This document shows positions 1 through 49,957 of a stretch of DNA of 49,957 nt, in pieces; the stretch's first letter is position 1; each line of letters opens with the position of its first letter. This DNA is from a virus (lineage: Duplodnaviria > Caudoviricetes). The DNA lies in the IMG/VR virus record IMGVR_UViG_3300008255_000170, positions 1 through 49,957 of that record; one strand, written 5' to 3'. A program made the position numbers and the translations under genes. A model generated the notes under the pieces. It saw only the letters and a program-made list of their open reading frames with translations, made no database searches and was not told where the DNA came from.

Positions 1-252
1 GGGGCGTAGAGGCGATTGGTATCTCTAATTTTTGAAATTTTTTTTCGGGTTATTTCCGTTTCCGGTTCGATATTTGTGAAAAACCAATAAAAACGGTGAG
101 TTAGCTGATTTATATTACTTTTTAGTCTTAAAATCGAAATATAGTGTCATGGTGAATGTGGAACTTGGGGCGGCAAACGTTCTGAGTTGCTGAAAATTTT
201 TATTGATTGGGATTGGACAATCGAAAGCCGATATGTTTAGCGAAATCCATAG

Positions 253-305
253 TTATCCACAGGCTTAAGAGTTATCCACAAATAAAGTTAAAAACCTGTG
301 GATAA
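253..305. promoter_or_regulatory. Three consensus DnaA boxes
   Basis: TTATCCACA at 253-261 and 272-280; TGTGGATAA at 297-305. Confidence 0.75.
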
Positions 306-308
306 CTA

Positions 309-337
309 TTGACAGTGATCTACCTTTTACTTAGTAT
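309..337 (+). promoter_or_regulatory. Sigma70 promoter, probable late promoter (pR'-like)
   Basis: TTGACA (309-314), 17 bp spacer, TAGTAT (332-337), upstream of the lysis/morphogenesis operon. Confidence 0.75.
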
Positions 338-395
338 TTCACCAAGATGTAAAGTTTTGCTTCACACGCGCTTATTTGTCATTTTGACAGTTCCC

Positions 396-424
396 GGCTT
401 GCCATATAGGTAAGCCTTTTTTTT
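396..424 (+). terminator. Intrinsic terminator (tR'-like) just downstream of the late promoter
   Basis: GGCTTGCC-ATATA-GGTAAGCC hairpin followed by T8. Confidence 0.7.
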
Positions 425-651
425 GTGGGGCGTTTCGCCCCACAGGTGTTACCGCAGCTTATCTCGCACCAAGCTAATGGCAGAGAGTAGTTTTAGTCTG
501 GCAAGCTATTAATGCATAAATTAGCCTAAATATTTCGTCTCATAGCGTGGCAGCTCGCGGCATCCCGCCAAGCTAGTCTGTTAGTCGGATGCTCCTCCAC
601 ATTCGTAGTGACGCAGCTAGTCAATAAACTGCCTCACCTTAAGGTGATCCC

Positions 652-930
652 ATGGATAAAAAGCTATTACTTTCAACTCTATTGATGGTGCTGTTATCAC
701 TAATGGTTTTCCTCATGATCGATATGAGTGCCATGATTGGCATGGTTAACTCGATCTTTCGGATGGTGATAGCCTGTTCAATTTTCTTGCTGGTTCTGCG
801 TTATATGGACTTTAGAACCGGGTTTAAATTCTTGGATTGGTGGACTAAAGCCGATGATAAAAGCAAAGGTCTTTATCTTAGCGCTAGGGTTATCGCTGTT
901 AGCTTCATCGTCTGCGCTTGCATGGCCTAG
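652..930 (+). CDS. Putative holin
   Basis: 92 aa with about three hydrophobic segments; AAGGTG RBS; first gene of the lysis cassette. Confidence 0.6.
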   Translation: MDKKLLLSTLLMVLLSLMVFLMIDMSAMIGMVNSIFRMVIACSIFLLVLRYMDFRTGFKFLDWWTKADDKSKGLYLSARVIAVSFIVCACMA

Positions 931-1411
931 CAAATACGATTTATTGATTCAGCGCGAAGCCGGGCGGTATATGCCTGGTGTTGATTGGAAGCGTTACAAA
1001 GCACAGCTAATTGTTGAGTCGGCATTGAATGCTGATGCAAAAAGTCCAGTCGGCGCGGGTGGATTGGCTCAAATAATGCCTGGTACTGCCTTGCAATTGA
1101 GCAAACCCCTCGGGTATCGAGTCGATCCTTACAATCCGCACCATGCCGTTCAAGCTGGCGCTTATTACATGGGGTACCTCAGGCAGCAATGGTCATCGAA
1201 GCGTCCAGAATATGATCGCCAGGCATTAGCCGAGTCGAGTTATAACGCTGGATTAGGTCATATTTTGGCATCACAAAAAGCCTGCAATAACGCTTTATTG
1301 TATTTAGAGATCATTGCCTGTTTGCCTCAAATCACAGGCAAGCACTCCACTGAAACGTTGAATTACGTTAAACGGATTGACCGCCAATATGAGCTTATTC
1401 GATACCGCTAA
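854..1411 (+). CDS. Endolysin, lytic transglycosylase (SLT family), with N-terminal signal-peptide-like segment
   Basis: Motifs IVESA, GAGGLAQIMPGTA, SYNAG and ETLNYV; hydrophobic N-terminus ending ALA. Confidence 0.85.
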   Translation: MIKAKVFILALGLSLLASSSALAWPSKYDLLIQREAGRYMPGVDWKRYKAQLIVESALNADAKSPVGAGGLAQIMPGTALQLSKPLGYRVDPYNPHHAVQAGAYYMGYLRQQWSSKRPEYDRQALAESSYNAGLGHILASQKACNNALLYLEIIACLPQITGKHSTETLNYVKRIDRQYELIRYR

Positions 1412-1784
1412 AAACTATTTGCTTGGTATTTTGCTTATTGCCTGCTTACTGCTTGGCCTCTCTGTTTGGGGGCAGCGTACCGCAATAGGCACTCTCACAG
1501 AGTCGCTTAATACTGCAGAGTCAAATCTAAGGAAGAGTACCGAGCAGGTTAAGTCGCTTGAGGAAGAAAAGGCCAAGTTAAGCGCTTTTCACAAGTCAGA
1601 TTTAGAGTTGGTTGTTAGTGCGTGGAAGAACGATAGAGAAACGCGCCAATCGATTACAGGAAAGACCAAAAAGGCCGAGGCTATTTACTATGAACAGCCA
1701 GAAGTTAAAAAGTGGGGCGATACTGCTATTCCTGCTGACTATCTTGAGTTGCTCAAGTCCAGAAATCGTTTATCGAACCCGTGA
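1389..1784 (+). CDS. Putative i-spanin (Rz-like)
   Basis: N-terminal TM helix, then coiled coil and W..T.IP motif; follows the endolysin (alternative start 1377). Confidence 0.7.
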   Translation: MSLFDTAKNYLLGILLIACLLLGLSVWGQRTAIGTLTESLNTAESNLRKSTEQVKSLEEEKAKLSAFHKSDLELVVSAWKNDRETRQSITGKTKKAEAIYYEQPEVKKWGDTAIPADYLELLKSRNRLSNP

Positions 1785-1959
1785 AGTTTATATCAAACCG
1801 TCTTTTGGGGCCTTCCCCGAGATCATTTATCGCCCATTTGAAGGGCAGACCAACCAAGAGTTTTTTCTGTGGTCAATCGAGAATGACGGTTTACTCCAAC
1901 AATGTCTGATTGATAGAGATATGGTGAATACATGGCTGAACCAACTACCAGTACAGTAA
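1690..1959 (+). CDS. Putative o-spanin lipoprotein (Rz1-like)
   Basis: MNSQKLKSGAILLFLLTILSC lipobox-like signal; overlaps the 3' end of the i-spanin in another frame. Confidence 0.7.
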   Translation: MNSQKLKSGAILLFLLTILSCSSPEIVYRTREVYIKPSFGAFPEIIYRPFEGQTNQEFFLWSIENDGLLQQCLIDRDMVNTWLNQLPVQ

Positions 1960-2162
1960 CTATTACTGCAGGCGTGATCGGTACTGCAGTTGCCGCTAAT
2001 AGTAGTGTGGTTGCTGAATCACTGTTGAGAGCTAATTTCGATCAGATTATCAGTGGCAACTTTTATTTTCAGATGGGTGATTTAGTCTCACTTATAGGTG
2101 TAAGTGTACTGCTATGGAACACCTTTAAACATCTTATTAAGCGAGATAAAGATGGACGCTAA
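1932..2162 (+). CDS. Small membrane protein (possible second holin or lysis regulator)
   Basis: 76 aa with hydrophobic segments and a charged C-terminus, coupled to flanking genes. Confidence 0.5.
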   Translation: MAEPTTSTVTITAGVIGTAVAANSSVVAESLLRANFDQIISGNFYFQMGDLVSLIGVSVLLWNTFKHLIKRDKDGR

Positions 2163-2337
2163 TAAAGCTATTGAAATGGCTTTGTTAGCGTTAGCGACTT
2201 CATTTGAACATCTAGTCGCAGAGGTCCAAAGCATGGGCGCGGATCCTGTGCTTACTCGGCTTGCATTGAGTCAGCAGCGGGATTCGTTAAAAACTATTCA
2301 AACTGCAATGAGTCGTATCGATGGCAACGCAAAGTGA
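2152..2337 (+). CDS. Hypothetical protein
   Basis: ATG at 2152 overlaps the previous gene's end and the ORF overlaps the terS start; 61 aa, helical. Confidence 0.5.
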   Translation: MDANKAIEMALLALATSFEHLVAEVQSMGADPVLTRLALSQQRDSLKTIQTAMSRIDGNAK

Positions 2338-2860
2338 AATAGCTTCGTGGCTTGACCTCTCAGATCGACAAGTTAGAAATCTGCAAGAGAGAGGAATCTT
2401 ACCTAAGCCTAAAGGTCGTGGGACTCTCACTGAAAAAGAATGCGTTTTAGCCTATATCAAATATTTGCGTTCACCGGCTGCCAAACTCGAACGTCAAGAG
2501 ATTGATCCTGATAATCCAGAGAAGAAAGAAAACAATGATGACCGCTTAAAGCGGATCCGGGCTGATACCTTAGAGTTTAAGTTGCAGATAGAAATGGGGC
2601 GATATGCCCCAGTTGAGTTTTTATCCTCAGCGCTTGAGCAAGTGGTATCACAGATTTTACCAAAACTAGCCTCTATCCCCTCAATTATTCGGTTGGCATT
2701 ACCTGATGTTAGGCCGTCTACCATTGAGAAAATAACAGAAGAAATTGGAAAACTGCAGAACTCAATCGCCGATATCGACATTTCATTGCCAGATATTGAC
2801 GGCGGCTTTGAAGCGGAAGGTGAGGCGTTCGCTCTCGCCGATGAGGACTCTACCGCCTGA
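2321..2860 (+). CDS. terS: Terminase small subunit (lambda Nu1-like)
   Basis: N-terminal winged HTH (EIASWLDLSDRQVRNLQERGIL) and coiled coil; precedes terL. Confidence 0.85.
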   Translation: MATQSEIASWLDLSDRQVRNLQERGILPKPKGRGTLTEKECVLAYIKYLRSPAAKLERQEIDPDNPEKKENNDDRLKRIRADTLEFKLQIEMGRYAPVEFLSSALEQVVSQILPKLASIPSIIRLALPDVRPSTIEKITEEIGKLQNSIADIDISLPDIDGGFEAEGEAFALADEDSTA

Positions 2861-4784
2861 ATCCGCAGTTGAGTGGGCAGATAAAAACTTTTACCTGAGT
2901 CCAGAATCTTCAAACATAGAAGGGCTTTGGACTACAAAACCTTATCAGGTGGTACCACTTAATCTGATTGGTAACGATGATTGCGAAGAACTTTACATAA
3001 AGAAGTCTGCGCGTATCGGTTACACCAAGGTCATGGTTATTGGTGGTGCGTTTCTTACTGTTAAAAAGAAACGTAAAGGGCTGACGTATCAGCCTACAGA
3101 TGATGATGCTAAAGACTTCGTACAAGATGAAGTAGATACAGCTATTCGCGACTGTAAAGCCTTGCGTGACGCAAGTATCGACTTTGGCAAGCAGACTAAA
3201 AATAACAAGTCCCTGAAAAAGGTTTTTCAGGGCACTATTTGGGATTTTAAAGGCGGTAAGTCGGCGAAAAACTATCGCCGTATGACAAAAGACTTTGTGC
3301 AAGTCGATGAAGCTAACGGCTTTGATTGGTCAGTAGGTGGCGGTGGGGGCGAAGAAGGCGACCCTATGGCGCTCGCCAAGACTCGTTTAATTGGTTCGCC
3401 ATTCCCTAAGTTTATTGCCGGTACTACACCCACAGTTGTACAGCGCAGCCATATAGGCAAGTTGATAGCACAAGCAAATGTTGTGCTTAAGATGTTTTTG
3501 CCATGCCCACACTGTGGCCACCTACAGCCTTTGCGCTTTGGTGGTCCTGATTGTGATTTTGGGTTTAAGTATCTTAAAAACGCAAAAGGCGAACTCATCA
3601 AAGGTTCTGCCGCCTTTATGTGTGAGCACGGCGATTGCCACGCCCTATTTGAGTTTGGTGATCTTGAAGATATGCAGCGCAAAGGTCGCTGGCAAAATGA
3701 CGATGGCAGCATTTGGACCCGTGACGGTCTTACCTTCTTTGATGAAAATAATAAATCCATTCAAACCCCGCTAAAAATCGGGATAGAAATATGGTCAGCC
3801 TACTCGCTACACGATGGGTGGGAAAATCTCGCTAACCGTCATATAGCAGCCCTTAAAGACAAGGCCAGCCTCCGCAAATTTGTTAATACCGACTTAGGCG
3901 AGGATTGGGAAGATAAGCTCGCCGAGCAGCTTAGTTGGGAACGCCTACATTTACGCCGTGAAATCTACCCAAGTAAAGTACCTAAGTGGGGCATCTTTAT
4001 TACAGGTGGTATCGACACCCAAGATAACCGTGTTGAATTTTTCGTTTGGGCATGGGGCGCAGACTATGAATGCTGGCTTGTCTGGCATGAAGTCATTATG
4101 GGCCGACCAGATGACCCAGATGTAAAAATAGCCTGTGAAAGAGCGTTATTTAGAACATTTGAGGGCTATGACGGCCAGCATTATGGTGTTCAGCGTTGGT
4201 GCTGGGATCATAAGGGCCACTATAGCGAAACGGTAATAGCCGCCTCAATTAAGTACGGTATTCGATGGGTTATCCCTGTGCATGGTTCGTCAATTTATGG
4301 CAAACCTATTGCAAATATGCCAAAGGAAAAACGAGCGAATAAAACGTATGCCACTGAGATAGGTACTGACACAGCCAAAGAGTGGATTTATTCCCATATA
4401 GCAATTGATCCACACCTCTCAGGCGCCAATCCTGGTTATATCCATTTGCCGTTAAATGATGCGATTTGTGATGAGTCAATCTGCAAGCAAATAGTGTCAG
4501 AGGTACGTGTAACTAAGTATGTCAAAGGTAAGCAAGTTACTTACTTTGATAATGAAGGTCGCCGCAATGAAGCTCTCGACTGTTTTGTTTATGCCCTTGC
4601 CGCCTTAATGATATCAATCTCACGGTTTGGGGTTGATTTAGCCATTTTGACTAAAGAACGTGCTGCTTTAGATACCCCAATAAGCCCAGTTGGTAAGTCG
4701 GTAGGTCATAAAGCAGATCAACAGGAACCCGATACGTTAGCCGCGAAATTGGCCGCACTGGGCAAAAAATTAGGAGCCAATTAA
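2745..4784 (+). CDS. terL: Terminase large subunit (lambda gpA family); start uncertain
   Basis: AVEWAD, Walker A KSARIGYTK, VDE, CPHC zinc motif, GIDTQ nuclease motif, RNEALDC. Confidence 0.95.
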   Translation: MENCRTQSPISTFHCQILTAALKRKVRRSLSPMRTLPPESAVEWADKNFYLSPESSNIEGLWTTKPYQVVPLNLIGNDDCEELYIKKSARIGYTKVMVIGGAFLTVKKKRKGLTYQPTDDDAKDFVQDEVDTAIRDCKALRDASIDFGKQTKNNKSLKKVFQGTIWDFKGGKSAKNYRRMTKDFVQVDEANGFDWSVGGGGGEEGDPMALAKTRLIGSPFPKFIAGTTPTVVQRSHIGKLIAQANVVLKMFLPCPHCGHLQPLRFGGPDCDFGFKYLKNAKGELIKGSAAFMCEHGDCHALFEFGDLEDMQRKGRWQNDDGSIWTRDGLTFFDENNKSIQTPLKIGIEIWSAYSLHDGWENLANRHIAALKDKASLRKFVNTDLGEDWEDKLAEQLSWERLHLRREIYPSKVPKWGIFITGGIDTQDNRVEFFVWAWGADYECWLVWHEVIMGRPDDPDVKIACERALFRTFEGYDGQHYGVQRWCWDHKGHYSETVIAASIKYGIRWVIPVHGSSIYGKPIANMPKEKRANKTYATEIGTDTAKEWIYSHIAIDPHLSGANPGYIHLPLNDAICDESICKQIVSEVRVTKYVKGKQVTYFDNEGRRNEALDCFVYALAALMISISRFGVDLAILTKERAALDTPISPVGKSVGHKADQQEPDTLAAKLAALGKKLGAN

Positions 4785-4990
4785 TGGACAACGCAACCTT
4801 ACTCACTGAGGCAAAAGCAGCCTATCACGACTTAATGACGGGCAGTGCTGTGGTATCAGTTTGGTACCAAGGCCGCCGTACAGAATTTAGACCAGCGGGT
4901 GCCCAGCAATTAAAAAGCTATATCGAAGAATTAGAACGGCTAAACGGTGGAATTGGGAAGCGTAGATCCCCTGCAGGAGTAACTTTTTAA
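4784..4990 (+). CDS. Head-tail joining protein gpW
   Basis: AKAAYHDLMTG..VVSV...GRRTEF...LKSYIEELE...RRSPAG matches the lambda gpW pattern. Confidence 0.88.
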   Translation: MDNATLLTEAKAAYHDLMTGSAVVSVWYQGRRTEFRPAGAQQLKSYIEELERLNGGIGKRRSPAGVTF

Positions 4991-6570
4991 TGCAGTATTC
5001 AAAGTTAGTCGATGCCGAAGGGCAACCTATTCCCTTAGCCAGTTTTGGCCGTTCCATGGGTGGTGAAATAGCCTCTTGGAAAACCAGCCCAAAGTTAACC
5101 GATGAATCCTACTTACCGATTAAGGGTGATGCAGATTCAAAGGCTGAGGACTTGATCCAAAACCACGGGATAGCTTCCGGTAGCGTACAAACCCACGTTG
5201 ATAACATTGTGGGCCACCAATTCCGATTAAATGCCAAACCGCTATATCAGCGATTAGGCATTAGCCATGAAGATGCGCGTTTATGGGGCAAAGATACTGA
5301 GGCCGCTTTTCTAGAGTATTCCGAGGATACCCGCTGTTATATCGATGCCGAAGAACGCCGAACTTTTACTATGTTAATCCGTGATGCTGTTCGCGGTCAT
5401 TTAACCACAGGTGAGGTGATGGCCGCTGCAGAGTGGATTAATCACGATGGCAGCCCATACCGCACCGCGATAAAGATGATATCGCCCCATAGGGTATGCA
5501 ATCCCAATGGTGCAATGGATACGACCAGTTTAAGAGGCGGTGTAAGGCTTAATAAATATGGGGCAGCAAAAGCCTATTGCGTTAGACAAGCCAATGATAA
5601 CAACTTTGGTTTTAGCCTTGGCCTTGGCGGTACTTGGAAAGAAATTAAGGTTTATAAACCTTGGGGCCGTAAACAGTTTATCCATATTTTCGATCCTAAT
5701 GGTGATAGTAATTGCCGTGGTACTACAGGATTTATTTCTGTCCTCAGCCGCTTAAAAATGCTGGACAAGTACCAAGGCGTAAGACTGCAAAACGCCATAA
5801 TTAACGCCATGTATGCCGCCACTATTGAGACAGAGCTAGATGCAGATACCGCCTTCCAGATTATTGGCGGTGATACCAATGGATCTAAGAAACTACTCGA
5901 TTATATGGGCACTGTTGAGGCTTATCACTCAAGCGCCAACATCACCATGAATGGGGTAAAAATCCCCCATTTAATGCCTGGTGAAAAGTTTAAGTTAAAT
6001 GCCCCAGGTAACGTAGATAACGGCTTTGCCGCCTTTGAAAAGTCCATTTTGCGCTATGTAGCTGCTGGTTTAAATATCAGTTACGAGCAGCTTGCAAAAG
6101 ACTACAGCCAAGTGAGCTATTCATCGGCCCGTGCTTCTTTAATGAATGAATGGCGTTACTTTCTTGGCCGTAGAGCAATTATTGCCGCCCGTTATGCGTC
6201 CGAGATTTATCAATTGTGGCTAGAAGAAGCGATTAACTTAAATATCATCAAATTGCCTCGAAAAGCTCAGTTTAACTACTATGAAGCCCGTGCTGCTTGG
6301 TCAAGAGCTAGTTGGATTGGTGCAGGACGTTTAGCCATTGATGGTGTGAAAGAAGTAAAAGAAGCGCTGTTAAGGATTGAAGGCGGCTTATCTACCTATG
6401 AGAAAGAATTGTCGATCATGGGTGAAGATTATCAAGAGATCTTCGAGCAGCAAGTAAGAGAAACAGAAGAACGCCGTGCAGCAGGATTACCACCACCAAG
6501 CTGGGCGAGTGCAGAGCAATTTGCGCCAACAGAAGGTCAAGATAATGGAAATACTGCAAGCGCTAACTAA
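4990..6570 (+). CDS. Portal protein, lambda gpB family
   Basis: 526 aa; VAAGLNISYEQLAKDYSQVSYSSARAS and IDGVKEV motifs. Confidence 0.93.
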   Translation: MQYSKLVDAEGQPIPLASFGRSMGGEIASWKTSPKLTDESYLPIKGDADSKAEDLIQNHGIASGSVQTHVDNIVGHQFRLNAKPLYQRLGISHEDARLWGKDTEAAFLEYSEDTRCYIDAEERRTFTMLIRDAVRGHLTTGEVMAAAEWINHDGSPYRTAIKMISPHRVCNPNGAMDTTSLRGGVRLNKYGAAKAYCVRQANDNNFGFSLGLGGTWKEIKVYKPWGRKQFIHIFDPNGDSNCRGTTGFISVLSRLKMLDKYQGVRLQNAIINAMYAATIETELDADTAFQIIGGDTNGSKKLLDYMGTVEAYHSSANITMNGVKIPHLMPGEKFKLNAPGNVDNGFAAFEKSILRYVAAGLNISYEQLAKDYSQVSYSSARASLMNEWRYFLGRRAIIAARYASEIYQLWLEEAINLNIIKLPRKAQFNYYEARAAWSRASWIGAGRLAIDGVKEVKEALLRIEGGLSTYEKELSIMGEDYQEIFEQQVRETEERRAAGLPPPSWASAEQFAPTEGQDNGNTASAN

Positions 6571-7894
6571 TCAGCCTTTAGCTCTAGATAAAGCTTGGGC
6601 AAAAAATTACTTTTCCCATCTTCTAAAAAAGCAAAATATCAGTCTGAGGGATAACTCAGGACTGATTGAAGCTGTTGATAAAGTCAAGATTAAAGCCATC
6701 TTAGGTGGCGAGTTTCATTTTACCGAAGGTGAGTATTATCGGGTTGTGGATGGTGTGGCTTGTATACAGGTCATTGGTCCTCTGGCTCACCGTTTTAGTT
6801 GGTGGAGTTGGGGATATCGTGAACTGGCAGGGAAGATTAAGGCTGCATTAAAGGATCCTGCAGTACACGCCATTTTGCTGGATACCGAAACACCAGGCGG
6901 CACAGTTGCTGGGTTATTCGACTTTGCCCGTTTTATTAAACAGGCCAGTGAGAAGAAACCAATTTATAGCCTGATCAACGATATGTCTTGCTCTGCTGGT
7001 ATGGCAATTTCATCACAAACTAAGAAGCGCTTTATTACGCAGAACGGCATTGCTGGTTCTATTGGCGTAGTCATGCTGCATATCAATCAAGGTCCATGGT
7101 TAGAGAAGGTCGGCATTGAAGCCACGCTTATATATTCAGGTGAACATAAAGTCGATGGCAACCCATATGAATCTTTACCTGATGATGTGCATAAGAACTA
7201 TAAAACCCAATGTGATCAGCTAAGACAAGAGTTTGCTGAGTTAGTGGCCAGCAATATGGACATGAGCATAGATCAGATATTGGCGACTGAGGCGGCCACT
7301 TATCGCGGCCAAGAGGCTATTGATATTGGACTTGCTGATCAAATGGTCAATGCCTACGACATTATCGACATTATTAATGATTCAAACCAAACCGCCCATT
7401 TCAACTTCATAGGTACCAGTATGGAAAATCCAAATAGCACAACCGTTGACGCTACTACCGGCGCACCTGCCGTAGCTGCCTCGGCAAAAATCCAAGAGCA
7501 AGTTGCTGCAGTACAACAACAGCAAGAAGCCAGCACGACAACAGCAGAAACCACAGTTGTAGTCGGAGCAGGCGGATTACTGGGCGCCTCGGCAGAACGC
7601 GACAGAATAAAGACCATTATGGGTAGCGAACAAGCTAAGGCATCGCCAGCACTTGCAGAACACTTTGCTTACAACACAGATATGAGCGCCACGGAAGTCA
7701 CTGCTGCGCTAGAAGCTGCCGCTAAAGATAAGCCTAAAACCGAAGCGAGCTCTCAAAGTGGTATTAATTCTGGATTTGAAGCTGCCATGGAAAACGGAAA
7801 CCCAGATATTGGCGCCGATGCTGGCGAATTATCCGGCGATGACAAAGTGATCGCAGATTCATTGGCTGTTTATAACGGCGGATTTAAAGCCTAA
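6545..7894 (+). CDS. Prohead protease, S49 family (lambda gpC-like), probably with an internal in-frame scaffold start at 7421
   Basis: DTETPGGTVAG, CSAG, GSIGVV and HKVDGNPYE motifs; low-complexity C-terminus with AERDRI starting after ATG 7421. Confidence 0.9.
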   Translation: MEILQALTNQPLALDKAWAKNYFSHLLKKQNISLRDNSGLIEAVDKVKIKAILGGEFHFTEGEYYRVVDGVACIQVIGPLAHRFSWWSWGYRELAGKIKAALKDPAVHAILLDTETPGGTVAGLFDFARFIKQASEKKPIYSLINDMSCSAGMAISSQTKKRFITQNGIAGSIGVVMLHINQGPWLEKVGIEATLIYSGEHKVDGNPYESLPDDVHKNYKTQCDQLRQEFAELVASNMDMSIDQILATEAATYRGQEAIDIGLADQMVNAYDIIDIINDSNQTAHFNFIGTSMENPNSTTVDATTGAPAVAASAKIQEQVAAVQQQQEASTTTAETTVVVGAGGLLGASAERDRIKTIMGSEQAKASPALAEHFAYNTDMSATEVTAALEAAAKDKPKTEASSQSGINSGFEAAMENGNPDIGADAGELSGDDKVIADSLAVYNGGFKA

Positions 7895-7950
7895 TCCGCT
7901 TCAACCTTACCTAAGTATTCACTGCTTAACCTGTTAACAAGGATCCAATT

Positions 7951-8301
7951 ATGGAATTTAACTATGAAACATGGGAAACGGGTAGCGACCCCGTTTATAC
8001 CACTACAGTTACCATTGCTTCCGGGCAAGTTTTGGAAGCTAGAACTCCACTTGGCCAAGTCACCGCAACTGGCGAGTTTAAAGCGGTAGACCTAGCCGCT
8101 AACGATGGTTCGCAAGTCGCCACGCGTATGACTGCTTTCCCAATCGATGCCACAGCAGGCGCTAAGCAAGCAGCCGTGATTAAATCGGGTTCATTTAACC
8201 CTGAGCTAGTCAATTGGCCTGCAAGTTTTAATACTGCAGCGAAAAAGGCTACAGCTTTCGTAGGCACACCAATTTCGTTGCAATTGCCTCGCGAATACTA
8301 A
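7951..8301 (+). CDS. Head decoration protein (gpD-like)
   Basis: 116 aa between protease and capsid; DGSQ..., GSFNPELVNWP. Confidence 0.85.
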   Translation: MEFNYETWETGSDPVYTTTVTIASGQVLEARTPLGQVTATGEFKAVDLAANDGSQVATRMTAFPIDATAGAKQAAVIKSGSFNPELVNWPASFNTAAKKATAFVGTPISLQLPREY

Positions 8302-8360
8302 TCGCTTACCCCTCAGCGTTGTTTTGCTGATCCTTTTATATTTTTAAGCAGGTAACAAAT

Positions 8361-9386
8361 ATGGAAACACTGACTACTAATCAGATGCTTGGTATTACGG
8401 AAAAGCTATTTAAGTTTAATCCGTTCTTTTTAATGATGTTCTTCCCAAATGAAATGACTTTTGAAACCGAAGAAATTCATTTCGATAAGATTAGCCAGAG
8501 TGGCAAGCTTGCCCCATTTGTTAGCCCTATGGTTGCGGGTAAAGCAAATCGTAAACAAGGCTTTGCTCGTGAAACCTTGCTGCCAGCTTATGTAAAACCT
8601 AAGGATATTATTAATCCTAGCTTACCAATCAAGGTTAAGGTGGGTGAAAAATCTGGTGGTACCTTAAGCGCAGCCCAGCGCCGCCAATGGTGGAGAACTC
8701 ACCTCTTAGGCGAACAGGAACTCAAGATCCTTCGCCGTGAAGAATGGATGGCAGTACAAGCAGTTGTTACGGGTAAAGTGATGATCGTGGGTGAGGATTA
8801 TCCAGCTCAGGAAGTCGATTTTAAACGTGATGCTGGTAATAACATCACCTTAGTTGGCGCCGCTAAATGGGCTAACTGTGATATCAATACCTATGACCCA
8901 ACTGATGATGTTGAAGATTGGGCCATGTTGGCAAACGGGCCTATTAATATCGCAGTAATGGATAAAACCGCGTGGCGTTTATATAAACGCTTTAAAGTGG
9001 TTAAGGACATGCTGAAAACCGACTCAGGTTCGCGCACTAAAATGGAAACTGGGCCAAAAGATTTGGGCATGACAGCCAGCTATAAGGGCACCTTTGGTGC
9101 TGATCTAGAAATCTGGGTTTATAACGGCCAGTATGAAGATGATACCGGCAGTAAACAGCCATTCTTACCCGATGGTACAGTGATCCTAGGTAATGATGGT
9201 TATCAGGGTGTTCGCGCCTATGGTGCTATTCAAGATGCCAAGGCGAATGATCAAGGTGTATTCGCTGCCAAGCGCTACCCTAAAAACTGGTTCACCGATG
9301 ATCCCTCTGTCGAAAACATTATGACGCAATCTGCGCCATTGATGGTGACTGAGGATGCGGATGCCTTTGTGGTTATCCGTATCTAA
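8361..9386 (+). CDS. Major capsid protein, lambda gpE family
   Basis: APFVSPMVAG, PAYVKPK, RREEWMAVQAV and MTQSAPL motifs. Confidence 0.95.
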   Translation: METLTTNQMLGITEKLFKFNPFFLMMFFPNEMTFETEEIHFDKISQSGKLAPFVSPMVAGKANRKQGFARETLLPAYVKPKDIINPSLPIKVKVGEKSGGTLSAAQRRQWWRTHLLGEQELKILRREEWMAVQAVVTGKVMIVGEDYPAQEVDFKRDAGNNITLVGAAKWANCDINTYDPTDDVEDWAMLANGPINIAVMDKTAWRLYKRFKVVKDMLKTDSGSRTKMETGPKDLGMTASYKGTFGADLEIWVYNGQYEDDTGSKQPFLPDGTVILGNDGYQGVRAYGAIQDAKANDQGVFAAKRYPKNWFTDDPSVENIMTQSAPLMVTEDADAFVVIRI

Positions 9387-9400
9387 CTAACCTACCACTT

Positions 9401-9431
9401 AATAATGGGGCGTTTCGCCCCATTATTTTTT
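9401..9431 (+). terminator. Hairpin/terminator after the capsid gene, containing the dispersed GGGGCG-N3-CGCCCC motif
   Basis: AATAATGGGGCG-TTT-CGCCCCATTATT followed by T residues. Confidence 0.65.
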
Positions 9432-9457
9432 CACTCGCTCACTTAAGAGAACTCAAC

Positions 9458-9919
9458 ATGAACAAAACACAGCTTATTCATGCGATTGTGGCTGCCTCAG
9501 CAACACTTGGCATTGAAGCAATGACAGATGGCGATATTAAGCAGTTATCCGCTCATCTTGATAGCCTAAATCAGCGTATTACTGAGAAAAATGCTGATGC
9601 TGGTAATGGCGATACTGGCACTGGTGATGCTGGCACTGGCGATACAGGTAATGGTGATACCGACATTAGTCAACTAGATACTGGCGGTGATACTACCCAG
9701 AAGGATCCAAAATTGTTAGGCGACGATGGCACTGTTGAGCCACAAACAGGTGGTGGTACAACACAACCAGATCCAAAGGTAATGGTTCAATCCAGTGTGA
9801 CCATTGAAACCCGCCGTCCAGATGGCACTAAATTGCGTTTAGTTGCCGATAAAGCGACCGAGATCACCGCTGATGATTATGCGCTGATTAAAGTGTTGGA
9901 TTATGTCAAGACGGTTTGA
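9458..9919 (+). CDS. Head morphogenesis protein at the gpFI position, with a G/D/T-rich linker
   Basis: Synteny after the major capsid gene; helical N-terminus, low-complexity linker carrying GGDTTQKDPK and GGGTTQPDPK. Confidence 0.6.
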   Translation: MNKTQLIHAIVAASATLGIEAMTDGDIKQLSAHLDSLNQRITEKNADAGNGDTGTGDAGTGDTGNGDTDISQLDTGGDTTQKDPKLLGDDGTVEPQTGGGTTQPDPKVMVQSSVTIETRRPDGTKLRLVADKATEITADDYALIKVLDYVKTV

Positions 9920-10280
9920 TTTTGACGCCGCAGTAAGGCGTAGCGATAAAGTAGTGTTTGGCACTATTGGCGTTGCGGCTTACTTCACGGCAAAAGGTCA
10001 GGCAGATCGCAGGGAGGCGACTGTCGACACCATTTACCACAATGATTTACGTATTCAGGATGATTACGGCAACTTTGTCGGTACCTACGATGGCCGCGCT
10101 GATGGCTTAACCATTGATAGCCATTTTCTTGAGTTTCAGCGCCATGAGGTCAATGACAAGCAAAGTGGTGCCATTATTGAAACACTCGATAGCGCTATGA
10201 ATATCACTGCTAGATATCGCCTCGAACAAATTGCCGCGCTCGATCAGTTTAGTGTTACTTATTCGGTTATTAAGCTATGA
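9903..10280 (+). CDS. Head-tail connector (gpFII position)
   Basis: Synteny and size (125 aa), beta-rich. Confidence 0.55.
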   Translation: MSRRFDFDAAVRRSDKVVFGTIGVAAYFTAKGQADRREATVDTIYHNDLRIQDDYGNFVGTYDGRADGLTIDSHFLEFQRHEVNDKQSGAIIETLDSAMNITARYRLEQIAALDQFSVTYSVIKL

Positions 10281-10900
10281 GTTCATACGCAGTTTTTGAT
10301 AGTAGCGAGCTAGATCGGCTGGCTCGCGACTATGGTTTAAGCAGTGAAGCCGCGAAACGTGCGCTATCAGAAACCATTAACCATTTCGCAAACGTCACCC
10401 TAAATGAATCAGTGATGCGAATAGGTAAAGAACTGAATCTTACAGAAGCTTATATCCGCGGCAAAATTTCAGTTTCCACTAAATCAAAACCAAAAACGCT
10501 TGAGGCTATTGTTAGTGCCAATGTTAGACCATTGCTGCTTAGTAGATTTGATCCTATTCAGCATTTTAAAACAGGTAAAACTAAAGGCGCGGTACCCAAT
10601 GGGGTATCAATCAAAGTCAAAGCTAATGGCGGCCGTTCACACATGCAAAGCGGTTTTATGATACCGCTGAAACGAGGGCGAGAAGGTGGAGCAGGTGCAA
10701 AAGGATTAGCTGTTCGACCACCACCGGGCATGAAGCTTAGCCCCAGTGCTCAACGTGAAGTAAATAAGCGTGGCTTTGCCATTTTACATGGTCCAAGTGT
10801 CGACCAAGTATTTAGAACTTTACTGCCTGATCTTGCGCCCTCAGGTGAAGAAATGATGCTCCACTTGTTGGACCTATTGGAGAAAGAAGCCAATGCCTGA
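10277..10900 (+). CDS. Minor tail / tail completion protein (gpZ-like)
   Basis: Basic 207 aa protein ending LHGPSVDQVF; synteny. Confidence 0.75.
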   Translation: MSSYAVFDSSELDRLARDYGLSSEAAKRALSETINHFANVTLNESVMRIGKELNLTEAYIRGKISVSTKSKPKTLEAIVSANVRPLLLSRFDPIQHFKTGKTKGAVPNGVSIKVKANGGRSHMQSGFMIPLKRGREGGAGAKGLAVRPPPGMKLSPSAQREVNKRGFAILHGPSVDQVFRTLLPDLAPSGEEMMLHLLDLLEKEANA

Positions 10901-11336
10901 AGTTGAAAATCGTCAGCTACCCATAGAGATCTCTAATGCCATTAAAGAGGCTATAGCGCTTAAGTTACCCGAGGCGAATATTAAACGTGGCAGTATTTAT
11001 TTTTATCTGACTCCAGACTTATCAAACTTACCCATTATTACCATTGAAGGTGGAAGTGATAAGGCGACTCATAAGCCGGGTGGTAAATCCATTCATCACC
11101 CAGAGAAACAGTGGACTATCAGGGCAACAATAGACACCTCAGATGTTGATGACCCTGAGGTTGAATTAGAGCAACAACTAAGGGCCATTCGATTGGCCCT
11201 TTTTTATGGTGAAACTGATTTTTGTCTTATTCAGCTTGAAGAAGTGGAAGGCGCTCAGTTTTCATTGCCACAACCAGGTATCCCAGTCGCCAGTATCAGT
11301 TTTATTGTGAAAGCCAGCTTTAACGAACCTATCTAA
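10893..11336 (+). CDS. Tail terminator protein (gpU position)
   Basis: Acidic 147 aa protein directly before the tail tube gene. Confidence 0.55.
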   Translation: MPEVENRQLPIEISNAIKEAIALKLPEANIKRGSIYFYLTPDLSNLPIITIEGGSDKATHKPGGKSIHHPEKQWTIRATIDTSDVDDPEVELEQQLRAIRLALFYGETDFCLIQLEEVEGAQFSLPQPGIPVASISFIVKASFNEPI

Positions 11337-11360
11337 CCTGTAAAACCCAAGGATCACACT

Positions 11361-12074
11361 ATGAAAGAATTTGTGCAAAAAGCCTTTATTGGCTCTGGCC
11401 GTATTTATTTAAATAACCGCCGAGTAGGTAACTGTGGCTCAGCAAAGCTTGCTTATGCAGTGGAAAAGAAAAGCCTGAAAAACATGGAAGGCGGCGGCGG
11501 TAACTTAGCCAGTAATGAACGTATTTCTGAAGCAAGTCTTGCGCTTAACGTAAGTAACTTGAACGCTGAAAACATTGCGCTGGCACTGCAGGCCACTATC
11601 GGCACTGTACTCGAAACAACGGTAACTGCTGAACCTGTTCAAGCTTATACCAACGGCTTAGCTGTGACTCAGTACATGATCGATACGACTAAACCAGTAA
11701 CAGTGACCAGTGCTGCTGATGTGGCCATTGCCGCCAGTAATTATGAAGTCCGTGCGGCAGGTATTGTGCTTAAAAATGGTTATACCCATACCGATGGCGA
11801 CAATATCAAAGTTACCTACACTATTCGCGCCTCACAGGTCCTACAAGCCGCTGTAGCTTATGGCGCCGAGGTTACTGTTGTTCTTGATGGTATGAATGAT
11901 GATAACGGCGATCCACACGTACTGAAAGGCCACCGCTGGAAACCTGCCCCCACCACCGGCTTTGATCTCATTGGTGAAGATTACGCAGCATTTGATCTCA
12001 CTGGCGAACTTCTTGCCGATACCACCAAACCCATTGGTAAGTCGCAGTTCTTTGAATTGCACTTAGCTTCCTAA
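11361..12074 (+). CDS. Major tail tube protein
   Basis: FIGSGRIYL...VGNC and FDLTGELLAD pattern typical of siphophage tail tubes; synteny. Confidence 0.8.
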   Translation: MKEFVQKAFIGSGRIYLNNRRVGNCGSAKLAYAVEKKSLKNMEGGGGNLASNERISEASLALNVSNLNAENIALALQATIGTVLETTVTAEPVQAYTNGLAVTQYMIDTTKPVTVTSAADVAIAASNYEVRAAGIVLKNGYTHTDGDNIKVTYTIRASQVLQAAVAYGAEVTVVLDGMNDDNGDPHVLKGHRWKPAPTTGFDLIGEDYAAFDLTGELLADTTKPIGKSQFFELHLAS

Positions 12075-12116
12075 CACACCGCCACCGCAGCGAATCGCTG
12101 TGATGTGTGTACCTAT

Positions 12117-12143
12117 AGCCCAGTCACTGACTGGGCTTTTTTT
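12117..12143 (+). terminator. Intrinsic terminator between tail tube and tape measure genes
   Basis: AGCCCAGTCA-C-TGACTGGGCT followed by a T run. Confidence 0.7.
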
Positions 12144-12160
12144 TGATTAACAGGTGATTT

Positions 12161-15100
12161 ATGTCGTTTAAAGATAAAGTAGTTAACCTATATTTGCGCG
12201 GGAAGGATCTTTTCACGCCCGAATCTAATAAGGTCAGCCAAGCTTTATCTAAACTCAAAGACGAAAGCGCCGATCTACGTACAGAATTTACCAAGCTTAA
12301 AGCCGCTGAAAAAGAAATTGCTAAAGCGGATCAATTACAGCAATACGCCGCTAAAGCAGAGCAAGCATTAAATGATGCGAGACAGGAGTTATCAAAAACC
12401 ACCAAAGAATATGATGATCTCACGTTATCGTCACGGGAAAGTGGCGCCGCTGTAAAAAATGCTGCTGCAGAAGCGGCTAAAGCGGAAAAAAATTATCAAT
12501 CGTTAACGGATAAGTTACGCGCTCAGAACACGCTATTAGACGCCGCAGGCGTTGACACTAAAGACCTTGCCAGCGCCAACCAAAAACTGCAGCAGAGTAT
12601 CGCAGGCGTTACCGCAGATCTTGATAAGTTAGAAGCTGCTGAAAAGGCGATTGCTCGCCAAGCCGAATTAGAAGCCCACTTAAATGAGGTGGCCAAAGGG
12701 CTTAAAGAAGCTAAAGCCGAAGTCACTAAATATGCCCAAGCTATTGATGGCAGCAAAAAAGCCAGTAAAGAGCAGCGAACCGAGCTAAAGCTTGCTGAAT
12801 CCGCAGTTAGACGCCTATCAACAGATTATGAAAAAACCAGCGCGACACTTGCAGAACTTAAAGGCAATATTGAATCTGCAGGTATTAGCAATCGTTCTCT
12901 GGCGTCCTCTCAATCTGAGTTAGCCGATAAAACCAAAGCATTAAAGGTCGAACTGGCTAACCTGCAGGCATTGCAGAAAAATACCGCCGCCGCCAACAGT
13001 TATAACGCTGAAATTGAAACTGCAAAGCAGCGCATGATAGAAGCGGCGGCTGCCGCTGAAAAGCTTAAAACAGCGTATAGAGATACTGATACAGATATCG
13101 CTAATGCTGCCAATAACCTTAAGCGTGCCTCTGCAGAGGCAGGTAAAGCTGAGGCTAACTACACCAAGCTATCAAGCCAACTCGCTCAGGTAAAAGCCTC
13201 ACTGCAAAATGCTGGGGTTGAAACAGACGATCTCACCAATGCGAATAAGAAACTGGTCAGTGAGCTAAATCGTGTTGAGACTGAGATTAAAAACAATCGA
13301 TCACAAGTAAAAGCGCTTGGTGGTCAGTATGCAGCACTAAAAGAAAAAGCGCTTGATGTTGCCAGTGGAACTAAAAGCCTAGTTACTGAATTACTCGCGT
13401 TTGGTACCGCATATTTGGGGATCCGTGAAGTCGGTAATGCCTTAGCTAATTTATTAAATACAGGTGGTGGCTTTGAGGATTTTAGGGCTCAGTTAAAAGC
13501 TGTTTATGACGATGGCGCTAAGGGTGATGCAGCCTTTGCATGGATCAAGGCGTTTTCGCGGGAAACCCCTAACAGTATTGCTCAAGTCACTGATGCGTTT
13601 TTAATCCTTAAGAACAACGGCATGGATCCCATGGATGGGACGTTGCGTAAGCTTATTGCAGCGAATACTAAGTATGGCCGTGGCCAAGAAACCCTTATCC
13701 CAATTATTCGCCAAATGTCGCAGGCATGGGCCAAAGGGCAGCTAACCGCCGAAGATGCAAACACGACTATTGAGAACGGTGTACCTGTTTGGGAATTGCT
13801 CTCTAAAGCGATGGGGCGCAGCGTAGGTGAACTACGTAAAATGTCCGAGGCAGGGCTATTAACTCGCCCAGCGATTGCAGCATTGTTTAATGAAATGGAA
13901 CGCTCATCTATCGATACGATGGCCGAGCGCATGACGACTTGGAACTCTCAGTTAGTCAAGTTTAAGGATCTATTCACTGAGTTTAAAGCGCTTATCGCAG
14001 ACTCTGGTGTGCTGGATTATTTCAAAGATCAGCTTGTCGGTATTAACACCGAAATGAAAGCCATGGCCGAAGATGGCCGTTTAAAGGCTATTGCTGCTGA
14101 GTGGGCCGGGTGGATTGTTACTACAGCTAAAAGCACGAAGGAGTTTGTTACCGGCTTAGTTGCAGATTTTGATGCACTCGCTTTACGTACTAGCCAAACC
14201 ATGGGTGTTGTACAAGTCGGTTTTAACGTTTTCACTATTGCGATAAAAGGTTTCGCAGTTGCTCTATTGAGTGTTTTTGAAAGCATTGCCAAAGGTGCGG
14301 CAAATGTTGCAGAGGCTTTTGGTACCGAGGAAATGGCAAAACGCGCCCGTGATGGTGCTAATGCGATTACTGCCATTAATGATGCGTTTAAAAAGGAAAC
14401 CCTGCAGGACGCACAAGATATTAAAGATGGTTGGGAAAAGCTAACAGGCGAGGCTTATGAGGCCACTAAAGCTAACTATCAAGGTATGTCTGGCGCGGCT
14501 GATGAAGCGGGAATCGCACAAAAGAAACTGATCGATGAAATGGTCAAGGCTGCTGGTGATATCAGCGATAAACTTGATCTACAGGGTGAAGCCTTTAAAG
14601 CATTGGGCGTTAAATCTGCCACTGTGCTGCAGAACTTGGCTAACGATGCCAAGAATGCCTATGAAACCATTAAAAGCGGTGAGGCGCCACTTGCTCAGCA
14701 ACAAAAAGCGTTTTTAGCATGGGCTAAAGCTTCTATACAAGCGGCGACTGCTGCAGGTACCTATGTTGATAACCAGGTGGCTATCGAAGCGCAAAACCTC
14801 AATGTGGTTAAGTCATTTAAAGAGTTAGAGGAAAAGTACGGCGAAGTTGCAACCAGCGCAAAAACAGCTTCACAAACTGAAAAAGAAGCTGCGAATAGCC
14901 GGATTGAGCAACTTAAGCAACAAGCTGATGCCTCAAGAGCTTACTATCTTTCAGTACAGGAAGGGTACAAGTCAGGCAAAGTCTCTGCAGAGGAATTAGA
15001 TATTGCCTCTCAGCAGCTTGTCACCTCAACTATTGCCCTAAGTGATGCTCAAAAAATTGTTGGCACCAGCACCGCAGCGATGGGTGAAGGTATTCAGGCT

Positions 15101-16669
15101 GCAGCCAAAGATAGCGTTGCCTTTTTACAAGCACAGAAAGAAGCCTATGATGCCGTAGCTGTTGCCGCTAAGAAAGCCTTTGATGATGGCACAGGCTCTG
15201 CAGAAGATTACCTTGCTGCTGTACGCGATCTCACCTTAGCCAATGAGCGACTACAGAAAGCGCAGAAAAAACAGTCGGAAGAAACTGCAGGTCAAACGCA
15301 ACAGGTTAAGGCGTTTGAAGCTGCTATGAAGGCTGCCAATATCACTACTGTTGCTGCCATGAAGGAGCAAGAGCAGACCGCTAAAAAAGCCTATATTGCA
15401 TCTAAAGAAAATGCGGCCATTGGGGTTGCCTCTGCGAATGATGTTAAAGAGGCGTTCCTTAAGTGGGCTGAATCCTCTATTCAAGTCGCTGCCGCCACAG
15501 GTAAACAGGTCGATGCCAGCATACTTGCCCAAGCTGCAAATCTTAATCTAAGTGGATCCGTAGAGGATTTGATTAAGCGTTATATGCGGCTTAAAGATGT
15601 GCAAAATAATCTTGGCAAAGAGAGCGAAAATACAGCAGATAAGGTTGATAAAAGCGCGACTGAAATCGGTACTACCATGCAGAACGGCATGGGTATTGTT
15701 GTAAAAAGTGCCGAACAAGCAGGCGAAAGCTTAGGCGGTGTTGCCCAGTTCTTTACTGATTTTTTAAAAGGCGTACAGGCTCAGGTCGCGGCATTGAGTA
15801 CCGGCGCTGTTGACTACTTTAAATCTATTCTCTATGGCCAAACATTACTGACAGATGGCCGTAGCGAATTAGAAAAGACCAGAGAAACCTATCAAAAACT
15901 AAGCTCTACCATTAGCGACCTGCAAAATACTTTAGCCAAGAGTATCGATTTTACAGGAATTAGCTCTTATGCCCGTAAGGCTGAGATTATAGGTAAGCAA
16001 ACTGAGAAGGCTTATTATGGCCAACAAATTCGCATGTTGGAGTTGGTCGAGGCATTAGAGAAAGGTGATAACGCTAATCTTAAAATTATCAATAGTGCTG
16101 AACGGGCAGCAAAAGGATTTAACCTCTTAAACGATCAAGATATCAGCAAGCTTACCTCTGCGATTGAAAAAGCCAAATCTCGTATGGATGGCTTGCGTGA
16201 CAGTGTGCAAGATACGCTATCCACTTTGCAGGATGAACTTGATCAGTATCAAGGTAAGCAAGACCAAATTGAGGCCCGTCGATATGCAGAAGATAAAGCC
16301 AAACTTAAAGCGCAACTAGCTGAGGCCCAATCAACAGGCGATAAGCAATTAATTGAGCAAATTAAAGATGCTCAACGCACCTTAGAAGAAGTCTATAAAT
16401 ATCGGCTTGCAGAAGTTAAGGCTAGTCAAGCCGAGCAGCAGCAAACTAATCAAACCCAAACCGTCAATCAAAATACCAGCACTAACACCGCCAGTAGTAA
16501 AACCACAACAGTCACCGAATCGTTACCTACGCCTAGCCTTTCTACCTCAGGTGAGGTGGCTACGCTGCGCCTGGTTTATGGACCGATGACAATAGACGCT
16601 TTAGTTAAAAAGCAGTTATTAGCTGAGTTTATGGCACAGGTTGAACGTCAAAAAAGCTTAGGTAATTAG
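12161..16669 (+). CDS. Tail tape measure protein
   Basis: 1502 aa Ala-rich helical protein; tape_meas-type core (FSRETP...QAWAKGQL...ENGVPVWELL); internal repeats. Confidence 0.92.
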   Translation: MSFKDKVVNLYLRGKDLFTPESNKVSQALSKLKDESADLRTEFTKLKAAEKEIAKADQLQQYAAKAEQALNDARQELSKTTKEYDDLTLSSRESGAAVKNAAAEAAKAEKNYQSLTDKLRAQNTLLDAAGVDTKDLASANQKLQQSIAGVTADLDKLEAAEKAIARQAELEAHLNEVAKGLKEAKAEVTKYAQAIDGSKKASKEQRTELKLAESAVRRLSTDYEKTSATLAELKGNIESAGISNRSLASSQSELADKTKALKVELANLQALQKNTAAANSYNAEIETAKQRMIEAAAAAEKLKTAYRDTDTDIANAANNLKRASAEAGKAEANYTKLSSQLAQVKASLQNAGVETDDLTNANKKLVSELNRVETEIKNNRSQVKALGGQYAALKEKALDVASGTKSLVTELLAFGTAYLGIREVGNALANLLNTGGGFEDFRAQLKAVYDDGAKGDAAFAWIKAFSRETPNSIAQVTDAFLILKNNGMDPMDGTLRKLIAANTKYGRGQETLIPIIRQMSQAWAKGQLTAEDANTTIENGVPVWELLSKAMGRSVGELRKMSEAGLLTRPAIAALFNEMERSSIDTMAERMTTWNSQLVKFKDLFTEFKALIADSGVLDYFKDQLVGINTEMKAMAEDGRLKAIAAEWAGWIVTTAKSTKEFVTGLVADFDALALRTSQTMGVVQVGFNVFTIAIKGFAVALLSVFESIAKGAANVAEAFGTEEMAKRARDGANAITAINDAFKKETLQDAQDIKDGWEKLTGEAYEATKANYQGMSGAADEAGIAQKKLIDEMVKAAGDISDKLDLQGEAFKALGVKSATVLQNLANDAKNAYETIKSGEAPLAQQQKAFLAWAKASIQAATAAGTYVDNQVAIEAQNLNVVKSFKELEEKYGEVATSAKTASQTEKEAANSRIEQLKQQADASRAYYLSVQEGYKSGKVSAEELDIASQQLVTSTIALSDAQKIVGTSTAAMGEGIQAAAKDSVAFLQAQKEAYDAVAVAAKKAFDDGTGSAEDYLAAVRDLTLANERLQKAQKKQSEETAGQTQQVKAFEAAMKAANITTVAAMKEQEQTAKKAYIASKENAAIGVASANDVKEAFLKWAESSIQVAAATGKQVDASILAQAANLNLSGSVEDLIKRYMRLKDVQNNLGKESENTADKVDKSATEIGTTMQNGMGIVVKSAEQAGESLGGVAQFFTDFLKGVQAQVAALSTGAVDYFKSILYGQTLLTDGRSELEKTRETYQKLSSTISDLQNTLAKSIDFTGISSYARKAEIIGKQTEKAYYGQQIRMLELVEALEKGDNANLKIINSAERAAKGFNLLNDQDISKLTSAIEKAKSRMDGLRDSVQDTLSTLQDELDQYQGKQDQIEARRYAEDKAKLKAQLAEAQSTGDKQLIEQIKDAQRTLEEVYKYRLAEVKASQAEQQQTNQTQTVNQNTSTNTASSKTTTVTESLPTPSLSTSGEVATLRLVYGPMTIDALVKKQLLAEFMAQVERQKSLGN

Positions 16670-16679
16670 GGGGGGGATC

Positions 16680-17057
16680 GTGACAGCTAAAATCGACAAT
16701 ATAGAGCCGCAAATCACTCAGTTACTGTGGCTTAACCGCAATCAACAGTCACCATTTTTGAGCAATATGAAACGGGGAAGTAATGGGGCGCTCTTGATTA
16801 ACCAGACGCCTATTACCGTTGGAATGCCGATCATTGTAGGTACAAGTGAAGGCTGGATGCACCGTAGCGACTTTGAAGCGCTGCAGATACATAACCTAAC
16901 CACCACCACAGCTTTTACAGTGGAATTACATGGCAAAACTTGGCAAGTGATTTGGGATAACACCAGCGGCGCTGCGATCACCGGCGATGACTTATGGGCT
17001 GACATTAATGGCCATTCATTGCTAACCAATGTCGTTATGAAATTTTTAACCGTTTAA
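16680..17057 (+). CDS. Tail protein (distal tail position)
   Basis: GTG start after a G-run RBS; immediately follows TMP. Confidence 0.55.
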   Translation: MTAKIDNIEPQITQLLWLNRNQQSPFLSNMKRGSNGALLINQTPITVGMPIIVGTSEGWMHRSDFEALQIHNLTTTTAFTVELHGKTWQVIWDNTSGAAITGDDLWADINGHSLLTNVVMKFLTV

Positions 17058-17069
17058 AGGCCGTTTAAT

Positions 17070-19544
17070 ATGACTATTACCCGTTTAAATTTAAAAGTAT
17101 TCAAACCCGAGTTACTGGGTTCAAGTAATGAGGCTGGCGGCCAACGGACTAAGAACGTAGTGCAGTCTGGACAGCTTAATGAGCTATTTCCCGCGATATC
17201 CGATATCGACCATGCCCAATCCAGTATCGACATTGTAAAACCTTACCCTGCGCTCGATACGCCAGACACCAGCACTTTGATTGATGCACATGTGTTTATC
17301 AGTGAGCCACCGATAGACCCATTAGTTAATGTATTCATGATCGAGTCTGCCGCGCTGGATGATGAATCTCGCATGACGGATATGAAAGAGATCATTGAGT
17401 CGTCAGTCACTGCAGGAGAACTGATCCGCGAAGGTGGTCCCGGCTTCCTTGTGAACCAAAACTCATTTTCCTCAGATTATCTGCAGTCGTCTTATCGCTT
17501 TAATGACCGCGACTATTGGAAAACCACTTATCTGCAGGTTGGCCAAGTGATCTGCATCACCGTGGAATATCCAGGTATTGAAAACGTGGCATGGCCACGC
17601 AAAACCCATTTTTGCAAAGTAACGCGCACCAGCATAGTGAACGGTGCTGTGGGTACCGTAGTTTTTGAACCACCGATCCCCTTTGCGACACCAGAACCAG
17701 GTTTGCAAATCAATGGCCAGAGTAAATGCACTCGCTTGCGATTATCTAACACTGCATCCCCATTAAAATTCCACGGGGTAACTAAGCTGACTGCCGCCGC
17801 CAGCGGGGTAAATTTAGCTGTGGGCGCGACTCAATTATCGTTACTGCCTGCGATCACCACCTTAGCGCCAAAGCCAGGTAATACCATCACGGGCGGCAGT
17901 GATAACGGCGATGCCACTGTTAGCCAAGTGATCCGCAAAGTGATTAGCCAGCCAAGCGCAGAAGGGACGTACAGCTATACCTTCACCACAGCGGATTTAC
18001 TGATAGATACTGATGTTGTCACTGCAGTTTCTACCGATCCTTATGGAGTTTTCGCCGCGAGTAATTCATTAGTTCAGTCGATTACTATCGGAACGGGTAA
18101 CGTGACCGTTACGCTGCGGCCTGATGTGCGCTTTGTCAATAATCCCACTGTCTCGCTCTATTATGTTTCTGCGTATAAATACAGCATTTACTCAAGTGCT
18201 AATGCATTCCCTGCCAATAAGCAGTTAACGGTCGGCAGTATCAAAGGCCGCGCTGTGTTTGCTGATAGTAACTATGTGCCTCAGGACGTGTATGAAAATG
18301 TGAATAGCGGTATCGGTAAACTCTATGACGCCACTGAGTTGCTGGCGACCATTGATTATTTTACGGGTGTCGTTACCAAGCAAACGGTCAGCCGTGGTGA
18401 TTTTGAATTGACCTATTCAGGTTTAGTTGAATCAACCGCTGCAGCGGCAGCCGGCGATACTACTGCTAAATTTGCCTTGAGTGTGGCTAATCCATTGTTA
18501 GAAAGCTTTTACGTGCAGGTTGAACGGATATCAGACCACGCCATTATCAGCGCCTCATCTGACAACCAAGGCGTGATAACTGGCAGCGGCATTAGCGGCA
18601 CTATCGTAGATGGTTTGGTTGAACTGTTATTTACCAATCCGGTGGATTTAACCACGCTGCGCTATGACATTACCGACCAATTGCGCCAGCTACCACCCGC
18701 CGAGATTTACGGGCTAAACCCACTGCGTATCCCCAATGACGGTATTGTCGATATGTTCAGACGCTGGGGCACTGTCGCGCTTTCTCATACTCAAGTGCAG
18801 CAAGTTACAGACTCTATCGGTGCTGTATTTACGATTCGTGAAAATGCCCAGTTTGTGGATATTACTGATGCCAATGGCGCCAGCCTATGGACCAATAACA
18901 ATGACCATTTCACCGTAAATAAGGTGGCAGGAACGGTCACGATTAATAGTGATTTTACCGGGTTTACAGCGCCATTTGTGCTGAGCGATACCATTATGGA
19001 ACTCGGTCTAGTTTCATCGTTTTCAGGCAATAGCATTGTGTTGGCCAAGCCCTTAGCCCGTGAGTATCCAGCAGGTACCACACTAGCCAGTGTGCAAATC
19101 CTTGGCGACCTGCAGGCGCGTGTTGGCAGAGTGCGCGATATGACCGCTTGGGCCAATAACTGGGACCTCGATGGCGACCCAGCAACGGGCAACATGAATG
19201 CGGTTGACTATCCTATTGAAGTCAAAAACACCACTGCAGTGAATGAAGATTGGGTATTGATTATGACCTCAGCCTCCGCATTTCGCTGTGTTGGCCGCCG
19301 TCTTGGCCAAATTGCCACAGGTGATACGCTGAATGATTTTTCACCGATTAACCCACTGACAAATGCCCCGTATTTCATCATTCGCTCAGGTGCATGGGGT
19401 GGCGGTTGGCAGCAAGGCGAAGCGATTCGTTTCACCACGTTCGCGGCCTCAAATCCGATTATGTTGCTGCGAAATGTGCAGGTAGGTCATAGTCAAATCA
19501 CTACAGATAAAGCCGTATTGTCATTTTTCGGCAACGAGTCATAG
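17070..19544 (+). CDS. Tail tip / baseplate-region protein
   Basis: 824 aa beta-rich; N-terminal GGQRT...NELFPAISDID motif common in phage tail proteins. Confidence 0.65.
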   Translation: MTITRLNLKVFKPELLGSSNEAGGQRTKNVVQSGQLNELFPAISDIDHAQSSIDIVKPYPALDTPDTSTLIDAHVFISEPPIDPLVNVFMIESAALDDESRMTDMKEIIESSVTAGELIREGGPGFLVNQNSFSSDYLQSSYRFNDRDYWKTTYLQVGQVICITVEYPGIENVAWPRKTHFCKVTRTSIVNGAVGTVVFEPPIPFATPEPGLQINGQSKCTRLRLSNTASPLKFHGVTKLTAAASGVNLAVGATQLSLLPAITTLAPKPGNTITGGSDNGDATVSQVIRKVISQPSAEGTYSYTFTTADLLIDTDVVTAVSTDPYGVFAASNSLVQSITIGTGNVTVTLRPDVRFVNNPTVSLYYVSAYKYSIYSSANAFPANKQLTVGSIKGRAVFADSNYVPQDVYENVNSGIGKLYDATELLATIDYFTGVVTKQTVSRGDFELTYSGLVESTAAAAAGDTTAKFALSVANPLLESFYVQVERISDHAIISASSDNQGVITGSGISGTIVDGLVELLFTNPVDLTTLRYDITDQLRQLPPAEIYGLNPLRIPNDGIVDMFRRWGTVALSHTQVQQVTDSIGAVFTIRENAQFVDITDANGASLWTNNNDHFTVNKVAGTVTINSDFTGFTAPFVLSDTIMELGLVSSFSGNSIVLAKPLAREYPAGTTLASVQILGDLQARVGRVRDMTAWANNWDLDGDPATGNMNAVDYPIEVKNTTAVNEDWVLIMTSASAFRCVGRRLGQIATGDTLNDFSPINPLTNAPYFIIRSGAWGGGWQQGEAIRFTTFAASNPIMLLRNVQVGHSQITTDKAVLSFFGNES

Positions 19545-19555
19545 GAGTTATTGTA

Positions 19556-20560
19556 ATGGGATTACCAGTTACTGTTTATCGTTGGGATGATGCGGGGGCA
19601 CCGCAAATGTCAAAAGGTGTCAGACCTTCAGAACTAATCAACGTGCTCAAGAAGTGTCTGGTGGATGGGTACGGTTCAAAATCGGGTGCTGGCTGGTCGG
19701 TGGCATTTGAAGATGTAGCGACAAACCAAATTGTATTTCGCAACTCAACACTTGTAGGCTCAGGTGGGTTTGTTAAGTTTTGGCCTAAATCTGCTAGTAA
19801 TGCGTTGCAGACTCCAATATTCTTTCAGTCTGCAACATGGCTACCATCACTAGATCCAACTTGGTCGAGTACAAGCAATCGTGGTTGGCGTTGCGCCGTT
19901 GGTAATTCAGCACAAGCCTATAAGTGGTTAGTAATAGCTACGGCAGCAGGTTTTTATTTAATGACTCACGGTGATTCACCACTAAATGTAACACCGTTTG
20001 ACACAAACATAATGTTGAGTTTTTTCGTTGGTGATATTCACAGTATCATACCCAATGATTTCAACCGCTTTATCACATTTTCATCCCCGTCTACTTCTGA
20101 TGTGACTGATGCAGTATCGCCAGATTGGTCTTATGGGCTTGGGTACCTTACTAACAACTCAGGTGTTGCTAAAATGCACCAGACTGATGGTACTGATAAC
20201 CCGAAGCAAATGGTTCTATCCCTTTCCGCTGATGCGTTCCCGACCACCAGAATTAACGCATTACCTAGCGATGGTTTAGCAATGCTATTTACACCAGCCA
20301 GAGTTCAGGCCACTTCCATCAACCCTGCATCAACCAGTCCTACATTTTTGGACTCTGATGGTCAAAACATGTGTAACAGTAATCTACACCCTGCATTTAG
20401 AGGTTATCTACCCGGAATGTTTCAATCCTCATTCACTGGGTATAGTGGTTCACCTTTACCACTGATTCGAACTGTGAATGGTGTGGCATTCTACCATATA
20501 CCCATTGGTCATGTTGGTGCGGGTAATTTGTGGATTTCAACAGGTGATTGGTATGAGTGA
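19556..20560 (+). CDS. Tail fiber / receptor-binding-like protein
   Basis: N-terminal DAGAPQM...LINVLKKCLVDGYG...GWS motif; variable S/T-rich C-terminus. Confidence 0.6.
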   Translation: MGLPVTVYRWDDAGAPQMSKGVRPSELINVLKKCLVDGYGSKSGAGWSVAFEDVATNQIVFRNSTLVGSGGFVKFWPKSASNALQTPIFFQSATWLPSLDPTWSSTSNRGWRCAVGNSAQAYKWLVIATAAGFYLMTHGDSPLNVTPFDTNIMLSFFVGDIHSIIPNDFNRFITFSSPSTSDVTDAVSPDWSYGLGYLTNNSGVAKMHQTDGTDNPKQMVLSLSADAFPTTRINALPSDGLAMLFTPARVQATSINPASTSPTFLDSDGQNMCNSNLHPAFRGYLPGMFQSSFTGYSGSPLPLIRTVNGVAFYHIPIGHVGAGNLWISTGDWYE

Positions 20561-20852
20561 TTTTATTACTAAACCAATCATTGAGCATTCGAATTATCTT
20601 GTCGGGTTGTTTGAACTGGATGCTGATATTGCTGCTGAGCGATACGCTATTTTAGACCGAGTGACTATGAAATTGATCTGGCAAGGTAATATCAAGCCGG
20701 GTGTAACAGTTAGGCACTTGGTTCGCAAAAGCTATGCCATTGATGGCGTGATCGTGCTAATGATTGATGACAATGAAACATTCAATGCAGTGGTTGCAGA
20801 TGGTGTACGTCTGCCACTTGTCAATAGTAATGATATTGAAATTGGATATTAA
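20553..20852 (+). CDS. Small tail-associated protein
   Basis: ATG overlaps the upstream gene end; C-terminal FNAVVADGV resembles LNALVFDRV of 21186..22094. Confidence 0.55.
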   Translation: MSDFITKPIIEHSNYLVGLFELDADIAAERYAILDRVTMKLIWQGNIKPGVTVRHLVRKSYAIDGVIVLMIDDNETFNAVVADGVRLPLVNSNDIEIGY

Positions 20853-20856
20853 CGGC

Positions 20857-21189
20857 ATGAATACGGTAATAAGCGTTGCTACAAAAAACATCCTTCTTGG
20901 TGCTATCGCTATCGATAAAATAGCTATTCACAGTGGTGAGCCAGGTGCTAATGGTGTTGATAATGAATTGAGTTCGCCACGCCAAGATTGCGTTTTCTCT
21001 GCCCCAAGCAATGGTGCTATTTCATTAGTGAATAACGTGCAATTCACCGTTACTGCTGGTTCTACTGTCAAATATATTAGCTATTGGGAGGGGACAACGT
21101 TCCACTTGTCTCAGCAAATTGATGATTTGGTATACAGTGTAACAGGTACGTTTACGTTATTGAGAGCAGATACTAGGGTGTCACTATGA
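20857..21189 (+). CDS. Small tail-associated protein
   Basis: IAIHSGEPGANG..NE motif seen in phage tail accessory proteins; in operon. Confidence 0.55.
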   Translation: MNTVISVATKNILLGAIAIDKIAIHSGEPGANGVDNELSSPRQDCVFSAPSNGAISLVNNVQFTVTAGSTVKYISYWEGTTFHLSQQIDDLVYSVTGTFTLLRADTRVSL

Positions 21190-22094
21190 TTATCGACCCT
21201 AAAACTGGCAAGCAAATTTTCAATGACATTGTTGAAATCACACCATTACACGCTAATGCGTTGCTTGCATACAGCGCATGGGCTACTGAGCTTGGCCTCA
21301 GTGATACTGCCACTTTACCCGGCTTGGTTCAGGCTGATGATGCTGCAACGGAAATAGATATAGGGTTTCCAACAGCAATAGATGGGCTATCATCCAAAAT
21401 AATGCAATCAACTGAGGGATCAATCGGTATTTATGTTGACGAACCACCGGGCTCAGTCTCATCGTCTGGTCGTGCTATAATAGCCGTTGAACCCAGTCAA
21501 GTCAGTGTACCTCGTGCCTATACATCACGCGCCACGATCAACCCTTCATTTGTTATTAACTGTAAGAGCCCCAATGTTGATAGTAAATCGTACAATGCCA
21601 AGTGGTTTAAAACGGCAGATGCTGCAATTCTATTTATAAGTTGGTCGCAATACGGTAACAGTAATTTAAATAAGACCGACCTAGCGATCAAATTTTCGAG
21701 AGGTAATATTGAACTGGTTTGCACTGCAGGTACTGATGCAGGCAGTTATATTCAGTTTTTTATCATGGACTCGACCTCTGCATCTGGTCAAGCATTAGTC
21801 GGAAATGGCAATTTTGGCAAACAGCTAACACCATCCAATACGTACCAATTCAGGTCTGTGTCACTAAAGAAAATATCTGGTCAAGTGATTGGTGAGAATG
21901 GTACCGGTATCATCACCGATATTAGAGCATATCTCCGCAGTAATGGTTTGCTAGTTGGTTCAACTACTTCTGATAGTTCGGGTGACTACCTCATTGAAAC
22001 TGCGTTCCCAGATGAACATTATGTGGTTTGTTTGGCTGAGGATAGTTCCGTACTTAATGCCTTAGTGTTTGACAGGGTGATCCCAATTGATTGA
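21186..22094 (+). CDS. Tail-associated protein with C-terminal Ig/carboxypeptidase-regulatory-like domain
   Basis: KISGQV...LVGSTTSDSSGDY pattern; ATGA coupling. Confidence 0.55.
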   Translation: MIIDPKTGKQIFNDIVEITPLHANALLAYSAWATELGLSDTATLPGLVQADDAATEIDIGFPTAIDGLSSKIMQSTEGSIGIYVDEPPGSVSSSGRAIIAVEPSQVSVPRAYTSRATINPSFVINCKSPNVDSKSYNAKWFKTADAAILFISWSQYGNSNLNKTDLAIKFSRGNIELVCTAGTDAGSYIQFFIMDSTSASGQALVGNGNFGKQLTPSNTYQFRSVSLKKISGQVIGENGTGIITDIRAYLRSNGLLVGSTTSDSSGDYLIETAFPDEHYVVCLAEDSSVLNALVFDRVIPID

Positions 22095-24054
22095 TTTCAA
22101 GTTTCCTCAAGGGGCTTATTTCCCGCCAAACGGTGAAGCTGTAGATTTTCAATTTTCTGCAGATAAAGTCATTGCAGTTACGTCTAATTTAACTATCAAT
22201 GTTTATGAAAATTATTTGCAGGGATTTAGTTTATCTGTACAGAGTAAAGTTGAAGTTTCAACAACTGTACGCATAACTAGACCGATACAGTTAAGATTTA
22301 ATACACCTTGGCTCAATGCTACATCACCGATAACTTTACGGTTTGGCGATGAACAGGTCCCAGAGCAGCCAGATCCTATACGTGTAGGAACCATTGGAAT
22401 GGTTTGCGGGGTGGTTTTCAATACAAGTCAAATTATCGAGCAGCAACTTACACTGAGCCAGCGCAGTCAATCACATGCTGCCAATACAGTGTTTGCATGG
22501 GATAGCTTTTCTAGCTTAAAACAGCAAATTGTAATGGTATGGAATACGCCGCCATTAGCTGGCGAAATATTTGCTGTTGATTGGCAATGGAATACGTTGG
22601 TACCTTTTCAACTCGATATGAATTGGTTGGTACCAGAGGCCCCTTGTCAGCAAGCCATAAGCAATTGGATAGTGCCAGAACTGCAGCAGACAATGCTGGA
22701 AATGCAGTGGTCACAAGCCGCCGCTAAGAGCCAGCAAATTATCGTTAAACTGCATATCGGCGAGCAATTAGCGACTGAGATAGCGCTTAGCTATACCAAC
22801 ATTCAAGGCCAAGGTGATAATAAGACTGTTGCATGGGCTCCCCATGCGGCGCGTTGGGTATGTTCCAGTAAATACGTACCGCCAGTGGGTAAGGTCACGC
22901 TGCGCTTTAGCGAACCTTGGATCAACTCAACTAGCCCAATACAGCTTAGATTCACGGCCTCACCGAACGTGTGCTACTGGGACGATGGCGGCGGCCTCAT
23001 CGATGCCAATCCACCATTACCGAATATCGATTTTAAAATTCCGATTGAACCACAAATCCGCAGGTACTACTTAATGCAGCCAACTTTATCCTGTGTTCGT
23101 GCCGCTGATGGCCAAGTGATTGTTATCACCTCAGTGAGTATTAGTGATGCCCGTGGCCAGTATACTCAAGGTGTCTCTATTGAGTTTGGTAGCGCAATAG
23201 ATGCCAGCAGAGCACACAATCAATTGCTGCTTATCAGCATTAATGGCTATGAGTTTTTTGCGATAGCAGAGCAGGTCAATAAGTCATCATCTTTTGGTAC
23301 TGAAAATTTTACAGCCAATGGTAGAAGTAAAACTGCGCTGCTTGCTGCTCCTTGGATGGGGGCTGTTAGTTATACGAATACTGTTGCTAAGTCATTCGCA
23401 GGCTTACTCAGCGATATTTTGGCTAACAGTGGATGGTCATTAGAGCTTATCGGAATACCTGATTTTGTGGTGCCGAAAGGCGCTTACTCAGCCATTGCAG
23501 ATTCGCCGCTTGATCTACTGAATGATGCTGTATCACAGCTTAATTGCATGATCATTGCCGATGAAGCTAACCAGGTGGTAAAGGTTTACCCTCGTTGGCC
23601 AACAGTACCGTGGGAATTTAGTTCCTCAGTAGCGGATGTAAATATCCATGATGCGGTAATTTTGACCTATAACTCACAGGAAGAAATTAACCAACCATGT
23701 AATGTTGTATGGTTACGTGGTGAGCAAAATGGGGTGAGTGCCAGAGTTAAACGCACTGGTACTGCAGGCGATATTGCAGCCCAAGACATAGCAGCTTCAT
23801 TGATCGTTGATGCTCAGGCAGCAAGAGTGGCTGGTACTATGGTGTTAGCTGATACCGGCAATAAAGAAATTGTGAGCGTTACTTTGCCGATCATGAATGA
23901 TTTACCACCACTGCAAAAAGGTATGTTAATTGGCGTGACATATCGAGGTGAAGTTTATAAAGCCATTTGTGATAATGTAAGCATTAGTGCTACGGTTGAT
24001 CCTAGCGCTGGCATTGATATCTATCAAAGCGTAAAACTGATTAGGCATATCTAG
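22087..24054 (+). CDS. Tail/baseplate hub-like protein
   Basis: 655 aa in the tail operon; duplicated LRF..PW.N.TSPI.LRF motif; hub-like C-terminal half. Confidence 0.55.
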   Translation: MIDFKFPQGAYFPPNGEAVDFQFSADKVIAVTSNLTINVYENYLQGFSLSVQSKVEVSTTVRITRPIQLRFNTPWLNATSPITLRFGDEQVPEQPDPIRVGTIGMVCGVVFNTSQIIEQQLTLSQRSQSHAANTVFAWDSFSSLKQQIVMVWNTPPLAGEIFAVDWQWNTLVPFQLDMNWLVPEAPCQQAISNWIVPELQQTMLEMQWSQAAAKSQQIIVKLHIGEQLATEIALSYTNIQGQGDNKTVAWAPHAARWVCSSKYVPPVGKVTLRFSEPWINSTSPIQLRFTASPNVCYWDDGGGLIDANPPLPNIDFKIPIEPQIRRYYLMQPTLSCVRAADGQVIVITSVSISDARGQYTQGVSIEFGSAIDASRAHNQLLLISINGYEFFAIAEQVNKSSSFGTENFTANGRSKTALLAAPWMGAVSYTNTVAKSFAGLLSDILANSGWSLELIGIPDFVVPKGAYSAIADSPLDLLNDAVSQLNCMIIADEANQVVKVYPRWPTVPWEFSSSVADVNIHDAVILTYNSQEEINQPCNVVWLRGEQNGVSARVKRTGTAGDIAAQDIAASLIVDAQAARVAGTMVLADTGNKEIVSVTLPIMNDLPPLQKGMLIGVTYRGEVYKAICDNVSISATVDPSAGIDIYQSVKLIRHI

Positions 24055-24055
24055 C

Positions 24056-24268
24056 ATGTTAAAGCAGCTAAAACGCGCCTTAGGGACGCCTAGGGCCATT
24101 ATGAAGGTAATTGCAGTTAATGATGATGGTACCGTTACTTGTGTTTCTGGTAGTGGACTTTCAGTTAATGCAATTGGTGATGCAGCTATTGATTCTAAAG
24201 TGTATGTGCAGGATAAAAGGGTACTTGGCCAAGCGCCTGATTTGCCACACTTTGACATTGATGTTTAG
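24056..24268 (+). CDS. Small tail protein (OB-fold/spike-like), last gene of the late operon
   Basis: VIAVNDDGTVT...VYVQD.RVLGQAP pattern; 1 bp after the previous stop. Confidence 0.55.
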   Translation: MLKQLKRALGTPRAIMKVIAVNDDGTVTCVSGSGLSVNAIGDAAIDSKVYVQDKRVLGQAPDLPHFDIDV

Positions 24269-24285
24269 TTACAAGGAGAGAACTT

Positions 24286-24765
24286 ATGAAGATATTATGG
24301 TTGGTACCATTATTTTTTTGCATACCTAGCTATGCGGAAGTATATCAGTGCAATGGAGTTTATCAGTCTGATCCCTGCGGTGAAGATAGCCAGCCAGTTC
24401 CATTAAAGTCTGGATCAGTTGTCGATTACCACTTACCAGACCAGCGAATAAAAAATGCGGTTGATGTAAGTACCAGCAACAATAATACAATGGCTCAAAA
24501 TAATGAGCAAAAGCATAGCTGTGCTGGTTATAAGGTTGATAAAGACTCTATTCGTTTTAGGCAAACGACCATGTGCATGACTGAGGGGCAATTACTCAAA
24601 ATAGCCGGTCCACAGCAGTACAGTGTTTATGAGTATTACAAAGATGGTCGCCACTATAAGCAATACCGATTCACAGAACCACGGGCGGGGTTCCCGTCAG
24701 CACCATTAGTTGAAGGTGGTTATGTTATTGATCCCGGTAGCTCTAGTAACTTTGTTAACCATTAA
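24286..24765 (+). CDS. Exported protein, DUF4124-like N-terminus (moron-like)
   Basis: Strong AAGGAG RBS; signal peptide ending SYA; EVYQCNGVYQSDPC. Confidence 0.65.
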   Translation: MKILWLVPLFFCIPSYAEVYQCNGVYQSDPCGEDSQPVPLKSGSVVDYHLPDQRIKNAVDVSTSNNNTMAQNNEQKHSCAGYKVDKDSIRFRQTTMCMTEGQLLKIAGPQQYSVYEYYKDGRHYKQYRFTEPRAGFPSAPLVEGGYVIDPGSSSNFVNH

Positions 24766-25105
24766 TTGAGTTAAGTATTTTTATCGCACGTAGTAAGGCC
24801 ATCTTTTGATTGTAATCAAGTTGGCCTAAATAAAACTGCAGTTCTTTATTCGTCAGTTCCTCGGTGTCTGCGTCACTTGTTTCAACCCTCAGAATTTCGT
24901 TAATATCCCAGCCAAGCCCTAAACCTATAATAAGCTGATCGGTTGAGATCAGTTGTTTACCTGTCTCTATTTTAGATAGTCTTGATGTTGAGCAATTAAG
25001 CTTTGCCGCTAAAACTTCTTGAGTTACGCCATTTTTTTTGCGCCAACATTTGACACGCAACCCAATAAGCTCTTTAATACTTTCCTTAGAGGAAATATTA
25101 AGCAT
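24755..25105 (-). CDS. XRE-family HTH transcriptional regulator
   Basis: IGLRVKCWRKKNGVTQEVLAAKLNCSTSRLSKIETG. Confidence 0.85.
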   Translation of the reverse strand: MLNISSKESIKELIGLRVKCWRKKNGVTQEVLAAKLNCSTSRLSKIETGKQLISTDQLIIGLGLGWDINEILRVETSDADTEELTNKELQFYLGQLDYNQKMALLRAIKILNSING

Positions 25106-25274
25106 AGTATTTTTCCATCGTGGAAATTGATAATGTCTTAATAAACAAGGTTATATAAGTTATTGATTCCAAGCAAATCCCTGATAAAAAATAGCATATT
25201 TGTTAACTTGCTAGTTCAGGATAAGATAGCTTTGATCACAACAAAAATACCAATATTTAACATGGAGTTTAGCA

Positions 25275-25502
25275 ATGGTTTCGTCAGTAAACAGTCAATC
25301 ACGCCCTTTAGTGCAAACATCGGCTAGTGCTGCAGGCATAAAAGAGCCTTTAGTCAACCCTATCACGCCAGATGATTCAAGCCTTTCAAAATATCAAGAT
25401 AAGGTAACGATAACGGGGGCTTCTGAAAAGTCACCTGTTTATGAGCCTACAGTCGGCGGCGGCACTACTCAGCCAGATCCTAAAATCCAACAGGTTGAAT
25501 AA
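25275..25502 (+). CDS. Small hydrophilic protein / possible peptide precursor carrying GGGTTQPDPK
   Basis: GGAG RBS; 75 aa; shares a decapeptide with 9458..9919. Confidence 0.7.
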   Translation: MVSSVNSQSRPLVQTSASAAGIKEPLVNPITPDDSSLSKYQDKVTITGASEKSPVYEPTVGGGTTQPDPKIQQVE

Positions 25503-25521
25503 GTAGTTTTGGAGATACGAC

Positions 25522-26088
25522 ATGGAACAAGTTGTATATGAGGTCTATAAGTTTGTTTTTAACCCTATATCGGTACTGATAATTTGTGTTGCCTGCTTTT
25601 GGTTTGCAGCTAATCACCGCAATTTTTTTAGCGTATTAATTATTTTATCGTTGATAAAAGTTATTGATGTATTAGCAAATAAGTTTTTGCTTGGACCAAA
25701 TTGGGTGGCCTATTACAGCTTTTATATTGCATTGGACTTTATAACCATCCTTTGTTTGATTTTTAGAGAAGCCATCACAAATCGCTTCTTTACTAGCTTG
25801 GTTTATCAACGCATATTTGCAGAATATGTATTAATTGGCATTTATGCCTTATCCATCCTTTACAACATTCCTACCTTTATCGAGCAGTGGACACGAAAAA
25901 CACCTTATATATTGAATTACCTATACAGTCAGGGATTGACCTCTCCGCCGATGTTCTTCTATGACCATTACGTGATGTTTAAGGGGGCACTTGGAACATT
26001 TGAGCATTTTATCATTGTATTTTTGGCTTTTCAGTCAGCAAAAATCAGCCAAGCAAAACTAAGGAGGCAAACCAAGGATGGAGTCTAA
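25522..26088 (+). CDS. Multi-pass membrane protein of unknown function
   Basis: GGAG RBS; about five hydrophobic segments; AT-rich. Confidence 0.75.
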   Translation: MEQVVYEVYKFVFNPISVLIICVACFWFAANHRNFFSVLIILSLIKVIDVLANKFLLGPNWVAYYSFYIALDFITILCLIFREAITNRFFTSLVYQRIFAEYVLIGIYALSILYNIPTFIEQWTRKTPYILNYLYSQGLTSPPMFFYDHYVMFKGALGTFEHFIIVFLAFQSAKISQAKLRRQTKDGV

Positions 26089-26458
26089 TAACCTATCTAC
26101 TGTCATTAATAGCGCTAGAATAAGCAAAGAGAAGGCTTGCAGTATTATGCAGGTTTCACCACAAACACTTGAGCAATGGCTTAATGGTGACGGTGAACCT
26201 TCTTGGTCACAAAGTCTGAGATTGTTGCTTTATCTATCTACTCAGTTTAAATCCTATGGATTACCAGAAGAAAAGGAATTTGATACGGGTTACATTGAGA
26301 ACATTGAGGACCTAGAAAAAGACGTTATTCAAGCATCGAGCACATGCGATCTCGTGTTTCAAACTTTGGATGAAGATAGTATGCACTATGGTGTAGCGTG
26401 GGGTTTGTCGGAAAAGCTTAAGGGTATAGTGGACAAGGTGAAGCAATTAAGTCGATAA
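26078..26458 (+). CDS. HTH-domain protein
   Basis: ISKEKACSIMQVSPQTLEQWLNGDGEPS; AGGAGG upstream; overlaps the membrane protein stop. Confidence 0.7.
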   Translation: MESNNLSTVINSARISKEKACSIMQVSPQTLEQWLNGDGEPSWSQSLRLLLYLSTQFKSYGLPEEKEFDTGYIENIEDLEKDVIQASSTCDLVFQTLDEDSMHYGVAWGLSEKLKGIVDKVKQLSR

Positions 26459-26485
26459 GAAAATGGGGCGTAACGCCCCACTTTT

Positions 26486-26758
26486 TTACACTGGTTTCAT
26501 TTGTACGATGGCACAATACCCACGATCATCGCGTCTAACAAAAGCATGATGCAGTTCTTTAGATATCGCACTTTCTACTAATGGCGTAAGCTTTAATAAA
26601 GCACTTGCTATCTCTGTAAACTGATCAAAATCAACATTAAATTTTTCAAACAGCAAATCGTCTAGCTGGCTTTCATCTTCATCAATGATTTTATCGAATG
26701 CTTCCTCAGTCAATCCTAAAGCGGCACCAGCTAATTGTTGAGCGTCCCAGTAGTTCAT
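26486..26758 (-). CDS. Hypothetical acidic protein downstream of parB
   Basis: 90 aa ORF with GGGG RBS, 8 bp after parB. Confidence 0.6.
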   Translation of the reverse strand: MNYWDAQQLAGAALGLTEEAFDKIIDEDESQLDDLLFEKFNVDFDQFTEIASALLKLTPLVESAISKELHHAFVRRDDRGYCAIVQMKPV

Positions 26759-26766
26759 ATAACCCC

Positions 26767-27759
26767 CTATTTATCTTTAGCCAAGTCAAGCATTAAACTA
26801 AGAAATTGTTCTATTTCTTCCTTTTGATTATTCGTCAATTCAGAAATATCAATGGTAAAGCGTTTTTCAGTATCGGTAACATTGATTTTACCGTTCCCAT
26901 AACTGCGTTTTAGTGGGCTTGGCTTATCATCTTTTTTAGTGATTAATCCAGCGCGTTCTTTACAGTAATCAACCAAGTAATTAGTCAGCTCTTGAGCGGC
27001 CATGCTGTGGTCATTTATAACGCTTCTTGATGCAGAGAACATATAAGGCGAGATGTTGGCTTCATCATCGATTCGCCCTTCTTCTGGTTCCAGTGTTTTA
27101 AATGAATAGCGGTGCAATGCTTCTGCCATATCTGCGCTTAAGTCGTTTATATCATGGTAAAGGTTCACGATATATTTAGGTAACTCAGCAGCTTTTATGC
27201 AGCGGGTAATTACCCGGCGACTGACTTTTTCACCCATTTCATTTAGAAATTCTTCTGCTTTCCTCAAACTCCCAAGTTTACGAACTAAGCGGCGATAACG
27301 GCGGCCTTTTTCGATTGCTGATGGCTGCTTATGGAAGTTACCCATGATTGAGTACATTTCCATTTCATCATCGGTTAGATCGGCCACCAATATTTTGTAA
27401 TCACGCTGACTTAAAATACAGCTCATACGGCGGCGGCTGCCGTCTGCGACCTCAATCGGTCCCACTGACGACTCGCGACCAATTGCCCATGTTGTCATGC
27501 CATTTTTACGAATTGACGGCAAAATATCATCTAGGGACTTTTCGTCTAACCGATGTTGGTCACGTTCATTTATTGGGCTAACAAAGGTAAAGCCATCGAC
27601 AGCCTCTGCAGGGATCACCCTTGCTGTAAATATCACTTCACGGCCATTATACAAAGTATCAGTAAAGGTATTTCCAGCCTGCAGGTTGGTTAATTGGGCC
27701 GCAATGTTGCGCTTCACGCGACCGGCACTAGGGATTAGGTTTTCGCTAATGTTTTCCAT
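26767..27759 (-). CDS. parB: Partition protein ParB/SopB
   Basis: NERDQ, LDDILPSI, IEVADGSRRR (ParB CTPase box), SAIEKGRRY followed by HTH. Confidence 0.92.
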   Translation of the reverse strand: MENISENLIPSAGRVKRNIAAQLTNLQAGNTFTDTLYNGREVIFTARVIPAEAVDGFTFVSPINERDQHRLDEKSLDDILPSIRKNGMTTWAIGRESSVGPIEVADGSRRRMSCILSQRDYKILVADLTDDEMEMYSIMGNFHKQPSAIEKGRRYRRLVRKLGSLRKAEEFLNEMGEKVSRRVITRCIKAAELPKYIVNLYHDINDLSADMAEALHRYSFKTLEPEEGRIDDEANISPYMFSASRSVINDHSMAAQELTNYLVDYCKERAGLITKKDDKPSPLKRSYGNGKINVTDTEKRFTIDISELTNNQKEEIEQFLSLMLDLAKDK

Positions 27760-28901
27760 TATTCAGCGCTCCATATTGGCTCAAGAATGTTTTCTTCAAT
27801 TTCGGTAAAGAGTTCGTCAAAGATATTGGTTGCCTTTTTGTAGGCCGCAAATGAGGTGCGTTCTGTGGCTGTTTGCTCATAGATAGTTCGCATCTTGTCA
27901 TAAGCAATGGGTACCTGAGTCGTCTTTTTTATTGGGTGATCAAGTACCGCTGCGCCCCAAACATTTTTCATTTTGCCAAAGAAAATTTTGGAGTCAGATC
28001 CTGTGGCCGTGTCGTAGTGAGTGCCGAGGATCCTTACCTGAGGTTCCACATTGTGAGCCCCAAACGGCGATAGTAGCTCTTTGAGCATTTGCAGATACTG
28101 CCTGGTACTGTAAAAGCCAAAGCGGTCTACAGGTGTCGGGATAATGATTAGGTCTGATGCAAATACGCACATTACTGTTGATAGGCCAAGGTTAGGAGGG
28201 CAATCAATGATTATGAGGTCATAATCGCTTTTGATTGTCTCAAGTGCTGCAGCAAGCAGCAGATGTGCCGCCACTGCTGTTTTACCACTGTCTCCCATTC
28301 TGGCCACTACATCGTCAACCACGCTTAGCTGCAGGCATGACGGGATGATATCAAGGCTAGGGAAGTAAGTTTTTTGTATGGCATAGTGAGCCGTTTTCTC
28401 TTGGCCCATAAAGTAGGGCAGTAAGGTATGTTCACCCTTTACGTCCACATCTGGCAGTTTACCCATGGCTAGGTTTAATGACCCTTGCGGATCCATCGAT
28501 ACCAGTAAAACGCGGTGCCCTTTCATCGCATGCCATTGTGCTTGGTGCAGCGCTGTGGTGGTTTTATATCCGCCGCCCTTGTGGCCACTGATAGCCTCGA
28601 CAATGCAATAGTCTGATGTTGGCCTAGTACCAAAGATATCGCGAAGTTTATCAATCTGGTAAAGGTCTAAGCCTGCACTTGTTACCCATCCATCGAACAG
28701 CGGATCGGTTAGCTGATTATCAGCCTTGGCGTTATAGATGCGCTGGCGGCTAACACCAATCATTTCCGCCGCCTGGTTAATTGGGAATCTGCGAACAATC
28801 CGGCGGTTGCCGTCCTCAGAAAATTTTTTGATAATTTCTTGCTCGACTAACTGGTCGCTATTGCTTATCAAAGCGTTTATCAGCCTTTCTAAACCATTCA
28901 T
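27759..28901 (-). CDS. parA: Partition ATPase ParA/SopA (type Ia)
   Basis: N-terminal HTH; deviant Walker A HKGGGYKTT; DPQGS; IIDCPPNLG. Confidence 0.94.
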   Translation of the reverse strand: MNGLERLINALISNSDQLVEQEIIKKFSEDGNRRIVRRFPINQAAEMIGVSRQRIYNAKADNQLTDPLFDGWVTSAGLDLYQIDKLRDIFGTRPTSDYCIVEAISGHKGGGYKTTTALHQAQWHAMKGHRVLLVSMDPQGSLNLAMGKLPDVDVKGEHTLLPYFMGQEKTAHYAIQKTYFPSLDIIPSCLQLSVVDDVVARMGDSGKTAVAAHLLLAAALETIKSDYDLIIIDCPPNLGLSTVMCVFASDLIIIPTPVDRFGFYSTRQYLQMLKELLSPFGAHNVEPQVRILGTHYDTATGSDSKIFFGKMKNVWGAAVLDHPIKKTTQVPIAYDKMRTIYEQTATERTSFAAYKKATNIFDELFTEIEENILEPIWSAE

Positions 28902-29321
28902 GCTAATTTCCTCTCGTTATGGATTACAGCCACGTAAAGATATTACAGTTTTAGAGTAAAACAAAGCAAAAGCTGTAAAATATTTTAAAAGTGTGGCACA
29001 GGCAAGGGCTTTTGTCTTTGAAAAATAAAGAGGCGCGGAGCGCAGCCTTTTACGCTTTTTACTGTGCCTAGCTTTAGCGTTTCCGCTTATATGTTGCTGT
29101 TTATAAAGATAGTTAAATGATATCGGCTTAGATGTGGAATAGTTCCATAACAACTGCACCGTCATAAAGTCTAAGTAGGCTAGACAATTTTTAGACCTGC
29201 CAGACAAGGCGAACTGAAAGTAAGAATGCCCAACCAAATAACTGTACTAGCCACAAAGTAACACAATAAAAAGGAGTACAGTTAACGCCGAAGGCCAACA
29301 AGTGTACTTACATCTAATTAA

Positions 29322-29417
29322 TTATTAACTGTACTCACATATATTTCATCAACTGTACTCCTTATCTAGCTAGATAAGGAGTACAGTTGATGAAATATAT
29401 GTGAGTACAGTTAATAA
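29322..29417. repeat. Telomere resolution site (telRL/tos): 96-bp perfect palindrome
   Basis: 48-bp arms centred between 29369 and 29370 (CTTATCTAG|CTAGATAAG), directly upstream of the protelomerase. Confidence 0.92.
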
Positions 29418-29545
29418 GTTTATATACAAGTGAGTACAGTTAAAAAATAGGTACAGTTATTTGTTGCATTGATTGAAAAATGAGCTAGAATGATAATGTC
29501 TAGTTTGTAATTATATTTGTGAGTACAGTTAACGAGGGGTTTATC

Positions 29546-31558
29546 ATGCTAAAAGGTAGTGAGATTTCACTTAACAATAAAAAAGCATTCGCTGATTATT
29601 GTGAGCAGTTGTATTTGGATAAGGCAGAACTAAGCAAGAAGCAGATAACGGACCGCTTAGGCGCTAAGTGTCGCCGGGAACTTAAATCGCTGGGGATCAA
29701 TATGGACAAGGTTGTTATTGATAACCTTAGTGCCTGGCAATTTGAGTTAGATGAAGATGGTGATGCAGGTATTCACACGGTATCTAAGATACTTGGTGAG
29801 TATCGTGATGCCATCAAAGCCATTGGACTAAAACACCATAATATCGAGGCTAATCTACAACGGGCCGTTAAGCACTTAGCTGAATATATCCCTACAATCG
29901 GCGACCAGTTAAAGCCAGATATGCCTTTAAGCACCTTACGTAGAAATCTAACTGTGCTGATTAAGAATGAGCGCCGCCCTGTCGTTAAGGCGTTTCTTAA
30001 AGACATTAAGATAGAACACCATGCATTTTATTTACTGCAGGATGCTTTTGAATGGTCTAGAACTGAGGCGACCAAACATGACAAGGCAAACCTAAAGGCT
30101 AAGGTCAGTAATCAAAAACGAGTTAACCCTGATGACATTATTAACGTGGCTAATGCCCTACTGACTGAAAATATTGCCGCTGGAATAGATGCCGACTATC
30201 AAGCCTTAGCTTGTGGGTTGGCACTGGCAACCGGGCGGCGCCGTTCTGAGATCATGAAAACGGCTCGCTTTGAAATTACCGATACCACACCAGAACATCA
30301 TGTGATGTTTTCAGGCCAGTTAAAGACTAAAGACCGCCGGATTTTTGATGATGTGGTCCCTTATGCTATCCCGACATTAGTTGACCCAAAATTGGCGGTT
30401 GAAGGCTTAAACCTGCTGAGGAAAATCCAAGTCGAACACTGCCACTCTGTTCGCTACGATGATGCCCGTGGCAATCCGGTAGTGCTGTTAGATAAGCATG
30501 GTGAGCCAGTGATGGCCCCTAATAAAGATGGCGAGCTAGAGCCCGTTTTAGATATACCAGTGTTAAGCAAACCAATATCAGATATTTACCATAACGAGGC
30601 AGTGGCAGTTAATTACTCGCAGCAGCTTAATACCCGCTTTAGGCAGATTTTCCAAAATAGTGAACTCGAATTTAGGAATACCCGTGATATCTATGGCGCG
30701 GTAAGTTATCCGCTTTATAAACGTGATGGTGAAGGAGAAAGTGTCTATCGAACCCGTGTTTATGGCCATGCTGGCGAAAGCCAAAAGCACTATGAAAAAT
30801 TTGCATTAGACACCAGTATTCGTGGTATTTGCACTGAATTAAATGAGGACAGCCCGACTCAATACCACTCTGGTTTAGTTAAAGCGCTAAGTGAATTTGA
30901 TAACGAAATTAATGGATACTTACGATCTCCAAATCTTGCCATTATTCACCAATGGGTTAAAAACGAGTTAAAAAAAGGGCTTTCACCCGATGTAATAACC
31001 CCGACCTATATTCGGCGCCATTGCATGGTCAACGGTAAGATGCTCAATTTTAATACAGTAAAAGACTATTACGATTCTGATAAAGCAAAAGGGATAAGTG
31101 TTAATTTTCCAGCTTTGGTTGAAAAGTATGGTGATGTGATGGCCAATATCAACGCAGGAAGGCCAAAGCAGGAAGAACAAGAGCCGGAAGCAGTTAGAAG
31201 CACTAAACCAAAAATGAAGGCTGTGCGTGGCGATAATGGCTTTTGGCTGGTTGAAATCGATGATGATGTTGATGTGTTCAAGGTCGAAGATCTTAGTCTT
31301 AAAAATTATGCCCAAAGTGAGGCAATGAAAGAAGCATGGTTTAAGTACCAGGCGCAGATAGTTAACCCATGGCCTGAAGTCATGCCGGATCCTGAAATTA
31401 AAAAATTAGGGAATGGAAAGACTCAAGTAACGGTTAAAGTCGGTGATATCACTGTGGTCGACTTTGCAAATGGTGATAGCCGCAGTCAGTTAATGCGCTA
31501 TGCAAAACAGGCTTATGAGGCTAAACGCAATGAATACGCTATCAAAAAGGATGCGTGA
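29546..31558 (+). CDS. telN: Protelomerase (telomere resolvase)
   Basis: LALATGRRRSEI, FSGQLKTK, FRNTRDIY, YGH...SQKHY catalytic R-K-R-H-Y set; GAGGGG RBS before ATG 29546. Confidence 0.94.
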   Translation: MLKGSEISLNNKKAFADYCEQLYLDKAELSKKQITDRLGAKCRRELKSLGINMDKVVIDNLSAWQFELDEDGDAGIHTVSKILGEYRDAIKAIGLKHHNIEANLQRAVKHLAEYIPTIGDQLKPDMPLSTLRRNLTVLIKNERRPVVKAFLKDIKIEHHAFYLLQDAFEWSRTEATKHDKANLKAKVSNQKRVNPDDIINVANALLTENIAAGIDADYQALACGLALATGRRRSEIMKTARFEITDTTPEHHVMFSGQLKTKDRRIFDDVVPYAIPTLVDPKLAVEGLNLLRKIQVEHCHSVRYDDARGNPVVLLDKHGEPVMAPNKDGELEPVLDIPVLSKPISDIYHNEAVAVNYSQQLNTRFRQIFQNSELEFRNTRDIYGAVSYPLYKRDGEGESVYRTRVYGHAGESQKHYEKFALDTSIRGICTELNEDSPTQYHSGLVKALSEFDNEINGYLRSPNLAIIHQWVKNELKKGLSPDVITPTYIRRHCMVNGKMLNFNTVKDYYDSDKAKGISVNFPALVEKYGDVMANINAGRPKQEEQEPEAVRSTKPKMKAVRGDNGFWLVEIDDDVDVFKVEDLSLKNYAQSEAMKEAWFKYQAQIVNPWPEVMPDPEIKKLGNGKTQVTVKVGDITVVDFANGDSRSQLMRYAKQAYEAKRNEYAIKKDA

Positions 31559-31724
31559 TGAATGCTGTGGCACTTGCTGCGATAAGGTGGATATATCGCA
31601 GCAAATCGCGCAGCTTGAGCGCCAGCGCAATGCTATAGCCCGTGAAGCAATAGACAAATTATTGCAAGAATGTGGGCCAAATATGGTTTTATCAGTTTGG
31701 TTAGATAATGAATATCCAATCTAA
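31551..31724 (+). CDS. Small Cys-rich hypothetical protein coupled to telN
   Basis: 57 aa (MRDECCGTCCD...), start overlaps the telN stop and fills the gap to the convergent hairpin. Confidence 0.45.
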   Translation: MRDECCGTCCDKVDISQQIAQLERQRNAIAREAIDKLLQECGPNMVLSVWLDNEYPI

Positions 31725-31748
31725 TTAGTGGGGCGTTTCGCCCCACTC

Positions 31749-34700
31749 TTAAAAACTAAACTCTGCCAGTCGGTCATACTCTGCAGCGGCTGGTGGACAG
31801 TCGAACAAGTACAGATCCCTAATTGTTAGCGCCCAGTGCTGTAATCCTTCACTTGTTGAATTGATATCAATAATCCATTGTTCTTTATCGCTATTAATCA
31901 AATCCTTAACGTATTCAATTGGTAACTTGATGACATTAACAGCAAGGTCTATCACTTTGTCTAATAAGTTTGGCTGCTTAGCTGTATGGGTTAACCGCTC
32001 CTCTCCCTCAGTATCAAGCGAGGCGATTTGCGGTAATGCAGAATTAAATTGATGTGCAGCCAGTGTCACACCCTCACCAATCTGATGATTAATAACAGTT
32101 GGGTGGGGTGTGACAGTGCCGTTAACATTAACTGCTTCATTTTCTGATTCTTCATTGTTAGCCGCTAGATATTCTGCAATGCCCTCATTACGCAGTTGTA
32201 TGAGTGTTTGCACTTGCTGCCATTGTTCCTCGTCAACGCCATAGCAACGCATTACCTTGCCTTTAATCCTGCGCTGCCCTAGCGCTACAACAGGCACACC
32301 ACATGAGCGCAAATGATTGTTAAACCACTGCACAGGATCCGCTAAGGCTGAATCTGATATTTGGGTACCCGAGTATTTAAATAACGCCTCACGGTTTTTA
32401 TTCATCCACTGGGCTAGGCGCTCTTGCACTAGCTCTTTTGACCAAATCGTACCGTTGTAATACAGGCGCTCATTGATGCCAGCAGCCGCTAAAACCGTCA
32501 TTAAATGACGCTTGCGAATAGATTTATGTTCCCATTTGGCGCGGCTTAATGAGTTGGTAATATTTCGCTTGTCCAATTCCTTGGTATTATCCAGCGTCAT
32601 ACTCAACAGTGATAACTTGGCGATCTTGTTAGAGAAATGGTTTTTTTCTTGTAGAAATGCCACAGCATTGATCACAGCCGAAAGTGGATTATCTGGGATC
32701 GATAGAGGCGAATCTGCCTCAGGGTTTAAATGGTGGTTATCACCATTTTGGATAAACTCGTTATAGACATTGGTTGCCAGCGGTAGCAGTTTATTGAGTT
32801 GGCTTTCATTTGCTGCAGTCAGATTAAGTGATTTGCAAACACGGCTTTTGCTGTATTCAACCGGGCTAACATTCTCACTATTAGCGATCATCGCTTCATA
32901 ATCGGCGCCAGTATGTAGCTTGGCCTCGGCAATCTGCCTTAGTAGCTGTCGATCATTGCGGTGGCTGGCTTCAACCCGAGTGACTTTACCGAATGCTGTT
33001 GCTAATTCATTCTTAGCAATCTCGATCACTTCATAGCCATCTTCTCTGGCGAGTTGAATAAATCGGGCTCTATAGTTGTTTTTTGATAGGTTCTGCTGAG
33101 CACGAACCTTTGCATAAAGATGCTCATACAGGGCATCTGTACGAGCCCACGTACCCGTTTGCGGATCAATTTTTAGAATATTGGCGGTTTCTTGCGAAAC
33201 TTCTTCAATTAACTTTTGGTATATGTATTGCGGATCAGTTGGCTCTGTGCGCTCAGTCGGATCAACATAAACATGGTACTCACGGACCTCACGGGCGCGG
33301 TTAAGCCCTTGATGGCCTTCCTCAGAAGTGCCTACTCTTGAAGTTAAAAAACCGTAGGTGGCTGTAAATCTGTGGCCCTGTTTGGATTTATTATCGTATG
33401 GAACGATATCAAAGCCGGTGCCGAGTGTTGGTGATGCAATCAGCACATCAAGATTAGGTGCTGCAGCATTAATATTATTGATGGCTGAGATCACTGCAGC
33501 ATTATCTTTTACGCTTTCAGCGTGGATCTCTAATAGTTCACCATACCACTGGTCACGTTCATTGAGTTGCCTAACTGCAGTAGCTAGGTTCTTCACCTCT
33601 GCCTTGGAATTACAATAAACATACGCCTGTTGGCCACTGAGAATATTTTGAGTAAACGACTCGGTTAGATGGTTTTTATTCTCATAGACAAATAACTTAC
33701 GCCCTTTACCAACTTTATAGGTATTTTCAAAGAAAACGCCAGTATGTAGACCTAAGTCATCGCGGCAAAAATCTAGCGTTAATTGCCCTAGGTGGGCATC
33801 GGCGAGAATTTGAGTTTTACTGTGAGTGAGTAAAAACTGCAGCATGTGTAAGCAGTTTTCAGCATGGCGGTTAGTGTCGGCAAAAAAGTGACCTAGCCCC
33901 TGCTCAATCTCATCAAAAAATATGATATCGAACTGTGCGCCAGCAAGGCGCCATAGAGAATCAACAGAACATACAAGGCGCTTACTGGCCCTTAATGCTG
34001 CGTTGGTATCTATGCCCTCAGCACCGCCCTTAATAATCTGTTCCTCATAGTAGTGGAACTCGTTATCAATCGATGTGTTGTAAATATCGATTGATTGGCC
34101 GCCGTCCATCACAACTTTGTTAATGCCAGCGCGTAAGCCTTTAGCCAGTGATCGGCGGTGAGATATGACTAAAACGCTATCGTGGGGGTTGTCAGCAATA
34201 TAACGGATCACTGTTTGGGTTTTACCAGTACCCATGCCGCTTTTTAGCAGGTTCAGCCCCGTGCGGATTTTCGCGGATAAATAACGGGTTTCACTCTGGA
34301 TAGACTCAAAGCCACGGACAAAAAGCAACTGCTGTTTTAGTGCCTCTGCACCTTCTTGTAGCCAAACATCTGACCAATCGGCGCCAGAGGCTGCAGGTAG
34401 CGTCCAAGGGCCGCCATATTGTTTTATAACAGCATCACCCTGTTTATCGTTATCAGGAGCGGCAACAATTTGAATATGCGGAAGTTGCTCACGGATAAGT
34501 TGGATAACATGGGGAATATTCGATTCGCCAATAGGGGTAACTATGGTTTCCCCTGTGGATTTATGCGCTGAATAGGCATCGGCAAAACCACCAACCACAA
34601 AAATACGGCTAATGTTTTTGATACTGCCGAACGTAGCGAATCCTTGGTTAGTATAGGCATTGTCACTGGCAAACTTGTTGTGGCCTTTTTTATCGACTAG

Positions 34701-35285
34701 ACGCTCATAGCCCATAAACTCGCCAGTATTACCGACCTTAGACCATATTGGCCATGCCACAAAATGGTTGCCAAATTTATCGCGGCCTTGGCGTAGATCA
34801 ATAAACCGATTGGCATCGGCCATGTGTTTTTTTAGAAAGTATTTGCTTGGGCCTGAATAGGGCTGCATTAGCAAGAATTGGGCATGTTCACGAACAAGGG
34901 CAAGGCGTTTGGCTTTTTCGGCGGCAATGGCTTTTTGTTGCTGAGAAATCTTGGCTTGTTCAATGCGCTTGGCTCGCTCGGCGCGATCTTCATCTGAGTA
35001 TTGTTTTTTCTCAGGGATCCAACCTGCTTGCTTTAATTCATAAATAAAAGAGCCGAAAGATGTGCGTGATGCGCGTTCAAAGTTACGCCACCAGGTATTG
35101 AACTCAGCCGCCTTATAGCTGCCGCCCATTGACGACCACTGTTGAAAAGCGTCTTTTGCTGAACTGCCAAATTGTGAGAATAGTGCGCGGCCTATTTTAG
35201 ACCAGCGAGCGTATTCCATATCTGCATCTAGATGGTCTAACAGATCCGGTAGATCATCTAGTGTAATATCGGTTTCAAACGACAT
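31749..35285 (-). CDS. repA: Replication protein RepA: PriCT-2-like N-terminus, TOPRIM primase, SF2-type helicase
   Basis: YARWSKIG...FQQWS...W; APDND TOPRIM motif; SGMGTGKT, FFDEIEQ, SPTLGTGFDI, QGLNRAR; N15-like position (alternative start 35345). Confidence 0.88.
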   Translation of the reverse strand: MSFETDITLDDLPDLLDHLDADMEYARWSKIGRALFSQFGSSAKDAFQQWSSMGGSYKAAEFNTWWRNFERASRTSFGSFIYELKQAGWIPEKKQYSDEDRAERAKRIEQAKISQQQKAIAAEKAKRLALVREHAQFLLMQPYSGPSKYFLKKHMADANRFIDLRQGRDKFGNHFVAWPIWSKVGNTGEFMGYERLVDKKGHNKFASDNAYTNQGFATFGSIKNISRIFVVGGFADAYSAHKSTGETIVTPIGESNIPHVIQLIREQLPHIQIVAAPDNDKQGDAVIKQYGGPWTLPAASGADWSDVWLQEGAEALKQQLLFVRGFESIQSETRYLSAKIRTGLNLLKSGMGTGKTQTVIRYIADNPHDSVLVISHRRSLAKGLRAGINKVVMDGGQSIDIYNTSIDNEFHYYEEQIIKGGAEGIDTNAALRASKRLVCSVDSLWRLAGAQFDIIFFDEIEQGLGHFFADTNRHAENCLHMLQFLLTHSKTQILADAHLGQLTLDFCRDDLGLHTGVFFENTYKVGKGRKLFVYENKNHLTESFTQNILSGQQAYVYCNSKAEVKNLATAVRQLNERDQWYGELLEIHAESVKDNAAVISAINNINAAAPNLDVLIASPTLGTGFDIVPYDNKSKQGHRFTATYGFLTSRVGTSEEGHQGLNRAREVREYHVYVDPTERTEPTDPQYIYQKLIEEVSQETANILKIDPQTGTWARTDALYEHLYAKVRAQQNLSKNNYRARFIQLAREDGYEVIEIAKNELATAFGKVTRVEASHRNDRQLLRQIAEAKLHTGADYEAMIANSENVSPVEYSKSRVCKSLNLTAANESQLNKLLPLATNVYNEFIQNGDNHHLNPEADSPLSIPDNPLSAVINAVAFLQEKNHFSNKIAKLSLLSMTLDNTKELDKRNITNSLSRAKWEHKSIRKRHLMTVLAAAGINERLYYNGTIWSKELVQERLAQWMNKNREALFKYSGTQISDSALADPVQWFNNHLRSCGVPVVALGQRRIKGKVMRCYGVDEEQWQQVQTLIQLRNEGIAEYLAANNEESENEAVNVNGTVTPHPTVINHQIGEGVTLAAHQFNSALPQIASLDTEGEERLTHTAKQPNLLDKVIDLAVNVIKLPIEYVKDLINSDKEQWIIDINSTSEGLQHWALTIRDLYLFDCPPAAAEYDRLAEFSF

Positions 35286-35574
35286 AACGCGTCCTTTACT
35301 ATCAAATTTGATGTAAAAGATCCCTGTTATTGCAAAACGCCCCATTTTGTAAAATGTTGCGCCCCACTTGTTATGACGCTATAATTACCCCCGGATGGTA
35401 TTGTTTCTTTGTTTGTTTGGGATAACTAAAACGCTGGGATCAATACTGAAAAAAAACTGGGCCGCCACAGCCTGGTTTTTTTTCGTTTATATGGTTAAAT
35501 TTACTTAACCAATTCAGTAAAGCAATATTACACCTAAAGGCTTAACTGATCCAACCCGATCTTTGATCATCTGC

Positions 35575-36249
35575 TTACTTTCCCTTCTCTACTTTCACTG
35601 GTGATGGTTTCAACTTAGAGGTTGATACCTTAGCAATAACCGGATGATAGTAATCTAACTCACTGAATAAGTATGACTTTACAGTATCATCACTGTAAGA
35701 CTTGATATTTATCTCAATCGGTTTTTCAAATAAAAATTGTACCAAAATAGGCGTATCTTCTGACTTAATCTTGATTAACAGATCATCACCAGGCGTTCTA
35801 TCTGCCTCGGGATCCAAAATAATCACATCTGGTTGTTTTAAATGCCCCATAGCGATATCAACTATCAGCGCATAAGCTGACAGCGAGTTATTTACCGCCA
35901 GTTCTACAACTTGATCACTATAGCCAAGTAATGGGCAGCCTAAATCGAACCATGCCATTTTCGGGCCTGATGAAAGCCGCCCTATGACTGGGGTATAGGT
36001 CGCAATGTTATGTTTCGCTCGTTTGCTTTTTATACCCGTCGCAAACTCCACAACGTCCATATCCAAGAAAAGCGCAATTTGCACTCCCTTTAGAAAATCA
36101 ATGGATTTGTTGTGATTACTTTCAAGTAAAGACAGGTTGGCTCGCGTCATATTGACGGAATCGGCAACCACGGATGGCTTTAGCCCAATCTGCAAGCGCC
36201 GGGCTTTTAAACGTTCACCTAGCGTTAGCTTTGAAGCATCATTCAGCAT
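35575..36249 (-). CDS. Prophage repressor (CB/CI-like): HTH plus degenerate S24-like domain
   Basis: TLGERLKARR...VADSVNMTRANLSLLES; divergent from cro and upstream of repA as in N15. Confidence 0.85.
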   Translation of the reverse strand: MLNDASKLTLGERLKARRLQIGLKPSVVADSVNMTRANLSLLESNHNKSIDFLKGVQIALFLDMDVVEFATGIKSKRAKHNIATYTPVIGRLSSGPKMAWFDLGCPLLGYSDQVVELAVNNSLSAYALIVDIAMGHLKQPDVIILDPEADRTPGDDLLIKIKSEDTPILVQFLFEKPIEINIKSYSDDTVKSYLFSELDYYHPVIAKVSTSKLKPSPVKVEKGK

Positions 36250-36266
36250 TTTACAGTTCCAAGTAG

Positions 36267-36282
36267 CTGTATATATTCACAG
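36267..36282. promoter_or_regulatory. LexA (SOS) box
   Basis: CTGTATATATTCACAG fits CTGT-N8-ACAG with an AT-rich core. Confidence 0.65.
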
Positions 36283-36360
36283 TGTTTAAATCTGCAGTTT
36301 CTTTGCCTGCTATTGTGTTCAATATAGCAAATTATTCTGTTAAGCATAGACACAAAAAAT

Positions 36361-36416
36361 TTGCTTAACAAAAAAGGTTAGTATAAATTAAGTATACTTA
36401 ATTAATAATACTTAAC
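36361..36416 (+). promoter_or_regulatory. Probable pR promoter and repressor operators
   Basis: TTGCTT-17-TAAATT; palindrome ATTAAGTATACTTAAT (36387-36402) and ATTAATAATACTTAAC (36401-36416); related GGTTAAATTTACTTAACC at 35493-35510 upstream of repA. Confidence 0.55.
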
Positions 36417-36421
36417 TCCTA

Positions 36422-37102
36422 ATGAAGAAAGCTGAAGTGTTAAAGGTTTTTGCTGCCACTGATATTGCCAAAATGTTCAATATCAGCCGTGCTGCAGTGA
36501 GTTTATGGGGCGATATTGTTCCTAGCACCTATTGGGAAGCGTTGGCACAAGCGAGTAAAGGAGAGTTGAAAATGCCTACACCAAGCGAATATTTACGCTC
36601 ACTGATTAGAGAATCTTTGACTAATGAAGGTTTTATTCGTGGCTCGCTTGAAGAAACCAGCAAAAGTAGTGTGCCTGGTTCAAGTTGTTTGATCACTGAT
36701 AAACATTTTCAGTTGCGTGATTTTAGGGTGGTATTAAATAGCTTACCGCCACATTTACTAATGTGGGTTAAATATTGCTATGGGCAAAACAACTCAATAG
36801 ATGATGCGATCCCCTGCACTCAGCTTGTATTAGAAAATTTTTTAGCCGCACACCCTACGCTTTCAGATAGCAGTATACCGGTTATCAAGATCCTAACCCC
36901 ATTAGCTGGGCAATGCATTATTGCCCAAATTACAACGGGTAAAGCTCTCTTTAACGGTCCAGCTATTAGAACTGTTACCCGCCATAGTGAAGCCACTTGG
37001 AAAAAGCATTGGGCCGCACGTTGGCGTGAGCTGCGTTCGCTATGGATGGCATTAGATTGTGATGCACTTGAGTTTATCGATAAACACTATGAAGAAAAGT
37101 AA
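36422..37102 (+). CDS. Cro-like HTH fused in frame to late antiterminator Q (phage 82/N15 Q type)
   Basis: aa 1-50 Cro-like (KKAEVLKVF...ISRAAVSLWGDIVP); remainder Q-like (LNSLPPH...WVKYCY...WKKHWAARW...LDCDAL). Confidence 0.72.
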   Translation: MKKAEVLKVFAATDIAKMFNISRAAVSLWGDIVPSTYWEALAQASKGELKMPTPSEYLRSLIRESLTNEGFIRGSLEETSKSSVPGSSCLITDKHFQLRDFRVVLNSLPPHLLMWVKYCYGQNNSIDDAIPCTQLVLENFLAAHPTLSDSSIPVIKILTPLAGQCIIAQITTGKALFNGPAIRTVTRHSEATWKKHWAARWRELRSLWMALDCDALEFIDKHYEEK

Positions 37103-37484
37103 CTCTATTAGCTGCCAGTGTGGCGGCTTGCCAATCAGCATATTTCTAGGCGGGTACTTTTATTGTGTTTGCCGCGGTTGTTTTAAGTCGACTAGCAAAC
37201 TTAGCCGCCTCAGTGAAGCTAAAGCTAAATGGGCAAAAGCAGCCAGTGATGGGAAGTTAGTTAAGGTTAAAACCTTTGATAACAAAGTTAAAGCACTGTT
37301 TATGTGGGCTGCTAAGTGGAATAAGACGACTAATAGCAAAGTGTTCTTTAATGGCAAACGCTGTCCTGAACTGCGTGGAAGTTATATCCAAGAGTCAGAT
37401 TGTTTTCACATTATAGATGGCTCTTTATTTTTATCACTAAAGCAATTACCGGGCGGTTTTGCACCATTAAGGGAATGTCAGTAA
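37089..37484 (+). CDS. Zinc-finger protein, Lar-like N-terminus
   Basis: CQCGG...YCVCRGC...EAKAKW pattern. Confidence 0.5.
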   Translation: MKKSNSISCQCGGLPISIFLGGYFYCVCRGCFKSTSKLSRLSEAKAKWAKAASDGKLVKVKTFDNKVKALFMWAAKWNKTTNSKVFFNGKRCPELRGSYIQESDCFHIIDGSLFLSLKQLPGGFAPLRECQ

Positions 37485-37894
37485 TGAAATATTTACAAAT
37501 GGTAAATGGAAAGCCCACAGAGGTTATCGCCGCCTCAGGTAATTTTGAAGCGCTGTATTTAAGACGCCCGTCAAAAGGGCATGTATTTTCAAACTTCTCG
37601 GCAAAGCTAGGTGTGTTAATGGGCTCTATCCGAGGCAAAAGAGTTGTTATCACGGAGGTTATCCCATGCAAACAAGTAAGTTATCAGGATGCAAAGAATC
37701 TACTCAGTTTTGTGAACGGCCATTTATGGATATCACCGATAGCTACTCAGACAGACTCGGAAATATCGCCATGCTGCGCCGTGGAAAACCAATTATCCAA
37801 GAGCGCAAGCCTGTACTCATCATCCCTGAGATTAACGTCACATCGCAACCTACAGAGAAGAAAAAACGAAAGTGTAACTTTAACCGTGGGATAG
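37484..37894 (+). CDS. Hypothetical protein
   Basis: ATG coupled to the upstream stop (TAATG); 3' part overlaps the next ORF. Confidence 0.4.
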   Translation: MKYLQMVNGKPTEVIAASGNFEALYLRRPSKGHVFSNFSAKLGVLMGSIRGKRVVITEVIPCKQVSYQDAKNLLSFVNGHLWISPIATQTDSEISPCCAVENQLSKSASLYSSSLRLTSHRNLQRRKNESVTLTVG

Positions 37895-38124
37895 ATGCTG
37901 CTAATAGCCTAGTTCCTCGGGTTAAGAAGCAATTTAAAACGATTGATTACGCATTAGCATTCGCTATCTGTTTAGACATACATCACAAAGTTGATTTGTA
38001 TACAGTGTCTAAAAGGCATGGGATAGGCTACTCAACGGTAAAACGTATCAATAACCAAGGCACAAAGTTAGCGATACGCTGCTTTGCTGAAATAGAAAAT
38101 GGGGCGAAACGCCCCACTGTATAA
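37726..38124 (+). CDS. Hypothetical basic protein with possible C-terminal HTH
   Basis: LYTVSKRHGIGYSTVKRI; start uncertain. Confidence 0.45.
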   Translation: MDITDSYSDRLGNIAMLRRGKPIIQERKPVLIIPEINVTSQPTEKKKRKCNFNRGIDAANSLVPRVKKQFKTIDYALAFAICLDIHHKVDLYTVSKRHGIGYSTVKRINNQGTKLAIRCFAEIENGAKRPTV

Positions 38125-38135
38125 GGAAGATAACT

Positions 38136-38447
38136 ATGCAATGGAACTGTTTAGGATTATTTGCCTCGGCCTGTGTGTTCTACGGGATCTGTGGCGGTAA
38201 TGTTGCCACTTGGTTGATGATTGGCATTGCTTCTGGCTTATCGATTGTAATGATGGTTTATCAATTAGTGATTGGTAAGCATGAATTTAACCTGTGGTCA
38301 TTACTTTGCTTTTTAATGTATTTGCCATTTTGCACTTACTTATTATTTGTAGTCGGGTTTATCTTGCTGGCATTGGTAATAGCTGTATTGGCCATAATGC
38401 TGGCCATCCCCCACTTATTGGAAAATCCCTATGAAGTGGCTAAGTAA
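38136..38447 (+). CDS. Small membrane protein
   Basis: AAGGAAG RBS; highly hydrophobic 103 aa. Confidence 0.6.
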   Translation: MQWNCLGLFASACVFYGICGGNVATWLMIGIASGLSIVMMVYQLVIGKHEFNLWSLLCFLMYLPFCTYLLFVVGFILLALVIAVLAIMLAIPHLLENPYEVAK

Positions 38448-38483
38448 AATATTTTGTCGTTGAAAAATAACTTTTGAGGAACT

Positions 38484-38723
38484 GTGAAAATGGTCGAGTT
38501 AAAACAAGCAAATAATGTGGATTTGCTAACCATTTTAAAAGATGGGTTTAACACCATGGAAAAAGAAGGGGCCGATTGTTTTGAATACATTATCGGCGAA
38601 GTAAAAGGTGGAAAACTAAAAATAGTATTTGAGCCTGATGATATGCCTGTTTGTAGCGATACAGTCGTTATTGATGGTGTAGATGGCTTTGGTTACACAT
38701 TAGTTTATGAAGATGAGGCTTAA
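38484..38723 (+). CDS. Hypothetical acidic protein
   Basis: GAGGA RBS; 79 aa. Confidence 0.6.
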
Positions 38724-38725
38724 CT

Positions 38726-40423
38726 ATGTTTCCTAAAGCGTGTGTCCCATATCAATTACATGCTGCTAAGCCATGGGCCTATGATGCCGAAACGCTGCAG
38801 CCTTTGCTTGAAAACTTCAAGTGGTCAGAACTGACCGAACAGGACTATAGCCGCTATGGTTTTGTTTGCCCTCTGCCAACTTATATGCAGCAGGAAATTA
38901 CCGCCGAGGTATTGCCGCTGGTATATCAAGTTAACAATGTGCTGCTGTTTAAAATCCGCCGTGATGAACGAGTGATCCCGCCAAGCTACATAAACCAGTT
39001 AGTGAATAAAAAAGTCGCTGAGTTTGAAAAGGAAAACTGTACCGTTATTAGCAAAAAAGAGTATGAGGTCATTAAAGAGGAAGTGATTTTAAGTTTAATT
39101 AAGACCGCACCTTATAAAACGGATGTATCTAATTTCTGCATTGATATGGATAGTCGGATGCTGCTTTTCATGGGTACCAGCCGCAGCCGTGCTGAAAGTG
39201 ACCTTGCGCTATTACGTAAAAGCGTTGGCAGCTTGCCCGTGATGCCTGTTGATACTATGCCAATAGATGACCAACTTACTTGCTTATTAGCTAAGTATTT
39301 AGCACGTCAAGAGGAAGGCGATGATCACCCTGAATGGTTAGTGGTTGGCGATTTACTCATTGGCGACCGTTATAGCATGGTGCAGTGTAGCAATGGATCT
39401 AAAAAAGATGGTGAGAAACAATCGGGTACCAAAGCTGATTTAATGAGCCCACGGTTTGCTGCTGCACTCAATGAGAAGTTTGTTATTACTAAGCTTGAGA
39501 TAGGCATTGTTATTAATAGCATATCTGTTTATTTCACCCTTAATGCCAATGGATCATTTAGTGGTATTCAATGGCCGGGTGAGATTGTTTGGCAGTCTGC
39601 AGACGAACACGAGGATCCTATTGCTCGCTTTAATGCTGATATTTTACTGGGCGCAAGCTATCTGCAGGCCATTTGCCATAGCAGCTATAAGCAGATTGGT
39701 TATCGTGAAACCGGCTACGAAAAGCAAGATGAATTAGTGGCGCACCGCCAAGCGCTTGCTAAAACCTCAGGCTTTAAGTTTGCCTATATTCTGGCAGAAG
39801 AACAGCAGATCACCGATGCCGCCACCTTGGGCCATAAGCTTAAGCTGCAAATGGCCGAAGCAGTGGCATTAATGAAGCTGATTAATAAAGAGCGTGAGCT
39901 TGTAGCAAATAACATTGCCGAACATAGCGAGACACAGGCATTGCGATTGGCCGAAGCACAAAGCCAAATTAAAGAGGCATTGGAGCAAGCTGGCGGTGAA
40001 ATTACCGCGATTGATGGTATAGACACACTGTATTCTGCTGCAGTGGAATTTGTACGTGAAAGCCGCCGCGCCTCAGTGAGTGCTGTTCAGCGCCGCTTTA
40101 AGATTGGCTATAACCGTGCCGCTAGACTGATCGATATGATGGAAGCGCAGCAGGTTATTAGCGCTGCTGGGCATAATGGTAGCCGTGAAGTGCTGCAACC
40201 TCCCTCAGAAGTTACCAAGTCTATTTACCCACTAGAAGTGTTGGCAATAGTCGCGCAAGCCTTTAACGACAATCCTCATACCAAAACTGAGATCCGCACT
40301 CAGGCGTTATGCGATAAAGCCAATTCCATGCTGTTAGATAAACATAGCCAAGAAGATATCTTGACCGAACTTAATACCATGCTCGCTCGATGCGAGAAGG
40401 TTGAGGAATCTAAACAGCAATAA
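38726..40423 (+). CDS. rdgC: RdgC-family protein with C-terminal FtsK-gamma winged-helix domain
   Basis: [34 protein letters not shown] (RdgC); [25 protein letters not shown] (FtsK gamma). Confidence 0.85.
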
Positions 40424-40456
40424 AACCACCACAGTAAAAAATAACGAGAGAAAACT

Positions 40457-42070
40457 ATGGGCTTATTTGTAGATAATTTTGCGGGTGGCGGCGGTGCAAC
40501 CACTGGCATGGGCTGGGCAATTGGTCGCAGCGTTGATATTGCTATCAACCATGATCAAGATGCTATCGCTATGCACTCAGCTAACCACCCTGATACTTTG
40601 CACTATTGCGAATCGGTTTTTGATGTGGACCCAGTAAAAGCCACTGCAGGTAAGCCAGTTGATGCGGCGTGGTTTAGCCCTGACTGTACTCATTTTTCTA
40701 AGGCCCGTGGTAATACGCCTGTTAAAAAAGAAATTCGCGGCTTAGCTTGGATCGTTATTCGTTGGATATTGAGAACACGCCCTAAATTAATCCCATTAGA
40801 AAATGTTGAGGAATTTAAAACGTGGGGGCCGTTGATTGGTGAAGGTAGTCAAAATCAACGTCCTGATCCTGCTCGTAAAGGTGAAACGTTTGAAGCCTTC
40901 AAAGCTATAATTACTACTGGTATCGCTGCTGATCACCCTGCTTTAGCTGAGTGCGTTGAAACCTTAGGGTTAAGCAATCAAGATAGAGACAAGTTGATCA
41001 AAGGGCTAGGCTATAAAGTGGATTTTCGCGAGCTACGAGCCCGCGACTATGGCGCTCCAACTATCCGTAAACGTCTGTTTATGATTGCCCGTTGTGATGG
41101 TCGCCCAATAGTATGGCCAGCACCGACACATGGCGCCCCACATGATCCGCGCACTATTCGCGGCGAGTTAAAACCTTGGGTTAAAACTGCTGAAAAAATT
41201 GATTTTTCTTTGCCATGCCCAAGCATATTTATGACCAAAGAAGAAGCGAAAAAGCAAGGTATTAACGTCAAACGCCCTCTGGCCGATGCTACCCTAGAAC
41301 GTGTGGCCATTGGTACGATTAAGCATGTTTTAGAAACCCCTAACCCATTTATTGTTGAAATAGCTAACTGGTCAGGTAAAGGCACTAAGAGCGTTAATGA
41401 ACCTCTGAAAACCATCACTGGATATCCTAAAGGCGGCGCATTTGCTCTAGCGGCGCCAGTGATGATACAAGCAAATGGAGGCTTTAACGCCACACTAGCT
41501 TACTCGGTTGAGAATCCTTGCAGCACGATAACCACTACTGGTAGCCAGCAGTGGCTTGCAACAGCTTTTATGGTCCACTTACGTAAAAACATCAAGCCGA
41601 CTTCATTAAGTGACCCCATGCCAACTATCACGGCTGGCGGTACGCACCATGCTGAGGTCAGATTAACTCTTGTTGCACCAGGCGAAAGCGGTTTAACGGC
41701 AGAGCAAGAAGCCGGAGCCGTACAAGTCAGCGCGTTTTTGATGCGTTACTACTCAAACGGTGGCCAATGGAGTTCACTAAACGAACCATTAGCAACTATC
41801 ACCACTAAAGAGCGTATCGCATTAGTTACTGTCACATGGAACAACAAGACCATGGTGATCGTTGATATAGGGCTGAGAATGCTCACAGCCCGAGAACTTT
41901 TCCGCCTTCAAGGTTTTCCTGATGATTACATCATTGATGGTTATAACGGTAAAACGAACAAAACAAAACAGGTAGCAAGGTGCGGAAACTCGGTACCGCC
42001 GCAATTTGCAGAGGCCATTATCCGTGCAAATTTGCCTGAGCTTTGCACACAAACAGCCAAGGCGGCTTGA
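40457..42070 (+). CDS. DNA (cytosine-5) methyltransferase
   Basis: FAGGGG (motif I), FSPDC (IV), ENVEEF (VI), PTIRKRLF (VIII), LQGFP and GNSVPP (IX, X). Confidence 0.93.
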   Translation: MGLFVDNFAGGGGATTGMGWAIGRSVDIAINHDQDAIAMHSANHPDTLHYCESVFDVDPVKATAGKPVDAAWFSPDCTHFSKARGNTPVKKEIRGLAWIVIRWILRTRPKLIPLENVEEFKTWGPLIGEGSQNQRPDPARKGETFEAFKAIITTGIAADHPALAECVETLGLSNQDRDKLIKGLGYKVDFRELRARDYGAPTIRKRLFMIARCDGRPIVWPAPTHGAPHDPRTIRGELKPWVKTAEKIDFSLPCPSIFMTKEEAKKQGINVKRPLADATLERVAIGTIKHVLETPNPFIVEIANWSGKGTKSVNEPLKTITGYPKGGAFALAAPVMIQANGGFNATLAYSVENPCSTITTTGSQQWLATAFMVHLRKNIKPTSLSDPMPTITAGGTHHAEVRLTLVAPGESGLTAEQEAGAVQVSAFLMRYYSNGGQWSSLNEPLATITTKERIALVTVTWNNKTMVIVDIGLRMLTARELFRLQGFPDDYIIDGYNGKTNKTKQVARCGNSVPPQFAEAIIRANLPELCTQTAKAA

Positions 42071-42071
42071 T

Positions 42072-42209
42072 ATGATTTTCATAAATGCGATAGGTATTTT
42101 TTTATTATTTATATTTAGTTTTTATCGAAATGATAAAGGCGATTGGATATTAAACCTGCCTGTGCTTATAGGGCTGATTTGTACTCAAATTGCTTATTTT
42201 TTCAAATAA
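42072..42209 (+). CDS. Small membrane protein (45 aa)
   Basis: ATG 1 bp after the methylase stop; two hydrophobic stretches. Confidence 0.45.
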   Translation: MIFINAIGIFLLFIFSFYRNDKGDWILNLPVLIGLICTQIAYFFK

Positions 42210-42236
42210 ACCACCACAGTAACGAGAGGTAAAACC

Positions 42237-42542
42237 ATGAGCAAGATCCCTGCAGAAGTAAAACCCGTGTTAATGAGCGCAACGAACCAAGATGGCTGGA
42301 AGTTGGAAGATCTTATGCCTCAGTTAGCCATGGAGATTAAGGCTAAAAACGACAAGATAAAGCACGATACTCGGCCAGTATCAATTTTAGTGCAAAACAA
42401 TAATGCGGAAATTATTGAACACCTCTATGCCATTGAGCGCCTGCAGTGCCGTTCTTACGAACAACTGCGAACCCTTGGACCAGATGAAGGCCCACTCGGC
42501 CAGCCACGGATAGGTAATGAGGTGCCCCATGTTATCGCCTAA
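42237..42542 (+). CDS. Hypothetical phage protein
   Basis: GAGAGG RBS; PVLMSATNQDGWKLEDL. Confidence 0.65.
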   Translation: MSKIPAEVKPVLMSATNQDGWKLEDLMPQLAMEIKAKNDKIKHDTRPVSILVQNNNAEIIEHLYAIERLQCRSYEQLRTLGPDEGPLGQPRIGNEVPHVIA

Positions 42543-42645
42543 TGATGAAAGTGAGGAAAAAGGGGTTTGGGCTATGGTGGGCTTAGTGTTCACTATAGTG
42601 TTATTACTGGTTTATCCGGTGCTGGAAGCTAAGGGGCTGATATGA
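42529..42645 (+). CDS. Small single-TM protein (38 aa, not in the ORF track)
   Basis: GAGGTG RBS; MLSPNDESEEKGVWAMVGLVFTIVLLLVYPVLEAKGLI; ATGA-coupled to the next gene. Confidence 0.5.
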   Translation: MLSPNDESEEKGVWAMVGLVFTIVLLLVYPVLEAKGLI

Positions 42646-42899
42646 GCAATGAAAGTAAAGGGCTGCATTTTGATCACATTAATAAAGAAGGTATTGATAT
42701 TAATAAATCCTGCTTTATTCAGTTAGAAGGTTATATTGGCGAAGATTATGCTGCAGTTCTTTATAAGGCACATGATATTAGTTGCAAACTAAATATTAAC
42801 GTTAGCGTTGATCTTAATAATATTGCAGTAACAGTAAAGCCAGATAGCGATATTGAAACCATAGTAGATAAAATTATTGGTATCGCATCATGCAAATAA
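42642..42899 (+). CDS. Hypothetical protein
   Basis: 85 aa, AT-rich, coupled in operon. Confidence 0.55.
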   Translation: MSNESKGLHFDHINKEGIDINKSCFIQLEGYIGEDYAAVLYKAHDISCKLNINVSVDLNNIAVTVKPDSDIETIVDKIIGIASCK

Positions 42900-42901
42900 C
42901 A

Positions 42902-43540
42902 ATGAGTGAATCCATTCAGCAAGCCACGATAGCACATTTGGGAAAGTATCATCTGAGCCCATTAGTATGCACGTTAGATGTTGAAACCCATGGCCGCAGA
43001 GAAGATGCCATTATCGCCTCAGTAGGCTGTGTGGTGATCAATGTGTTTACGGGTGATGTAATGGGTACCTTTTACGCTCGCTGTATCACTGAGACTCAGC
43101 ATAAACGCAGTTGGTCGCGTGATGTAATGGACTTTTGGGAAGAACAAAAGCAAAAGTCCCCGGCGGCATTTGATGAAGTCTTCAACACCAAGCTTGAGCG
43201 CTATCCGCTTAAGGTTGTGCTTGAGCGATTAAATCAGTTTATACACTCCTCCTTTCCTTGTAACCCACAGGTGATGGGCAATGGTAGTGAGTTCGATAAT
43301 ATGATTGTTTCCCATGCATATACCGCAGAAGGTGTTATACAGCCATGGCATTTTAGGGGCAATCAATCGCTAAGAACAGTGGTATGGATGGGGCAGGTAC
43401 TGTTAGATATTGATCCTAAGTTCCAAGAGTTTAAAGGTATTCGCCACCATGCGCTTGATGATGCAATGCATGAGGCTAAGACGCTATTTTCTATTGTGTC
43501 GGCATTTGTGAGCGCGATAAAAGCTAAGGAAACTGTATAA
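42902..43540 (+). CDS. 3'-5' exonuclease, DEDDh family
   Basis: LDVETHG, GNGSEFD, HHALDDA motifs. Confidence 0.85.
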   Translation: MSESIQQATIAHLGKYHLSPLVCTLDVETHGRREDAIIASVGCVVINVFTGDVMGTFYARCITETQHKRSWSRDVMDFWEEQKQKSPAAFDEVFNTKLERYPLKVVLERLNQFIHSSFPCNPQVMGNGSEFDNMIVSHAYTAEGVIQPWHFRGNQSLRTVVWMGQVLLDIDPKFQEFKGIRHHALDDAMHEAKTLFSIVSAFVSAIKAKETV

Positions 43541-43576
43541 AATTTTATATGGGCGTTTCGCCCCAGTGAGGGAATT

Positions 43577-43912
43577 ATGATAAGTCATACTGATTACATT
43601 AAAGGCCAAACTGATGAACAGTTAAAACATTTAATTGAAGTTGCTACTGCGCGTTTAAAGGAAATTAAGTCAGCGGGAAAGGTTGTTATACATGGTGTTT
43701 TTTGTGGTCACGCAAACTCAAAATGGTTTACTGATAAGGCAATTGCTCAAGCACATTTTGTTGATAAGGCTAAAGACGAGTCTCTTAGACCTTACCCTGA
43801 AATGTCTTTGGAAAAAAGAGTCGTGCCTGTCGAAGAACTTGCTGATTATTTAGGTGAAGCTGAGGCTAAGGCATTTCTGGCAACAAATCCTGAAATTATT
43901 AAGCCTGAGTAG
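43577..43912 (+). CDS. Hypothetical protein
   Basis: GAGGG RBS; 111 aa. Confidence 0.6.
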   Translation: MISHTDYIKGQTDEQLKHLIEVATARLKEIKSAGKVVIHGVFCGHANSKWFTDKAIAQAHFVDKAKDESLRPYPEMSLEKRVVPVEELADYLGEAEAKAFLATNPEIIKPE

Positions 43913-43945
43913 CCCTATAAAAGTCTGTGCAGAAAAACACTTAAG

Positions 43946-44036
43946 CTGTACTAAAGTGTTGTGCTGTACCTAATTGTTTAATCTGTACGTAAATGTTTGT
44001 GCTGTACGTAAATGTTTAAACTGTACATAAATGTTT
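43946..44036. repeat. Five ~19-bp direct repeats, consensus CTGTACNTAAATGTTT
   Basis: CTGTAC at 43946, 43964, 43983, 44002 and 44021. Confidence 0.8.
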
Positions 44037-44051
44037 GTGGAGGTGTTACCC

Positions 44052-44657
44052 ATGGGCGAGGATAAATCAGTAGAGAAGCAGGTTAGCCCTGCAGTGCAAG
44101 AGGCGCTAGATTTGGCTAATAAGGCTAATGATTTAAAGGAAAAAATTGAGGAGGCCGAAGCCAGAGATAGCAATGATGTTGATGCAGTGATTAAGAAATT
44201 GGTGTTTTGTATTGAACAGCACACCTTGAATTGTAGGCAGTTAATCAGCCAGATTAGCGAGACATTGGCGCCTGGTGAGTCGAGTCAATTTCGCCGGATG
44301 AAGGCGTTAGACGATTTAGCACAGATAGATAGGCTTAATGAAATGCTGGCGTTAAAGATAAGTCATCGCCTTAGTGCTGGCCGCTATGATGGAATGGGTA
44401 CGCTTACACTACATCATGGGACAGATAAGATGGGAATTGATGGAGTGTTAACCTTTCCAAATAGTCGGTTTAAGATGGGTATTAAAGAAGATGATCCATA
44501 TCCACATTTAATTAAGGTTGATAATGTTTACACTGAAACGCAAAAAGCAGCAATGCGTAATATAATTGATTTTTTTAGTTTGAATAAATCAAGTTTAGTA
44601 TATCAACCACTATTACCTGCTGATCCTATTTTTGTTGATGACAATGTTAAAGATTAG
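44052..44657 (+). CDS. Hypothetical protein with coiled-coil N-terminus
   Basis: GGAGGT RBS before ATG 44052; own downstream terminator. Confidence 0.65.
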   Translation: MGEDKSVEKQVSPAVQEALDLANKANDLKEKIEEAEARDSNDVDAVIKKLVFCIEQHTLNCRQLISQISETLAPGESSQFRRMKALDDLAQIDRLNEMLALKISHRLSAGRYDGMGTLTLHHGTDKMGIDGVLTFPNSRFKMGIKEDDPYPHLIKVDNVYTETQKAAMRNIIDFFSLNKSSLVYQPLLPADPIFVDDNVKD

Positions 44658-44671
44658 GTTTTGTTTTTGCT

Positions 44672-44702
44672 AAAAGCCGCAGCTAGTAGATGCGGCTTTT
44701 TT
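44672..44702 (+). terminator. Intrinsic terminator
   Basis: AAAAGCCGCA-loop-TGCGGCTTTTTT. Confidence 0.7.
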
Positions 44703-44775
44703 CTTTGAGTTCACTCACCAACCTTCACAGATTACTAACACCTAGTCACCTTGCCGGCTTCCACCATCGTTTCGC

Positions 44776-44972
44776 CCTCTGGAAATTTTGGCTTGTCGGT
44801 TTTGCTTCCTTGCGTGGGCCTCTGGAAATTTTGGCTTGTCGGTTTTTCTTCCTTACGTGGGCCTCTGGAAATTTGGCTTGTCGGTTTTGCTTCCTTACGT
44901 GGGCCTCTGGAAATTTGGCTTGTCGGTTTTGCTTCCTTGCGTGGGCCTCTGGAAATTTTGGATTGTCGGTTT
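44776..44972. repeat. Tandem array of about 4.6 copies of a 42-43 bp unit
   Basis: CCTCTGGAAATTT(T)GGCTTGTCGGTTTTGCTTCCTTRCGTGGG starting at 44776, 44819, 44862, 44904 and 44946. Confidence 0.92.
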
Positions 44973-45087
44973 ACTGCAGCAGAATTTTTGCCGCTGAATT
45001 GGCCTAGCCAAGTTATTTAGCAATGGTGGCTGAGTGAATGGCGGCCATGGTGGGATCATCTGTATTCGTCACGGCTGAAAATAGTCC

Positions 45088-45117
45088 TTGCTACAAGTCC
45101 GATAATCGGACTATGAT
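45088..45117 (+). promoter_or_regulatory. Promoter/operator copy 1
   Basis: TTGCTA-18-TATGAT with the inverted repeat AGTCCGA-TAA-TCGGACT in the spacer. Confidence 0.75.
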
Positions 45118-45147
45118 TAACCAACACATAAACGAGAGGCGTTATCT

Positions 45148-45321
45148 ATGGATCCTAAATTATCAATCTATGTCAGCGGCGGCGGTGGCTTGTGGCATTG
45201 GGAAATTTTTAATGAAAACGGCGAGGATGCTAATATTCTGGCCAGCGGTTGCGACTATTCAGAACACGAGGCAGAACAGGCCGCCGCTGATAAGTTAGCA
45301 GAATTGGAGGCAATACAATGA
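45148..45321 (+). CDS. Small acidic protein (57 aa, not in the ORF track), possibly YegP/DUF1508-like fold
   Basis: AACGAGAGG RBS; MDPKLSIYVSGGGGLWHWEIFNENGEDANILASGCDYSEHEAEQAAADKLAELEAIQ; ATGA-coupled to the HTH gene. Confidence 0.65.
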   Translation: MDPKLSIYVSGGGGLWHWEIFNENGEDANILASGCDYSEHEAEQAAADKLAELEAIQ

Positions 45322-45533
45322 CCACGCAAACCATTATCGATCCTGCTGTGCTGGGATTAAAAAACGATGACCTGATCGCCCTGCTCGGCTGCTCTCGGTC
45401 CTGTTATTTTGATTATAAGAAAGATCCTAGTATCACCCCGCCCTATATCGCTGCACATTTTGAAACACTCAAAGCGCTTAAACAGGTATCAGAACAGGAT
45501 TTCAAAAAAAGAATTGAAAAGCTGAAAAAATAA
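45318..45533 (+). CDS. Small HTH protein, candidate repressor of the repeated operator
   Basis: GGAGG RBS; LGLKNDDLIALLGCSRSCYFDYKK resembles an HTH. Confidence 0.65.
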   Translation: MTTQTIIDPAVLGLKNDDLIALLGCSRSCYFDYKKDPSITPPYIAAHFETLKALKQVSEQDFKKRIEKLKK

Positions 45534-45534
45534 C

Positions 45535-45636
45535 TTGCACAAGTCCGAATATCGGACTAAATTGTTCGCTATGGGGCAAAACGCCCCGCCGCCACCACCA
45601 CACAGGCGGCCCACTAACTAACGAGAGGATCCAACT
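45535..45636 (+). promoter_or_regulatory. Promoter/operator/leader module copy 2
   Basis: TTGCAC-17-TAAATT, operator AGTCCGAATATCGGACT, two GC hairpins, TAACGAGAGG RBS. Confidence 0.85.
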
Positions 45637-46209
45637 ATGTCAGCATTAAATCAATTTTTTAAAATCGCTTTTACTCATCTTAACCGCGTTGATTCTCATA
45701 GCGTAATCGGATTCGGCAATCAGGCTCAAGCGCTGTGCTATGTGGCACATATAAGAAGGCACACAGCTATTTGGGATTATGTGATCACTTCAATTAATTC
45801 TGTGCCAATGGGCCTCAGCTATGGCGCTGAATTGGTCGACTTAACTGTATATAACAATGTTGAAATTAAAGGGCCAGAACATAACCCCGCCGAGATTAGC
45901 CAATATCACTATTTTTTAACTGAGGCAATTATAGGTAAGCTGCCAGAGGGGCAAAACCTCGGTGATCTTTTTGGTATGGGGGAAGATAGTTTTGTTTTAG
46001 CGCTTTATGAACACGCCATGGCATTTTATCTAGAAGGGGATCGCTTGTTCCGTGCTGGCGGTGATTTCCCCGGCGTTGTGGTTTATGACATTACAGACGA
46101 ATTAGCAGAATGTTTTTGGGCCATGGTTGAGGATTTAGAAGAATTGCCAGAGGTTGACGCTTTCGCTTTAGATGTTGCGCGAGTGTATGAAAAATATCTG
46201 ATCCGCTAA
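45637..46209 (+). CDS. Hypothetical protein with acidic C-terminus
   Basis: 190 aa with its own promoter, RBS and terminator. Confidence 0.7.
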   Translation: MSALNQFFKIAFTHLNRVDSHSVIGFGNQAQALCYVAHIRRHTAIWDYVITSINSVPMGLSYGAELVDLTVYNNVEIKGPEHNPAEISQYHYFLTEAIIGKLPEGQNLGDLFGMGEDSFVLALYEHAMAFYLEGDRLFRAGGDFPGVVVYDITDELAECFWAMVEDLEELPEVDAFALDVARVYEKYLIR

Positions 46210-46216
46210 ATAAATC

Positions 46217-46348
46217 GCCCTTTTAAATCAAAAGGGCTTTTTTATGCTTGCACAAGTCCGAATATCGGACTATATTTGATTCATGGGGTAACACACCCCG
46301 CCGCCACCACCACACAGGCGGCCCACTAACTAACGAGAGGATCTATCT
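46217..46348 (+). promoter_or_regulatory. Terminator plus promoter/operator/leader module copy 3
   Basis: GCCCTTTT-loop-AAAAGGGC-T7; TTGCAC(46248)-17-TATATT; same operator and leader as copy 2. Confidence 0.85.
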
Positions 46349-46630
46349 ATGACTCAATTCATCAAAGCGCCTGATCTGTGGAAAGAGCAAAATTATAACG
46401 CTGTGATCATGGGAATGTTAAAGCTGCAGGCTGGACAACGTTTTTACTGTGGCGATTCTGGTCGTAGTTCGATTTTTGTCGGTGTGTCGCCTGCTGGCAC
46501 GATTTGGGCGGTGCATTATGTGCCAAACGTAGGCTATGACTGGGAAAAATTCCGCAAGATGCGCCAAACCTTGGCGGGATTGCCTCAGTATGTGCCGCCG
46601 TTCCTGCGTGATGCGAGGGGGGCAGCATGA
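46349..46630 (+). CDS. Hypothetical protein
   Basis: 93 aa directly after the module RBS. Confidence 0.7.
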   Translation: MTQFIKAPDLWKEQNYNAVIMGMLKLQAGQRFYCGDSGRSSIFVGVSPAGTIWAVHYVPNVGYDWEKFRKMRQTLAGLPQYVPPFLRDARGAA

Positions 46631-46974
46631 TGACTGAATCACAATTCAATTTAACCCACGGCTTTTTTTTAGCGCTTTGCACCATGTTAAAGGCTGATAG
46701 CGTTGATCGCCGCAAGTGGGAAAAGGAAACAAAAGCCGCGGCGGAAATGATGGACAAGTCAGGGATCCCGTTCTCTCTGCAAAATTGTATCGCAGCGGCG
46801 GCGGCTGATGGGCATTACTTCCCTATTAGCTGGCACAGACTAGAAGAAGTAAAAGCCGCGCTTAAAATGCTGCCTGCTGATTTTGATACATTAGACAAGC
46901 GCCGCCGCATTCTATCCGTGACGTTAAGCCGACCAGTATCAAGCGCCGAGGTTATTGCCGCCAGTTTGCAATAA
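46627..46974 (+). CDS. Hypothetical protein
   Basis: GAGGGG RBS, ATGA coupling; 115 aa. Confidence 0.65.
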   Translation: MMTESQFNLTHGFFLALCTMLKADSVDRRKWEKETKAAAEMMDKSGIPFSLQNCIAAAAADGHYFPISWHRLEEVKAALKMLPADFDTLDKRRRILSVTLSRPVSSAEVIAASLQ

Positions 46975-46991
46975 TCACAATTAAAGCAAAG

Positions 46992-47124
46992 AGCCCTTTT
47001 TTATCAAAAGGGCTTTTTTACGCTTGCATAAGTCCGAATATCGGACTATATTTAACACATGGGGCGAATCGCCCCGCCGCCACCACCACACAGGCGGCCA
47101 TTAAATTAACGAGAGGATCAAATT
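46992..47124 (+). promoter_or_regulatory. Terminator plus promoter/operator/leader module copy 4
   Basis: AGCCCTTTT-loop-AAAAGGGCT-T run; TTGCAT(47024)-17-TATATT; same operator and leader. Confidence 0.85.
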
Positions 47125-49563
47125 ATGTCAGCAACAGTTATCAGCTTTGAAGATTTCAACAAAAGCAAATCTGAGTCTATCGAACAAACTGCCATTGTTA
47201 GCCGCCGCCCTGTGTCTGTGTTGGTTCACTGGTCAGAATCTGGCGATTTTGAAAAAGAAACCCTTTATCCATTCGCTGACTTTGAATGCAAGGCATTATC
47301 CTCAGCGTTTGCCCATGCTGGCGGCGGTTATCTTAAAACCAAAATTACCGTCAATTTTGACGATGGCGAAACATACGCTTGCCGTGTCGATTTGGCCGCC
47401 CATGACGAGCTAGGCTTTCAGCACCACGTTTTGCAAATGATTGAATTTTCAAATACTGATAAAGGCCGCGCCGCTTATGCTGCTGATGATTGGCAAGCCT
47501 TACTCAATTTTGTAAAAACCATTGATTTTGATACCAGCGCCGCAAGTATCAAAGAAAATGAAAAATTAGGGATTGAATTAGACCAGATTGCCAAGGCCGC
47601 CGAAAAGGCAGCAGAACAGGCTGCCAAAGAAGCGGCCGACGCAGAGGCTGAGGCGCTGATTTTGGCGATGACAACCGATCCAGAGTTTAGCCATTTAGCA
47701 CAAATTGGTTACTATGCTGACGCCGTGGCTGTGGCTAAAAATATCCGTGCTGATTTAAAAAAGCATTTTAAAGGCTGTAAATTTTCAGTCAGAAAATCAA
47801 CCAGCGGCGCTATTTATATCAATTGGACTGATGGTCCAACTCGTAAAGCGGTTGACAATATTGTTAACCGATATAAAGCGGGAAGCTTTGACACTATGAG
47901 CGATTGCTATGAGTTTGCCGATTCATGTTTTAGCCGCAATTTTGGCAGCGTGTCTTATGTTTTTACCTCGCGCCATACTGAGACAGCGCGAGAGCTTGCC
48001 GAGTTGATTTTTAAGCGTGACGGGCTCGAATGCGACAGCCAAGAAGCATGGGAGCTTTCAAACGAGTTGAGCGAACACGGCGGGGCGTGGACGTATGAAG
48101 GAAAACCGCTTGATGTTGACGCTCTGAGATCCAACGCCAAACCATTGGCCGCGCCAATGGTTGAATTTGTCGCACAAGAAAAGCCAAAGTTTAAGGCTGT
48201 AAACCTTGGCGGCTCGTGGCGTGTTGATGTGAGTTTATACGCTGACAGCGGCAGTTATAGCGGAATTGCCGCCGCCAGTGCTGCCAGCGCTAACCGCGCA
48301 GCGTGGGCGCTGTTTGTTGCCGATTTCGCCCCGTTCGGGCCTTTGCCTCAGTTGATGATCCCTAATCCTAAAGATAGCGCCGCCGTACCTGATTTAGTCA
48401 GCCTTGATGCTGCGAGAGAAAACCAAGACGCAGAACGCGCCGCCCATAGTTTGATCGGTGCGGCGCTGTCTGCTGATTTCATCCCCTATTACAGCGCCGC
48501 AATTGCTGCGCTGGCTGTGTATAGCTCAAAAATAGTGAGATTTTGGGCAGATGAAAACCGCCGTGAAATTGTCGACCGTGAAACATTGATCGGTGCGGCT
48601 GGTCGCGTTCGCTTTAGTGTTGAGCGTTTAAGCACTGAGATCACCCGCTTAATTGACGATTCGATCACTTATGATCTTTATCATGGCAAAGATAGCGGTG
48701 CGTTAGTCGCTGCAGTTGAAGCCGAGAGCGCCCATAATCTAAAAATTAAAGAGCAAAATGCCGCACCCTTTGCGGCGGCCTTTGCGGCTTTCACTGACGG
48801 CATAGAACAGCGCCGCGAACGCTTGGAGCAAAGGGCCGCCAGAGTGAGCGCCGAAAGTGATCGCCGTTATCAAATGGCGCATAACTCAGCCTCTGCTATT
48901 CCATTTGGCCAGCCGATCCTAGTAGGCCACCACAGCGAACGCGCCGACCGCAACCGCCGCGCCCGTATACATGATAATTTCGGCAAAGCCTTTGCTCTTG
49001 CTGATAAAGCGGAATATTTAGCGGAAAAGGCAGAGAGTATAGGATCGGGGGGGATTTCCTCAGCGGATCCGTCTGCTGTGCTGAAATTAACTGAAAAGCT
49101 TGAAGCATTGGAAAAGTCGCAAAACATGATGAAGCAAGCCAATGCAGCTATCAGAACAGGCAATTTAGAAAAGTTGCCAGAGCTTGGGCTTAGTCAGTCG
49201 AATATAGATGAGTTATTAAACCCTCGGCATTCAAATAGGAAAGGATTTCAACCTTGGGCGCTGCAGAACAATAACGCCAACATAAAGAGAGTTAAAGATA
49301 GGATCCGCGAGATAGCGTTAACTCAACAGCCATCGACAGAGGAACCAACGATCCACGGCATAGCAAAGCGAGATCTAATTGATGGTCGAGTTTGTTTTTA
49401 TTTTGAAGATAAACCGCCTGAAGATGTACGCAAGTTACTAAGATCTTATGCTTTCAACTGGGCGCCTAGTCGTAAGGCTTGGGTAAGAAAAGCAACAGCT
49501 AATGGCCTACATGCGGGCAAAGTTATTGCAAAAAAACTAGAGGATTTATACGAAAGTGTTTAG
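47125..49563 (+). CDS. Polyvalent multidomain protein (LPD25-like, LPD29-like, DUF3560)
   Basis: VHWSES...GGYLKTK...YACRVDL; AKNIRADLKKHF...FSVR...WTDGPT...FDTMSDCY; IPFGQPILVGHHSERADR; C-terminal FNWAPSRKAWVR. Confidence 0.75.
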   Translation: MSATVISFEDFNKSKSESIEQTAIVSRRPVSVLVHWSESGDFEKETLYPFADFECKALSSAFAHAGGGYLKTKITVNFDDGETYACRVDLAAHDELGFQHHVLQMIEFSNTDKGRAAYAADDWQALLNFVKTIDFDTSAASIKENEKLGIELDQIAKAAEKAAEQAAKEAADAEAEALILAMTTDPEFSHLAQIGYYADAVAVAKNIRADLKKHFKGCKFSVRKSTSGAIYINWTDGPTRKAVDNIVNRYKAGSFDTMSDCYEFADSCFSRNFGSVSYVFTSRHTETARELAELIFKRDGLECDSQEAWELSNELSEHGGAWTYEGKPLDVDALRSNAKPLAAPMVEFVAQEKPKFKAVNLGGSWRVDVSLYADSGSYSGIAAASAASANRAAWALFVADFAPFGPLPQLMIPNPKDSAAVPDLVSLDAARENQDAERAAHSLIGAALSADFIPYYSAAIAALAVYSSKIVRFWADENRREIVDRETLIGAAGRVRFSVERLSTEITRLIDDSITYDLYHGKDSGALVAAVEAESAHNLKIKEQNAAPFAAAFAAFTDGIEQRRERLEQRAARVSAESDRRYQMAHNSASAIPFGQPILVGHHSERADRNRRARIHDNFGKAFALADKAEYLAEKAESIGSGGISSADPSAVLKLTEKLEALEKSQNMMKQANAAIRTGNLEKLPELGLSQSNIDELLNPRHSNRKGFQPWALQNNNANIKRVKDRIREIALTQQPSTEEPTIHGIAKRDLIDGRVCFYFEDKPPEDVRKLLRSYAFNWAPSRKAWVRKATANGLHAGKVIAKKLEDLYESV

Positions 49564-49688
49564 GTGGCTCGGCAGGCCACCACGCCACGCCGAGCCGCGC
49601 CCCGTTTAACGAGAGGGAAAACGGGACAGCATGATCATACATGAGACAGTAATGGGCCGCAATTAGCGGCCCTTGTTCGTATCTAAAG

Positions 49689-49957
49689 CCCACACCCACA
49701 CCCACACCCACAACCACACCCACAACCACAACCACACCATGGCCACACACCATGGCCACACACCATGGCCACACACCATGGCCACGCACCATGGCCACGC
49801 ACCATGGCCACGCACCATGGCCACGCACCATGGCCACGCACCATGGCCACGCACCATGGCCACACACCATGGCCACACACCATGGCCACACACCATGGCC
49901 ACACACCATGGCCACACACCATGGCCACACACCATGGCCACACACCATGGCCACACA
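49689..49957. repeat. C/A-rich hexamer repeats followed by at least 17 tandem copies of the 13-mer GGCCACRCACCAT, truncated by the window end
   Basis: CCCACA/ACCACA from 49689 to about 49735; GGCC recurs every 13 bp from 49741 to 49949; six central copies carry G at the R position. Confidence 0.95.

Follow-up and report, generated by a model that had tools for sequence, protein, structure and literature searches.

A decapeptide shared by a small accessory protein and the gpFI-position protein of an N15-like phage-plasmid, and its possible role as a peptide signal

The locus and the shared decapeptide

The window analysed in the current study, i.e. the whole stretch of DNA, corresponds to the entire virus record IMGVR_UViG_3300008255_000170 (49,957 bp) and was found by Pfam comparison to contain a lambda-like head module, ParA and ParB, a protelomerase and a primase-helicase replication gene. 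The ParB, ParA and protelomerase genes mark the phage, as judged from its gene content, as an N15-like linear phage-plasmid. Because the nearest named relative of one window protein derives from a Shewanella sp. MAG, the host is probably Shewanella-like. A cassette encoding a candidate peptide precursor and a membrane protein is positioned between the tail genes and the partition genes, and is AT-rich, with a GC content of 37% as compared to 45% in the head-tail genes. The features considered here, with their window coordinates and strand, are the following:

8361..9386, plus strand: lambda gpE-type major capsid gene (PF03864, E 2.8e-64)
9458..9919, plus strand: P0004, a 153-aa protein in the gpFI position, with an N-domain, a Gly/Asp/Thr-rich linker containing two motif copies, and a C-domain
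9683..9712, plus strand: degenerate copy GGDTTQKDPK (8/10) in the P0004 linker, perfect in the homologues P0008 and P0009
9749..9778, plus strand: perfect copy GGGTTQPDPK in the P0004 linker
24755..25105, minus strand: P0005, a 116-aa XRE-family HTH regulator (E 1.3e-8), divergent across a 169-nt gap
25275..25502, plus strand: P0001, a 75-aa motif-bearing small protein and likely peptide precursor, with no Sec-like hydrophobic N-terminus (by eye)
25398..25415, plus strand: DKVTIT leader motif (D-x-V-x-(I/L)-(S/T)) in P0001, common to the signal-less precursors of look-alike cassettes
25455..25484, plus strand: decapeptide GGGTTQPDPK in P0001, five residues from the C-terminus and within a 13-residue invariant block
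25522..26088, plus strand: P0002, a 188-aa five-helix membrane protein and candidate receptor, with no family match
26078..26458, plus strand: P0003, a 126-aa protein and candidate output regulator, with a weak N-terminal HTH and an 11-nt overlap with the membrane gene
26464..26480, plus strand: intrinsic-terminator-like hairpin that ends the three-gene run
26767..31558: ParB, ParA and protelomerase genes (PF18090, PF13614 and PF16684)

The lineage is rare, as close relatives of P0001, P0002 and P0004 amount to two to three clusters per protein among 5.8 billion proteins. Scans of viral, metagenome and genome contigs for relatives returned nothing beyond this phage or 99% copies of it, and tblastn of P0001, P0002 and the P0004 homologue P0009 against named phages and plasmids gave no useful match.

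A preliminary description of this DNA had reported GGGTTQPDPK from the 75-aa ORF as well as from the product of the gene after the capsid gene, the latter together with the degenerate copy. All of these sequences and positions were verified, as was the statement that eight of the ten codons show a different third base when the perfect copies are compared. In a comparison of 55 hand-picked proteins of the window (15,415 aa), this decapeptide was the sole word of at least eight residues common to two of them. Shuffling the sequences 500 times gave longest shared words of five to nine residues (nine being reached once) and never a shared 10-mer, on which basis a chance match was rejected. Recent DNA duplication was likewise rejected, given that the two copies are identical at 22 of 30 nucleotides with the differences confined to third codon positions. 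The further proposal that the peptide rather than the DNA is conserved was supported in both carriers by the codon divergence and by invariance among homologues. Every known carrier possesses one and the same motif, the known lineages of the gpFI-like carrier numbering three only. We conclude that the shared decapeptide is a real and selected feature and that the parts of the locus are unrelated to known systems; its function is what we infer below.

The two motif carriers

The conservation of the motif in homologues, which the preliminary description had made a key question, was found on both sides. In the small protein the decapeptide is invariant in all eight P0001 variants (72–99% identical), and the 13 residues around it constitute their longest invariant run (permutation p 0.0056, a value which overstates independence as the eight variants are related). 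Outside the motif, 31 of 65 columns are invariant. Judging from contigs of equal length, four of the variants appear to share contigs with variants of the membrane protein P0002. No Pfam, PHROG, NCBIfam or PADLOC match was obtained for P0001, and its PDB sequence matches to antibody and flagellin strands were dismissed as noise. Neither a sigma-70 nor a sigma-28 promoter above chance was located upstream of the P0001 gene, the best sigma-28 score being equal to the shuffle median. In the ESM Atlas, which returns no sequences, P0001 and P0002 lie near many unnamed Pseudomonadota clusters (26/30 and 30/30 hits, respectively); the nearest named cluster to P0001 is the Cj0814 family of flagellar-dependent secreted proteins, at 0.89 against a tool bar of 0.9, and is treated as a lead only.

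Concerning the late protein, its earlier designation as a head-morphogenesis protein stands with regard to gene position, directly after a lambda-like capsid gene, while its homology is weak: the homologue P0009 matches an annotated gpFI (of locus L106) at a pairwise E of 0.012, with 28% identity over 94 aa and with the similarity located N-terminally. P0004 is called gpFI-like on account of this position and this match. Searches of the P0004 group against Pfam and PDB sequences gave no match, and PHROG, NCBIfam and PADLOC yielded no useful match for P0004. Two perfect motif copies are present in each of P0008 (92% identical to P0004) and P0009 (56%), i.e. 20 of 20 residues, while the first linker copy of the window phage has decayed to 8/10. 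P0008 and P0009 share 28/46 residues in the N-domain and 30/45 in the C-domain (approximately 62%), and their linkers differ by large indels.

Lambda gpFI bridges capsid and terminase, as described in PMC13595911, and together with the shared word in the gpFI-position protein this permits the reading that P0001 is a decoy which imitates the linker of gpFI and thereby blocks related phages in assembling their heads or in packaging. The motif was nevertheless absent from the protein following the capsid gene in all 27 capsid relatives (viral loci with a capsid 38–52% identical; 27 of 79 loci were examined, and 13 of the 27 records are at least 90% complete), so that few targets would exist for such a decoy. 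A mimic of this type would, moreover, strike the phage’s own packaging, and would leave both the membrane protein and the look-alike cassettes described below unexplained. The decoy reading, one of three mechanisms put forward at the outset, consequently loses ground and is considered very unlikely. Searching the same 27 records with either membrane-protein profile produced no match (0/27), the reach of the family profile being limited as it also missed the P0002-bearing record G039.

The membrane protein, its neighbours and the look-alike cassettes

The description of the 188-aa P0002 as a protein with about five transmembrane segments was borne out by five peaks in hydrophobicity, which begin at residues 11, 34, 62, 98 and 151. 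Lys and Arg residues are concentrated at the C-terminus and in the loop that follows helix 3, and their positions suggest an N-out/C-in topology. No match at a useful score was found for P0002 in Pfam, PHROG, NCBIfam or PADLOC 2.0, libraries that cover described systems only, and its AlphaFold model (pLDDT 47) is too low in confidence for fold comparison with the look-alike family. In the 126-aa P0003, for which an HTH had been claimed, a match to an HTH is indeed present, although it is weak (Pfam E 0.02) and below the cut-off; P0003 has no PADLOC match. The divergent XRE regulator, in contrast, is clear. Since P0001 and P0002 are separated by a 19-nt gap, P0002 and P0003 overlap by 11 nt, and a terminator-like hairpin follows at 26464–26480, the three genes probably form an operon.

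Further cassettes of similar layout were recovered with the scan motifs GNGGGxEPP and GNGxGxEPP, modelled on unnamed Alteromonadales proteins. Viral contig scans identified them at six of 14 loci and subsequently at eight of 92 loci, the latter count being obtained after an automatic flag (L245) was dropped as spurious and an unflagged locus (L241) was added by eye. Two more (G009 and G011) were added from whole-record reading and one (L292) from a control search, while a plasmid cassette of the same layout (L221) was reached via a weak tblastn match. Taken together, these finds represent 11 distinct cassettes, carried by phages and by one plasmid. Each comprises a precursor with one to four copies of G-[NG]-G-x-G-x-E-P-P, followed by a 164–213-aa membrane protein and a membrane-anchored partner of approximately 100–125 aa, the latter being present in 11/11 cassettes. 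The precursor of L096 ends in GGGTEPPDPK, identical to GGGTTQPDPK at seven of ten positions. The cassette genes of G011 lie on either side of two repressor/cro-like genes, which is the single hint that the output of the cassette may be lifestyle control. Elsewhere in the ten other cassette-bearing phage records, extra motif strings consisted of an unrelated one in a 568-aa protein and a DNA-only match in G011.

The look-alike precursors fall largely into two types. Five carry a Sec-like hydrophobic N-terminus (judged by eye, with no predictor), which would place their motif outside the cytoplasm. The five signal-less precursors all possess a D-x-V-x-(I/L) leader (four with the strict pattern and one with the looser DxVTL), as compared to none of the five Sec-type precursors and six of 1563 background ORFs, a background that includes spurious frames and two precursors; the D-x-V-x-(I/L)-(S/T) pattern was picked post hoc, after the sequences had been inspected. 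The 36-aa L292 precursor is neither Sec-type nor leader-type.

A membrane protein of the look-alike family is predicted to consist of five helices (pLDDT 83), the same number as the hydrophobic segments of P0002, and only three columns are invariant among eight family members. The sole match of these proteins is phrog_31674, of unknown function (3/5). Foldseek comparison of the family model with the PDB yielded no match at E 0.001 or better; the best VIA match (Z 8.6, rmsd 3.5, 116 aligned) concerned generic helical bundles, and GPCR and rhodopsin matches were rejected as unspecific (TM 0.39 or less). Similarity to uncharacterised phage proteins of 140–165 aa (TM approximately 0.5–0.6, E 0.12 or more) was non-significant.

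Kinship of the window cassette with these look-alikes is suggested by the precursor. P0001 fits the look-alike precursor type, being short, with a Gly-rich, Pro-ending decapeptide near its C-terminus and a D-x-V-x-(I/L)-(S/T) leader. The window motif differs from those of the look-alikes in that it is without their EPP. Against the kinship, the window decapeptide ranks 6th–7th and not first among 20,461 window 10-mers on the family-motif score, and the third gene of the window encodes a soluble HTH-like protein rather than a membrane-anchored partner. For P0002 itself, global alignment with eight family proteins gave a z of approximately 2.9 over block-shuffled P0002 copies (one to two of 1000 reaching the score), as compared to 11–22 for true family members in left-one-out comparison and 2.0–2.3 for two unrelated TM-rich ORFs. 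Family HMMs did not match P0002, and hhalign returned probabilities of 5% and 0.8%. In view of the lack of an HMM match, the low hhalign values and a z near that of unrelated TM-rich ORFs, the kinship of P0002 with the family is no more than tentative. The membrane proteins of L292 and G011 were rejected as a bridge to P0002 (z 0.2 or less).

A second real motif-carrying protein was present in 0/10 records of other cassette-bearing phages (nine distinct cassettes, three of the records complete), regardless of gpFI-type gene content, and cassettes of this kind do not in general come with a motif copy in a late protein. This leaves room for the view that the cassette is a peptide system in which the linker copies are either the relic of a copied precursor stretch or serve a separate, packaging-only use. 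The decay of one window copy, which the 92%-identical P0008 retains, agrees with this, as does the small sample of three lineages and the frequency with which similar Gly/Pro strings serve as linkers in phage proteins: the string GGG-x-x-x-PDPK was found in some ORF at 62 of 105 viral loci (25 of which had short flanks), the hits being mostly a linker or a spurious frame, and it lay in a precursor next to a membrane protein at four loci, three of which are this phage. Against this, P0008 and P0009 keep 20/20 motif residues despite a domain identity of only some 62% and large indels elsewhere in the linker, and eight of ten codons differ between precursor and linker without a single residue change, a protein-only identity which drift would not give. 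We regard this view as rather unlikely.

A possible interpretation as a peptide signal

The proposal that the motif is a ligand or recognition epitope is thus supported in part, and among the three mechanisms that accompanied it a signalling peptide gains most, owing to the multi-copy and Sec-like look-alike precursors. As these multi-copy precursors, half of them Sec-like, are encoded beside five-helix proteins, an exported peptide that is read by the membrane protein is favoured. Our best explanation, put forward tentatively and with less than even confidence, is a Gram-negative peptide signal that is arbitrium-like but unrelated to arbitrium, with the copies in the head protein being released at lysis.

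Under this explanation P0001 would be a precursor that is exported from the cell, most likely, since it is signal-less, via the flagellar export channel to which its leader points; this leader presumably resembles that of FlgM-type proteins. The exported protein would be trimmed to GGGTTQPDPK, which P0002 would sense on the exterior of the cell; the coupled HTH gene (P0003) and the divergent XRE gene (P0005) would carry the output, conceivably a lifestyle choice such as lysis versus maintenance as a plasmid-prophage. The gpFI-like P0004, a late and cytoplasmic protein, would be set free by lysis alone and would thereby supply a burst-coupled dose of signal. The small gene would in this manner let lysogens signal how many they are, and the late protein would do the same for lysing cells.

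Two further alternatives place the action of the motif within or at the same cell. The first is an intracellular antidote or self-token: P0002 would be a toxic, abortive-infection-type protein held off by P0001 at its cytoplasmic face, and the late protein would re-supply the motif so as to spare the phage’s own lytic cycle. Such a scheme requires no kinship with the look-alike cassettes and is consistent with the lack of a Sec-like signal in both window carriers, which would make them cytoplasmic, and with the position of the cassette, which is AT-rich and fills an accessory slot bordered by the tail genes and the partition genes. The Sec-like signals of five look-alike precursors and the repeated cores of many, however, fit an exported ligand better; P0001, P0002 and P0003 are without a PADLOC match, and the look-alike cassette is present on many plasmids in several genera with no sign of a need for a late protein. 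An antidote is accordingly judged unlikely. According to the second alternative, which we consider improbable, both proteins carry the motif as a site at which a single shared partner docks, or at which it processes or modifies them, inside one and the same cell or at its envelope; this partner could be a protease or an exporter of the host, or P0002 in the role of maturase or exporter. The membrane protein showed no catalytic or signalling domain that would indicate a receptor role, and Gly-Gly and Pro-rich multi-copy cores resemble the precursors of modified peptides. The presence of only three invariant columns in eight family membrane proteins is, in contrast, unlike an enzyme, and precursors with a Sec-like signal of their own would need no dedicated exporter.

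If the peptide-signal explanation is extended to the look-alikes, a bolder picture emerges, which we hold to be possible though doubtful: a widespread and undescribed means of communication among phages and plasmids of Gammaproteobacteria, unrelated to arbitrium, in which a Gly/Pro decapeptide is exported and recognised by a membrane receptor of five helices, and to which this lineage would have added the signal in the linker of its packaging chaperone. Each burst would then announce a lysis count to lysogens nearby and to cells that have just been infected. A signal within a late protein would gauge lysis directly and not infection; to our knowledge, no known system measures lysis directly in this way. 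As the genome supplies the ligand sequence, a synthetic ten-residue peptide makes the idea immediately testable. Even in the absence of signalling, the retention of one word by two unrelated phage proteins and the recurrence of an unnamed three-gene cassette require explanation.

Comparison with known systems

A search of openly accessible full-text literature revealed no description of the motif or the cassette. The individual parts may nonetheless be set beside known systems. Lambda gpFI is a protein of two-domain build, and a protein of this kind would stay outside the virion and be spilled at lysis. P0004 resembles it in the location of its gene right after the capsid gene, in the weak N-terminal similarity seen with its homologue P0009 and in the combination of two domains with an acidic linker, yet differs in that its linker holds two copies of a word that is also encoded by an accessory peptide gene. 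The motif is missing from the gpFI annotated in L106 and from 27 further proteins encoded at the gpFI position.

P0001 appears to share with flagellar-secreted proteins of the Cj0814/FlgM type a low-complexity, Ser/Thr-rich leader with D-x-V-x-(I/L)-(S/T). It differs from them in that it matches no Pfam family, that its gene is without a sigma-28 promoter, and that a Gly/Pro decapeptide takes the place of an anti-sigma domain in its C-terminal part.

In the agr (AgrD/AgrC) and ComX/ComP systems of Gram-positive bacteria, a precursor gene lies beside that of a polytopic membrane protein which binds the peptide from outside, and the window likewise has a precursor gene next to a polytopic membrane protein. 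Unlike those systems it has no histidine-kinase domain, receiver or response regulator, and its 188-aa protein is without a cytoplasmic domain.

A functional parallel in phages would be the arbitrium system (AimP-AimR-AimX) of Bacillus phages, described in PMC12988980 and PMC11945551 as phage peptide communication through cytoplasmic RRNPP receptors. The window resembles it in placing a short phage precursor beside a candidate receptor and, putatively, in allowing an infection count to steer lysis and lysogeny. AimR, as presented in the same sources (PMC12988980, PMC11945551), is a cytoplasmic RRNPP/TPR protein (HTH-TPR, about 365–390 aa) whose peptide is imported by Opp, whereas the window has a TPR-free membrane protein of five helices as its candidate receptor, the hosts would be Gammaproteobacteria, and extra copies of the motif reside in a late protein. 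No TPR or AimR match above the cut-off was detected in P0002, P0003 or P0005, the sole signal from the AimR model being the HTH of P0003 (E 0.13; 11 bits, where the cut-off is 70). As compared to an arbitrium-type precursor, P0001 has its motif near the C-terminus and no hydrophobic signal by eye, although five look-alike precursors have one. If the interpretation is correct, the use of a membrane receptor in a Gram-negative setting would represent a second, independent solution beside the arbitrium of Bacillus phages.

Cassettes on resistance plasmids

A look-alike cassette, comprising a precursor with a short Gly-rich motif, a membrane protein and a membrane-anchored partner, was located on a plasmid:

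L221, 1577-2635: precursor, membrane protein and partner; plasmid NZ_CP143636.1

It also occurs in 55 further plasmid records that are near-identical to this one; on these resistance plasmids of many genera, the cassette is flanked by sul1/ISCR1 on one side and by an ABC transporter gene on the other. Annotation of the membrane ORF is often missing, and the copies at two loci (L223 and L224) are broken. The members of this cassette's cluster include a Rheinheimera protein.

Phage cassettes of unusual layout

Two phage loci depart in their arrangement:

G011, 4786-7604 (locus L340): split look-alike cassette, interrupted by a repressor/cro/cII-like region
L292, 1950-3400: diverged look-alike cassette in a P2-like tail region

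In the former, the membrane protein and its partner lie on one side of the interrupting region, while a precursor with a Sec-like hydrophobic N-terminus (judged by eye) and two Gly-rich motifs lies on the opposite side. The latter consists, in order, of a 36-aa motif ORF, a 400-nt gap, a 185-aa five-helix protein and a membrane-anchored partner. At a further locus, L093, a perfect sigma-28 consensus (TAAA, 15 nt, GCCGATAA) was identified upstream of position 1022, approximately 67 nt 5' of a Sec-type precursor; this consensus was absent from the other nine upstream regions examined.

Further features of the phage and fold comparison

A long imperfect palindrome directly 5' of the protelomerase gene (window 29300-29438) is likely the telomere-resolution site. 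The window also encodes a polyvalent protein of 812 aa (47125-49563), in which LPD25, LPD29 and DUF3560 domains are combined, and a 565-aa protein in which an RdgC domain is fused to an FtsK-gamma domain (38726-40423). A 100% identical copy of the phage (L090, G001) resides inside a genome bin labelled Saccharibacteria, a placement that probably reflects mis-binning.

When the predicted model of the look-alike family membrane protein (mbd12081976be) was compared with viral structures, many uncharacterised proteins of 140-165 aa from phages of Edwardsiella, Caulobacter and Rheinheimera appeared alike, at TM scores of approximately 0.5-0.6, although the matches were not significant.
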